From: Elusimicrobiota bacterium
GTDB taxonomy: Bacteria; Elusimicrobiota; Elusimicrobia; Elusimicrobiales; UBA9959
Length of the DNA stretch: 53,273 bases
Direction: 5' to 3'
Assembly: GCA_027340875.1 (NCBI GenBank)
Contig: DAIENX010000041.1
Location: 1 to 53,273 of the forward strand
This document shows positions 1 through 53,273 of this stretch, in pieces. Both the position numbers and the translations under genes were made by a program. Under the pieces are notes generated by a model. The model had not been told where the DNA came from. It did not search any database and worked only from the letters and a program-made list of their open reading frames with translations. Numbering within the stretch: the first letter of the stretch is position 1; each line of letters opens with the position of its first letter.

Positions 1-41
1 ATTAATATAATTAAACAAAATTATCGAGTTTCCCCACAATA

Positions 42-144
42 ACGGGCAGGGCGCCCGTAAATGCGAAAACCCGCTTTTGGCGGGTTTTCGCGTCCCCTTC
101 CTTCGGGGAGTTCACAGTTGGAGGCCGCTAGGCGGCGTCCAACT
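42..144 (-). other. structured leader or small RNA with four consecutive hairpins
   Basis: Stems at 116-144, 93-109, 63-91 (12-bp GCGAAAACCCGC/GCGGGTTTTCGC) and 42-58, directly downstream of the promoter. Confidence 0.5.
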
Positions 145-146
145 AT

Positions 147-174
147 AGTATAGCAGGCCTAATCCGGTTGTCAA
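147..174 (-). promoter_or_regulatory. sigma70-type promoter TTGACA-N16-TATACT with extended -10 (TGc), firing toward the left window edge
   Basis: Plus strand tgtcaa at 169-174 and agtata at 147-152; near-consensus hexamers. Confidence 0.7.
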
Positions 175-818
175 GGGGCGGGGACGGGGCTTTTTTTGTC
201 CCTCCAGACGCTGTACTGCAGGGTGAAAGCCAGGTTCAGACTGTCAGCCGAGCCGAGGTCCAGAGAGGCCCCTTTCACGCTGAAGATATGGTGCCAGCGC
301 AGCTCCACCCCCCCCATAGTCCCGAAAAGGAACGGCGTAGCCGCCCCGCCGCCAAGGTTAAGCCCTATGCTGGAACCGGAATCCGACCCGAAACGGACGC
401 CGCCCGAAGTGTAGCCGGGCTGGCGCCACTGATAGACGCCTGCCCCTAGTATCCCGTAATAGATACGCCGCCCCTCGGAATACGAAGCCCTGACGAACGG
501 CGTAAGGGAGATGATGCGCAGCTGCAGACCTTCGGAAGCCCTGTTATTGTGGGAGCCGGCATAAAATGTCTCCGCCCCGTAGCTCAGGACCTCGTCTACC
601 CGCTTGGAGACGGACAGGCTGAACGAGGAGGAAGAGGAGAAGCCGGCTGTTTTATCCCCCCAGTGCCCTCCCAGCGGCATATTCTTGCCTATCCCGGCGT
701 TTATATAGCCGGCCAGGTACCTGGTCGGCTCAGGCAGGTCCCCAAGGTCGGGGAGATCGGGGAGGTTCTGCGCCGAGGCAGGAACAGCCAGCAGAAGGAA
801 AAGAAGGACTTTCCTCAC
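171..818 (-). CDS. outer-membrane beta-barrel protein (OMP_b-brl-like)
   Basis: Signal peptide MRKVLLFLLLAVPASA; alternating Gly/aromatic strands (YYGILGAGVY, GLNLGGG, ELRWHHI). Confidence 0.7.
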   Translation of the reverse strand: MRKVLLFLLLAVPASAQNLPDLPDLGDLPEPTRYLAGYINAGIGKNMPLGGHWGDKTAGFSSSSSFSLSVSKRVDEVLSYGAETFYAGSHNNRASEGLQLRIISLTPFVRASYSEGRRIYYGILGAGVYQWRQPGYTSGGVRFGSDSGSSIGLNLGGGAATPFLFGTMGGVELRWHHIFSVKGASLDLGSADSLNLAFTLQYSVWRDKKSPVPAP

Positions 819-1903
819 CCGCGCGCCTTTCCGGGCGTCACGCCTATGCCGGCCTTGACCGCGTCCAGCGAGTAGACCCCGTCCTTAGAGAGGAACGAGG
901 CTCCGCGCATGCCGCTGTCCTTGATGAAGAACGGCGTGTCCAGGTCTATGAAATCGAAACCTCCGAGGCCGCCCGCGAAATGGGCGGCCGCGCAGGAGGC
1001 CAGTTCGCTCTCGAGCATCTCGCCCATCATCAGCTTTACGCCCCGGGCGCGTGCCAGCGCCCAGACCTCGCGGGCGCGCAGGAAGCCCAGCTTCGTCAGT
1101 TTTATGTTGACGGCGGTGACGGCGTTCCGGCGCAGCAGCCGGAAAACGTCGTCTAGGGAATAGGCGGATTCGTCGGCGCAGACCGGCATCGGCAGCTTCC
1201 TGGACAGGTAGGCAAGACCGTCGACGTCGTCCTTCTTCACCGGCTGCTCCACGACTTCAGGACGTATCCCCCGGCGGGCGAGACCGCGCAGGAAATTCTC
1301 CGCCTCCTTCGCCGTGTACGCGCAGTTCGCGTCGAGATAGACCGCGCAGCCCGGAGCGGCCTTGCGGACGGCCTCGAGCCGGCGGAAGTCCTCGTCCATG
1401 TCCGCGCCCGTTTTTATCTTGAATATCCTGAAACCCCGCGCCCGCATCTTCTTCGTAAAATCGAAAGCCGTCCGCGCGTCCCCTATCACTACCGTGACGT
1501 CGGTCTTAAGGCGCGGGACCCTGCCGCCGAAGAACTTCCAGAGCGACACGCCCTGCAGCCTGGAGGCCAGGTCCAGCAGGGCCATCTCGGCGGCGGCCAG
1601 CGCGGCCCGGTTGCCGTCGAGCAGTTTCTCCAGGACGCACATCGCGCCCAGATAATCCGCGGCGTCGCGGCCGGCCAGCAGCTCCCCGGCCTTCTCCAGA
1701 CTGCGCATCGTGCGTTCCCGGGTCTCGCCGGTGATATGCGTGGCTATGGCCGCCTCGCCGTAGCCGCTGAGGCCGCACGCGGCCTTCAGCGTGAACAGCG
1801 CGTTGGTCATGCTCCGGTGGCTGCCGCTGGATATCGTGAACGGAGTGAAGAGCTCGGCGTCCATCCTGCTTACCGAATATCCGGAGATCAGTGAATCCTT
1901 CAT
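815..1903 (-). CDS. dipeptide epimerase (L-Ala-D/L-Glu epimerase, enolase superfamily)
   Basis: GYGEAA, FKIKTG, LDAN, EQP, ADES, NIKL and DLD motifs. Confidence 0.85.
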   Translation of the reverse strand: MKDSLISGYSVSRMDAELFTPFTISSGSHRSMTNALFTLKAACGLSGYGEAAIATHITGETRERTMRSLEKAGELLAGRDAADYLGAMCVLEKLLDGNRAALAAAEMALLDLASRLQGVSLWKFFGGRVPRLKTDVTVVIGDARTAFDFTKKMRARGFRIFKIKTGADMDEDFRRLEAVRKAAPGCAVYLDANCAYTAKEAENFLRGLARRGIRPEVVEQPVKKDDVDGLAYLSRKLPMPVCADESAYSLDDVFRLLRRNAVTAVNIKLTKLGFLRAREVWALARARGVKLMMGEMLESELASCAAAHFAGGLGGFDFIDLDTPFFIKDSGMRGASFLSKDGVYSLDAVKAGIGVTPGKARG

Positions 1904-1909
1904 GAAAAA

Positions 1910-3049
1910 CTATCCTTTCCGCGGCACCGAATCGCGGCCCAGCAGCATCAGCGCTACTACTATCAGGAAGATCAGCACGCTCTGGACGAGCAGCAGCCAG
2001 GTCCCCGCCGTGGAGGCGGTATGCCTTATCGTCCAGGCCCCCAGGCCGAGGCAGACGTTCAGCAGCACTATGAAGCCCACTGTCTGTTCCACGCCCATGC
2101 CCAGCTTCATCAGGCGGTGGTGGAAATGGTCCTTCCCGGCGTATTCCAGCCATTCCCTCACGTTGGTAACTGTGCCGTTCCTGATGCGCGAGATGGTGGT
2201 ATAGATGATGTCGAAGATAGGGATGCCGAGCACCAGCAGCGGAGTGGAGAAAGCTACGGCAGGATTGTCGGTGGCCCAGCTGCCGTAGAGGGCCAGGCAG
2301 CCCAGTATGAAGCCTATGAACGTGGAGCCGGAATCCCCCAGGAAGACGCGGGCCGGCCGCCAGTTCATGCGCAGGAAGCCGGCGCATGCGCCTGCCAGGG
2401 CGGCCGAGATGAACGCCAGCGCGTGCTGGCCGGAGTTCCAGCCTATGCCCAGGAACAGCAGCGCGCAGACGGCTCCCATCGTCGAGGCCAGGCCGTCTAT
2501 GCCGTCCATGAAGTTGAAGGCATTGACGATGCCGACGAGCCACAGGACGGAAAGGACGGTCGATAGCGCGGCGCCGAAAGGCATCTTGAGGGTGAAGCTC
2601 ATGTGCAGGCCGAAGAACGTCACCGTCAGGGCGGCCACGGTCTGCCAGAAAAGCCTGGTACGGGCCGAGAGCCCCTTCCAATCGTCGAAGAAGCCGAGCA
2701 GGAATATTATCGTACCGCCCAGCAGTATGCCGTATATCTCGCGGGAGAACTGCAGGTTGCGCACTACCGCCGCCAGGAAGGCCAGATAGACCGCCAGGCC
2801 GCCTATGCGCGGTATCGGTTCGAAATGCACCTTCCTCTCCCCCGGCATATCGATGGCGCCTATCCTGAGGGCAAGCCAGACGCTGGCGGGGGCCAGCAGG
2901 AAGACTGCGGACATCGCTATCAGGAACAGGTAAAGCCAGCGCAGCCCCTCGATCCACGTCCAGGCGGAGAAGCCGCCGGCCGGCAGCATGGCCACCAGGG
3001 CGGCCAGCGTGAGCAGGGAGAAGATCCCGCCCTGGCGGCGCATGGTCAC
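1910..3049 (-). CDS. MraY/WecA-family polyprenyl-phosphate HexNAc-1-phosphate transferase
   Basis: RKVH..P.PR.GG, GFFDD, NAFNFMDGIDGLA, FLGDSGS and HFHHRL motifs; polytopic membrane protein. Confidence 0.9.
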   Translation of the reverse strand: MTMRRQGGIFSLLTLAALVAMLPAGGFSAWTWIEGLRWLYLFLIAMSAVFLLAPASVWLALRIGAIDMPGERKVHFEPIPRIGGLAVYLAFLAAVVRNLQFSREIYGILLGGTIIFLLGFFDDWKGLSARTRLFWQTVAALTVTFFGLHMSFTLKMPFGAALSTVLSVLWLVGIVNAFNFMDGIDGLASTMGAVCALLFLGIGWNSGQHALAFISAALAGACAGFLRMNWRPARVFLGDSGSTFIGFILGCLALYGSWATDNPAVAFSTPLLVLGIPIFDIIYTTISRIRNGTVTNVREWLEYAGKDHFHHRLMKLGMGVEQTVGFIVLLNVCLGLGAWTIRHTASTAGTWLLLVQSVLIFLIVVALMLLGRDSVPRKG

Positions 3050-3083
3050 GGCCGCGCCCCCGCGACGCTGGCGTGGTATGGCG

Positions 3084-3710
3084 TCATTTCGCTGAAATGA
3101 GATGGTCCAGCAGCAGGCGGCGCGGCATGAAGCCCTCCGCGTACTTGACCCTGTCCTGGTAGCCGCGGAACATCGCCGCGGCCTTGGCGCTCTCGACGAT
3201 GGAGAGGTTCTTGACCCTGGTCTTGTAGACCTGCGAGCGGTGGCATTTCAGCAGCGCCACCTTCCTGGTTATCACTCCCCCTATGTCGACGAAGACTCCG
3301 GGGTTGAAATCTATCGTGGTCGGGACCTCGTAAAAGAGCAGGTTCCTGGTGTACCTCGCCGCGGTCTCCACCGCGCGGGCCACGTTGCGGTGGTCCTGGT
3401 GCGTGTCCGCGCCGTGGTTGACGAAGACCATGTCCGGCTTCACGGACTCTATCACCGTCTCCACGGCGCAGATCAGCTCGCGGGTCAGGCTGACCCCAGT
3501 ATCCTCGAACCCTCCCCAGTAAAGCTTCGCCTTCAGGACCGCCGCGGCCCGCTCCTGCTCGGCCAGCCGCACCCGCGGGTCCCCGCCGACCGAGCCGTGG
3601 GTCATGACCAGCATGTGCAGCCTGTGGCCGGCGGCGGAAAGCTTGGAGAAGGTCCCGCCGCAGCCGAATTCCAGATCGTCCGGATGCGCGCCTATGCCGA
3701 GTATCTTCAT
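3084..3710 (-). CDS. PIG-L/LmbE-family deacetylase
   Basis: GAHPDDLEFGCGG and HQDH metal-binding motifs; start taken at MKILGIG. Confidence 0.9.
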   Translation of the reverse strand: MKILGIGAHPDDLEFGCGGTFSKLSAAGHRLHMLVMTHGSVGGDPRVRLAEQERAAAVLKAKLYWGGFEDTGVSLTRELICAVETVIESVKPDMVFVNHGADTHQDHRNVARAVETAARYTRNLLFYEVPTTIDFNPGVFVDIGGVITRKVALLKCHRSQVYKTRVKNLSIVESAKAAAMFRGYQDRVKYAEGFMPRRLLLDHLISAK

Positions 3711-3734
3711 AAAGACCACCTTTTCAGCCGCCGC

Positions 3735-4532
3735 CTATCTGCTGCTTTCCGCGCCTTCCGTCACCAGTTCCTCGGTTATTGTACGCACCCCTTTGGAGTA
3801 CGCGGCCAGCATGCTCATGTTGGCGATGTTGTTTATCCACCTCGGTATGCCGCCGGAGCGTTCGTAGAGCGCCTCCATGGCCTTGTCGTCGAAGATGTTC
3901 TCCTGCAGTCCGCCCACCTCCAGCCTGTGGGCTACGTAGCGGCAGGTCTCCTCGAAATCCAGCGGCTGCAGCCTGTAGCTGAGCGTGATGCGCTGGCTGA
4001 ACTGCTTGTTGGAATCCAGTTTCTCCTTCAGTTCCGGCTGGCCGCTGAGGAGCAGAGTCAGCAGGAAGCGCGTTTCCGTCTGGAAGTTCAGCAGCAGCCG
4101 CAGCTCCTCGAAAACGTCCTCGCGGTCTATCAGTTGGGCCTCGTCTATAACCACCACCACGTGCTTGCCGTCGTGGGCGGTGTCGGTCAGGAACTTCTCT
4201 ATGCCCATCAGCACGTCTTCCTTCTGCTTGGGCACGTTGTAGCCGGTCAGATTATGCAGGATGACCTTCAGCAGGCCCAGGTCGTCCAGCCGCGGGTTCT
4301 GCACGGAGGAGAAGACGTATCCCTTCTTGCGGAACTGCCGCTCCAGGGACTTGAGCAGCAGCGTCTTGCCGGTGCCGTACGCGCCGGTCACCACGGCGCA
4401 GGGTTTGCGCTCCTCGACCACGTAGGAGAGGCGCGAGAAGGCCTCCTCGTGCTTCTCCGAAGAGAAGAAGAATTCCGTGTCCGGAGTGTTCTCGAAAGGC
4501 AGCTTCTTCAGGTTCCAGTGCTTCTGATACAT
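3735..4532 (-). CDS. ExeA/GspA-type AAA ATPase (stand-alone, no peptidoglycan-binding domain)
   Basis: MY..HW.L...PF.NTPD start, Walker A GAYGTGKT, IDEAQ, GQPEL, SGGIPRWIN. Confidence 0.88.
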   Translation of the reverse strand: MYQKHWNLKKLPFENTPDTEFFFSSEKHEEAFSRLSYVVEERKPCAVVTGAYGTGKTLLLKSLERQFRKKGYVFSSVQNPRLDDLGLLKVILHNLTGYNVPKQKEDVLMGIEKFLTDTAHDGKHVVVVIDEAQLIDREDVFEELRLLLNFQTETRFLLTLLLSGQPELKEKLDSNKQFSQRITLSYRLQPLDFEETCRYVAHRLEVGGLQENIFDDKAMEALYERSGGIPRWINNIANMSMLAAYSKGVRTITEELVTEGAESSR

Positions 4533-4584
4533 GGCAATATTTAATTATAAATGCCGCGATAAGGCAAGCAGGCCGCTCTCCGCC

Positions 4585-5637
4585 TCAGGCCAGCCTGGCC
4601 CGCAGCAGCTCCGCCCTGAACGCGTCGCGTTCGGCCGGGCTCAGGTCCCTGCCTGCCGCGGCCCTGATGTGCGCGGGCTGCATCAGCAGGGTCAGCTGGT
4701 TGAAGGCGCTGAAGTCCAGCCCGGTGGGGAATCCCATGGCCGCCCCCATCCGCACCAGCGAGACGTTCTGCATGAATTCCTCGTAGGAGAGGGTCCTGGC
4801 GTGCTTCAGCAGGCCCAGCGCCCTGAACACCGCGTCCTCCGTCTTGATCCTGAGGCCGCCCTTCAGAAGGGCCTCCCGCGAGACTATCTCCTGGCGTATA
4901 AGGTTGCGGATCACCCTGTCGATGTTCTGGCAGAAATCCTCCTCCGAGCGGCCCAGACAGGTGGCGTTGGAGATCTGATAAAAATCGCCGAGGACCATGG
5001 TCCCCTCGCCGTAGATGCCCCTGGCGGTTACGCCCAGATGGGACAGGTTCTCCAGCACCTGCGGCATGCGCCCCAGGCGGGAGAGCGCCGGCAGATGCGC
5101 CAGGCAGGAGACCCTCATGCCGGTGCCGGTGTTGGTGGGACAGGCCGTCAGGAAGCCGAAGCGCCGGCCGTAAGCGAAAGGCAGCGCCCGGCCCATAGCC
5201 TCGTCTGCGCGCAGCGCGGACGCGAGAGAGGACTCTATCGCGAAACCGGAGCGGAGGCACTGTATCCGGAGATGGTCCTCCTCGTTGACCATGACGGCAA
5301 TGTCCTCATCGTTGGCTATCGCCGCCCCGGAAGGCAGCACCGAGGAGGCCAGCGCGTGGGAGACATGGTGGCGCTCCACGAGGAAGCGTTTCTCCGCCGG
5401 GCGCAGCGTCTCCAGCTTCAGGAAGTGCCCGCGGGGAAAAAGCCCGGTGTCCTTGGCCGCGGAAAGCGCGAGGCGGCGTATCTCGGCCAGCTGGCGCGGC
5501 TCGGCGCGGTTCGGAAAAGGGAAGCCCTGCAGGTTGCGCGCGAAGCGCACGCGGGTCGAGAAGACCATGTCCGGCCAGGCTCCGCGGGCGTTGGCCCAGG
5601 TCACGTACGGCCGGAAGCTCTTTATGACGTCAGCCAT
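4585..5637 (-). CDS. mcsB: protein-arginine kinase McsB
   Basis: STRVRFARN, VNEEDHLRIQ, LTACPTNTGTGMRVS, RGIYGEG and YQISN motifs; start at MADVIK overlapping mcsA. Confidence 0.92.
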   Translation of the reverse strand: MADVIKSFRPYVTWANARGAWPDMVFSTRVRFARNLQGFPFPNRAEPRQLAEIRRLALSAAKDTGLFPRGHFLKLETLRPAEKRFLVERHHVSHALASSVLPSGAAIANDEDIAVMVNEEDHLRIQCLRSGFAIESSLASALRADEAMGRALPFAYGRRFGFLTACPTNTGTGMRVSCLAHLPALSRLGRMPQVLENLSHLGVTARGIYGEGTMVLGDFYQISNATCLGRSEEDFCQNIDRVIRNLIRQEIVSREALLKGGLRIKTEDAVFRALGLLKHARTLSYEEFMQNVSLVRMGAAMGFPTGLDFSAFNQLTLLMQPAHIRAAAGRDLSPAERDAFRAELLRARLA

Positions 5638-6145
5638 GACGCCCCTCCAGTTCCCGCATCGCGTCTCGCAACTTGGCCGCGGCCTCGAAGTCCTCTTTCT
5701 CAACGGCCCTCTTCAGCGAGGCCCTCAACTCTTCCAGCCGTCTCGCGGCTTCCCCCCTGGAAAGCTTGAGCGCCGGACCGCCTGCGTAGCCCCTGCCGGA
5801 GTGCTGCGCGAAGCCGTGTATCCTGGCCATCAGCTCCGCCAGCTGCGGCTCGAAACTTGAATAACAGTCCGGGCAGCCGAGCAGGCCGCTCTCCTTGAAC
5901 TCCGAATACTTCAGGCCGCAGCCCTGGCAGCGCAGGGTCTTCTTCTCCGGCGGCAGGAACTCCTTGAAATAGCCGCTCATGTTGCCGACGATGTCGGAGA
6001 TGTTGAAAGCGCCGGTCTCCAGGCCGAAACCCATCCCCTTCTTCGCGGCGCAGGCCGGGCACAGGTGCATCTCCCTGACCTTGTTGTTGACCGCCAGCTT
6101 AAGGAAGACGGCGGCGTGGTTCTTGCGGCATTCCTCGCAGAGCAT
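5630..6145 (-). CDS. mcsA: McsA, activator of McsB
   Basis: Four CxxC pairs, GLLGCPDCY, C-terminal UvrB/C motif EDFEAAAKLRD. Confidence 0.92.
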   Translation of the reverse strand: MLCEECRKNHAAVFLKLAVNNKVREMHLCPACAAKKGMGFGLETGAFNISDIVGNMSGYFKEFLPPEKKTLRCQGCGLKYSEFKESGLLGCPDCYSSFEPQLAELMARIHGFAQHSGRGYAGGPALKLSRGEAARRLEELRASLKRAVEKEDFEAAAKLRDAMRELEGRHG

Positions 6146-6816
6146 CAGTAGATACCCTCGGTCAGCCTGCCCGATCCCATGCGCAGCACGCGGTCGGCGC
6201 GCCGGGCGGCCTCCTCGTTATGGGTGACCATCAGCACGGCGGAGCCCAGGCCGGCGGCGCGGCGCAGGTCCTCCAGTATGACCCCGGAATTGTGGCGGTC
6301 CAGGTTCCCTGTCGGCTCGTCGGCTATCAGCAGCGCCGGGGCGTTGCGCAGCGCCCTGAGCATCGCGGCGCGCTGCTTCTCTCCGCCTGACACCTCCATC
6401 GGGAACTTGTCGGCTATCGCCGACAGCCCGAAATGGGACAGCAGGCCGAGGCCCTTCGCGGCATCCCCGGCGCCAAGCACCCGGGCCGGCATCTCGATGT
6501 TCTCGAGCACCGTGAACTCCGGCAGCAGCGAGTCGAACTGGAAGACGAAGCCGATGTTCTTCAGCCTGAGCGCAGCCTTCTCGGTCTCGCCCAGGTCCTC
6601 CAGGCGGCGGCCGAAAAGCCGCACCTCGCCGCTGTAGACGTCGTCCAGCAGCCCGACGATGTTCAGGAAAGTGGACTTGCCGGAGCCCGAAGGCCCGACT
6701 ATGGAGACGAACTCGCCCCGCGAGATGTGGAAATCCAGCTCCTCGAGCACCAGTATCTGCTCGTGGCCCTGCGTATAGGCCTTGCTCAGCCCTGAGATCT
6801 CGACTATCTTATCCAT
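6145..6816 (-). CDS. lolD: LolD-like ABC ATP-binding protein
   Basis: GPSGSGKST, GFVFQF, SGGEKQR, ADEPTGNLD, VTH; downstream of a lolC/E-like permease; start at MDKIVEI. Confidence 0.8.
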   Translation of the reverse strand: MDKIVEISGLSKAYTQGHEQILVLEELDFHISRGEFVSIVGPSGSGKSTFLNIVGLLDDVYSGEVRLFGRRLEDLGETEKAALRLKNIGFVFQFDSLLPEFTVLENIEMPARVLGAGDAAKGLGLLSHFGLSAIADKFPMEVSGGEKQRAAMLRALRNAPALLIADEPTGNLDRHNSGVILEDLRRAAGLGSAVLMVTHNEEAARRADRVLRMGSGRLTEGIY

Positions 6817-6848
6817 CAGGAAAATCCCTTTTTTCCCCGCGCCGGGAA

Positions 6849-6952
6849 CAGGCATGGGATAGCCCTGCCGCCGCATAGCGGATGGGGGGCCCCGCTTCGG
6901 GGGGAAACCACGGGAGGGTTTCCTACGCGGCGGAAGGGCGATCCCATGACTG
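6849..6952. repeat. ~30-bp imperfect inverted repeat enclosing two small hairpins
   Basis: CAGGCATGGGATAGCCCTGCCGCCGCATAG (6849-6878) pairs with CTACGCGGCGGAAGGGCGATCCCATGACTG (6923-6952). Confidence 0.75.
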
Positions 6953-6954
6953 GA

Positions 6955-8184
6955 TTATCCATAGCGTATCGCGTCCACAGGGCTGATCCTGGAAGCCCGC
7001 AGCGCCGGGTATACCGCGCTGAGCATGCAGAGCAGGTAGCTGACGGCCGCGGTGAGCAGTATATTGGAAAGCTTCAGCTGCACCGGCACCTTCGTCACGT
7101 AATAGATGTCCGACGGCAGCTCGATGACCGGATAAGCGGAGATGAAGACGGAGATCCCCACGCCCAGCAGCAGGCCCAACGTTATGCCGGTGAGAGCTAT
7201 CAGGTTCCCCTCCCACAGGAACACCTTCCTGACGAAGGACGGCCCGGCCCCCATCGCGCGCAGTATGCCGATATCCCGCAGCTTCTCCACGCTCATCATC
7301 AGCAGGTTGGAGGCGATGTTGAAGGTGGCCACCAGGATGATCAGCGCCAGCACCAGCGACATCACGAACTTCTCCAGCTTCAGCGCCGAGAAAAGCGTGC
7401 GGTTCATGTCGGCGTAGGTCTTCACGCTGTAGGCGAAGCCGAGCGTCTTGCGCAGAGCCGCCGCGGCGGCCGGCGCGTCATTTATGTCCCGGAGCCGCAC
7501 GCCGACGCCGTTGGCCCCGCCCGGCACTCCGAAGAAGTCTCCCGCTGCCGCGATGCCGCAGTAGGCCATGGTGTTGTCGAACTCGAAATAGCCGGTGCGT
7601 ATAAGGCCGGTCACGCGGAACTTCTTCATCTTCGGCAGCAGCCCCATGCCTGTCGTCGCCGCCCCCTGCGGCGAGACCAGCACCACGTCGTCGCCGGTCC
7701 AGAGCCCCAGGTGCCTGGCCAGCTCTTCGCACAGCACCAGCGCAGGAGGAGCATCCTTGACCGGCGAGAAAAGCCCGTCCCAGGACCCGCGCGTCAGGGA
7801 GGAGCGGAGGCTGTTAACCTTGAACTCGGCCTCCGGGGAAAAGCCTTTCACCACCACACCGGTGGAGCGGCCGTCGAACGTAAGTATCCCCTGCCCCAGC
7901 ACGAACGGGGACTCGGCCGCGGCATGTCCCTCCTTGCCCAGCACGGCCCTGATAACCTCGAGGTCGCGCGGCTTCATGCTGCCGTAGATGGTTATGTGGG
8001 CCTGCGCGTCTATTATCTTCTTCTTGATGTCGGACTGGAAGCCGTCCATGATGGCCAGCGTCACGATAAGCGCGGCGACACCGAGCGCCACCCCCGCCAC
8101 GCCGATGACCGTAGTGATCATGGCGAAAAGGCCCTTCCTCTTGGCAAGCAGGTACCGGCGGGCTATGAAGAATTCCGTGGACAT
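6955..8184 (-). CDS. LolC/E-family lipoprotein-releasing ABC permease
   Basis: FIARRYL start, GVALGVAALIVTLAIMDGF, NRTLFSALKLEK, DIGILRAMGA, YPALRAS...P.DAIRY. Confidence 0.9.
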   Translation of the reverse strand: MSTEFFIARRYLLAKRKGLFAMITTVIGVAGVALGVAALIVTLAIMDGFQSDIKKKIIDAQAHITIYGSMKPRDLEVIRAVLGKEGHAAAESPFVLGQGILTFDGRSTGVVVKGFSPEAEFKVNSLRSSLTRGSWDGLFSPVKDAPPALVLCEELARHLGLWTGDDVVLVSPQGAATTGMGLLPKMKKFRVTGLIRTGYFEFDNTMAYCGIAAAGDFFGVPGGANGVGVRLRDINDAPAAAAALRKTLGFAYSVKTYADMNRTLFSALKLEKFVMSLVLALIILVATFNIASNLLMMSVEKLRDIGILRAMGAGPSFVRKVFLWEGNLIALTGITLGLLLGVGISVFISAYPVIELPSDIYYVTKVPVQLKLSNILLTAAVSYLLCMLSAVYPALRASRISPVDAIRYG

Positions 8185-8240
8185 AACTGGGACCGGCGGG
8201 CGGCCGCCGGGGACGGTTCCCCGGCGCGCCTTCCGGGAAG

Positions 8241-9749
8241 CTACGCTTCCGGCTTGGCTTCTTTCTGCTCCTCGGGGCGGAGCAGAGGGAACAGTATCAC
8301 TTCGCGGATGGACGGCTTGCCGGTCAGCAGCATCGTGATGCGGTCTATACCTATCCCGATCCCCCCCATCGGCGGCATGCCGTACTCCATCGCTTCTATG
8401 AAATCCTTGTCGAGGATATCGGCCTCGCCGTTGTTCTCCTCCTGCTGCTGGCGGAGCTGTTCCACCAGGCGGCTCTTCTGGTCCTCCGGATCGTTAAGCT
8501 CGGAGTAGGCGTTGGCGATCTCCTCGGTGCCCGCGAAGAACTCGAAGCGTTCCACCAGGCTCTCGTCCCCCGGCTTGCACTTGGCAAGCGGGGTGATCGC
8601 GGTGGGATGGTCGAAAACGAACGTAGGCTGCTGCAGCTCGCAGAGTATCTTCTCGTCCAGTATCCGGTCGAAGATCTTGGCAGACGTAGTGTCAGGCCCG
8701 CAGTCCACATGGAGCTTCTTGGCGAGCGCCACCAGGTTGGGGCGGTTGAAGCGCTTGCCGTCCAGTATATTGTGGATATCCTCTCCGGTCTTCGCCTTCC
8801 ACTCTTCGGGAAGGGACAGGCGGCGGAAAGGCGGCTTCAGGCTTATCTTGTGGCCGTTGTAATCGACGGTATCGGCGCCGACGATCCGGATGAAGCGCTC
8901 GAAAAGCTTCTCTACCAGCTCTGCCATGCCGTGGTAGTCGGAATAGGCCTTGTAGGCCTCCACCATCGTGAACTCGGGGTTGTGGCGGGTATCCACGCCC
9001 TCGTTGCGGAACACCCGGCCTATCTCGTAGGCGCCCTGGAAGCCGCCTATCAGCAACTTCTTCAGCGGCAGCTCCAGCGCGATGCGCATGTAGAGCTCGT
9101 TCTTGTAGGCGTTGTGGAAGGTTATGAAAGGCCTGGCGGAAGCCCCGCCCGCCTGCCCGCACAGGACCGGCGTCTCGACCTCCAGCAGCCCCTCGGAGTT
9201 GAGGGTCTCGCGCAGCGCGGCCACGATCCGGGAGCGCTTCACGAAGATCTCGCGCACGTCGTCGTTGGAGATCAGGTCGAGGTAGCGGTCGCGATAGCGG
9301 GCCTCGGAGTCGGTCAGGCCGTGGAACTTCTCCGGCAGCGGCCGCACCGACTTCGCCAGCACGGTCAGCTTCGACGCTTCCAGCGTCAGCTCGCCTGTCT
9401 TCGTGACGAACATCTTCCCCTCGACGCCGAGGAAGTCCCCCACGTGCATCTGCTTCTTGAACAGCTCGTAGGAGTCCTCCCCGACGGAGTCCTTCTTGAC
9501 GTAGATCTGCAGCTTGCCGGTCCCGTCCTTCAGATGGGCGAAGGTGGCCTTGCCCATCACGCGCATCAGCACCATGCGCCCGGCCACGACGGCCGCGGCG
9601 TCAGGGGCCAGCTTGGCAGCTTCGGCCATGGTGTGCGTGGGCTTGAAGCGGTGCGGGAACGGGTCCACCCCCTTCTCGCGGATGGCCTTTATCTTGCCGT
9701 AGTTGTTGGCTATTATCTCGTGGATGCCGGAGTTCGGTGTAGTGTTCAT
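8241..9749 (-). CDS. lysS: lysine--tRNA ligase (class II)
   Basis: RPLPEKFHGL, RYRDRYLDL, GRVFRNEG, HNPEFTM, YGMPPMGGIGIGIDR. Confidence 0.98.
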   Translation of the reverse strand: MNTTPNSGIHEIIANNYGKIKAIREKGVDPFPHRFKPTHTMAEAAKLAPDAAAVVAGRMVLMRVMGKATFAHLKDGTGKLQIYVKKDSVGEDSYELFKKQMHVGDFLGVEGKMFVTKTGELTLEASKLTVLAKSVRPLPEKFHGLTDSEARYRDRYLDLISNDDVREIFVKRSRIVAALRETLNSEGLLEVETPVLCGQAGGASARPFITFHNAYKNELYMRIALELPLKKLLIGGFQGAYEIGRVFRNEGVDTRHNPEFTMVEAYKAYSDYHGMAELVEKLFERFIRIVGADTVDYNGHKISLKPPFRRLSLPEEWKAKTGEDIHNILDGKRFNRPNLVALAKKLHVDCGPDTTSAKIFDRILDEKILCELQQPTFVFDHPTAITPLAKCKPGDESLVERFEFFAGTEEIANAYSELNDPEDQKSRLVEQLRQQQEENNGEADILDKDFIEAMEYGMPPMGGIGIGIDRITMLLTGKPSIREVILFPLLRPEEQKEAKPEA

Positions 9750-10129
9750 TGTCTTGAGGCTATGGCGTCCTTTACTATTTTTATCAGGTTCTTGGGCTCG
9801 AAGGGCTTCTCGACGAAGGCGAAGATGTTCGAGGACATCTCGAAGAGGTCCTTCATCTGGCCCTTGGCGGTGAGGATTATTATCGGGATGCGGTTGAGCT
9901 CGTCCATCTCCTGCAGCTTCGTCTGCAGGGTATAGCCGTCCATCTCCGGCATCATGATATCCAGTATCATCGCGTCCGGTATGATCTTGCCTGGGTCCGT
10001 CGAAGTGAGCTTGTTGTAGGCCTCGAGGCCGTTGTATGCCTCCAGCACATCCAGCTTCTCCCTCTCGAGCAGCACCTTTATGAGATATACGACGTCTTTT
10101 TCGTCGTCGACGACCATCACTTTTGGCAT
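9746..10129 (-). CDS. single-domain response regulator
   Basis: MPKVMVVDDE, LDIMMPEMDG, IILTA, EKPF; the longer ORF extension overlaps ndk and is unlikely. Confidence 0.88.
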   Translation of the reverse strand: MPKVMVVDDEKDVVYLIKVLLEREKLDVLEAYNGLEAYNKLTSTDPGKIIPDAMILDIMMPEMDGYTLQTKLQEMDELNRIPIIILTAKGQMKDLFEMSSNIFAFVEKPFEPKNLIKIVKDAIASRQ

Positions 10130-10277
10130 ATGTCTCCCATTTACCGGCGCACGGCCGGGATCACGGATAATATAGTTAATGATTGTACAAGAAATACGGC
10201 CCAAAAAACAAGATTGGCGGCCCCGGCGGAAAAGAATGTAGAATATACCCGGATCTTGAACGATAAACGGAGGCAAC

Positions 10278-10751
10278 ATGAGCATGGAGAAGACCCTTAT
10301 ACTTATTAAGCCGGACGGCATGCAGCGCAAGCTGGCCGGCCTCTCGATAGACCGCCTGGACAGCACCGGCCTGGAGATGGTCGGCGCCAAGATGGTTTCC
10401 GTGACCGACAAGCTGGCCAGGACCCATTACGCCCTGCTGGAAGGCAAGTGCTTCTTCGCCGACAAGGCCAAGTTCGACCATCTGATAGCCTATTTAAAGG
10501 GAGACTTCCACGGTGTCTCCAGGAGCCGCGTGCTGGCGCTGGTGTATCAGGGAGAGAACGCCGTAAAAGCCGTACGTGATATAGTCGGGGCCACGCACCC
10601 CGAGGCGGCCGCCCCCGGCACGATACGCGGCTCGTTCGGCAGGATCAACTCCAAGACCGGCATCTTCGAGAACGTGATACACGCCTCCGGCAACGTCGAA
10701 GAGGCCGAGCGCGAGGTCGGGATCTGGTTCAAGCCGGAAGAGCTGGTCTGA
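10278..10751 (+). CDS. ndk: nucleoside diphosphate kinase
   Basis: EKTLILIKPDG, GATHP..A.PGTIRG, NVIHAS; GGAGG RBS upstream. Confidence 0.95.
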   Translation: MSMEKTLILIKPDGMQRKLAGLSIDRLDSTGLEMVGAKMVSVTDKLARTHYALLEGKCFFADKAKFDHLIAYLKGDFHGVSRSRVLALVYQGENAVKAVRDIVGATHPEAAAPGTIRGSFGRINSKTGIFENVIHASGNVEEAEREVGIWFKPEELV

Positions 10752-10773
10752 CGGCTCCCGGCCCGGTACCTCG

Positions 10774-11667
10774 ATGCTGAGAAAGCTCCTGCCGGCCTCC
10801 GTAGCGGCGCTGCTGCTCCTCTGCTGTTCGCTCCACGCGCGCGCGGAGGAGCGGATCGAGGAGCGGGTCACGCTTACCACGGAGGACGGATGGAACCTCA
10901 GCGCCCACTACCTGCCGGCCGGGCCTGACTCCCCGACGCTGCTGCTGATACACTCGCAGAAGAGCGACCTGGGCGAGTGGAAGCCCTGGCTGCCGCTGAT
11001 CAAGCGTTACGGCTTCGGCTACCTGTCGATGGACCTCCGGGGCCACGGCGACAGCTTCGTGACCCCGGACGGCTCCACCACGTCCTGGCGCTCTTTCAGT
11101 CCCAGCGGCTCGGACAACGAATACAACAAGATGCTGCGCTACGTGGAGGCCGGGCTGGCCTTCCTGTCCACCAATTCCGTCAGCGGCGAGCGGACCGTGC
11201 TGGTCGGCGACGTGCTGGGCGCGAACCTGGCCATAAAAGCGGCCGCGATACACCCGGAAGTGGCGATGGTGATAGCCGTCTCGCCGGTGCTGAACGTCAA
11301 CGACGTCCTCTCGGTGAACCCCCTGCGCGCCTACGGCACCCGGCCGCTGCTGATGATAGGCGGGGCCGGCCAGGGCCGCCAGTACAAGGAACTGCAGCTG
11401 CTGAACGATATCGCGCGGAGGGCCTGCGGCAAGGAGAACGCCGCGATCATAGTGGAGGCCAAGGGGTTCGGCCCAAAACTCATTTCGCGCTACAACATCA
11501 GGCGGGTGCTTGACTGGATAAAGAACCCCAGGCTGCCGGAAATAGTCGAGTACTCATCCGCCGCGGCCTCCGGCTTCGCTCCGGAGGGGACCGAGACGAC
11601 AGGAGAGACGCAGAACGCGGGAACGGATCGACCCGCCCAGCCTGAGGACATGAATGAAGAGAATTGA
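10774..11667 (+). CDS. exported alpha/beta-hydrolase-fold protein with degenerate nucleophile elbow
   Basis: Signal peptide; LTTEDGWNL, LLLIH, MDLRGHGDS; elbow reads GDVLG rather than GxSxG. Confidence 0.75.
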   Translation: MLRKLLPASVAALLLLCCSLHARAEERIEERVTLTTEDGWNLSAHYLPAGPDSPTLLLIHSQKSDLGEWKPWLPLIKRYGFGYLSMDLRGHGDSFVTPDGSTTSWRSFSPSGSDNEYNKMLRYVEAGLAFLSTNSVSGERTVLVGDVLGANLAIKAAAIHPEVAMVIAVSPVLNVNDVLSVNPLRAYGTRPLLMIGGAGQGRQYKELQLLNDIARRACGKENAAIIVEAKGFGPKLISRYNIRRVLDWIKNPRLPEIVEYSSAAASGFAPEGTETTGETQNAGTDRPAQPEDMNEEN

Positions 11668-12559
11668 CGCTTTCACACGCTATTCCAGACTGCCGACCGA
11701 GCAGAACAACCCGCGCACCAGGGACCTCGACCGCGTGCCGCTGCGCCGCGTGCTGGAGAAGCTTAACCACGAGGACTCGCTGGTCCCCAAGGCGGTCGCC
11801 GCCGCCGTCCCCAGCATAGAGAAAGCGGCCAGGGCCATCTCCCGCAGCTATCTGGCCGGCAGAAAGATCTATTTCATCGGCGCGGGCACCAGCGGCCGGC
11901 TCGGAGTGCTGGAAGCGGCCGAGATACCGCCCACCTACGGGGTGGCGCCTGGCACCTTCACCGCGCTGATGGCGGGAGGCAACTCCGCCGTGTTCCTTTC
12001 CAAGGAAGGCGCGGAAGACGTTTCCGAGAACGGCCGGAAGGAGATCGCCCGGCTCGTCAGGCGCGGGGATACCGTAGTGGGAATAGCTGCCAGCGGCATA
12101 ACGCCGTACGTGAAGGGCGGCCTCGCCTCCGGCAGGAAGGCCGGCGCCGTGACCGTACTGCTGACCTGCAACCCCAGGGAGAGGGCGCCTGAAGCCTCCA
12201 TACGGGTGGCCATAGACGTGGGACCGGAACCAGTTTCCGGCTCCACCCGCATGAAGTCCGGCACCGCGACGAAGCTGGCGCTGAACACGCTCTCCACCGC
12301 CTCGATGGTCATCTCGGGCAAGGTCTACAGGAACTGGATGGTGGACGTGAAGACCACCTCACGCAAGCTGGTACTGCGGGCCGAGCGCATCACGGCCACC
12401 GTCGGCGGCGTAGACCAGGCCGAGGCGCGGCGCCTGCTGGACATCACAGGCAACGACGTGAAGACCGCGATCGTAATGGCCAGGCTCGGAGTGGGCCGCG
12501 CCGCGGCCGAGACGAGGATAAAGAAGGCCCGGGGCTTCCTGAAGAGGATACTCGGCTGA
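11654..12559 (+). CDS. murQ: N-acetylmuramic acid 6-phosphate etherase
   Basis: TEQNNP, GAGTSGRLGVLEAAEIPPTYG, GPEPVSGSTRMKSGTATK, NWMVDV. Confidence 0.95.
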   Translation: MKRIDAFTRYSRLPTEQNNPRTRDLDRVPLRRVLEKLNHEDSLVPKAVAAAVPSIEKAARAISRSYLAGRKIYFIGAGTSGRLGVLEAAEIPPTYGVAPGTFTALMAGGNSAVFLSKEGAEDVSENGRKEIARLVRRGDTVVGIAASGITPYVKGGLASGRKAGAVTVLLTCNPRERAPEASIRVAIDVGPEPVSGSTRMKSGTATKLALNTLSTASMVISGKVYRNWMVDVKTTSRKLVLRAERITATVGGVDQAEARRLLDITGNDVKTAIVMARLGVGRAAAETRIKKARGFLKRILG

Positions 12560-12645
12560 AAGCCGCCCGTCCTTCCCACGCAACCTTCGGCAGCGCGCGG
12601 ACGTACTAACCTTAAGCCGGCGCCGCCGGCCGAAGCAACGATACT

Positions 12646-13875
12646 ATGCGCTCATACCTGCTCATTCCCCTGCTCGCCGCCATGCCGGCGGCCTCTTACG
12701 CCCAGACGCTGACGCTCGACGACGCGGCTGCCGCCGTCCTGAAGGCCAACCCGCAGGCGCAGGCCTCGGCCTCCGACCTGCGCGCCGCCGAATCCAGGCT
12801 TTCCGCGGCGAGGGCCGGCTTCTATCCCTCCTTCTCGGCCAACGCCTCATATTCCCGCTCAGGCACCCAGGGCTTCGACCCCGGCGATTCCTATTCCTAC
12901 GGCTTTTCCGGCCGCCAGCCGCTCTTCTCCGCCGGTATCCCGGCGGCCGTCCGCTCCGCGGCGGCCTCGAGGGATTCCGCCAAAGCCTCCTATGACCGGA
13001 CCGTCTCGGCCCTTACCTACCAGCTCAAGACGGCCTTCGCGGATATACTCAACGCCAGGGAGACGGTGAAGCTCTCCTCTGAGACCATCCGTCGGCGGGA
13101 GGAGAACCTCGATCTTATCCGGCTAAAGTACCAGGCCGGCAGGGAGAACAAGGCCGCCCTGCTGGAGACCGAAGCCGCGCTGAAGACGGCCAAATGGCAG
13201 GACGGCCGCTACCGGAAGGACCTCCTTCTGCTGGAGCGGAAATTGGACAGGCTGCTCGGCCGTCCGCTGACCGCGCGCGTGCCGGAGCTTTCCCTGCCGC
13301 CGGCGCAGGAGCCCCCGGCGGACCTCTCGGCCTTCGCCGGCAGACTGCGCGGCCATTACTCCCTGCGAACGGCCCGCGCCGCGGTGGAGAGCGCTAAAGC
13401 CTCCGGGGATTCCGCCGCGGGGGCCCGCCTGCCGGAAGCCTACGCGAACGGCAGCTACGGCTGGAACGGCACGGACTGGCCGCGCAGGGACAGTTCCTGG
13501 GCCGTCGGAGCCAGCCTCAGTCTCCCCCTCTTCACCGGCGGCAGGCTCTCCGCCGGGACCAAGGCCGCCAGGTCCGCACTGGCCTCGGCCGAGGCCTCCC
13601 TCAGGGACGCCACCGACGACGTGCAGCTCAAGGCGGAGGACGCCCTGCTCGCCTGGATAGAGGCCTGGGACTACCTCGGGGTGGCGAAAAGCTCGCTCGA
13701 CGCCTCGGAGGCGCGCGCCTGGCTGGTGCGCAAGCAGTACCTGGCCGGCCAGTCCTCCTATTTCGAGTGGCGCAACGTGGAAGAGCAGCTCATCAGCGAG
13801 CAGAACCAGTATCTGGCCGCCGGCCGCTCGCTGGCCGTCAGCGCCGCCGCCTTCGGACAGGCCATTGGAGAATAG
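12646..13875 (+). CDS. TolC-family outer-membrane efflux protein
   Basis: Signal peptide, LTLDDAA, two OEP repeats (AGFYPS, SLSLPLFTGG, KQYLAG). Confidence 0.9.
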   Translation: MRSYLLIPLLAAMPAASYAQTLTLDDAAAAVLKANPQAQASASDLRAAESRLSAARAGFYPSFSANASYSRSGTQGFDPGDSYSYGFSGRQPLFSAGIPAAVRSAAASRDSAKASYDRTVSALTYQLKTAFADILNARETVKLSSETIRRREENLDLIRLKYQAGRENKAALLETEAALKTAKWQDGRYRKDLLLLERKLDRLLGRPLTARVPELSLPPAQEPPADLSAFAGRLRGHYSLRTARAAVESAKASGDSAAGARLPEAYANGSYGWNGTDWPRRDSSWAVGASLSLPLFTGGRLSAGTKAARSALASAEASLRDATDDVQLKAEDALLAWIEAWDYLGVAKSSLDASEARAWLVRKQYLAGQSSYFEWRNVEEQLISEQNQYLAAGRSLAVSAAAFGQAIGE

Positions 13876-13876
13876 G

Positions 13877-14832
13877 ATGAAACGACCTTTCTACAGGACC
13901 AAGAAGTTCATTTTCGGCTTAGCGCTGCTGCTGGTTTTCGGCGGCGGCTGCGCGGCCCTGCGGCACAAGCGGGCCAAGGCGGAAGCCGCCAGGCTGGCCG
14001 ACCTGACGCCGGTAAGCCCGGAGCGCGGCCCACTCGTCACCAAGACGCAGGCCGTGGGAACGGTGGAACCAGAGAACCGCGTCCTGGTCACGCCGTCCGT
14101 AGGCGGCCGGGCCGAGGAAGTACTGTTCGCAGAAGGCCAGGAAGTGAAGAAAGGCCAGATGCTGGCGTGGGTCAGCTCCAGCGAGCGCACCGCGCTGCTG
14201 GACTCGCTGCGCGACGGGGAATCCACCCCCGAAGAGCGCAGGATGGTGGAGGAGGCCTACAATCTGACGCCCGTAGTCGCCCCGATAGCGGGGATGATAG
14301 TGAAGCGCTCGGTGGAGCCCGGCCAGTCCGTCAGCCCGTCGAAGGAGCTCGCCGTGGTCTCAGACCGCCTGATAGTAAAGACCTTCGTGGACGAGACCGA
14401 CATAGGCTCGGTCAGGGAGGGCCAGCAGGCGGAATACTATCTCGACGCCTTCCCGAAGGACAAACGCGCAGGCCGCGTAATAGCCATCTCGCACGAGTCG
14501 ACGCAGAAGGACGGCGTGGTAGTCTACGAGGTGAAGATCCTGCCCTCCGGCGGCGCGGCCGCCCTGCGCTCCGGCATGACGGCCGACGTGCTGATAATCA
14601 CCGGCAGCAAGAAGGAAGCGCTGACGGTACCCAAGAAGGCCGTCAAGTACAAGGACGGGGACGCCATGGTCTCGCTGAAGAACGCGGCCGGCCGGCTCGA
14701 GGACAAGAAGATCTCGGTGGGGCAGGCCGACGAAAAGCGCATAGAAGTGACCTCCGGGCTCTCCGAGAAGGACACCGTCTATTATTCGACGGGCATAGCC
14801 AAGGAACGCTCCGGCATCAACATAGGCTTCTG

Positions 14833-14833
<1 letters not shown>
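13877..14833 (+). CDS. efflux periplasmic adaptor (MacA-like)
   Basis: N-terminal anchor, GTVEP, EGQEVKKGQ, APIAG, VDETDIG, LRSGMTA. Confidence 0.88.
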
Positions 14834-16788
<1,955 letters not shown>

Positions 16789-16809
16789 CGGCCCCGGACC
16801 GGACCGGCC

Positions 16810-16842
16810 GATAAAAAGAGCCGCTGAGCGGCTCTTTTTATC
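16810..16842. terminator. bidirectional intrinsic terminator
   Basis: GATAAAAAGAGCCGC-TGA-GCGGCTCTTTTTATC between the convergent macB and dacB. Confidence 0.9.
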
Positions 16843-16862
16843 CCCTCCGGAGATCCCGCCTG

Positions 16863-18293
16863 TCAGTACTTCTCGTAGAGCGCCAGGAGCAGCTCCTCGT
16901 GCATCTTGTCCGAGGCGCTCCCTTCCATGGAATAGTTGTTGAGGATGGAGGTGAAGGCCAGCATCCGGCCCTTCTTCGTCCTCAGATAGCCGGTATAGGA
17001 GCGCACGCCGTTGAGCGAGCCGGACTTCAGCCGCAGGTTGCCTTCCAGATGTGTCCCGACCCCGAGCTTGCGGACATGGCCGCTGGCGTCCGGATCTCCG
17101 GGGAAGACCAGCGAATCGTAGAAAGCCTGGAAGTACGGCTTCCCCCTCACCGCCCTCAGCAGATCGGTGAAGTTCTCCGCCCTCACCGTATCGCGCCAGG
17201 AAAGACCGCAGGCGTCGACCAGCTTGAGCTCGGAGACGTCGGCACCGGACTCCTTAAGGAAGTTTTTCACCGCGGCGAGCCCGGCTTCCGGGTCGCCGCC
17301 GCCCAGCTGTCGGAGCAGCAGCTCGGCGTAAAGATTGAAGCTGCGCTTGTTGGTCACGAAGACGGCGTCCTTAAGCGGGCGTGAGGCCGTCTCGGTTATC
17401 GGCGTGAGCTTCTCGCCGGGCGCCGGCGAGCCCGCGTACGGCTTCTTATTGGCGTTTATCCCCGCCTTGGCCAGGAAGGCGCCGAAATCCCTCGCGGCGA
17501 ACAGCGCGGGGTCCGGCAGAGCGCCCTTTATGGCGAATTCGGGGTCGCCCTGGGGAATGGTGCCGCGCAGTACGGCCAGGTACTGCCCCGGGAAAGCGTA
17601 GATGTAGCCGTTATCCCCGGAACCTTTCGGCCCGGTCTTCATGTGGTCCTCGAATTTCAGTCCCTCGACGTACGGCTCGGTGCGCAGCACGGACGCCTCG
17701 CCTCCGACCATATCCGAAGGCTTCAGGAACAGCTTGTATAGCCCGTCGTTCACCGTCAGCGCGGACGCCTGCGCGGCGTAATAGTTCCCTATGTCCTCCC
17801 AGGCCCAGGACCCGGGCTGCACGCTGTCGAACGCGCTCCCATCCCCCACTACGGAGCCGTTTATCACCTTGATGCCGGCTCCCTTCACGGCGGCGGCCCA
17901 GTCGCGGTAAACGTCCCCCAGCGGCGCCGCGCCTTTGATGAGCTGCGAGCCGAGCGACGGATCCCCGCCGCCCTTGATGTAGAGGTTGCCGTTGAGGAAA
18001 CCGTTGGATATCTGCCCGGAATAATACAGTCTGGTGGAGAACGTCCTTTCCGGCCCCAGCCTGTCCAGCGCGGCCGCCGTCACGAAAACCTTCAGTATGC
18101 TGGCCGGCGTAAGATTGAGGCGGGGATCCCTCGAGGCCACCGTCCCGCCGGACAGGTCCTTCACGCTCAGGCCCCAGGAGGCGTTCTTTACGCCGGGGTC
18201 CGAGGCCAGACGCCTGATGAGCCCGTCGATGCCGGCCGCGCAGGCGGCGCGCGGCAGCAGCCCGAGGAACACCGCCAGCAGCAGCTTGATCAT
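16863..18293 (-). CDS. dacB: D-Ala-D-Ala carboxypeptidase/endopeptidase (PBP4, S13)
   Basis: PASILK (SxxK), GGGDPSL, SFN (SxN), KSGSL; signal peptide. Confidence 0.92.
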   Translation of the reverse strand: MIKLLLAVFLGLLPRAACAAGIDGLIRRLASDPGVKNASWGLSVKDLSGGTVASRDPRLNLTPASILKVFVTAAALDRLGPERTFSTRLYYSGQISNGFLNGNLYIKGGGDPSLGSQLIKGAAPLGDVYRDWAAAVKGAGIKVINGSVVGDGSAFDSVQPGSWAWEDIGNYYAAQASALTVNDGLYKLFLKPSDMVGGEASVLRTEPYVEGLKFEDHMKTGPKGSGDNGYIYAFPGQYLAVLRGTIPQGDPEFAIKGALPDPALFAARDFGAFLAKAGINANKKPYAGSPAPGEKLTPITETASRPLKDAVFVTNKRSFNLYAELLLRQLGGGDPEAGLAAVKNFLKESGADVSELKLVDACGLSWRDTVRAENFTDLLRAVRGKPYFQAFYDSLVFPGDPDASGHVRKLGVGTHLEGNLRLKSGSLNGVRSYTGYLRTKKGRMLAFTSILNNYSMEGSASDKMHEELLLALYEKY

Positions 18294-18341
18294 GGGGAAA
18301 GTATACAAAAAATGCTAACCTATGGCCGGGAGACCCGCCCG

Positions 18342-19259
18342 ATGAAACTGCTGCTCGCCCTGCTGCTGCTGCCAGCCCTCTCGCTCGCCGAAGAGCCGGA
18401 AAAGAAGACCACCGTGGAAGTGGAGCTCGATCCCTATTATTCGGCCGTGGGCATGTACAACAGTCTTACCGGCAAGCCGATACCCCACATGGAAGTGCGC
18501 AGCGAGGCCGAGATCTACCGGGAGCTGATCTCGAGGTTCTACCAGCCCCGCACCCTGATACTGGAGGCCAGCCTCAACCCGCTGCCCTACGCCGGCACGC
18601 TGATACGCCGGCACCAGCCGGATTTCTACAAGGACATGCAGTGGACCAGCAATTTCAACGCGGTACGCGCGGTAACGGCCGGCTTCGAGGAGCCGTGGGC
18701 CCTCTCGCTTTTCCTCGGGAACGTCGTATCCTTCGACACCATCAAGAAATCGCTGCAGGGAAAGCGCAATGGCTATTCCGGCATCCTTTTCGACTTCGGC
18801 ACCCATCACATCAAGGACAACGTCCTGATACGGGACAACTGGATGGACATGGAGGACAAGCTGAAGGGCGAGCAGATACTCAAGGACAGGAGCCTGAAGT
18901 GGAGCTTCCGGGCCGGAGCGAAGTTCCACGAGAACCGCTATATCTCGGACTCGTTCTACCTCGGCTTCCGCCGCAGCCGCACCGACTTCACGGAAACCGC
19001 CTCCGACAGTTTCTGGCTGCACAACAGCGGCTTCGAGTACGTGTCCGACTTCTCGCAGAGGAAGTTCGAGCCGCTGAGGCACTATCTGGTGGTGGACAAG
19101 AAATTCCCTTTCAGGGACTCGCGGATGGCCTTCACGCTGGGACTCGGGTTCGTCTGGACGGCCAACAAGAAGTACTCCGGGCCCCTTTCTAACGCTGCCG
19201 CCGGGACCGACACGCCGAACAGCTTCCAGTTCATCCTGCGCCCTAATCTGGAATTTTAA
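18342..19259 (+). CDS. hypothetical exported protein, probable outer-membrane beta-barrel
   Basis: Signal peptide MKLLLALLLLPALSLA; aromatic-rich strands; terminal Phe (ILRPNLEF). Confidence 0.65.
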   Translation: MKLLLALLLLPALSLAEEPEKKTTVEVELDPYYSAVGMYNSLTGKPIPHMEVRSEAEIYRELISRFYQPRTLILEASLNPLPYAGTLIRRHQPDFYKDMQWTSNFNAVRAVTAGFEEPWALSLFLGNVVSFDTIKKSLQGKRNGYSGILFDFGTHHIKDNVLIRDNWMDMEDKLKGEQILKDRSLKWSFRAGAKFHENRYISDSFYLGFRRSRTDFTETASDSFWLHNSGFEYVSDFSQRKFEPLRHYLVVDKKFPFRDSRMAFTLGLGFVWTANKKYSGPLSNAAAGTDTPNSFQFILRPNLEF

Positions 19260-19924
19260 TTCTCTCCGTCGCTCTCGGCAGGGGCGCTCTCTTCGGGAGC
19301 GCCCTCCGGCGGCGCACCCTGACCCTGCGCACTCTGACCCTGCGCTCCCGCGGCCCCTTCTTCCCCGGCCGGCGGTTCTTCCTCCGCCGTATCTTCGGAC
19401 TCTATCGTCTGGGTCCCTCCGGTCTTCTTGCCCGCCGGCGCCGCCCGTGAGCTCTCCTCGTCCGGCGACTCCTCATCACCCTGGTCCTCTTCCGAGTAGC
19501 CCCACACAGTACTGGCGTGCAGCCAGCCGGCGGCATCCCCGCCGTCGGTGACGTTGTACCAGCTTCCCTCTTTCTTGATCACCTTGAGCGGATAGCCCTT
19601 CTCGAGCACCCAGAGCACCTTGGAGCCTGCGCCGGAACCGTCGCGCAGGTTGGCCTTGACGGTCTTTACGATGACCGACGGCGTTTTGCCGAGCACGGAC
19701 TTGTGGACCCAGCCGGCGTCCCCCTCGAAATCCTCTATCTCTACCCAGGAGCCCTTGCGCGCCGTGACCTTGAGCGGGGTGTACTTGTAGGCTTCCCAGA
19801 GCACCGTTCCTCCGGGCTCGCTCCTTACGTTGGACTTCTTTGCCGAGACGCTGACAATTTCAGCGGCGGCAATGGAAGGCGTAAGAACCAGCAGCGCTGC
19901 GGCAAAAAAAACGTTCCTATACAT
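19256..19924 (-). CDS. exported protein with two bacterial SH3 domains and an acidic tail
   Basis: NVRSEPG...GSWVEI....GWVH and NLRDGSG...GSWYNV....GWLH. Confidence 0.85.
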   Translation of the reverse strand: MYRNVFFAAALLVLTPSIAAAEIVSVSAKKSNVRSEPGGTVLWEAYKYTPLKVTARKGSWVEIEDFEGDAGWVHKSVLGKTPSVIVKTVKANLRDGSGAGSKVLWVLEKGYPLKVIKKEGSWYNVTDGGDAAGWLHASTVWGYSEEDQGDEESPDEESSRAAPAGKKTGGTQTIESEDTAEEEPPAGEEGAAGAQGQSAQGQGAPPEGAPEESAPAESDGEN

Positions 19925-20001
19925 TTTCGCCCTCCTTATCCTGGATTCGATGATATCTTAACAGAGGCGTGTTACGGATCCGTTTCCGCCGCGCGGACAG
20001 G

Positions 20002-20916
20002 CTATTTCCGGCTGTACCGGCCGCCCTTCATAGTATCGAAATAGGCCACGTCCGCCTTGGTCAGGAAACGCGGCGTAAGCCTGAGCGCGGTCATGCAGTC
20101 GAGGATATAGAAGAGCGCCGTGAGCACCTCGTTCTCCGCGGGACCGCATCTTCCTTCCAGCTCCGCGGGACCGCAGTAAAGCGCCTGGTCCGGGGAAAGC
20201 ACGTGGTCCAGCATGAAACTGGCGCCGTATCGGGCCAGCCTGCCGGCGTTGTACCGCGAGAGACCCGAGGCCGGGGCGGGGACCGGATATGCAGGCAGCG
20301 ACAGGCCGCGGCGGATGGTCTCGTTGACTTTTTCGTTGAGCTCCAGCGCCCCGTCGATGCCGGAGTGGGCTACGGCGAGGCCGTGGTTCGCCAGGAAGAA
20401 CACCTGGGGCCCCGAAGACCTTGCCCGGTCGTTTATAGCCGAGCAGAGCTGGGGTCCAGGGGAGCGGTACGGGACGAACTCGGCGGAAGGGAAGAGCTCG
20501 CGGCCGAGTCGGTGCCCCTCCTCGCACATGTTCAGGATGTTGGCGTAGACGGAATGGGTATGTATCACTACTGTGCTGAGCAGAGAGTGGAACCCGGTCT
20601 CTATGGAGGGCCGGGCGGACGGCAGCCCCTTCACGGGGAGCGCCTGCGCGCAGATATAGTCGGAGAACTCGTTCTCGCCCCCGGGACCGGAAGAGATCCG
20701 TCGTCTGATGTTCCCGTAGTTCACCAGCGCCCAGCCCGAGCGCGGGGTCAGGTCCTTCAGCTGGGAGCCGGACGCTTTTATCAGCATCCTCTCGGCTCCT
20801 ATCTTGATGGAGACGTTGCCGCCTCCGCCCTGAGTAAGGTCGGGACGCGAGCCGGCCGCGCGGGCGGCGCGGGCCAGCAGTTCGGGAGCTTTGTCCAGTT
20901 CCGGATCGAAAGGCAT
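20002..20916 (-). CDS. class II aldolase/adducin-family protein
   Basis: GGGGNVSIK, IKASG, RPSIET.FH, IHTHS, LANHG. Confidence 0.82.
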   Translation of the reverse strand: MPFDPELDKAPELLARAARAAGSRPDLTQGGGGNVSIKIGAERMLIKASGSQLKDLTPRSGWALVNYGNIRRRISSGPGGENEFSDYICAQALPVKGLPSARPSIETGFHSLLSTVVIHTHSVYANILNMCEEGHRLGRELFPSAEFVPYRSPGPQLCSAINDRARSSGPQVFFLANHGLAVAHSGIDGALELNEKVNETIRRGLSLPAYPVPAPASGLSRYNAGRLARYGASFMLDHVLSPDQALYCGPAELEGRCGPAENEVLTALFYILDCMTALRLTPRFLTKADVAYFDTMKGGRYSRK

Positions 20917-21821
20917 TATTTCTTGGCCCTGGGATGCGCCTTGTCGTAGACCTCTTTCAAGCGCTCGAGAGAGACGTGCGTATATATCTCGGTGGTCTGC
21001 AGGTTCTTATGTCCGAGCATCTCCTGCACGGACTTCAGGTCGCAGCCGTTGTCCAACAGGTGCGTTGCGAAAGAGTGGCGCACCGAGTGCGGGTTGACCG
21101 GGCGGGCGAAGCGGGCGCGCTTGGCCATCTTCCTGAAGATCAGCGCTATGCCGGCGCCTGTCAGCCTGCCGCCTTTGTGATTGAGGAACAGCGGCATGCC
21201 GTTGCCCAGCGGCTTAGGCCTGGAGTCGAGATATTCCCTGACCGCGGCAAGCGCTTTATCCCCCACCGGCACGAGGCGCTCCCTCGAGCCCTTGCCCATC
21301 ACCCTGGCAAAGCCGGAATAAAGGTCGAGGTCGCCCACGTTCAGCCCGGAGGCCTCGGAGCGCCGCAGGCCGCCGGAATAGACCAGCTCGAAAAGGGCGA
21401 AATCGCGCTGGGCGAAGTAATAGTCCTTCTCCCTGGCGTTCACCTCCTCGGGCCTGTTGTAGTCCTGCAGCTTGCCGATCTCGCCCTCGGTGAGGAAACG
21501 CGGCAGGCGCTTCTCCCTCTTCGGTATGGTTATCAGGTCGAAAGGGTCGGTATCCATGGCCCCGGTCTCCCTGAGGTAGCTTACGAAAGAGCGCACCGCC
21601 GATATCTTGCGCAGCAGCGTGCTGCGGGAGACCTTCCGGCCCCCGAGAGCGGCTATGTAGCCTCGCATCAGCATGCGGTCCAGACCCGCCGGGGAAGACG
21701 CTTTTCCCGCGGCGTAGGCGAGGAACTCCGTCAGGTCGGTCTGGTAGGCCTTGATGGTATTGCGGGAGAAATTGCGCTGCGCCCTCAGGTGCAGCAGGAA
21801 CTGTTCCGCCAGCAGTTTCAT
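20916..21821 (-). CDS. xerC: tyrosine recombinase XerC/D
   Basis: SRNTIKAY, KREKRLP, GGLRRSE, GKGSRERLVP, HSVRHSFATHLL, LGH, TTEIYTH. Confidence 0.85.
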   Translation of the reverse strand: MKLLAEQFLLHLRAQRNFSRNTIKAYQTDLTEFLAYAAGKASSPAGLDRMLMRGYIAALGGRKVSRSTLLRKISAVRSFVSYLRETGAMDTDPFDLITIPKREKRLPRFLTEGEIGKLQDYNRPEEVNAREKDYYFAQRDFALFELVYSGGLRRSEASGLNVGDLDLYSGFARVMGKGSRERLVPVGDKALAAVREYLDSRPKPLGNGMPLFLNHKGGRLTGAGIALIFRKMAKRARFARPVNPHSVRHSFATHLLDNGCDLKSVQEMLGHKNLQTTEIYTHVSLERLKEVYDKAHPRAKK

Positions 21822-21827
21822 CAGTAG

Positions 21828-21855
21828 ATTCTAGCATTTACGCCGGCGCCGTCAG
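21828..21855 (-). promoter_or_regulatory. probable leaderless promoter of xerC (CTGACG-N16-TAGAAT, TGc extension)
   Basis: The -10 ends 6 nt before the ATG; no Shine-Dalgarno. Confidence 0.55.
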
Positions 21856-21864
21856 GGGGGCGGC

Positions 21865-24126
21865 TCAGGCGCGCCCGACGAGCCTTTCGTCGGCGAGCGG
21901 CAGGGTGAAGTAGAAGGTGGTCCCCTTGCCCTGTTCGCTTTCGGCCCAGATCCTGCCCTTGTGCATGGCCACGAACTCCTTCACTATCGACAGTCCCAGG
22001 CCAACTCCCTCGCGCTTGCCCCCGTCCTCGAGCTGCACGAACCTCTCGAAGATCCGGTCCAGGTCCTTCTTGGAGATGCCGGGGCCGTTGTCACGCACCC
22101 CTATCATAGCGCAGGGCTCCGGCATGGCCGCCCTGGCGGCCGCCACGACGATGCTGCCGCCGGAAGGCGTGGACTTTATCGCGTTGGAGATAAGGTTGCT
22201 GAGCACCTGCACTATCCGCGGGTGGTCGGCCAGCACCGGGACATCCTGGGCGGAGGTCTTCAGCGTGAGCTTTATGCCTTTGGTCTTCGCCCAGGGCAAC
22301 AGGCCGTCCACGCCCTCGTTGAGCATGGGTCCCAGCATGCAGGGCTCCGGATGCACCGGCATCTTTCCCGACTGCAGCTTGGAGAAATCCAGTATCCCCC
22401 TTATCATCTCGCTGAGCCGCTGGCTGTTGCGTATGCTTATGGCCAGGAAGTTGTTCTCGTCGCCGTCCAGCTTGGCGCCGGCGGTATCGCTGAGCATCTC
22501 GAGGGCGGAGCTTATCGAGGAGAGCGGCGATTGGAGGTCGTGGGTAACGCGCGACAGGAATTCGTCCTGCAGGCGCTGCGCGTCGCGGTATTTGGTCACC
22601 TCGGGCAGCGTCATATAGGCGCCGACGACCCGCCCCTGGTCGTCCTGCAGCAGCGCCATCGAGCGCCGCATGGCCCCCCTGACGCCCTCGTCGCCGACGT
22701 CGCTCACCTCGCCGGTGGGAGCTTTTCCCGAAGAAAGGTCCATGTCCTTGGAAAGCGTCAGTATGTGTTCCGCCGGGTTCAGGTGCTCGCTGATGTGCTT
22801 GCCCACCACCTCGAACAGCTTCCGGCCGGACATCTCCTCGGCGGCGGTGTTCATCATCAGTATCTTGCCGTCCTTGTCGACGATGACCTTGCCTTCGGCC
22901 ACATGGGCAAGCACCTGCTCGGTGCGGGTGCGCGTATCCAGGATCTGCTTCTTCTCGGCGGCCAGCTCGCTCGTGGCCTTGGCGATCTGCCGCCCCATGC
23001 TCTCCTTTATGGTCCTGAGGGCATCCTCGTACATCTTGACCCTGTCATTAGGGTCCTTGATAGCTGAATCTATAAGCCTGGTCAGCAGCTCGCCAAGACC
23101 TCCGCCCTTTCCCTCCCCGGCCCCCTCGAAGCCTCCGCTCCCGTCGCCGCTGCCTGTCCCGGTACCCGTGCCTGTACCTCCGCCGGAGCCGGCACCAGAG
23201 CCGCTCCCTGTCCCGCTACCGGCGCCTCCTCCTGCGCCGGGACCTGAGCCTGTACCGGAGCCGGCACCGGTGCCCTGGCCTCCGCCCGCTGCGCCGCCCC
23301 TGCCCGCGGCCGGATCCGGGACTGCTGCCTTGCCACCGGTACCGGCTCCGGCTGCAGCGACCGCACCCGCCGCCGCTTTAGCGGCTCCGGCCTGCCCGCC
23401 GCTAGCCTTCGAAGCTGCGGCCGGCGGCTGAGCGCCCTTGCGCGGGAACATTTCAGGGGAAAGCGGCTCTGGCGCAGGCTCGAAGCGCGGACCAGGACGA
23501 TAGGAGGCCGACGGCCGGGGCGTCAACTCCGGGGCGGGACTTACCGCCTCCGGCCGTGGCCTAACTTCTTTCCGGGTCTCTCCCGTCCGGGACCCGGTTT
23601 CAGGGGCCGCCATCCGCCCCGTATCCCTCACATAGCGTGATTCTTCCTGGCGTATGTCCGTAACGCCGTTGCTCTTCAGGAAGGCCCCCAGCGAGGGTCC
23701 CTGCTGGCCGCGCGCACCGGCCCCGAGGAACCCGCAGAGCACGGCGAGCTCTGACACCCTCACCCCGGGATCGAAAACGATGCCGTTGATGTAATGCGCC
23801 TTGAACAGCTGCGCCAGATTGGCGGCCTCCAGACCGGTAGCCTGCACCGGTCTGCCGCTGAAGATCCAGGCGTCGTTCTGATAAGATACCGTGAGCGGTC
23901 CGCCGCCGGTGGAATCGATGACCTCGCCGAGGGCCGCATAGGCGCGTCCGAGGGACTGCGTGACCAGAGGATGGGTCATGGTATAGAGCGCGGCGCTCTT
24001 CGCGGTGCGGGAAAGCGCCGCCAGGAACTCGGAGCAGAGCTCCGGGTAGGAGATACCGTACTTGGTCCGGGCCTCGTCGTTCCCGGCCCCGGCAGCTCCC
24101 GTGTAGTCCTGGTCCAGAGGGCTCAT
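21865..24126 (-). CDS. soluble PAS sensor histidine kinase with Pro/Gly-rich linker
   Basis: PAS (EGKVIVDKDGKILMMN), H-box VTHDLQSPL, NLISNAIK, DNGPGI, GLGLSI; no TM segment. Confidence 0.9.
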   Translation of the reverse strand: MSPLDQDYTGAAGAGNDEARTKYGISYPELCSEFLAALSRTAKSAALYTMTHPLVTQSLGRAYAALGEVIDSTGGGPLTVSYQNDAWIFSGRPVQATGLEAANLAQLFKAHYINGIVFDPGVRVSELAVLCGFLGAGARGQQGPSLGAFLKSNGVTDIRQEESRYVRDTGRMAAPETGSRTGETRKEVRPRPEAVSPAPELTPRPSASYRPGPRFEPAPEPLSPEMFPRKGAQPPAAASKASGGQAGAAKAAAGAVAAAGAGTGGKAAVPDPAAGRGGAAGGGQGTGAGSGTGSGPGAGGGAGSGTGSGSGAGSGGGTGTGTGTGSGDGSGGFEGAGEGKGGGLGELLTRLIDSAIKDPNDRVKMYEDALRTIKESMGRQIAKATSELAAEKKQILDTRTRTEQVLAHVAEGKVIVDKDGKILMMNTAAEEMSGRKLFEVVGKHISEHLNPAEHILTLSKDMDLSSGKAPTGEVSDVGDEGVRGAMRRSMALLQDDQGRVVGAYMTLPEVTKYRDAQRLQDEFLSRVTHDLQSPLSSISSALEMLSDTAGAKLDGDENNFLAISIRNSQRLSEMIRGILDFSKLQSGKMPVHPEPCMLGPMLNEGVDGLLPWAKTKGIKLTLKTSAQDVPVLADHPRIVQVLSNLISNAIKSTPSGGSIVVAAARAAMPEPCAMIGVRDNGPGISKKDLDRIFERFVQLEDGGKREGVGLGLSIVKEFVAMHKGRIWAESEQGKGTTFYFTLPLADERLVGRA

Positions 24127-24131
24127 AACTA

Positions 24132-26231
24132 TCACCCCATCATTATCTTCAGCGCTTCCGTCATGGAGGTGACTCCGCCTGCCACGGCGGCCAGCGCCGC
24201 CTGCCTTAACGTGGTCATCCCTTCCTGCGCGGCCAGGTCGCTCAGCTGGTCCACGTTGAAGCTGGTGGTTATCAACTGCCTCATGGCGGAACTCTCGACC
24301 GGCATCACCTCGAAAAGGGCCCTGCGCCCGGTATAGCCGCTGTGCTGGCAGCTGGCGCAGCCCGGGGCGTGGTAGACGGTCTTTAGCAGCGCGCGCTCCT
24401 CCCCGGTAAGGAAACGGGCGTCATCCTCGGAAAGCTTGGTCGGGCGCTTGCAGCGCGGGCACAGGGTGCGCACTAGGCGCTGCGCTATCACCATCTTCAC
24501 GCTGGCCGCTACCAGGAACGGCGCCACGCCCATATGCGTCAGGCGCACCACCGTCGCCGGGGCGTTGTTGGTATGCAGCGTGGAGAAGACCAGGTGGCCG
24601 GTGATGGACGCCTTTATGGCTATCTCGGCCGTCTCTAGGTCGCGGATCTCGCCGACGAGCATTATATCCGGGTCCTGGCGCAGGAAGGCCCTCAGCGTGG
24701 ACTCGAAGGTGAGGCCCACCGCCGGCATGATCTTCACCTGATTGACGTTCGGCACCTCGTATTCTACCGGGTCCTCGGCCGTCATGATGTTGACGTCCGG
24801 CTTGTTCAGGTAATTTATCATCGTATAGAGGGTAGTGGTCTTGCCGCTGCCGGTGGGGCCGGTGACCAATATGAGCCCGTGGGGGCTCTTCAGCGCGGCC
24901 TCCACGCAGCCGAGCTCTCTTGGCGTCAGCGCGAGCTTGGCCAGATCGGAGTTCAGCTTGCTCTGTCCCAGAACGCGCATGACTATCTTCTCTCCCTTGA
25001 TGCAGGGCAGCGTGCTGACGCGGAACTCTATCCTGTTGCCCTTGATATTGACCCTGAACTGTCCGTCCTGGGGTATGCGCCTCTCCGTTATCACCAGGTT
25101 GCTCATGATCTTGATGCGGGCGGTAACGCGGGGGTGGATGGCTATGGGCAGCGTGGTCAGTTGCCGCAGCACGCCGTCCACCCTTACGCGCACCGAGACC
25201 TTGTTCTCCTGCGGCTCCATGTGAATATCGGAGGCCCTGAGTTCCACCGCCTTCACCAGGATCTTATTGACCATCTGTATCAGGGGAGAATCCTTCTCGA
25301 TGGCCTCTATCCCGGCCATCTGCTGGTCCTCGGCCTTCCGCTCCGCTTCGCTGTCTATGACCTCTATCTCGTGGGTATCCTCGGCCGTGAATACCTGGTC
25401 CATCTCCGGGACCTCCTCCACGGCCTCTTCCTCCGGCTCGGGAAGGATCTCCGGCTCCGCGGCGGGGACAGTCGCGGGAGGGATCTCCGGCTCCGCGGCG
25501 GGAGCCGGCTCCGGCAGTGATATCGGTTCGCGCGGCAGCTCCACCTGCGCCTGGGCCGTCTCCTGCGGCCGCGCGACCGGATGACGGGCCTGCTCTTCCT
25601 GCATTTCGAAACGCTCTATCTCCAGGTCCACCATCGACGAAGGAGTGGGCTCCAGCGGCTCTTCTGGCTGGACGGGTTTCGGCGGCGGCGCCGGTGGCCG
25701 CTCCGGGGCGGGCTTCTGCAGCATGCCCAGCGCCTTCTTAACGCTCTCCAGCAGCTTGGCGTTAGGGACCGGCTTCTCGAGGAAATCGGAGATATCCATG
25801 TTCAGCGTCTTGAGATGCTGCCTGTTGGACGCCCCGGTGAACATGATGATGCGCATATTGCGCAGCTCGTAGTTGCTGCGCACCTCCTGGATAAGCTCGT
25901 AGCCGTTCATCTTGGGCATGTTGAAATCCACCAGCGCCAGGTCCGGCGGGGCCTTCGTGATGATGCCGAGCGCCTCGCTCCCGTCCACGGCCTCTACCAC
26001 GTTGAAGTGGTGGACGGTAAGCAGGTGCCTTACTATGTCCCTGTAATCCTTATTGTCGTCTACTACCAGGATGGTGTAGGTTTTGAGCAGGGGCTTCTGC
26101 GGCTCTTTCCCGCGCGAGGGAGAAGCCGCCGCGGGAGGCGGCGCAGCCTTTGAGGCTCTCGCGCCCGCCGGCTGTTCGCCGAACATGGCGTCCAGTTCGA
26201 GGTGCAACACTCCCGCGTCGGACTTTTCCAT
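24132..26231 (-). CDS. receiver domain fused to a GspE/PilB secretion ATPase
   Basis: REC: ILVVDD, VDFNMP, FTG, EKP. ATPase: ASDIH, GPTGSGKTT, EDPVE, RQDPD, GEIRD, GHLVFSTLH, CPRC/CASC. Confidence 0.92.
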   Translation of the reverse strand: MEKSDAGVLHLELDAMFGEQPAGARASKAAPPPAAASPSRGKEPQKPLLKTYTILVVDDNKDYRDIVRHLLTVHHFNVVEAVDGSEALGIITKAPPDLALVDFNMPKMNGYELIQEVRSNYELRNMRIIMFTGASNRQHLKTLNMDISDFLEKPVPNAKLLESVKKALGMLQKPAPERPPAPPPKPVQPEEPLEPTPSSMVDLEIERFEMQEEQARHPVARPQETAQAQVELPREPISLPEPAPAAEPEIPPATVPAAEPEILPEPEEEAVEEVPEMDQVFTAEDTHEIEVIDSEAERKAEDQQMAGIEAIEKDSPLIQMVNKILVKAVELRASDIHMEPQENKVSVRVRVDGVLRQLTTLPIAIHPRVTARIKIMSNLVITERRIPQDGQFRVNIKGNRIEFRVSTLPCIKGEKIVMRVLGQSKLNSDLAKLALTPRELGCVEAALKSPHGLILVTGPTGSGKTTTLYTMINYLNKPDVNIMTAEDPVEYEVPNVNQVKIMPAVGLTFESTLRAFLRQDPDIMLVGEIRDLETAEIAIKASITGHLVFSTLHTNNAPATVVRLTHMGVAPFLVAASVKMVIAQRLVRTLCPRCKRPTKLSEDDARFLTGEERALLKTVYHAPGCASCQHSGYTGRRALFEVMPVESSAMRQLITTSFNVDQLSDLAAQEGMTTLRQAALAAVAGGVTSMTEALKIMMG

Positions 26232-26287
26232 AGCATATCACCCGCCCCTCTGTATGCCGAAAGTCTCCTGCTGCACTGCTTAGCCAT

Positions 26288-26316
26288 AGTATATCCGCGG
26301 GAAGCGCCGTTTACAA
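26288..26316 (-). promoter_or_regulatory. promoter TTGTAA-N17-TATACT for the REC-PilB and kinase pair
   Basis: Plus strand ttacaa at 26311-26316 and agtata at 26288-26293. Confidence 0.55.
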
Positions 26317-26354
26317 TTGGCGGATTCCCCTTTCTACTGACTTTTTTCGTCTTT

Positions 26355-27074
26355 TCAGCGCTTTCGGGGGCGAAGGCCGCGGTAGCGGGAGGGAGTGGTC
26401 CTGACTATGCGCTCGAACTGGCGGATGAAAGATTCGGTATTGGCGTAGCCGAGCCTGGCGGAAATCTGCTTCAGCGTCAGGCCGGACGTCTTGAGCATCT
26501 TCCTGGCCTGGTCCATCTTGACCTTCAGCTTGTACTCGTTGAAGCCCATGCCGGTGCGCTCGCGGAACACCTTGCTCAGGTACTTGGGAGTAAGGAGCAC
26601 GGCTTCGGCGGCGTCGCTGAGAGTGATCTTCTTGAAGCAGTTGCCCTCGATAAACCCCCGGACGTGCTCTATCTTGGCGTCCATACCCATGTCTTCCGGG
26701 CGCGAGAGGCCGCCGGCCCGCGCCAGTTCCTTCTCTATCACCGCGCGCGCGTCCTTGATGCCGAAGGGCTTTTCCAGATAGTTGTCGGCCTTGGCGGCCA
26801 GGGCGTGAACGGCTATGTCCTTGGTGCTGAACCCGGTCATGATGATGACCGGCTTCCCCGGGGAAAGGTCCTTGATGCGCTCCAGCGCCTTCAACCCGTC
26901 CATGCCCGGCAGGTAGACGTCCATGATGACCAGCGAGAACGAGTCCGGCCTGCGCAGCATGGCGAGGGCCTCTTCGGCGCTGGCGGCGGCCGTGACCTCG
27001 TACTCCGGGAACCAGAGCGGGAAGTCCGCGCGCAGGTCCCGGTTATCATCCACGAACAGTATCTTTGGACGCAT
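26355..27074 (-). CDS. response regulator with AraC-type HTH
   Basis: ILFVDD, MDVYLPGMDG, EKPF; YLSKVFRERTG, ISARLGY..TESFIRQF, TPSRYR. Confidence 0.9.
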   Translation of the reverse strand: MRPKILFVDDNRDLRADFPLWFPEYEVTAAASAEEALAMLRRPDSFSLVIMDVYLPGMDGLKALERIKDLSPGKPVIIMTGFSTKDIAVHALAAKADNYLEKPFGIKDARAVIEKELARAGGLSRPEDMGMDAKIEHVRGFIEGNCFKKITLSDAAEAVLLTPKYLSKVFRERTGMGFNEYKLKVKMDQARKMLKTSGLTLKQISARLGYANTESFIRQFERIVRTTPSRYRGLRPRKR

Positions 27075-27102
27075 TCCCCCCCCCAGCTCCTATTTTAGCA
27101 AG

Positions 27103-27131
27103 AAAAAAGCCCGGGAAGACCCGGGCTTTTT
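27103..27131 (-). terminator. intrinsic terminator after topA
   Basis: AAAAAAGCCCGGG-AAGA-CCCGGGCTTTTT. Confidence 0.85.
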
Positions 27132-27148
27132 CCGCTTACGCACCGGCT

Positions 27149-29299
27149 TCAGGACGGCTTGTTCCTGGAGTTGATCAGCTTCTCGACCTCCTCGGGGGTC
27201 GGCTGCTCGATGTTGCGGCACTTCGGGAAGCCGGAACAGGCCAGGAAGTAGCCGCGGGCGCTCTTGCGCAGCAGCATCGCGTTCTTATTGCACTTCGTGC
27301 AGATCTTCTCGCTCTTGATCGGCGCGAAATACTCCTGCTTGTTGCCTTCCTTATCCAGCGGGATCTTCCCTTTGCACTTGGGGAAGCGCGAGCAGGACAG
27401 ATACTTGCCGAAGCGGCTCTCACGCTGGACCATCGGGGAGAGGCACAGCGGGCACTTCTCGTTGGTCTTGACCACGTTCGGACGGGAACGGGTCATTTCC
27501 TTCTCGGCGGTGGCCAGCTCCTCCGAGAACGGCCCGTAGAAGTCCTTCATGAACTTCACCCAGTCCACGGCGCCGTCGGCGATGTCGTCGAGCTTGTCCT
27601 CGATCGAGGCCGTGTAGGATATCTCCATGATCTCCTTGAAGTAGTCCTTCAGCTTCTCGGTCACGAGGGCGCCCAGCTCGGTGATCAGCAGCTTCCGGTC
27701 CTTCTCGCGGTTGATGTAGCCGCGGTCTATCACGTTCTTGATGATGACGGCGTATGTCGACGGGCGGCCGATGCCGTGCTTCTCGAGCGTCTTGATGATG
27801 CTGGCCTCGTTGTAGTTCGGCGGCGGGCTCGTGCGGTGGGACTTGGTGGAGACGTCCTTGAGCGTCACGACGTCTCCTTCCTTGAGCGGAGGCAGTATGC
27901 CGGACTCGTCGTCCTCGTCCCCGGCGACCTCCTGTTCCTTCTCCTCCATGTAGATCTTCAGGTAACCCTCGAACTTCACCGTGCGGCCGCTGGTGCGCAG
28001 CACCGCCCTGCCCTTATCGTCGGAGAACTCCACCGAGAGCGAGTCGAAGATCGCCTCCTCCATCTGGCTGGCCATGAAGCGGCGCCAGATCAGGTCGTAG
28101 AGCTTGGCCTGGTCCGGATTCAGGAACTCCTTTATCTCCTCGGGGCGCTTGTAGACGGACGTCGGGTGGATGGCCTCGTGGGCTTCCTGCGCGCCCTTCA
28201 CCTTCTTCAGGTAGACGGGCGGCTTGGCGGGGCAGAACTCCTTGCCGTAGGTCTCGACTATGAACTTGGCGGTCTCCTTCTGCATCTCGGCCGAGACGTT
28301 GAAGGAGTCCGTGCGCATGTAGGTGATCAGACCGGAGCGCTCGCCGCCCAGGTCCACGCCTTCGTAGAGGCTCTGCGCCACCTTCATCGTGCGGTCCGAC
28401 GAGAAGCCGAGCTTGTTGTAGGCGTCCTGCTGCAGCGTGCTGGTGATGAACGGCGGCTTGGGCTTCTGCCGTACGGCCTTGGCCTCCACCTTGCTGACCG
28501 TCAGCACGGAGTTGCGCAGGTGCGTCGCGGCCTCTACGGTGTCCTCGGTCTTCTTGAAGACCGAGGTCTTGTAGCGGTAATCCTCGGCGAAGAGCTTAAG
28601 CAGTATCGTCTGCTCCACGGCGGCGCCTTCCCAGCGCACCAGCTTCGAGTCGAAGTCCTTGGAGTCGCCCTTGGCGAGCTTGGCGTAAAGGGTGTAATAG
28701 TCCTCTTCCGTGAAGGCCTTTATCTCCTTGGCGCGCTCGGCTATGAGCCTCACGGTGACGGACTGCACGCGGCCGGCGGAAAGGCCGCTCTTTATCTTGC
28801 TCCACAGCAGCGGCGAGAGCTTGTAACCGACGATGCGGTCTATTATGCGGCGGCTCTGCTGCGCGTTGACCAGGGACATGTCCAGGTCGCGCGGCGTCTT
28901 GAGGGACTCCGCAATGGCGGACTTGGTGATCTCGTGGAAGCTGATGCGCTTGAAGCCTCCGTCGCTCTTTACCACCTGGCTCAGATGCCAGCTGATGGCC
29001 TCTCCCTCGCGGTCAGGGTCGGTGGCCAGGTAGACCACGTCCGCGTTCTTCGATATCGCGTTCAGCTCAGCGATGATCTTCTTGGCGCGCTCAACGAGCA
29101 CGTATTTGGGGGTGAACTCGCCGGAAGTGTCCACGCCCAGTTCGTCCTTGGGCAGGTCGCGCACATGTCCGAAGGAACTGCGCACCACGTAGCTCGAATC
29201 GAGGAAGCGGCTGATGGTCTTCTCCTTGGTCGGAGACTCGACTATCACCAGATGGCGCTTGCCGGAAGGTTTAGAAGGTTTTAAAGGTTTATCTGCCAT
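27149..29299 (-). CDS. topA: DNA topoisomerase I
   Basis: LVIVESP, ATDPDREGEAI, SAGRVQS, ITYMRTD, AQEAHEAI, GIGRPSTY, two C-terminal Zn ribbons. Confidence 0.98.
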   Translation of the reverse strand: MADKPLKPSKPSGKRHLVIVESPTKEKTISRFLDSSYVVRSSFGHVRDLPKDELGVDTSGEFTPKYVLVERAKKIIAELNAISKNADVVYLATDPDREGEAISWHLSQVVKSDGGFKRISFHEITKSAIAESLKTPRDLDMSLVNAQQSRRIIDRIVGYKLSPLLWSKIKSGLSAGRVQSVTVRLIAERAKEIKAFTEEDYYTLYAKLAKGDSKDFDSKLVRWEGAAVEQTILLKLFAEDYRYKTSVFKKTEDTVEAATHLRNSVLTVSKVEAKAVRQKPKPPFITSTLQQDAYNKLGFSSDRTMKVAQSLYEGVDLGGERSGLITYMRTDSFNVSAEMQKETAKFIVETYGKEFCPAKPPVYLKKVKGAQEAHEAIHPTSVYKRPEEIKEFLNPDQAKLYDLIWRRFMASQMEEAIFDSLSVEFSDDKGRAVLRTSGRTVKFEGYLKIYMEEKEQEVAGDEDDESGILPPLKEGDVVTLKDVSTKSHRTSPPPNYNEASIIKTLEKHGIGRPSTYAVIIKNVIDRGYINREKDRKLLITELGALVTEKLKDYFKEIMEISYTASIEDKLDDIADGAVDWVKFMKDFYGPFSEELATAEKEMTRSRPNVVKTNEKCPLCLSPMVQRESRFGKYLSCSRFPKCKGKIPLDKEGNKQEYFAPIKSEKICTKCNKNAMLLRKSARGYFLACSGFPKCRNIEQPTPEEVEKLINSRNKPS

Positions 29300-29372
29300 A
29301 AATTTAGATATCTATAATATTATATTTTTCCCTATGAGCGCAAAACCGGCAGGGGCTCCCCCCCGTAGAGGG

Positions 29373-30503
29373 CTAGATGGACCGGCAGTATCTGCCGTTG
29401 CGGGAGGAGAGCAGGGACGTGGACTCCAGCTCGAAGAGCGCGGCGGCCGCCCGCTGCACGGGCCAGGCCAGCTTCTCGGTCATCTCGTCGGCGTTCAAGC
29501 CCTCCTCGCAGACGGCTATGGTCCTGTACGCCAGCAGCGCGTCCGGCGAAAGGCCGTTCAACTGCGCTTCCGGGGGACAGGCCGCGCCTCCGGACGGGGA
29601 ACGCTTCAGTCCGAACTGGAACTCGGGAGGGAAACAGGCGACTATGTCCTCGGCGCTTTCCGCCAGGTACGCGCCGTTCTTGAGGTAGAAGTTCGGCCCG
29701 CGGCTGACCGGCGAGTCTACAGGTCCGGCCACCGCCAGGACCTCCCGGCCCTGCTCCAGGGCGAAACGCGCGGTTATCAACGCGCCGGACTCGAAGCCCC
29801 CTTCGACCACCACGGTGGCCAGCGAGAGACCGGAGATTATCCTGTTGCGGCGCGGGAAATTGGCGGGCATGGCCCCCTGGGCCAGCGGAAATTCCGAGAC
29901 TAGAGCTCCGCCGCGCTCCACTATCCTGTCCGCGAGCCTCGCGTTCTCCCGGGGGTAGACCACGCCAAGGCCCGTTCCCAAAGCGGCCCAGGTCATCCCG
30001 CCGGCGTCCACCGCCGCCTTGTGAGCGGCCGTATCTATGCCGCGGGCCAGCCCGCTGACCACCGCCACGCCGGCCTGGGCCAGCTCGCGGGCCAGACGAG
30101 CGGCGGTGCGCAGCCCATAAGCCGTGGCTTTCCGAGTTCCTACTATAGCGGCAGCGGGCCTTGGGTCCAGGCGGCCCCTGACGTAGAGGACGAGCGGAGG
30201 GTCGTAGACGGACCTGAGCAGCGCAGGGTAGCCCTCGTCGAGGGCGGTAAGGACGGAGATCCCGGCTCTTTCCGCGGCCAGCAGTTCCCTTTCCGGGTCT
30301 GCCGCCGATGACTGGGCGAGCAGGCGCTCCGCCGTTTCCGGCATTACCCCGCCCTCGGCCGCTATCTCCGCGGCGGGCCGTTCCAGAAGCCCGGCCGCCC
30401 CGCCGTAAAGGTCCACCAGCCGCAGGAGCCAGTCGCTCCTGCGGCAGGCGAAAAAATTCAGCCTGATCCTAGCCAGCTTCTCTTCGCCGGCACGCTCCCC
30501 CAT
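29373..30503 (-). CDS. dprA: DNA-processing protein DprA
   Basis: YPALL..YDPP, IVGTR, VSGLARGIDTAAH, FPRRNRIISGLS, SGALITA, GREV. Confidence 0.95.
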   Translation of the reverse strand: MGERAGEEKLARIRLNFFACRRSDWLLRLVDLYGGAAGLLERPAAEIAAEGGVMPETAERLLAQSSAADPERELLAAERAGISVLTALDEGYPALLRSVYDPPLVLYVRGRLDPRPAAAIVGTRKATAYGLRTAARLARELAQAGVAVVSGLARGIDTAAHKAAVDAGGMTWAALGTGLGVVYPRENARLADRIVERGGALVSEFPLAQGAMPANFPRRNRIISGLSLATVVVEGGFESGALITARFALEQGREVLAVAGPVDSPVSRGPNFYLKNGAYLAESAEDIVACFPPEFQFGLKRSPSGGAACPPEAQLNGLSPDALLAYRTIAVCEEGLNADEMTEKLAWPVQRAAAALFELESTSLLSSRNGRYCRSI

Positions 30504-30522
30504 ACGCTCCCCCCGAAGCGCT

Positions 30523-31842
30523 TTACTTCTTCTTTACGACGTAATCCTTGTAAATGGCCGTGGTGGCGTCCAGTATCCTGGCCTTCACGTCGGTGTCGTC
30601 GACGCTGAAGACTTCGGCGGTGCCGGCGTACTGCAGCTCGCGGCCGATGCGGTTGCCTTCCTTGTCGAAAGCGTCCGCTCCGCGCAGGTATACGTTCAGG
30701 TAGTCGCCGGGACGGACCAGGCCGGAGCTGTCCATGGAGATCTCGAGCACCTCGCCGGAGGAGGAGATGCCGTCCTCGAGGAAATCGTCGTCGTTCTTCA
30801 GCTTGGCGGTGACCACCCCGTCCTCGGTCCAGCTGTCCGGGACCACCTTGACCCCGTCGGACCATTCCTTCTGGTCCTCCGGCATCTCCTCGGAGAGATA
30901 GTTGCTGTCCAGGTCGGGGATGTCCTCGTCGGCCGACGGCATGGCCGGAGCGCGTACCGCGGAGACGGACGGGGATGGCGCCGGAGCAGGTTCCTGCGCG
31001 CCTTCCTCCGGGGTGAGGTCCGCGGAAGCCACCTCCGGAGTGCGATAAGGGATGAGGAGTTCGCTGATGTCGGGAATAACAAGCTCGTTCTTCGGGTAGA
31101 TGCGGTCAGGGTTGGAGACCGTGCTGAAATTCGCGTTATAGATGCGGCCCCACATGAACGGATTGTTGTAGTACTTGGCGGCCAGGTCCCAGAGCGTGTC
31201 CCCGGGCACTATCACGTGCCTCTTCAGAACGCGGAAACCGCCCTCCGCCTGGGGCGCGGCGACGGCCGGCATGACGCGCGGAGCGGCCGTTTTTCCGGGA
31301 ACGGGTCCGGCGGCGCCGACCACCTTGGCGCCGGGCTTGACGCGCAGATACTTGGCCGCATAGTCTGCGGCGGCCTTGGACTTAGGGGCTGCAGCCTTGG
31401 GCTGAGTGACGGAACTCTCCTTGCTGCCCACCACGGGGCTGTCAGGACTGACGTGCAGATATTTGGCCGCGTAGTCGGCGGCGGCTTTGGACTGGGGACT
31501 GGCGGCCTTGGACTGGGGGGCGGCGCTCTCCTTGCGGCCCACCACAGGGCTGTCCGGGCTGACATGCAGATATTTGGCCGCGTAGTCCGCGGCGGCCTGG
31601 GACTTGGCGTCGCCGGCCTTCGTGGTTGCAGAGGCTGGCGCTTTGGCCGCGGGCTTCGCTTTCGTCTTGGCGGGCTGCACCACTGGCTCAATAACGGTCA
31701 CCTTATCATCGGCTGCGGCCTTAACGGTATCCGTGGCGGCTTTCTCAGGCTCGTCGAGCTTAACCTCGGTCAGCTTCGTCTGCTGGGAGAAGAGCGCGGC
31801 AGGAGCCGCGAAAATCAGGAAAAATAACGCTGTTCTTTTCAT
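30523..31842 (-). CDS. exported LysM protein, TsaP-like
   Basis: Signal peptide; GDTLWDLAAKYYNNPFMWGRIYNAN...NPDRIYP; beta-rich C-terminal domain; directly upstream of dprA. Confidence 0.8.
   Translation of the reverse strand: MKRTALFFLIFAAPAALFSQQTKLTEVKLDEPEKAATDTVKAAADDKVTVIEPVVQPAKTKAKPAAKAPASATTKAGDAKSQAAADYAAKYLHVSPDSPVVGRKESAAPQSKAASPQSKAAADYAAKYLHVSPDSPVVGSKESSVTQPKAAAPKSKAAADYAAKYLRVKPGAKVVGAAGPVPGKTAAPRVMPAVAAPQAEGGFRVLKRHVIVPGDTLWDLAAKYYNNPFMWGRIYNANFSTVSNPDRIYPKNELVIPDISELLIPYRTPEVASADLTPEEGAQEPAPAPSPSVSAVRAPAMPSADEDIPDLDSNYLSEEMPEDQKEWSDGVKVVPDSWTEDGVVTAKLKNDDDFLEDGISSSGEVLEISMDSSGLVRPGDYLNVYLRGADAFDKEGNRIGRELQYAGTAEVFSVDDTDVKARILDATTAIYKDYVVKKK
31315..31600 (-). repeat. three intragenic repeats with a 111-bp (37-aa) period
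   Basis: AAADYAAKYL(H/R)V.P...VVG three times; DNA copies anchored at 31571, 31460 and 31349. Confidence 0.9.
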
Positions 31843-31990
31843 CTACCGCCTCCGTATAAGGCCCGCTGCCGGGCAGGAATCACGATTCCCGGCCGGCGGG
31901 CTTCCCGCCTGTGCGCAGATATTGAATATAACTTATTATGTCAAAAAATACGAGCCCCGGGCGAATATTTTAGCGCTGGGCGCGGTCTTT

Positions 31991-33523
31991 TCAGTCCTGC
32001 GCCTGAGCCCTGTCGAAGCTCCTGTACTGCATGGCCTCCACCAGATGCTCCCTGCGTATATCCGCCTCGCCTTCCAGGTCCGCCATGGTGCGCGACACCT
32101 TGAGTATCTTGTCCAGGCTGCGGGCCGAAAGCCCCAGCCTGTTCATCGCGGTCTCCAGCACCTCGTCCCCTCCGGGCGGCAGCCGGCAGAACCTCCTTAT
32201 CTGGGCCGCGCTCATGAACGCGTTGGCGGTGGTCCTGCTGCCGGCAAAGCGGGAGGACTGTATTTTCCTGGCCGCCACTACCCGCTCGCGTATTACCGAT
32301 GACGGCTCCCCTTCCCCTGGCCGCGCCCAGTGGGAATAGCGCACCGGGGAGAGCTGTATGTTCAGATCTATCCGGTCCAGCAACGGACCGGAGATCTTGC
32401 CGCGGTAACGCTGTACCTGAAGCGGAGAGCAGCGGCACTCCCTGTCCGGGTGACCCAGAAAGCCGCAAGGACATGGATTGCTGGCCGCTATCAGCGTGAA
32501 TCTCGCCGGGAAGCGGGCGCTCTCCCTGGCCCTGGAGACGGTCACCTGGAATGACTCCAGCGGCTCACGCAGCACCTCCAGGCTGGAACGCGAGAACTCC
32601 GCGAGCTCGTCCAGGAACAGCACGCCGTTATGCGCCATCGAGACCTCTCCCGGGCGCGGCCGCGAGCCTCCGCCTATCAGCGCTATGTCGCTGATGGTGT
32701 GGTGCGGGTCGCGGAAAGGCCTTGCCGGGATAAGCCGCCTTCCCCGCGTCAGCCCGCAGACCGAGTATATCTTCGTGACCTCCAGGGCCTCCTCGTTCGT
32801 TATCGGCGGCATTATGCCGGAGAACCTTCTGGCCAGCATGGACTTGCCGGCCCCTGGAGGCCCCATCATAAGCACGTTATGACCGCCCGCGGCGGCTATC
32901 TCCAGCGCACGTTTAGCGAAAGCCTGCCCCCGCACCTCGGAAAAGTCCCCGCGCTCGGCAGGCGGCTCCTCCGCCCCTCCATCCTCCCCGGCGCAGGACC
33001 TCAGGCCCTCGCCCGAGTTCAGCGCGGCCACGAGAGCCCGCAGGTCCGGAGCGTAAAAAGCCCTCACCCCGGATACCCCCGCCTCGGCGCGGTTGTCCGA
33101 GGGCACCACGGCGGAGGCGCCCTTGGCCCTGGAAAGAGAGAGCAGCATCGGCAGCAGCCCGGCCGCGGACCGTATTTCTCCGTCGAGCGCCAGCTCACCG
33201 ACGAAAAAGGTGCTCTTCAGCCTCTCTTCCGCTTCTTTCAGCTTGCCGCAGGCCGCCAATACTCCCAACGCTATGGGCAGATCGAAATGCGTGCCGCATT
33301 TGCGGACCTCGGCAGGAGAGAGGTTGATGGTTATGCGCTTGGCAGGAAAGTCGAAGCCGGAATTGCGGATGGCGGCCACCACCCTGTCCTTGGATTCCTT
33401 AACTTCGGTATCGGCCAGGCCGACTATCGAGAACGCCGGCAGCCCGCTGGCCACGTAAACCTCCGCCAGCACCGGAAAGCCGTCTATCCCCTTTATCCCG
33501 AGCGTGAGTATTTTCGCCAGCAT
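31991..33523 (-). CDS. comM: YifB/ComM Mg-chelatase-like AAA+ ATPase
   Basis: GLPAFSIVGL, ITINLSPA, GPPGAGKS, RPFRDPHH, HNGVLFLDE, NPCPCG, SGPLLDRID. Confidence 0.93.
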   Translation of the reverse strand: MLAKILTLGIKGIDGFPVLAEVYVASGLPAFSIVGLADTEVKESKDRVVAAIRNSGFDFPAKRITINLSPAEVRKCGTHFDLPIALGVLAACGKLKEAEERLKSTFFVGELALDGEIRSAAGLLPMLLSLSRAKGASAVVPSDNRAEAGVSGVRAFYAPDLRALVAALNSGEGLRSCAGEDGGAEEPPAERGDFSEVRGQAFAKRALEIAAAGGHNVLMMGPPGAGKSMLARRFSGIMPPITNEEALEVTKIYSVCGLTRGRRLIPARPFRDPHHTISDIALIGGGSRPRPGEVSMAHNGVLFLDELAEFSRSSLEVLREPLESFQVTVSRARESARFPARFTLIAASNPCPCGFLGHPDRECRCSPLQVQRYRGKISGPLLDRIDLNIQLSPVRYSHWARPGEGEPSSVIRERVVAARKIQSSRFAGSRTTANAFMSAAQIRRFCRLPPGGDEVLETAMNRLGLSARSLDKILKVSRTMADLEGEADIRREHLVEAMQYRSFDRAQAQD

Positions 33524-33658
33524 CAGTCCCCCCTTTACCCACGGATATCCTAGCAGGCGAACCCGTCAAGGGCGTGTCGGGAAGAAAAAGTATTTACATC
33601 GAATTAGCGCGCGCGGAAAGACGAAGATCGGGGAATTTCTTTGGGATGGCCCAAACAG

Positions 33659-33700
33659 AAAGGGCCAGTTGCCTTGAACATCAGGCAGCCGGCCCTTTTT
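33659..33700. terminator. hairpin terminator at the left end of the islet
   Basis: AAAGGGCC.GTTGCCT...AGGCAGC.GGCCCTTTTT. Confidence 0.6.
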
Positions 33701-33726
33701 GTTAACAGATATGCTTTTATATCTTG

Positions 33727-34116
33727 TTAATTATAAACCAGAGACGTACATTCACGATGAACTTTCTTATACCCTACTGTACGGGTTGTACATGTATCTT
33801 CGCATGACGCATCCGTAATATCAAATTTACAGCACACCTCTTCAGTCGGCCTGGGATCAGAATTCGTCGTATCTACGTCCCAATTTTTACATTCCTTTAT
33901 ATCTGCTGACCGATGACAAATCACGCTATCGTCTGAATAATCGTTCAGGACACAATGGAAATCAATGCAATTCCCATCATGGTATGTATCACATACCGTA
34001 TACCCCATCTCCTCTCCATAGGTCGTAGTGGTGGTTTCATCTATGCACTCAGAGTGAAGCAACGTCAAACCGCCCATGCAGACGGCGAATATAAGGCCAG
34101 ACTTTAGTAGTTTCAT
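33727..34116 (-). CDS. small exported cysteine-rich hypothetical protein
   Basis: 129 aa, hydrophobic N-terminus, 12 Cys; GGAGG RBS; 4-nt overlap with the TPR gene. Confidence 0.75.
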   Translation of the reverse strand: MKLLKSGLIFAVCMGGLTLLHSECIDETTTTTYGEEMGYTVCDTYHDGNCIDFHCVLNDYSDDSVICHRSADIKECKNWDVDTTNSDPRPTEEVCCKFDITDASCEDTCTTRTVGYKKVHRECTSLVYN

Positions 34117-35039
34117 TTTCCCTCCCGCTGCTTCTTCATTTCCTCGTCGTGCTTCCTCATTTCTTCCGACACCAATTTATTGTATGAGTGATAATCATTC
34201 TTTTGCAGTATTTCCTTATCGGGACAGCCGTCCACGAAATATCCTTTCTCAAAAAGATGCTTGCATGGAGAAAAAGCAAGCACCTTCTTGCTATATTTTT
34301 CGACATGGGCGTTTAGAAAAGATTTAAGATCCGTTACGGCTTCCTCATATTTCCCCATTTCAATCAACAACGAAGATCTATTGTGATACAGGAAGTTCCC
34401 GAACCCGGGTTTCACAAATTGCAACCCTGTTGCATATGCTGTCAATGCTTTCTCCTGTTCTCCCATCTTCTCGTAAAGCATACCCTTCTGCCGGTACGCC
34501 TCCGATTTTAAAGGAGTGTAGCCGGGCCCCATCGTATCTTTTGTGGACAGTTCGGCGACTTTACCGAAGTCTTTCAGCGCATTCTCACAAAACACTTTCT
34601 TTTCGGGATTCACGCCCCATTTCGCATTAAACCCCGCGCATTTTTCCCGATAAGCCGTCGCCCTCCAATTGCGCGCGTCTATGTTATTCCCGTTCAACTC
34701 GATTTCTTTATCAAGGATCCTTATAGCCTGATCAGGATGGGTCCGGACATAATCACTGAATTTTATATTCTCACGGACTTTTTTTGAAATCATCCCGACC
34801 GTGATATCTATAAACTTATTCCCGCCGCCAGGTTTTGCCTTCTTAAATGTATTCTCGGCGTCATTTAGGATCTGCTCGAATTCTGACGCGGAAATATATC
34901 CTGTTTCATCCACACCCTGGACCGAGGTGGAAAGCCCCTGGCGGGTCGCCGGCACCGTCGAACTATCGATATTCGGCTGCGCCCCCGCGAATACTATATG
35001 TGTCGAAATAAATATCGCAACCCAAACAAGTGTTTTCAT
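34113..35039 (-). CDS. exported tetratricopeptide-repeat protein
   Basis: Signal peptide MKTLVWVAIF...AGA; TPR patterns AYRQKGMLYEKMGEQEKAL and YHNRSSLLIEMGKYEEAV. Confidence 0.8.
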   Translation of the reverse strand: MKTLVWVAIFISTHIVFAGAQPNIDSSTVPATRQGLSTSVQGVDETGYISASEFEQILNDAENTFKKAKPGGGNKFIDITVGMISKKVRENIKFSDYVRTHPDQAIRILDKEIELNGNNIDARNWRATAYREKCAGFNAKWGVNPEKKVFCENALKDFGKVAELSTKDTMGPGYTPLKSEAYRQKGMLYEKMGEQEKALTAYATGLQFVKPGFGNFLYHNRSSLLIEMGKYEEAVTDLKSFLNAHVEKYSKKVLAFSPCKHLFEKGYFVDGCPDKEILQKNDYHSYNKLVSEEMRKHDEEMKKQREGK

Positions 35040-35049
35040 ATCGCGGGAT

Positions 35050-35077
35050 ATTATAACACTATTTTTTGAATCCGCAA
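35050..35077 (-). promoter_or_regulatory. promoter TTGCGG-N16-TATAAT (TG-extended), near-leaderless TPR gene
   Basis: attata at 35050-35055 and ccgcaa at 35072-35077; ATG 10 nt downstream of the -10. Confidence 0.55.
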
Positions 35078-35274
35078 ATGCTTGCTTCGAGATTTGCATT
35101 CAAGACTAGCCCGACGTATCCACTCCATGCCACCGCAGACATTCCGGCGGCAGTCCGGCATGGAGTTTCCGCAAAAGCCTTCCCTCCTCCAGTTGCCGCA
35201 TACAAAGCGGTCCGCCCGGCAAGACGACTTGCCGGGATGACAAAGACAGTTTTTCAGGAATTGTATAAGCGGCG

Positions 35275-35637
35275 TTACTTCCGCTTTCCCTTCGCGCCCG
35301 AGATGCTGTTTAAAGTCGTTTTTGCCACATCCAGGGCGGCGCGGATCTCATCCTGGCTTTTGTCCCTGATCAGTTGGGCGAAGCTTTGGGCGGCGTTATA
35401 AATGTAATCTTTCTCTGGCGCAGGCATTGTCCGGAAGAGATCCGCCACCGGGAGCCTTAGCGCATTGGAGATCTTCTCGATGGTTTCCAAGCTGGCCTTT
35501 TTCCCCTTGGTCTCAATATAGGCGACAAAACTCGTGCTGATCCCTGCCAGCTCGGCAAGTTTTTCCATGGTAAGTCCGGCCCTTTGGCGTTCTTCCCGTA
35601 TCCGGTTCCCCACGATTGAATGTATGTCCTTGCGCAT
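35275..35637 (-). CDS. XRE-family HTH regulator
   Basis: GNRIREERQRAGLTMEKLAELAGIS...IE....SLETIEKISNAL; GGAGG RBS. Confidence 0.9.
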   Translation of the reverse strand: MRKDIHSIVGNRIREERQRAGLTMEKLAELAGISTSFVAYIETKGKKASLETIEKISNALRLPVADLFRTMPAPEKDYIYNAAQSFAQLIRDKSQDEIRAALDVAKTTLNSISGAKGKRK

Positions 35638-35716
35638 CAGAACCTCCGCCTTTTATTGCCGTCCCGGCAGCAAGTAATTGTAGAAGAGAAGAGTTGGCGG
35701 CGGACATAATTTGCAG

Positions 35717-35759
35717 GTCAATATTATTATTGACTTATAGTTGTAGTTATTAGTATAAA
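35717..35759 (+). promoter_or_regulatory. palindromic operator overlapping a TTGACT-N18-TATAAA promoter
   Basis: GTCAATA-TTAT-TATTGAC at 35717-35734, in the divergent XRE/lipoprotein gap. Confidence 0.5.
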
Positions 35760-35797
35760 ACCCTGTAGTTAGGAATCGGACAAGCACGGGAGGAAAA

Positions 35798-36220
35798 ATG
35801 AAGAAATTAACGATGGGCGCTTTAATAATGGCGATGGCTGGGCTGTGCGGCTGCTTGCTAGCACCCGGACACTTTAGCAGCACCAAGACTTTCCAGGGCG
35901 CGGACACGATTGTACTTCCAGCCCCCAGGACCGATATCTTTGATGTCCTTTCAAAAACCGCAAAATCCTTAGGATACCGCGTTTCCGGGCTTAACAGGCA
36001 ATTCAGGAATGTCAGTTTCGCCTCACAGTCTTCAATGGGTTCCGGACTTCTGTTGGGGAAATACAGCAGCGCTACCATCAACATAACTGTCGGTGAAGAC
36101 AATAAAACACTCAACATCAATATCACTCTCTCCGGCAATTTAGGAAGCGGCGGGCAGGAAGCAGCGGATAAGCGAATTGCGGAATTCAAAAACGCGCTGA
36201 ATAAGACAATAACGAACTAG
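35798..36220 (+). CDS. hypothetical lipoprotein
   Basis: GGAGG RBS; MKK plus hydrophobic stretch plus lipobox-like LCGC. Confidence 0.75.
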   Translation: MKKLTMGALIMAMAGLCGCLLAPGHFSSTKTFQGADTIVLPAPRTDIFDVLSKTAKSLGYRVSGLNRQFRNVSFASQSSMGSGLLLGKYSSATINITVGEDNKTLNINITLSGNLGSGGQEAADKRIAEFKNALNKTITN

Positions 36221-36283
36221 GTTCGGAATAGAAACCGACCGAGAAGACAAGAAGCGCCGAACAAATAGCAGGAGAGGAACAAA

Positions 36284-36979
36284 ATGAAAAAGAGCATTAC
36301 TTCGGTTCTTATGGGAATCGCAATAATTAGTTGTGCAAATATAGGACGCGCTGAGGTAAAAAAAGGACAGCAGTTCATTAACATCAATGCCGGAGCCGCG
36401 ATTCCGATTACCAAAACGGACATGACCGACCTCGGCGGAAAAAATGAAACCGCCGTAAAAAGCGGTCTGGCCATAGGCGGACAGTATATCTATCAATTTT
36501 CCCCTGCCTGGGGAATCGGCGCGGAATTTGCCAGTTCATCTTTCAAGGGCCAGGATCATGAAATTTTGTCCCACGCGGCCAAAATACAGAACAGCGCTTC
36601 GGCTGTGACCATGCAGGCGGTCGTGCGCTGCATATTGACCCCGGAAAAAAGATTTTATCCTTATCTCTTAGCCGGCGCGGGATATGGCAAAACGGACATT
36701 TCCGCGAAAACCAAGCCGATCAACAGCGGAGTCTGGAGCGATACTCTTACCACGGAATGGCGCGACAATTACGATACCAGCATTTCAGGCGCCGCCTTAA
36801 CCTTAGGAGCCGGTGTTGAAGGGAATCTCACCGATTCTATCGTAGCCGGGCTTGGAGTTCGCTGGCAAAACATTGTAGCCAAGAAAACAATAACCGATAC
36901 GCTTGGCATCAAGTGGGACATCAAGAACAACCAGAGCGCGAACGCCACGATCATGCTTGGCTGGAAATTCGGCAAATAG
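36284..36979 (+). CDS. outer-membrane beta-barrel protein
   Basis: Signal peptide; FYPYLLAGAGY, LGAGVE, terminal LGWKFGK. Confidence 0.82.
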   Translation: MKKSITSVLMGIAIISCANIGRAEVKKGQQFININAGAAIPITKTDMTDLGGKNETAVKSGLAIGGQYIYQFSPAWGIGAEFASSSFKGQDHEILSHAAKIQNSASAVTMQAVVRCILTPEKRFYPYLLAGAGYGKTDISAKTKPINSGVWSDTLTTEWRDNYDTSISGAALTLGAGVEGNLTDSIVAGLGVRWQNIVAKKTITDTLGIKWDIKNNQSANATIMLGWKFGK

Positions 36980-37091
36980 ACCTGATCCTGGCAATTCAGC
37001 ACACAGAACGAACTCCCTCGCCGGTTTAAAGCCCCGGGAGGGAGTTTGTTATACGTTGTCCTCACGGCAGTCCTGATTTTTATGAGCAATC

Positions 37092-37844
37092 ATGAATAAG
37101 CTACGGGTAGTTATACTGATGTTCGCACTCCCTCTGGTCTTCACCCTCAAGGGGAACGGGCAGGAGACTCCTTTGCAGACGTTAAGCGACGCTGAGTTCC
37201 ATGACTTCCTTAAAAACGCCCATCTTCCCGACGAAGCACACAAGGAAACCGTGGCGGCTGAAAAGGATTCAAAACTAAGCATCCTGCTCGGATTCGGAAA
37301 TGCTTATGGGTTCGGAATCGTTCAAAACGGCAAATCCGAACTTCATAACAGCTCTGCATTAGTGCTGAGAGCCGGCTATTCTCTGAATAAATACGTGGAA
37401 GTTCAGGGAGAATATTCCGAAGCTAATAGCTTCGGAAAAAGCGAGAGCGGAGAGTATATGGTCGGCCTTTACCACGAGAAATATCAGTGGAGTGACGAGG
37501 TGGGTATTTCCAACTATTCCGCGAATTTGAAGGTCAGAGTTCCGATTATCCTGAAAAAGATTTCTTTCTCGCCTTATGTTTTTGGCGGCATAGGAAGGGC
37601 TTTCCTTTCGGAAAGTTATTCCGTGAGAGAATGGGAAGACGGAGTGCTGTTCAATACTGTCAAAGAAAGCTGGAAAAATAAGGGCCCGTGCTTTAAAAGC
37701 GGTCTCGGAATAGATGCGGCCGTTCATAAAAACCTGGCCTTGTTTATAGAATATAATTACCAGAAAATGAGGCTTGGCGGTGACGGCGGTCGCATTACCA
37801 TGTACTATTCCCAGACCCTGGGAGGAGTGAAAGCAAGGTTCTAA
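37092..37844 (+). CDS. outer-membrane beta-barrel (porin-family) protein
   Basis: Signal peptide; LRAGY, SPYVFGGIG, FIEYNY, terminal GGVKARF. Confidence 0.82.
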   Translation: MNKLRVVILMFALPLVFTLKGNGQETPLQTLSDAEFHDFLKNAHLPDEAHKETVAAEKDSKLSILLGFGNAYGFGIVQNGKSELHNSSALVLRAGYSLNKYVEVQGEYSEANSFGKSESGEYMVGLYHEKYQWSDEVGISNYSANLKVRVPIILKKISFSPYVFGGIGRAFLSESYSVREWEDGVLFNTVKESWKNKGPCFKSGLGIDAAVHKNLALFIEYNYQKMRLGGDGGRITMYYSQTLGGVKARF

Positions 37845-37878
37845 AAACAAAGCCCCGCATTATGCGGGGCTTTGTTTT
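37844..37878. terminator. bidirectional intrinsic terminator
   Basis: AAAACAAAGCCCCGCA-TTA-TGCGGGGCTTTGTTTT between convergent genes. Confidence 0.9.
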
Positions 37879-37950
37879 GGGTTGAGATGCGATAGGCCAA
37901 AGACTGATAGGACTTTTCAGCGATCGCCTGACGGGGCGGTCCGGGAACCG

Positions 37951-38886
37951 CTATTTCGCCAGGCGGCAGATGTCGCCGGCCTTCGGGGAAGGCCCGGCGG
38001 CCTTGGTCAGCTTCGCGATCGAGCAGTCGCCGGAGTCGCCGCAGTAGCGGTCCACCTCGGCGCGGCCTATGTACTGCTCCCTGTGGCCTATGACCAGGTT
38101 GGAGCGCGGGTCGCGTATCTCCGCGCCCTGGTGGTAGCAGTCGAGGTCCAGCCCCTCTTCCACCCCGGAATCCTGGCCGGCGTTGAGGTACATCTCGTCG
38201 CCGGAGGCGTCCGCTATCATGCAGGACCAGGGCTTCTTGTTTAGCTGGCTGGCGATGTTCGTGACGAACTGCACCACCGCGGCGCGCAGCGCCTCTCCCT
38301 CTAGGGTCTCGTCGTAGCCGCCCTTGGTCCCCATGCCGAGGAAGGACGCCTTGGTGCTCTTGGCCATGCCCTTGCCGGAATCGGCCAGTATCACCTGGCC
38401 GCTCTGCACGTCTATCAGGCGTATGTCCACGGTCACGTCGGCCACCTGGCGCTTGGACTGCGTCAGCAGGTAGTCGGACCCTTCCTTCTTCACGCCGAAC
38501 TGCGACACCGAGCCGACCACTATGGCCTCGAGGCCTAGTATCTGGCCCACCTTGGCCGCCGTCTGCGGGTCGGTCATTCCCTGGGACTGGAGCTTCTGCT
38601 CCTCCATGATCTTGTTGAGCTTGTCGCGCTCCACCACGATGAACTTGCCGGACTTGACCAGCTCGGTTATAAGTATGTCCGAAGCGGCGCCGCCGAGGCG
38701 GCCCTGCCCGTAGGCGGACTTGTTCTCGAACTCCACCACGCCGATGCGGCGCTTGGGCCCGGTGAAGTCGGACTTGACCTTCTTGGTCTCGTTGACGCTC
38801 AGCGCCTGCTGGGTCTTCACCGTCTTGGAAGGCGCGCAGGCGCCGGCCAGCACGGCCGCGGCGGCGAGCAGCATTAGTTTCCTCAT
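37951..38886 (-). CDS. CsgG/HfaB-family lipoprotein with FlgT-C-like tail
   Basis: Lipobox LAGAC; RIGVVEF, FIVVER, AAKVGQILG, DIRLIDVQSG; tail YLNAG..SG...IRDP. Confidence 0.82.
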   Translation of the reverse strand: MRKLMLLAAAAVLAGACAPSKTVKTQQALSVNETKKVKSDFTGPKRRIGVVEFENKSAYGQGRLGGAASDILITELVKSGKFIVVERDKLNKIMEEQKLQSQGMTDPQTAAKVGQILGLEAIVVGSVSQFGVKKEGSDYLLTQSKRQVADVTVDIRLIDVQSGQVILADSGKGMAKSTKASFLGMGTKGGYDETLEGEALRAAVVQFVTNIASQLNKKPWSCMIADASGDEMYLNAGQDSGVEEGLDLDCYHQGAEIRDPRSNLVIGHREQYIGRAEVDRYCGDSGDCSIAKLTKAAGPSPKAGDICRLAK

Positions 38887-38905
38887 AGTATTCCTCCTTG
38901 TCTCC

Positions 38906-39517
38906 CTACCGGCGGGGCAGGCGGTCCAGCGCGTTCCACGCCGCCGTCTCTGCCTCGCGTTTCAGCGGGGTCTTGAAAATGTTCTGCACCAGCTTCACGG
39001 CCAGCTGTTCAACGAAGGCCGCCTTGGCCTGCTCCTTGTCCAGATAGACCTTTACGTCCTTGCCGGAGCCTGTGCCCTCATAAAGCGTCTCCCCGGTGGA
39101 GGCCGACACTAGCTTCAGGTGCAGCTTGACGTTCTTGCGCACCACGAACCCCAGGTTCTGGAACGTAAAATCCTCCACGTCCCCGTAGCAGAGCAGGTCG
39201 GTCCCCAGCGCTTTGCCCAGTTCTTCCGGCTTAACCGCCGGCAGCTGCCCGCCTTCGGAGATGCCGAGCGATGAGAGCTTAGCGTCCACGTCCTCCCCGG
39301 CCAGCGGGGCGTAACCGCGTTTCGAGAATCCTTCTTCGGCCAGCTTGCGCAGTATCTCGTCGGCGTTGACGTCCGTGGTCTGATTGTCGAACGGCAGCAC
39401 CGCCACGCGCAGGTCGGCCGCCTCCCTGAGCGAAGGGGACACCAGATATCCTCCGCCGCCGGCGCAGGCGGCCAGCAGGGCGGCGGACAGAAGCAGGGCG
39501 GCGTTCCTGAACCTCAT
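38906..39517 (-). CDS. GNA1162/DUF799-like lipoprotein
   Basis: Lipobox LAAC; VAVLPFDNQT, KRGY, LGKALGTD...YG.V, LVSASTGETLY. Confidence 0.72.
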   Translation of the reverse strand: MRFRNAALLLSAALLAACAGGGGYLVSPSLREAADLRVAVLPFDNQTTDVNADEILRKLAEEGFSKRGYAPLAGEDVDAKLSSLGISEGGQLPAVKPEELGKALGTDLLCYGDVEDFTFQNLGFVVRKNVKLHLKLVSASTGETLYEGTGSGKDVKVYLDKEQAKAAFVEQLAVKLVQNIFKTPLKREAETAAWNALDRLPRR

Positions 39518-39520
39518 GCG

Positions 39521-40603
39521 TCAGTTGGGAATGGAGAAGAGTACCTGCCCGGGCCCCACCCCTTCCAGCTCGAGGCCCATCGCGTCGGTGCGGAGCAGCG
39601 CGCTGGCCATCTCGTGCAGGTCGCTCCTGGCCGGCACCGCCGAAAGGACGGCGCTGCCGTCGGAAAAGCTCTCCACGCGCAGGCCGGAAAGCTCGGGTCC
39701 CTGCAGCTGGTCCCTGAGCCGCTCCAGCCTGTCGAGGCTCCCGACGCCGACGACCTTGATCGTCACGGGCGCGGGCTTGTCGTTCAGGCGCGCCGTGCGG
39801 ACGGCCGCCTCCTGCGCCAGCATGTCCGCGGCGGAGGCCAGCGCCTTGGCCGCCGAGGCGGCCGCGGTGGACTCCACCGCGTTGGCCTGGCTGGAAAGAG
39901 AGAGCAGCTCGGCGCCGGCGGGGTCGTAGACCTTGAGGACGGCGTCGGCGCGGGAGGGATAGAAGCCGGTACCCAGCCCGGAGGCCGACTGCGAGACGGA
40001 GCTGACGGCCACCAGGACCAGGTCCGCGCCGTCTGCGGCGGCGGCCTCCACCAGGCCGGTATCGGGGCCGGCGAGCAGCGGCTCGTCGGCTTTCAGCTCC
40101 CTGAGCCTGAACTGGGAGCGTTTGGAGAACGCCTCGCTGAAAGCGGAATAGAAGGGCCTGCCGCCTGGGCCGCGCTGGGCGAAGACCGCCTCGGCCGAGG
40201 CCGCGCCCGGGCCTGCCAGCTTCATGCCGCGCAGCGCCGAGACCAGCTTGTCCAGCCGTATCCAGACGCGGGCTGCGACCCGGACGGAATCCCCGTCGCG
40301 CAGCTCGGAGAGCACCCTGGCCTTGGCCACGTAGAGCTGCGGCGTCTTCAGCAGGCCTATCTCCAGCAGCTCGCGGCTGCCGGCCCGCGCCGACTCCTCC
40401 ATGAAAAGGCCGGCGGCCCTCAGCACGGCGTTACGCTGGGCGTCCAGCGAGGCGCGCTCGCGGGCCGCGCCGGGACCGTCCAGCGGCGCGGAGCCCTCTG
40501 CGGAGATAGGCTCGGGGGAGCCTCCCAAAGCGGCCGGGGCCGGCGCGTGGGCGCAGGCGGCGGACAGTATGAGAGCTGGCAACAGCAGCGAGTATTTTTT
40601 CAT
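39521..40603 (-). CDS. lipoprotein with FlgT-N-like domain
   Basis: Start MKKYSLLL, lipobox SAAC; SAEGSA....AARERASLDAQRNAV..AAG pattern. Confidence 0.65.
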   Translation of the reverse strand: MKKYSLLLPALILSAACAHAPAPAALGGSPEPISAEGSAPLDGPGAARERASLDAQRNAVLRAAGLFMEESARAGSRELLEIGLLKTPQLYVAKARVLSELRDGDSVRVAARVWIRLDKLVSALRGMKLAGPGAASAEAVFAQRGPGGRPFYSAFSEAFSKRSQFRLRELKADEPLLAGPDTGLVEAAAADGADLVLVAVSSVSQSASGLGTGFYPSRADAVLKVYDPAGAELLSLSSQANAVESTAAASAAKALASAADMLAQEAAVRTARLNDKPAPVTIKVVGVGSLDRLERLRDQLQGPELSGLRVESFSDGSAVLSAVPARSDLHEMASALLRTDAMGLELEGVGPGQVLFSIPN

Positions 40604-40626
40604 GCTTCCCCCAGTGTCAGGACGGG

Positions 40627-42567
40627 TCAGGCCTCTTTCCTGCTTTTGGCTACCGGCAGCGCGAAGCAGAACCGGCAGCCGGAAGAGGGCTTGGACTCCA
40701 GCCAGATCTTGCCGCCGTGCTTCTCGACCACCGATTTGGAGATGGCGAGGCCGAGGCCCGTGCCGGACACCTGGCTCGCGCCGGCCTTGCCGCGGTAGAA
40801 CTTGTCGAAGACCAGCTTCTGCTCCTCGGGCGGGATGCCGGGGCCGGTGTCCTCCACGCAGATCACGACGGCCTCGCCCTTGTCCACGCTGCTGACGCTG
40901 ACCGCGGCCCCCTTGCCCGAATACTTGATGGCGTTTATGATCAGATTGTCCACCACCTGGGTGATCCACCGCGTGTCCGCCTGCACCGGCGGCAGCGGCT
41001 TGGGCGCGCCGTAGCGCAGCTCCACCCCGTGCTCCCTGGCCTTCAGCATCATCATCGAGACGGAGTTCCTGACCACCTCGGACATGTCCACGTTCTGCAT
41101 CTCCATCTCCACCTTGCCGTTGAGCCTGGAAAGGTCCAGCAGGTTGGAGATCAGGCTGCTGAGGCGGTTCACGGACTGGTCCGCGATGCCGAGGAAATGG
41201 GACTGTTGCTCGTTCAGCGGCCCCACCTCTCCGCTGAGAATAACGGAGATGAAGCCCTTTATCGTGGTCAGCGGGGTCTTCAGCTCGTGGCTGACGGTGG
41301 CCAGGAACTCGTCCTTGATCTTGTTGAGCTGGGCCAGCTCATTGGCGGTCTTCGAGAGGTTCTCATAGAGCGTGAACATCTCGATGATGATGGCCAGCTC
41401 GTCGGCGATTATAGACAGGAACTCGAGCTGGTCGGGCGTGAAGAAATCCTTGCGCTTGCTGCCGACCCGCATCACGCCGATGATCCTTTCGCGCAGGGAG
41501 ATCGGCACTATCATCAGGGAGTGTATCTCCCAGAGCTTGGCGTACTGGGTTATCACGTCGGGATCGTCCTGGGCGTCCGGGGAAATGAAAGGCTTCCGCG
41601 ACAGGAAGGTCCTCACCGAGGCGCTGCCGTGGTTGGAGAGCGGGATGCTGTAGAACATCCGCTCCGCGTCAGAAATGCCGTAGGCGCCGGGGCTTACGGT
41701 TAGCTCCCCTTTGGCCTCGTCGAAGAGCAGGCAGGCGACCACGTCGGCCTCCACCATCTTGGCGACGATGTTCAGGATGGCCGCGCAGCCGCCCTGCGCG
41801 TCCCCGCCGCCGGGGCCCGCCACGCGGGTGACGACTTCGTAAAGCGCCTTGCGCTCCCTGGCGCGCTGGATCAGCCTCGAGCCCGCCACATCCAGTTCCT
41901 TCACGACCGCGTTCAGCTCCTCTTTCAGGTGGTCGGTCTCCTTCCGCAGCGAGAAGACCTTGTCGAACACCCTGGAGATGGAGCCCAGCTGAGAGGCGAC
42001 GAAGCGCACGTAGGGCTGGGCGTCGTCGAAAGGATCGGGACGCGGCGCGCCGAAGAGCAGTATACGCTCCGCCGAGCCGGAGGCGGGGCTGAACGGGCAG
42101 GCCAGCGCCGCCCCGATGTCGAAGATGGAGAAGAGCTCCGCCACCTCGGCCGAGCCTGGCCCCCGCACGTCGTCAAGGCGCAGCAGCTCGCCTTCCGAGG
42201 AGCAGCGGTCCAGCGCCTCCCACTTGTAGGAGGGCAGCAGCTTGGGCTCCGCGTTGAAATGCTTCAGGTAATTGACCAGCTTCCACTGCCCGTTGCCTTT
42301 CTCGAACAGCAGTATCGAGGCGTCCGGAAAGGCCTTGTGCAGCTTGATCAGATAGAAATTGGTGATATCGCCGTAGTGCTCGGCTTGGTCCGGGGAGTAG
42401 GCCCTTTCGGCGGTCTCCTTGGCGAAAGAGGAGAAGTCGGCGAGCGCCTTCCGCGAGGAGCGCAGCGCGCCCTCCCTCGGCAGCACCTCGCGGAACTTCA
42501 GGTACCAGTAGGCCGCGAAAGAGCCCGCCGCTCCCAGCACCGCCGCGCCTATCAGTTCCCCGGTCAT
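40627..42567 (-). CDS. membrane-anchored GAF sensor histidine kinase
   Basis: One N-terminal TM; GAF (SLMIVPI...IIGVM); H-box VSHELKTPL, NLIINAIKY, DTGPGI, GTGLGL. Confidence 0.9.
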   Translation of the reverse strand: MTGELIGAAVLGAAGSFAAYWYLKFREVLPREGALRSSRKALADFSSFAKETAERAYSPDQAEHYGDITNFYLIKLHKAFPDASILLFEKGNGQWKLVNYLKHFNAEPKLLPSYKWEALDRCSSEGELLRLDDVRGPGSAEVAELFSIFDIGAALACPFSPASGSAERILLFGAPRPDPFDDAQPYVRFVASQLGSISRVFDKVFSLRKETDHLKEELNAVVKELDVAGSRLIQRARERKALYEVVTRVAGPGGGDAQGGCAAILNIVAKMVEADVVACLLFDEAKGELTVSPGAYGISDAERMFYSIPLSNHGSASVRTFLSRKPFISPDAQDDPDVITQYAKLWEIHSLMIVPISLRERIIGVMRVGSKRKDFFTPDQLEFLSIIADELAIIIEMFTLYENLSKTANELAQLNKIKDEFLATVSHELKTPLTTIKGFISVILSGEVGPLNEQQSHFLGIADQSVNRLSSLISNLLDLSRLNGKVEMEMQNVDMSEVVRNSVSMMMLKAREHGVELRYGAPKPLPPVQADTRWITQVVDNLIINAIKYSGKGAAVSVSSVDKGEAVVICVEDTGPGIPPEEQKLVFDKFYRGKAGASQVSGTGLGLAISKSVVEKHGGKIWLESKPSSGCRFCFALPVAKSRKEA

Positions 42568-42571
42568 AGCG

Positions 42572-44380
42572 TCAGACAAGGTCCATCAGCATCTTCACGT
42601 AGCCGGCCTTGGATTTGATCCTGCCGCAAGGCAGCCAGGCGCCCTTTACCAGGAAGCTGTCCAGGATCTTGAAGGTGATATGCCTGAACTCGGCCTCCTG
42701 AGAACCAAGCGCGGAGCTGGGCTGAGGGCCCAGGATCATGGCCCCGTTCACACTCTTCTCGCTGGCGAAATTGGCTATCTTGAACGGAACGCCGTAGAGC
42801 TCGTCCGGGTTGTACTCCTCCATGAACACCTGGCTCCACTCCGTGTTGAGGCGCAGCTCCTTGGCCCTCTCATGCAGATTATAGAGCAGGAACTGCGCCT
42901 CCCGGGGCATCCCCTTGGGATAGAACAGGCCCCATTTGAACCAGGCCGAGTCCTGCCTGGAGGGCTGCCAGGCAGAAGCGTGGCGAGCATCCTCCTCGGT
43001 CACCTCTCCGGAGACGGCGGGTTCGGTCAGGCCGAGCAGCATGTCCAGCAGCTGGGCGTGGGAAAGGCTGTTCATCGGGTTCACGATGAACCTCTCGAGC
43101 TTCTTCATGTCGTCCAGCGTCTTCGCGGCGTCGTTGAACGGCATCATGGAGCCGGCGAAGGCGTCGGTGATCTCCTGGTCTGAAAGTTTCACGTCCAGCC
43201 CCTGCATCAGCTGCGCGATGACGCTCTTGTAGGCCTGCGCGGCCGGCGGCTTGAGGTCCACCATCCAGCCCTGCGTGAACTCGAAACCGACCGACTCCTC
43301 CAGCCCGGCGAGGGCCTTGGGCGGGAAGACCGAGGTAAGTACAAGCTGCTTGTTCTGGGCCAGGAAGTCCCCAAGCCACTTGGAAAGGTATTTCTTGTTG
43401 GTCTCGGAGACCATCAGCAGGTGGATGTCGTCGATGATCATCACCTTGATGCCGGCGATGAACTCCTCCAGGCGGCCGATGGAGCCTTCCTTGACCGCCA
43501 TCTCTATGCCCTTGGAGAGCTTGATGCCGTCGGTGACGAAGATGTTGTTCTGGCCCATGGACGCGGCCAGCCCGTAGGAGATGGAGTTGACGAAATGAGT
43601 CTTGCCCGTGCCCGGGGGACCGGAGAGCAGCAGGGGGTTGTAGATGACGCCGGGATTCTCCACCACCGCCATGGCAGCCGCATGGGCGAAGCGGTTGTGA
43701 GAGCCGGCTATCAGGGTCTGGAAGCTGTAGGTGGGGATCAGCGGCAGCTCCATCGACCACTTCGCCCTGATGCGGGCGGAAACCGAGGGCGAGACGGCCT
43801 GTTCCTGGGGCGCCGCCTGCTGGGCGGTGACCGGAGCTTCCTGCGGCTTCTGCTTGGGCGAGGCCGAAGGCACGAACATGCCGCGGGGCCTGGTGACCGC
43901 GGGAGAATCCGGCTGCTGGGCCGAGGCCGCTGGCATGGCCGGCCCCGGGGCGGGAGCGGGGGCCGGCTTCGGAGGCTCGGCCTTGGGAACTGGAGCCGGG
44001 GCTGGCGCCGGTGCCGGCCTCGGAGGCTCGGCCTTGGGCGCGGGAGCCGGCGCCGGCTTAGGAGGCGCGGGAGCCGGCGCTTCCGCCTTCAGTTTCGGCT
44101 TCGGAGCTTCGAACGGGACCGCTTCCTCTGGGAACTCCTCTTCCTTGGCGGAGCTCAGCTCCGCCGCCACGGCCTTTAGCTTCTTCATCGTGTCCATCTC
44201 CAGCTTGGAGAGGTAGATGAGGAAGTTGAAATCCCCGGTGGTCTTCTCCGGGCGGGAACAGAGGCTGCCCAGCTTCTTCACGATGAGGAAAATGTCCTTC
44301 ATGTCTCCTTTTATCAGGAGCTTATGACGACTTGGGTTCTTATCGGTAGGCGCCGGGGCCACGTCCCATTTTTTGAGCAT
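42572..44380 (-). CDS. DnaA/Hda-derived AAA+ protein lacking the DnaA DNA-binding domain
   Basis: LIPTYSF...GSHNRFAHAAA.AV.ENPG.IYNPL...GPPGTGKTH and IIDDIH match DnaA domain III; N- and C-termini unrelated to DnaA. Confidence 0.8.
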   Translation of the reverse strand: MLKKWDVAPAPTDKNPSRHKLLIKGDMKDIFLIVKKLGSLCSRPEKTTGDFNFLIYLSKLEMDTMKKLKAVAAELSSAKEEEFPEEAVPFEAPKPKLKAEAPAPAPPKPAPAPAPKAEPPRPAPAPAPAPVPKAEPPKPAPAPAPGPAMPAASAQQPDSPAVTRPRGMFVPSASPKQKPQEAPVTAQQAAPQEQAVSPSVSARIRAKWSMELPLIPTYSFQTLIAGSHNRFAHAAAMAVVENPGVIYNPLLLSGPPGTGKTHFVNSISYGLAASMGQNNIFVTDGIKLSKGIEMAVKEGSIGRLEEFIAGIKVMIIDDIHLLMVSETNKKYLSKWLGDFLAQNKQLVLTSVFPPKALAGLEESVGFEFTQGWMVDLKPPAAQAYKSVIAQLMQGLDVKLSDQEITDAFAGSMMPFNDAAKTLDDMKKLERFIVNPMNSLSHAQLLDMLLGLTEPAVSGEVTEEDARHASAWQPSRQDSAWFKWGLFYPKGMPREAQFLLYNLHERAKELRLNTEWSQVFMEEYNPDELYGVPFKIANFASEKSVNGAMILGPQPSSALGSQEAEFRHITFKILDSFLVKGAWLPCGRIKSKAGYVKMLMDLV

Positions 44381-44382
44381 AA

Positions 44383-46377
44383 TCAGCGGACTATCAGGTC
44401 CGTGACCAGGTCCAGCGCGGCGGAATGGCTGAAACTGGAAGAATCATAGAACCGGAAGAAAGCCCCCGCGCCGTTGAACACGTTCTCCAGCTCGTAGACC
44501 TTGTCCTGGGGGACGGAACCGACGCAGATCAGGCCGTGCGCCTTGCTCTCGGTTAGGGACTGCAGCACCTGGTTGGGGTTCACGTCCGGATCGCACTCGG
44601 CCACGGAGGCGCGCCTGACGAACATCGGCTTGGTGGCGGACTTGAGGCAGATGGAGTCCAGTTCGGCGAGGATGGTGGCGCAGAGGGCCTTGTCCTCCTG
44701 GGAGTACAGGAACATGAGCGAGCGCACCCTCTCCTCCGGGATGCCGTCCGGCGCCTTCTTGGCCGCCAGGCCGGTAAGGTCTCCGGCCTGCGCCCTCGAC
44801 GTGCCGGAAGGGGGCGCCTGGAATATTACGGTCTTCTCCTCCTCCCCGGAGGAGCCTTGCTGAGGGGCTGCCACGAGCGTCTCGTCTCCGGACGCTCCGA
44901 AAACCGGGCCCGTCTCCGTGCCGGAGCCGCCCGGAATAGTCTCTCCGGCCGCGGCAGGCGCGGCGCCAAGCTCGAGGCCCTGACCGCCGGGAACGGTCTC
45001 GTCCGCGGCGGGAGGCTGGGACCCCAGCTCCAGCGAAGGCGAGAGTTCGAGACCCCCCGCCGCCGGCTCCGGCTGGGCGCCGAGTTCGCTGCGCGGAGAA
45101 AGCTCGAGGCCGCCGGCTTCCGGCTGGGCAGGCTGCTCCTGGCCGGCGGAAAGGTCCGTCGCGACGGGCGTTTCGGCCTGAGACTGCGAGAGTTCAAGGC
45201 CTTCCTGCTGGCCGGAAGGCAGCTCGAAATTCAGGGTCTCCTCGGCGGCCTGCGGCCGGTCCTCAGGCTGTCCGCCTTCGGAAGGCGAAACTATATCGGC
45301 CGGATGTTCGAACTCTATGCCGCCGCTTTCCGGCTGCGGCTGCTGCCCGGCAGAGGGCTCTATGGCGAAGGAATCGAACGGACTGGGAGCGGCCTCCGCC
45401 GCTGGCGCTTCCTCCGGCTGGACCTGCTCGGGGGCCGGCTCCTGCCGGCCGCCAAGTCCTGTTTCATCTTTCTTCTCGCGCTGGTCCATTATCTCCACCT
45501 CCGGCTGCGGCGCCGCCGCCTGGCCCAATCCCTGTATGGAAACTTCCCCGCTCTCCTCGATGGAGTGCACCGCCTCCGGCAGCACGCCGGCCTCCGGGAC
45601 CCGCGGCTGCTCCGCGCCGGCCGGAGTCTCGTCGGAGGAAAGCTGCAGCAGCGCGTCTATGTCAGGCACGCCGAAATCCCTGGTGCTCTCGTAGGCCGGA
45701 AGGGCGGCAGGCTTCTCCTGCAGCTCCAGCCCCGCCTCCAGCGCCGGCGGCACGGAGGACTGCGGAGGCTCCTCGGCTATAGTCTCGCTTTGCGCCGGCT
45801 CCAGGGGCGGGAGTTCCGCCTCGGGCAGCTCTTCGCGGGAAGAAGGGAGTTCCGCCGGGACTTCTTCCGCCGTCAGCTCCTGCGGGACCTGGTCCGCCGG
45901 CGGCGCCGCGGCCTCGGGGACCTGGTCGCCTACCGAAATCGCGGAGAACGGCTCCAATATCACGGTCTTGTCGCCGGCGTCGGGCGCCGGCGGCGCTTCG
46001 GCCGGCTGCTCCTGAACAGGCTCCGGCTGAAGCTCCGGCATGACGGCCTCCGGCGAGGACTGTGGCGGCTCGACCGGCTGCTCCGTCTCCGGCTCCGGAG
46101 CCCCTTCCGGCAGTCCCTGGAAAACCTGCATGACGACGGTCTTATCCCCCTCGTCCTGCCGGGGCGGCACAGCGTCCGACTCCCTGGCAGGCTCCGGGCC
46201 GGGCTGGTCCGGCTGCGCGGCGGGGACCGGCGAAGGAGCCGGCTTCTGCGGCTCATCCGGCTGCAGCTCCGGCATCTTTATACCGTCGAGAATGGACGGC
46301 ATCTTGTTCAGCAGGCCGTTGAGGTCAGACAATATCTCGTCTATAGACTCTCTTTTCTTGTCCGGTTTCTCGTCCAT
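44383..46377 (-). CDS. large acidic Pro/Glu-rich disordered protein with folded C-terminal domain
   Basis: 664 aa; short N-terminal helix ESIDEILSDL, about 500 aa low-complexity region, ~115-aa alpha/beta C-terminus. Confidence 0.8.
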   Translation of the reverse strand: MDEKPDKKRESIDEILSDLNGLLNKMPSILDGIKMPELQPDEPQKPAPSPVPAAQPDQPGPEPARESDAVPPRQDEGDKTVVMQVFQGLPEGAPEPETEQPVEPPQSSPEAVMPELQPEPVQEQPAEAPPAPDAGDKTVILEPFSAISVGDQVPEAAAPPADQVPQELTAEEVPAELPSSREELPEAELPPLEPAQSETIAEEPPQSSVPPALEAGLELQEKPAALPAYESTRDFGVPDIDALLQLSSDETPAGAEQPRVPEAGVLPEAVHSIEESGEVSIQGLGQAAAPQPEVEIMDQREKKDETGLGGRQEPAPEQVQPEEAPAAEAAPSPFDSFAIEPSAGQQPQPESGGIEFEHPADIVSPSEGGQPEDRPQAAEETLNFELPSGQQEGLELSQSQAETPVATDLSAGQEQPAQPEAGGLELSPRSELGAQPEPAAGGLELSPSLELGSQPPAADETVPGGQGLELGAAPAAAGETIPGGSGTETGPVFGASGDETLVAAPQQGSSGEEEKTVIFQAPPSGTSRAQAGDLTGLAAKKAPDGIPEERVRSLMFLYSQEDKALCATILAELDSICLKSATKPMFVRRASVAECDPDVNPNQVLQSLTESKAHGLICVGSVPQDKVYELENVFNGAGAFFRFYDSSSFSHSAALDLVTDLIVR

Positions 46378-46423
46378 AAAAAACAGGCCCCCGCCTATAA
46401 ATATATACGCGCGTTACTTTTTA

Positions 46424-46451
46424 ATTATAGCAAGTTGTCGGGCTTTCGCAA
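46424..46451 (-). promoter_or_regulatory. promoter TTGCGA-N16-TATAAT (TGc-extended) heading the six-gene operon
   Basis: attata at 46424-46429 and tcgcaa at 46446-46451. Confidence 0.65.
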
Positions 46452-46469
46452 GCGGGATAATCCCTGCCG

Positions 46470-47387
46470 CTAAGGACGCCTGATGAGGTCGCGGAGCAGC
46501 AGGGCCTCCCTGGCGTTCTCTGCCTGGGGCCCCCTCAGCGCGGCTTTCAGCTCAGGACCGGCCTCCGGCAGGGAGGAATAGCCGAGGCAGGAAACCGCCT
46601 CGGCCGCGAGGCCCCCCCCGGCGGAAGCCAGGCGGGACAGGTAGACGAAGCCCTTCCTGTCCCCTAGCCGCGACAAAGCGCAGGCGGCGTAAAGCCGGTC
46701 CTCCTTGCCGGGGCCCAGGTCCAGCGCCTCCCGCATTTTCGGCTGCAGGTCCTTTAACCCGGCCATGGACGAAAGCAGGAAACCGGCGCCGCGCAGTTCC
46801 GGCGCCTTTTCAGCGGCCAGGCCGGCGCTGATATCGCGTATGCGCCCTTCTAAAGGGCCGGCGTCGAAACCGAGCAGCACGGCCATGCCCGCCTCTATGG
46901 CGGCCTGGCTCCTGGCGGCCGGCACGGCCGAAGCCGACGCCGCCAGCAGCCTGTCGAAGATCTCCCTCGAGGCTACGGGGTCCTTCTCGGCGCGCAGCCA
47001 GGACCCGGCCGCCTTGGCCGCCGCGTAGGCCACCTTCTCCTTTTCGCTCGAAAGCAGGCGCAGCGCGTCCATTTTGTCGGATACCGGCAGGAAGCGCTGG
47101 GCGGACATCTTATCCAGCGAATAAACGGCGCCGCCGTAAGCCGAGAAGACCGTCTCCTTGCGCGGCTCAGGGAGCGCCGGTTTCGCAGCGCTGTGGTGCA
47201 GCCCGCGGTAGAGCACGAAGGCGCCGCAGGCCAGCAGTATCAGCCCGGGCGCCAGGTCCGGGACCGCACGCCGCCGGCGCGGTTCGGGCTCGGCGGTACA
47301 GGCGACCGCTGCCAGGTCCCGGCCGCAGATGGCGCATTTATCCCCGGGGCCGCGGTTGACGTAGCCGCACGACGGACATTTCTTCAC
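46470..47387 (-). CDS. zinc-ribbon, TM and HEAT-like repeat protein
   Basis: CPSC-x10-CAIC, hydrophobic helix, Ala-rich helical repeats; GTG start overlapping the mtaB stop. Confidence 0.7.
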   Translation of the reverse strand: MKKCPSCGYVNRGPGDKCAICGRDLAAVACTAEPEPRRRRAVPDLAPGLILLACGAFVLYRGLHHSAAKPALPEPRKETVFSAYGGAVYSLDKMSAQRFLPVSDKMDALRLLSSEKEKVAYAAAKAAGSWLRAEKDPVASREIFDRLLAASASAVPAARSQAAIEAGMAVLLGFDAGPLEGRIRDISAGLAAEKAPELRGAGFLLSSMAGLKDLQPKMREALDLGPGKEDRLYAACALSRLGDRKGFVYLSRLASAGGGLAAEAVSCLGYSSLPEAGPELKAALRGPQAENAREALLLRDLIRRP

Positions 47388-48628
47388 CGGACGGCCTCCG
47401 CCAAGCAGCACCCGGCGCGGGCCGCCGTGACCCTGCAGTCGAACAAGGTCCCCGGCCTGCGGTGGCCTTCCAGCTCGACGTTGACGAAATTAGAGGCCAG
47501 CGCCTGGCAGCGCCCCGCCTTGTTCCGGAGAGCCAGCACGGACAGTTCTCTGCCCAGCTGCGAGGCGGCGAAGGCGGCGCGCAGCTCGCCGTCCAGCCGC
47601 CGCAGCGCCGCCGAGCGCGACGCTACCGTTCCGGGCGGCAGCGGCTTCAGCGCGGCCGCCCTGGTCCCCGGCCGCGGCGAGAAGCTGAAGACGTGGAGGC
47701 CGGAAAGGCCCAGCCCGCGCACGAAGGCGAGCCCGGCGGTGAAATCCTCGTCCGTCTCGGTGGGATAGCCGGCGATGATGTCCGCGTATATCCCCACTCC
47801 GGGGAAAAGCTTCCGCAGCTCGCGGACCTTCGCCGCGTAGCGGCCCGTGTCGAACGGACGCGACATCTCCCCGAGCACCTTATCGGAACCGGCCTGCAGC
47901 GGAAGGTGGAAATAGTCGCAGAACTTCCCGCCGCCGGCGCAAAGCACGGTAAGCAGGCCGGGAGTGAGCTCTCCGGGCTCTATGGACGAAAAACGCACGC
48001 GGAAATCCCCGCTCAGGGAGAGCAGCCGCTTTACCAGCCCTGCCAAGTCCGTACCGGTTTTCGGGCAGCGGTATCTGCCCAGCCTGGTGCCGCAGAGCAC
48101 CAGCTCGGAAAAGCCGCCTTCAACGAGCCGCGAGGCTTCGGAAACGGCGGCCTCCAGCGGTTTGGACTTCAGCTCGCTGCGCGCCAGGTTCACCAGGCAG
48201 TAGGCGCATTTCAGGTCGCAGCCGTCCTGCACCTTCACGAAGGCCCTGGCCTTGCCGTGGAACTTCGTGACCGGGAAAAAGTCCGCGCCCGTCTCCCCGC
48301 CGCAGAAGGCGGAAGTTATCTTCTCTTTATCGGAGTTGGAGAAAAGGGAGGCCCGGGGCGCGGCCCGCAGTATCTTCTCCGGCTCCAGCGTGGCCAGGCA
48401 GCCGGTGACGGCAATGGAAGCTTTCGGGTTGGCGGCCGCGGTCCTGCGCAGGAAGGCCAGGCAGTCCCGGTCCGCCTTGGCCGTCACCGAGCAGGTGTTC
48501 AGCACCACCAGGTCTGCCTCTTCCGGCGCGGCTGCGGCCGTATGCCCCATGGCGGCGAACTTCTCGCGGAGGCTTTCGGTCTCCACCTGGTTCACGCGGC
48601 AGCCTACGGTCTTGAAATATACTTTCAT
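47384..48628 (-). CDS. mtaB: tRNA t6A37 methylthiotransferase (MiaB/MtaB radical SAM)
   Basis: GCRVNQ, NTCSVT, VTGC, KVQDGCDLKCAYC, SSIEP, HVFSFSPRPGT. Confidence 0.88.
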   Translation of the reverse strand: MKVYFKTVGCRVNQVETESLREKFAAMGHTAAAAPEEADLVVLNTCSVTAKADRDCLAFLRRTAAANPKASIAVTGCLATLEPEKILRAAPRASLFSNSDKEKITSAFCGGETGADFFPVTKFHGKARAFVKVQDGCDLKCAYCLVNLARSELKSKPLEAAVSEASRLVEGGFSELVLCGTRLGRYRCPKTGTDLAGLVKRLLSLSGDFRVRFSSIEPGELTPGLLTVLCAGGGKFCDYFHLPLQAGSDKVLGEMSRPFDTGRYAAKVRELRKLFPGVGIYADIIAGYPTETDEDFTAGLAFVRGLGLSGLHVFSFSPRPGTRAAALKPLPPGTVASRSAALRRLDGELRAAFAASQLGRELSVLALRNKAGRCQALASNFVNVELEGHRRPGTLFDCRVTAARAGCCLAEAVR

Positions 48629-48775
48629 AACTTGCCAGGCGCGGCCCCGGCACCCGCCGGCCGCAGCTACATTTTACAATTTTGCCGCCTATCCCTTCCC
48701 TCCGCACGTCACCGTCTCGCCGCGGGCCGGAGAGCCGGGCGTTCGTAACTTAAGTTAAGTGTCACCGAAATATGA

Positions 48776-48804
48776 TTGTAACACCCGGTAGATTATGATA
48801 TATT
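48776..48804 (+). promoter_or_regulatory. promoter TTGTAA-N17-TATATT for the response regulator
   Basis: Hexamers at 48776-48781 and 48799-48804; a perfect palindrome TAACTTAAGTTA lies at 48746-48757. Confidence 0.5.
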
Positions 48805-48831
48805 CGAGTATTAGGGTTTTTAGGGGTTTCT

Positions 48832-49254
48832 ATAGCTAAAATATTGGTAGTAGAAGATGAGAAGTCCGTACAGGACCTCGTAAAATACTGTCTCGAAGCC
48901 GACGGTTACATGGTGGTAACCGCCGATGACGGAAAGATGGCCAGCAGCTGGATAAAGGAGATCAAGTTCGACCTCGCCATACTGGACCTCTGCCTGCCGG
49001 ACGCCAATGGCATAGAGATCTGCGCTTCTATAAAGGAAGACCCCAAGACCCGTGCCACGCCGGTGATAATCCTGACCGGCAACTCCTCCAACGAGGCCAG
49101 GATCAAGAGCAATCTCGAAGCCAAAGCGGACCTCTTCCTGAACAAGCCGATCTCGCCGGACGACCTCAGGAGCGCCGTGAAGACGATGCTGGCCGCGGCG
49201 GAGAAGAAGAAGCTGCTGCTGCGCAACTCCATCCGCACCAAATTAGGGGAATGA
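48832..49254 (+). CDS. single-domain response regulator, probable ATA start
   Basis: (M)AKILVVEDE, LDLCLPDANG, IILTG, NKP. Confidence 0.8.
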   Translation: MAKILVVEDEKSVQDLVKYCLEADGYMVVTADDGKMASSWIKEIKFDLAILDLCLPDANGIEICASIKEDPKTRATPVIILTGNSSNEARIKSNLEAKADLFLNKPISPDDLRSAVKTMLAAAEKKKLLLRNSIRTKLGE

Positions 49255-49965
49255 TCAGCCCAGCCTGGTGAGCAGGGCGGAGGCGGCGGCCAGGCAGGCC
49301 GTTTCCGCCCTCAACGTGTAAAGACCCAGGTTCATGAAGCCCGCTCCCTTGGAGCGGGCGAAGTCCAGCTCGCCCTTGGTGAACCCGCCCTCGGGCCCCA
49401 CGAAAAGCTTGATCTCCCTGGCCCCGGCCAGGGCCTTCGCGGCCGCGTCCGGACTCTGGCCGCCAGAGGACGCGAACACGCACACGCCGCCGGAAGCCAG
49501 CAAGTCGTCGAGCTTCTCCGGCTTCCTCAACTGCGGCAGGAAGCCCCGGCCGCACTGCTTGGAGGCGGCCGCCGTTATCTGCTCCAGGCGGGAGGCGCGG
49601 CGCTCCCAGTCGCTGAAGAGGTCGAACTGCACCCGCGAGGCCATCACCGGCTGAAAGACGCCCACGCCGGCCTCGGTGCAGTGCTCAAGGATGCTCTCCA
49701 GCGCCGGCCTGGCCACCACCGCGAAGCAGAGAGTGAGCCTGGTGGCATACTCCGGGCTGGGGAGCTTTTCCTTCACCTTGCCGGTGACGCGGTCGCCGGA
49801 AACGAAGGTTATCTCGGCCCGGTAGCGGCTGCCGGCCCCGTCGAAGATGTCTATCTCGTCCCCTACCCTGACGCGGGCCGCGCGGGCTATATGGTTGGCC
49901 TCGTCGGGGCCGGCGAAGAACTCGCCGTCGCGGATATTCCCGGGAGGTATAAGGTATTGCGGCAT
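49255..49965 (-). CDS. rsmE: 16S rRNA m3U1498 methyltransferase
   Basis: TEAGV, AASKQCGR, VGPEGGF, LG..TLRAETA. Confidence 0.92.
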   Translation of the reverse strand: MPQYLIPPGNIRDGEFFAGPDEANHIARAARVRVGDEIDIFDGAGSRYRAEITFVSGDRVTGKVKEKLPSPEYATRLTLCFAVVARPALESILEHCTEAGVGVFQPVMASRVQFDLFSDWERRASRLEQITAAASKQCGRGFLPQLRKPEKLDDLLASGGVCVFASSGGQSPDAAAKALAGAREIKLFVGPEGGFTKGELDFARSKGAGFMNLGLYTLRAETACLAAASALLTRLG

Positions 49966-49969
49966 CAGG

Positions 49970-51088
49970 TCACCCGAGTATCTTCTTGAAGAAGCCCTTC
50001 TCCTTGTCAGGCTGGACCTCGGCGCCTTCCAGTTTCGCCAGCTCTTCGTACAGCTCGCGCTGGCGTTGGGAAAGATCGTGCGGCACCTCCAGCTTCACCC
50101 TCACCAGCAGGTCGCCGCGCCCCTTGCCCCCGGGCGAGGGCATGCCCTTCTCGTGCACGCGGAACACCTTACCGTGCTGGGTAGCCTGCGGGACCCGGAT
50201 CTTGACCCGCCCGCCGTCTATGACCGGCACCTCGGTCTCGCCGCCCAGGGCGGCCTGCCAGACCGGCACGGGGCAGTCGTAGATCAGGTCGCGCCCCTGC
50301 CTCTCGAAATGCGGATGGTGCTTCAGGTTTACCTGTATATAGAGGTCCCCGGAATCCCCGCCGCGCAAGCCCGCGTCGCCGCCGCCGGAAACGCGCAGTA
50401 CCGAACCCTCCTCCACTCCGGCCGGGATCTTAACGTTGATGGAGGCGCTCTTCTTCTGGCGACCGGCTCCGCCGCAGGCCTTGCACGGGCTGGAGATCAC
50501 CTCGCCCTGGCCGCCGCAGTCCGGGCAGGCCTGGCTGAAGGCGAAGAAGCCCTGCGAGTACTGGACGCGGCCGCTGCCGTGGCAGGTGGGGCATTTCTTG
50601 ATGCCTCCCCTGCCGCGGGCGCCGGTGCCGTCGCATTCCTGGCAGACCTCGGTGCGCTCGAAGTTCACCGGCAGCTTCACGCCGGTGAACGCCTCCTCCA
50701 GGGTTATCGAAGCCTCGTACTTCAGGTCGGCGCCGCGCCTGGAGCGGGGCCTGCCGCGGCCGCCGCCCTGGCCCTGGAAAAGATTCTCGAACAGGTCCCC
50801 GAACATGTCGCCGAGGTCGGCCCCCTGGAACCCCCCGAAGCCTCCGCGCCCGCCGGCGCCGGCCTTGAGGCCTTCCGCGCCGAACTGGTCGTAGACCTGC
50901 CGCTTCTGCGGGTCGGAGAGTACCTCGTAGGCCTCGTTGATGTCCTTGAAGGTGGTCTCCGCCTCCTTGTTCCCCTGGTTGCGGTCCGGGTGGTACTTCA
51001 GCGCGAGCTTCCGGTAGGCGGACTTGATCTCGTCGTGGCCGGCGTTGCGCGCCACGCCGAGAATGCGGTAATAATCGTTGGATGCCAT
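49970..51088 (-). CDS. dnaJ: chaperone DnaJ
   Basis: J domain with HPD, G/F region, four CxxCxGxG repeats. Confidence 0.97.
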
Positions 51089-51132
51089 ATGAGGTAAAAG
51101 GGACCCTGCGTTCTCGCGGCCGGAAAGCCGCG

Positions 51133-51163
51133 GGCGGATAGCGGGTCGCGCCCGCTATCCGCC
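51133..51163. other. perfect 13-bp hairpin between dnaK and dnaJ (probable mRNA-stabilising or attenuating stem)
   Basis: GGCGGATAGCGGG-TCGCG-CCCGCTATCCGCC; no U-tract. Confidence 0.6.
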
Positions 51164-51180
51164 GGCTGACGGCTTACGGC

Positions 51181-53052
51181 TTACTTCTTGTTCTCGTCCA
51201 CCACTTCCGCGTCCACTACGTCGTCCTTGGCGCCCGCGGAGGCCTTGGCCCCCTCCGGCGCGGGACCCGCGCCGGAGGCTCCGGCCTTGCCGGCCTTCTC
51301 CTGCGCGGCCTTGTAGACGGCCTCGCCCAGCTTCTGCGAGGCGGCCAGCAGCGCGTCCTTGGCCTTCTTTATCTTCTCGATGTCGTCGCCCTTCAGGGCT
51401 TCCTTCAGCTCGCCCATCGCGCGGTCCACCGCCAGGCGCTCGTCCTGGCTGATCTTGTCGCCGTGCTCCTTCAGCGCCTTCTCGGTGGTGTAGAGGATGG
51501 TGTCGGCCTCGTTCTTGACCTCCACCTTCTCCTTGTACTTCTTGTCCGAATCGGCGAACTGCTCGGCCTGCTTGACGAACTTGTCGATGTCCTCCTTCGA
51601 CAGCTTGTTCGGGGCGGATATCGTTATATGCTGCGCCTTGCCGGTGCCGAGGTCCTTGGCGTGCACCTGCAGGATGCCGTTGGCGTCGATGTCGAACGTC
51701 ACCTCTATCTGCGGCATGCCGCGCGGGGCCGGCGGAATGCCGTCCAGGTCGAACTTGCCGAGCGACACGTTGTCGCCGGCCATAGCGCGCTCGCCCTGCA
51801 GCACGTGTATCGTCACGGCCGGCTGGTTGTCCGAGGCCGTGGAGAAGACCTGCGACTTCTTGGCCGGTATCGTAGTGTTCTTGTCTATCAGGCGCGTCAT
51901 CACGGAGCCCAGCGTCTCGATGCCCAGGGACAACGGGGTGACGTCGAGCAGCAGCACGTCCTTGACGTCGCCGGTCAGCACGGCGGCCTGCACGGCGGCG
52001 CCCGAGGCCACGCACTCCATCGGGTCTATGCCGCGCTCTATCTTCTTGCCGACGTACTCCTCCACGAACTTCTGCACTATGGGCATGCGGGTCGGTCCGC
52101 CTACCAGGATGATGCGGCTGATGTCGGAGCTCTTGTGCTGGGCGTCGGCCAGCGCGGTGGTGATGGACTTCTCGCAGCGCTTGCCGATGGAGTCCACGAT
52201 GGCCTCCAGCTTGGAGCGGCTGAGCTTCAGCGCCATGTGCTTCGGGCCGGAGGCGTCCGCCGAGATGAACGGCAGATTGACCTCGGTCTCCATAGTGGTG
52301 GAGAGCTCTATCTTGGCCTTCTCGGCAGCTTCCTTGATGCGCTGCATCGCGGTCGGGTCCTTCGTCAGGTCGATGCCGGTGTCCTTGCGGAACTCGCCGG
52401 CCACGTACTCTATCAGCGCGTTGTCCATGTCGGTGCCGCCGAGCTGGGTGTCTCCGGAAGTGGAGATCACGTCGAACGTGCCCTCCTTGCCGAGCTCCAT
52501 GATGGTCACGTCCAGCGTGCCGCCGCCGAGGTCGAAGACCATGATCTTCTGGTCCTTGCCTTCCTTGTCTATGCCGTAGGCGAGCGCGGCCGCGGTGGGC
52601 TCGTTGACGAGGCGCACCACCTCGAGGCCGGCTATCGTGCCGGCGTCCTTGGTGGCCTGGCGCTGGTTGTCGTTGAAGTAGGCCGGCACGGTGATGACGG
52701 CCTTCTCCACCTTGTCGCCGAGGAAAGCCTCGGCGTCGCGCTTGACCTTCTGCAGCAGGAACGCGCTGAGCTGCTGCGGCGTGAACTCCTTGCCGCCGAT
52801 ATTGTACTTGTGGTCGGTGCCCATCATGCGCTTAAACGCGGCGGCTGTTCCGCCGGGGTTGGCGACGGCCTGCCTGCGGGCGGGCTCGCCCACCAGCATC
52901 TGCCCGTCTTTCGCGAAAGCCACGTAGGAGGGGAAAGCCTTCCCGCCCAGCGTCGTGCCCTCGGCCGAAGGGATGATGGTGACTTTTCCGCCTTCCATCA
53001 CCGCCGCCGCCGTATTCGAAGTTCCAAGGTCTATGCCTATTATTTTTGCCAT
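51181..53052 (-). CDS. dnaK: chaperone DnaK
   Basis: [35 protein letters not shown]. Confidence 0.99.
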
Positions 53053-53101
53053 ATTAGTTTCCTCCAGTCTTAAAATTAAATCTCCTGCACCCGCTTCGCA
53101 T

Positions 53102-53272
53102 TCACAGATCTTCCGGCTGCAGCCCGTCCGGGCCTTCAGGCTCTTCGCAGGCGGGCGCCGGCTCCGCCGCCGCTTTTTTCTTGGCTATCTTAACGCGCGA
53201 GGGGCGCAGTATCTTGTCCCCGTAATAAAAGCCCCTCTGGAGCTCCTCCACCACCCGCCCGTCGTTCTCGTC
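53102..53272 (-). CDS. grpE: GrpE, C-terminal part (truncated by the window edge)
   Basis: Manual translation [31 protein letters not shown]...; directly upstream of dnaK. Confidence 0.9.
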
Positions 53273-53273
53273 G

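Follow-up and report, generated by a model that had tools for sequence, protein, structure and literature searches.

The window, that is, the whole 53,273-nucleotide stretch of DNA analysed here, carries on its minus strand a gene (42572..44380) encoding P0001, a 602-aa DnaA paralogue built from an N-terminal domain, a Pro/Ala-rich linker, a DnaA-type AAA+ domain and a MID-like C-terminal domain. The gene directly upstream on the same strand (44383..46377), here called the sister, encodes a 664-aa protein, and its stop lies 2 nt before the ATG of P0001. Downstream, also on the minus strand, lies a gene for a 646-aa histidine kinase with GAF, HisKA and HATPase domains and the His box present (40627..42567); its ATG lies 4 nt after the stop of P0001.

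Gene model and domain layout

The GC3 of the P0001 ORF is 0.85 in its frame versus 0.61 and 0.43. The protein starts at M1: the M..W start found there is conserved among relatives, and a start at M27 given by one database call (P0002, 576 aa) was rejected for this reason.

An AlphaFold2 model computed with 79 sequences (mean pLDDT 84.7) contains three folded parts, at residues 1-80, about 212-451 and 478-602. The first (44141..44380, minus strand, as are all features of this gene) has a predicted beta-beta-alpha-beta-beta-alpha arrangement; it matched no Pfam family, and its nearest predicted folds in the Atlas include ACT-like ones, all under the naming bar. It is followed by a linker of 30% Pro and 24% Ala, modelled with low confidence (residues 81-205; 43766..44140), by the AAA+ domain and lid with the fold of DnaA domain III (residues 212-451; 43028..43747), and by a C-terminal domain of four beta-alpha units, hereafter the tail, which replaces domain IV (residues 478-602; 42575..42949). 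The first-pass annotation, made from the sequence by eye, had described a new N-terminal domain with a Pro/Ala linker and another domain in place of domain IV, and both descriptions hold. Pfam recovered Bac_DnaA at residues 216-374 (E 3e-27), with no match to DnaA_N or Bac_DnaA_C at E<=0.1, and the TIGR00362 score of 121.8 bits falls under the curated cut-off of 343.9.

P0001 was compared with 62 paralogue loci, hand-picked to span 29 family-level labels (f1, to which P0001 belongs, f2 and so on). The N-terminal domain is present on 48/62 of the paralogue ORFs. An f28 genome carries, upstream of its paralogue, a gene in which this domain is fused to GGDEF, a diguanylate cyclase (L095:12480-13934, minus strand).

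The genome of P0001 contains exactly two Bac_DnaA matches: P0001 itself and a canonical 449-aa DnaA on contig C65, with all motifs and domain IV, whose next ORF was read by eye as dnaN. This separate dnaA supports the initial view that P0001 is not an initiator. A DciA match over the cut-off lies near dnaA (G000:C65:190343), and 32/32 relatives tested have a Bac_DnaA_C match that exceeds the cut-off.

Motifs kept and lost in the ATPase domain

The best structural match of the middle part of P0001 is DnaA domain III (Z 22.6-23.0; for 8bv3, Z 23.0, rmsd 3.3, 233 aligned), and Foldseek agrees; DnaC (Z 17.4), IstB (17.2) and Hda (16.4) match more weakly. With DnaA (TIGR00362; PF00308 and PF08299; PDB 8bv3, 8btg, 1l8q, 2z4r), P0001 shares the domain III fold, the lid, both Walker motifs and the sequence at the start of domain III, whereas domains I and IV have no match and two new end domains stand instead. 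Sequence identity is 28% over 190 aa to the DnaA of its own genome and about 26% to the DnaA of its family.

Residues were mapped by aligning P0001 to E. coli DnaA from NC_000913.3, with D269, R281, R285 and R334 taken as sensor I, box VII, arginine finger and sensor II, respectively, as in the available text of PMC4245941. Walker A (G254-H262; 43595..43621) is intact, and Walker B (I315-H320; 43421..43438) keeps both Asp; K178, T179, D235 and D236 of E. coli correspond to K260, T261, D317 and D318. At the sensor I position (43325..43336) D269 is replaced by V351, and at the box VII position (43277..43303) R281 is replaced by S363 and the arginine finger R285 by E367. At the sensor II position (43121..43141) R334 is replaced by N416. 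The earlier reading of DnaA-like Walker motifs, an altered sensor I and the loss of both box VII arginines is thus borne out; its claim that sensor II is absent stands for the motif, but not for the lid helices bearing it, which remain in the model. The R285 column of the nearest clade is variable (K 8, R 6, S 6, Q 4, E 2, H 2; n=28), so the Glu of P0001 is no fixed replacement.

The ssDNA-binding residues of DnaA (B. subtilis I190, K222 and T225, placed at E. coli 211, 243 and 246 by a constant offset of 21) are E293, S325 and N328 in P0001. Both protomer faces are altered as well, with R227, R281, R285, L290, R302, E335 and G338 all replaced. Overall, the initial observation of a DnaA-like pocket, lost arginines and no domain IV is confirmed, and neither equivalent arginines nor a DNA-binding domain was found in P0001.

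Sixty paralogues were scored for these motifs, after exclusion of three ORFs with a broken or atypical Walker A and addition of the window protein. All four of D269, R281, R285 and R334 are kept in 26/27 paralogues of f11, f15, f18 and f21-f37, as they are in 33/34 canonical DnaAs; f4 has lost only R281 (5/5), and none of the 28 members from f1, f2, f3, f8, f10, f13, f14 and f17 keeps all four. These intact and degenerate groups were set after the motifs had been seen, and trees separate them independently. In quick trees, built with no bootstrap and one outside DnaA and thus not dating the duplication, one branch (SH-aLRT 99-100) divides the paralogues from the canonical DnaAs, and a long branch (SH-aLRT 99) sets the degenerate group apart, also after removal of four long-branch rows. 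As read from alignment and trees, arginine loss is secondary and belongs to one long-branch clade of 28 that includes P0001; the degenerate state is read as derived because the root is assumed at canonical DnaA.

Within this clade the pocket is conserved (K260 28/28, the Asp pair 27/28, N229-R230 28/28), and new residues are characteristic of it: His replaces the Gln of the DnaA Walker B (H320, 26/28), N328 occurs in 26/28, and G285 is also newly fixed. At the protomer interface the L290 position is Trp in 22/28, and R302 is kept in 3/28. The suggestion of a nucleotide-binding switch would fit the pocket kept across these sequences; its weak point is sensor I, since D269 is reported, in the accessible part of PMC4245941, to play an important part in binding nucleotide stably, and binding by P0001 may be weak because this residue is lost.

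The non-degenerate paralogues share about 51% identity with the DnaA of their own family and retain the interface (L290 32/32, R302 31/32, E335 30/32). The site of E. coli K243 holds Ser (30) or Ala (2) in these 32 proteins and Lys or Arg in 32/34 canonical DnaAs. In B. subtilis, the substitution K222S is reported to block strand separation while ATP binding and oligomerisation are kept (bioRxiv 10.1101/2022.03.18.484894, in the text available). By analogy, an intact-type paralogue would polymerise without opening DNA.

The linker between ATPase and tail, measured by proxy from Walker A, spans 12-23 residues in the degenerate clade (n=28) and has a median of 89, up to 414, in the others (n=33, including one lid-less member that scores 0). 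Such a short, fixed linker fits a compact monomer whose tail may be docked on the lid. One paralogue seemingly lacks the whole lid and sensor II while keeping D269 and R285 (L067:2520-4055, minus strand).

The MID-like tail, the sister gene and the neighbourhood

Folded alone, the tail gives an alpha/beta domain with pLDDT 94. When this predicted model was compared with 48,161 chains, Argonaute/PIWI MID domains filled the top 15 rows (Z 10.2-12.4; structures compared, PDB 6kr6, 4p1z, 6t5t), with Piwi MID at Z 12.4, rmsd 3.1 and 117 aligned, and MIWI MID at Z 11.7, rmsd 2.5 and 114 of 127. The next folds are LacI-type sugar-binding domains and lumazine synthase (Z 9.7-9.5), and this margin of about 2.7 Z units marks the tail fold as a common one with a preference for MID. 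A profile of the paralogue tails matched an alignment of Thermus Argonaute MID (20-odd sequences) at 76% and one of the sister tails at 84%, while a shallower sister profile reached only 14%; receiver and LacI controls gave at most 4% and reversed profiles 0.1%. A language-model search also linked the tail to MID (scores 0.77-0.81), which we take as a lead only. Searching PDB sequences with the tail returned nothing below E 0.29, Pfam assigned the tails to no consistent family, 36 tails gave no Pfam match to a receiver domain, and hhalign of the tail against the 83 receivers of the same genome gave 0.6-3.8%. Taken together, the predicted structure, the language-model lead and a profile match of moderate strength mark the tail as MID-like and probably homologous to MID.

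Thermus Argonaute (TtAgo) holds the guide 5'-phosphate through R418, K422, S432, Q433 and K457, according to the available text of PMC4390867. At the equivalent tail positions, mapped by profile alignment to TtAgo rather than by superposition, no conserved basic residue was found. R418 aligns with R566 of P0001 in a column that is Arg in only 8/62 tails, and neither the R418 nor the K422 position is conserved as basic; Q433 is retained in 19/23 intact-type tails and is Ala in P0001, which ends before the equivalent of K457. PAZ and PIWI are absent, the ORF stopping at the MID-like domain. Judged by these residues, the tail is no guide-binding MID, because those that hold the 5'-phosphate are unmatched by conserved basic ones. 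P0001 is neither an initiator, nor an Hda, nor an Argonaute.

The sister protein has an N-terminal amphipathic helix, read by eye, an acidic Pro-rich linker of about 500 aa and a MID-like C-terminal domain (44386..44748, minus strand) homologous to the tail of P0001 (hhalign 98.9%, E 1.3e-17). The helix that opens it, before the long acidic Pro-rich region, is conserved (46288-46350, minus strand), and we presume that this layout resembles PopZ or microcompartment encapsulation peptides. The sister of f11, f15, f21, f22, f24 and one f6 locus bears the N-domain too, which makes it a protein with both end domains but no ATPase; f4, f11 and f15 have a paralogue without the N-domain. Three loci (L058, L094, L096) carry a tandem pair of sister genes, each with N-domain and MID-like tail.

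Among the 62 loci the sister gene is present in 42 and a PilT/PilU-family ATPase gene lies upstream in 37 (59 assessable), while the kinase is downstream in 42/60 assessable loci and missing next to 18/60. Microcompartment genes occur in 21 loci and tpiA in 34, within 9.5 kb upstream. These counts show persistence and carry no statistical test, because related genomes are not independent. In the genome of P0001, pilT is not adjacent. The paralogue is kept in 97/97 f2 genomes, yet in the seven f2 loci sampled none of sister, kinase and pilT lies next to it, and a search for the domain of the sister, run without a positive control, came back empty in 5/5 f2 genomes; f2 paralogues often carry a linker of over 600 residues. 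The partners of the paralogue are therefore not obligatory. No conserved response regulator occurs in the block, and the order of the genes may go back to a larger ancient operon with tpiA, deoC and rpiB among its members.

Several features accompany the block. In the window, the sister is preceded by a zinc-ribbon/HEAT-like gene (46470-47411, minus strand), an arrangement shared by close relatives only, and a stand-alone receiver protein lies at 48844-49254 (plus strand), a possible but unconserved kinase partner. The kinase is followed here and in many relatives by three envelope genes (37951-40600, minus strand): one unassigned, one for a GNA1162-like lipoprotein and one of the CsgG family. 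Directly upstream of pilT and the operon, L043-L052, L056-L058, L067 and L069 have a microcompartment cluster that includes deoC, rpiB, aldehyde dehydrogenase and phosphate acyltransferase; a small unassigned ORF of ~100 aa separates its last shell gene from pilT.

Microcompartment positioning as a general role was rejected on the finding of shell genes in only 90/301 genomes, and in 5/97 in f2. A strict tie to type IV pili was likewise rejected, since PilM does not track the paralogue. PilM is present in families in which the tail domain was not found (f5 4/4, f6 2/2, f9 1/1, f19 33/60) and is mostly weak in f2, where the domain is always found; weak PilM matches may be related ATPases.

Candidate functions and family range

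We give about even chances to a reading of P0001 as a monomeric subunit outside replication, either a nucleotide-binding switch or a scaffold, which pairs with its sister through their MID-like domains and tunes the kinase. Its observed basis is the architecture, the residue losses, the gene order and the tree position; beyond the conserved nucleotide pocket, each step of the mechanism is inferred. The family would have arisen when a protein of N-domain, disordered linker and MID-like domain was joined to DnaA domain III, the presumed ancestral type being still encoded next door and complete in several families. Most families would then have kept the residues for ATP-dependent oligomerisation with Ser at the ssDNA-binding K222/K243 site, and the clade of P0001 would have lost the interface and catalytic arginines while keeping the pocket and a short, fixed tail linker. 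A nucleotide in the pocket, which P0001 itself would turn over hardly or not at all, would determine where the tail sits relative to the lid. Pairing would follow between the tail and the homologous domain of the sister, and this pairing may tune or localise the GAF kinase, ancestrally beside a PilT-type motor.

This signalling reading is supported by a pocket kept under strong divergence while the interface was lost, by sister and kinase genes 2 and 4 nt away together with the homology of both tails, and by the N-domain copy fused to GGDEF. Counted against it are the non-obligatory partners, f2 without the neighbours, a gene order that may simply be inherited, the possible weakness of binding after loss of D269, pilT not being adjacent in this genome and the lack of a conserved response regulator in the block.

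An unlikely alternative, though one with several points in its favour, is a metabolite sensor of nucleoside or sugar-phosphate catabolism, in which a nucleotide or sugar phosphate would be bound by the tail, with the signal relayed through the ATPase domain. It draws on tpiA in 34/62 loci, on deoC, rpiB, a microcompartment cluster or a phosphorylase as frequent neighbours, on the retention of tpiA and deoC upstream in f2 after the loss of sister, kinase and pilT, and on the LacI-type sugar-binding domains as the next-best tail folds after MID. However, catabolic genes were not found within ~8 kb upstream in the window or in 5/5 f1 loci, shell genes are sparse, with f2 nearly devoid of them, and the MID pocket positions hold no conserved basic residue.

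The boldest version of the signalling idea takes the tail as a true homologue of Argonaute MID, outside any Argonaute and fused to a DnaA ATPase: the MID-like pair would sense a nucleic-acid end or nucleotide and act through the ATPase on the kinase and the pilus motor, the family having gone stepwise from polymerising ATPase to monomeric sensor. We regard this as rather improbable.

Two further readings are doubtful to a similar degree. The first-pass annotation had proposed a dominant-negative cap for the true DnaA; such a regulator would join the DnaA filament and end it or alter its nucleotide state. DnaA domain III is indeed the closest fold, and co-assembly is plausible for non-degenerate members, with their kept interface and high identity to their own DnaA, so that a cap is more plausible for intact-type members than for P0001. 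For P0001 it is poorly supported: both faces are replaced, identity to the family's DnaA is low, the gene is not near dnaA or dnaN, unlike dnaA in its dnaA-dnaN locus, and the genes conserved around it are those of signalling and pili. Two single-contig genomes with one Bac_DnaA match also indicate that the gene is dispensable in some lineages. The second is DNA uptake, with a MID-like tail that holds a DNA end and a protein that couples pilus retraction to the processing of incoming DNA. The MID fold, pilT upstream in 37/62 loci and a YifB/Mg-chelatase-family ATPase gene within 8 kb downstream in 19/62, usually followed by dprA, would agree with it. Against it, yifB-dprA-topA is a common gene block anyway, PilM occurs in families without the domain and is mostly weak in f2, which always has it, and the 5'-phosphate residues are not kept.

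A DnaC/DnaI-like helicase loader or an Hda-like inactivator is largely excluded. DnaC, DnaI and IstB (PDB 3ec2, 8q3w) are, like P0001, DnaA-clade ATPases reused for another job, and Hda (TIGR03420; PDB 3bos) shares with P0001 the lack of domain IV. For the N-terminal beta-clamp-binding motif of Hda, a comparison by eye gives a mixed picture: the stretch before the P0001 ATPase has LPL as in the E. coli Hda N-terminus, but not its Gln. DnaC, DnaI and IstB match less well, at Z about 17 versus 23, and no transposase was seen next to the P0001 gene. Hda retains the arginine finger, as first stated and confirmed in our alignment, along with the sensor I Asp and sensor II Arg, none of which P0001 has; E. 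coli Hda has Arg at the Walker A Lys site, where P0001 keeps Lys, and the TIGR03420 score is 25.2 bits against a cut-off of 194.8. DciA, present in this genome near dnaA, is reported in the available text of PMC5109545 to exclude dnaC/dnaI. A decaying relic without function, suggested by the long branch and lost catalytic residues, is hardly credible for a gene with invariant pocket residues whose tail is present in 33/33 f1 and 97/97 f2 genomes, small ones included.

The tail profile matched 226/301 Elusimicrobiota genomes, a few of them weakly, and was not found in f19 (0/60), f5 (0/4), f6 (0/2 sampled) or f9 (0/1). The family is small, with 246 clusters at 50% identity among 1.84 billion, and its named relatives are Elusimicrobiota, as are the three with a taxon name among 10 low-ranking clusters checked. 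A scan of 185,579 species genomes, with patterns that came from Elusimicrobiota and would miss distant forms, gave 60 loci: 56 have titles naming Elusimicrobia or Endomicrobia, three read 'bacterium' and one names Ignavibacteria. No description of the family was found in the literature at title and abstract level, subscription papers and supplements aside; as far as our searches reach, this variant of the DnaA clade has not been described before.

DnaA-clade ATPases outside initiation, such as Hda, DnaC and IstB, still act on DNA transactions; unlike them, the P0001 family appears to have left these. Stages of this change are visible within one phylum, from a replaced DNA-binding domain through a replaced ssDNA-binding lysine to the loss of the arginines, which provides natural variants with which to test what residues an initiator needs. 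The presence of a MID-like domain in two neighbouring proteins that are not Argonautes also bears on the origin of MID. Several members carry the database name 'chromosomal replication initiator protein DnaA', a label that would lead origin prediction and marker-gene trees astray.

Among the genomes matched by the tail profile, G024 has only one DnaA-type gene, and G102 holds two paralogue copies on different contigs (L041, L042). A second Bac_DnaA match in a 260-aa frame (G008:C47:14626-15099), from a genome that gave no match to the tail, is possibly a truncated paralogue, and Bac_DnaA matches in two pieces ~6 kb apart in an f19 genome (G166:C1:331-618 and 6929-7114) may reflect a split canonical dnaA. 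Finally, G154, G158 and G217 each have six or seven matches to DnaA domain IV, most in ~335-aa frames, perhaps a mobile-element protein with a related helix-turn-helix.
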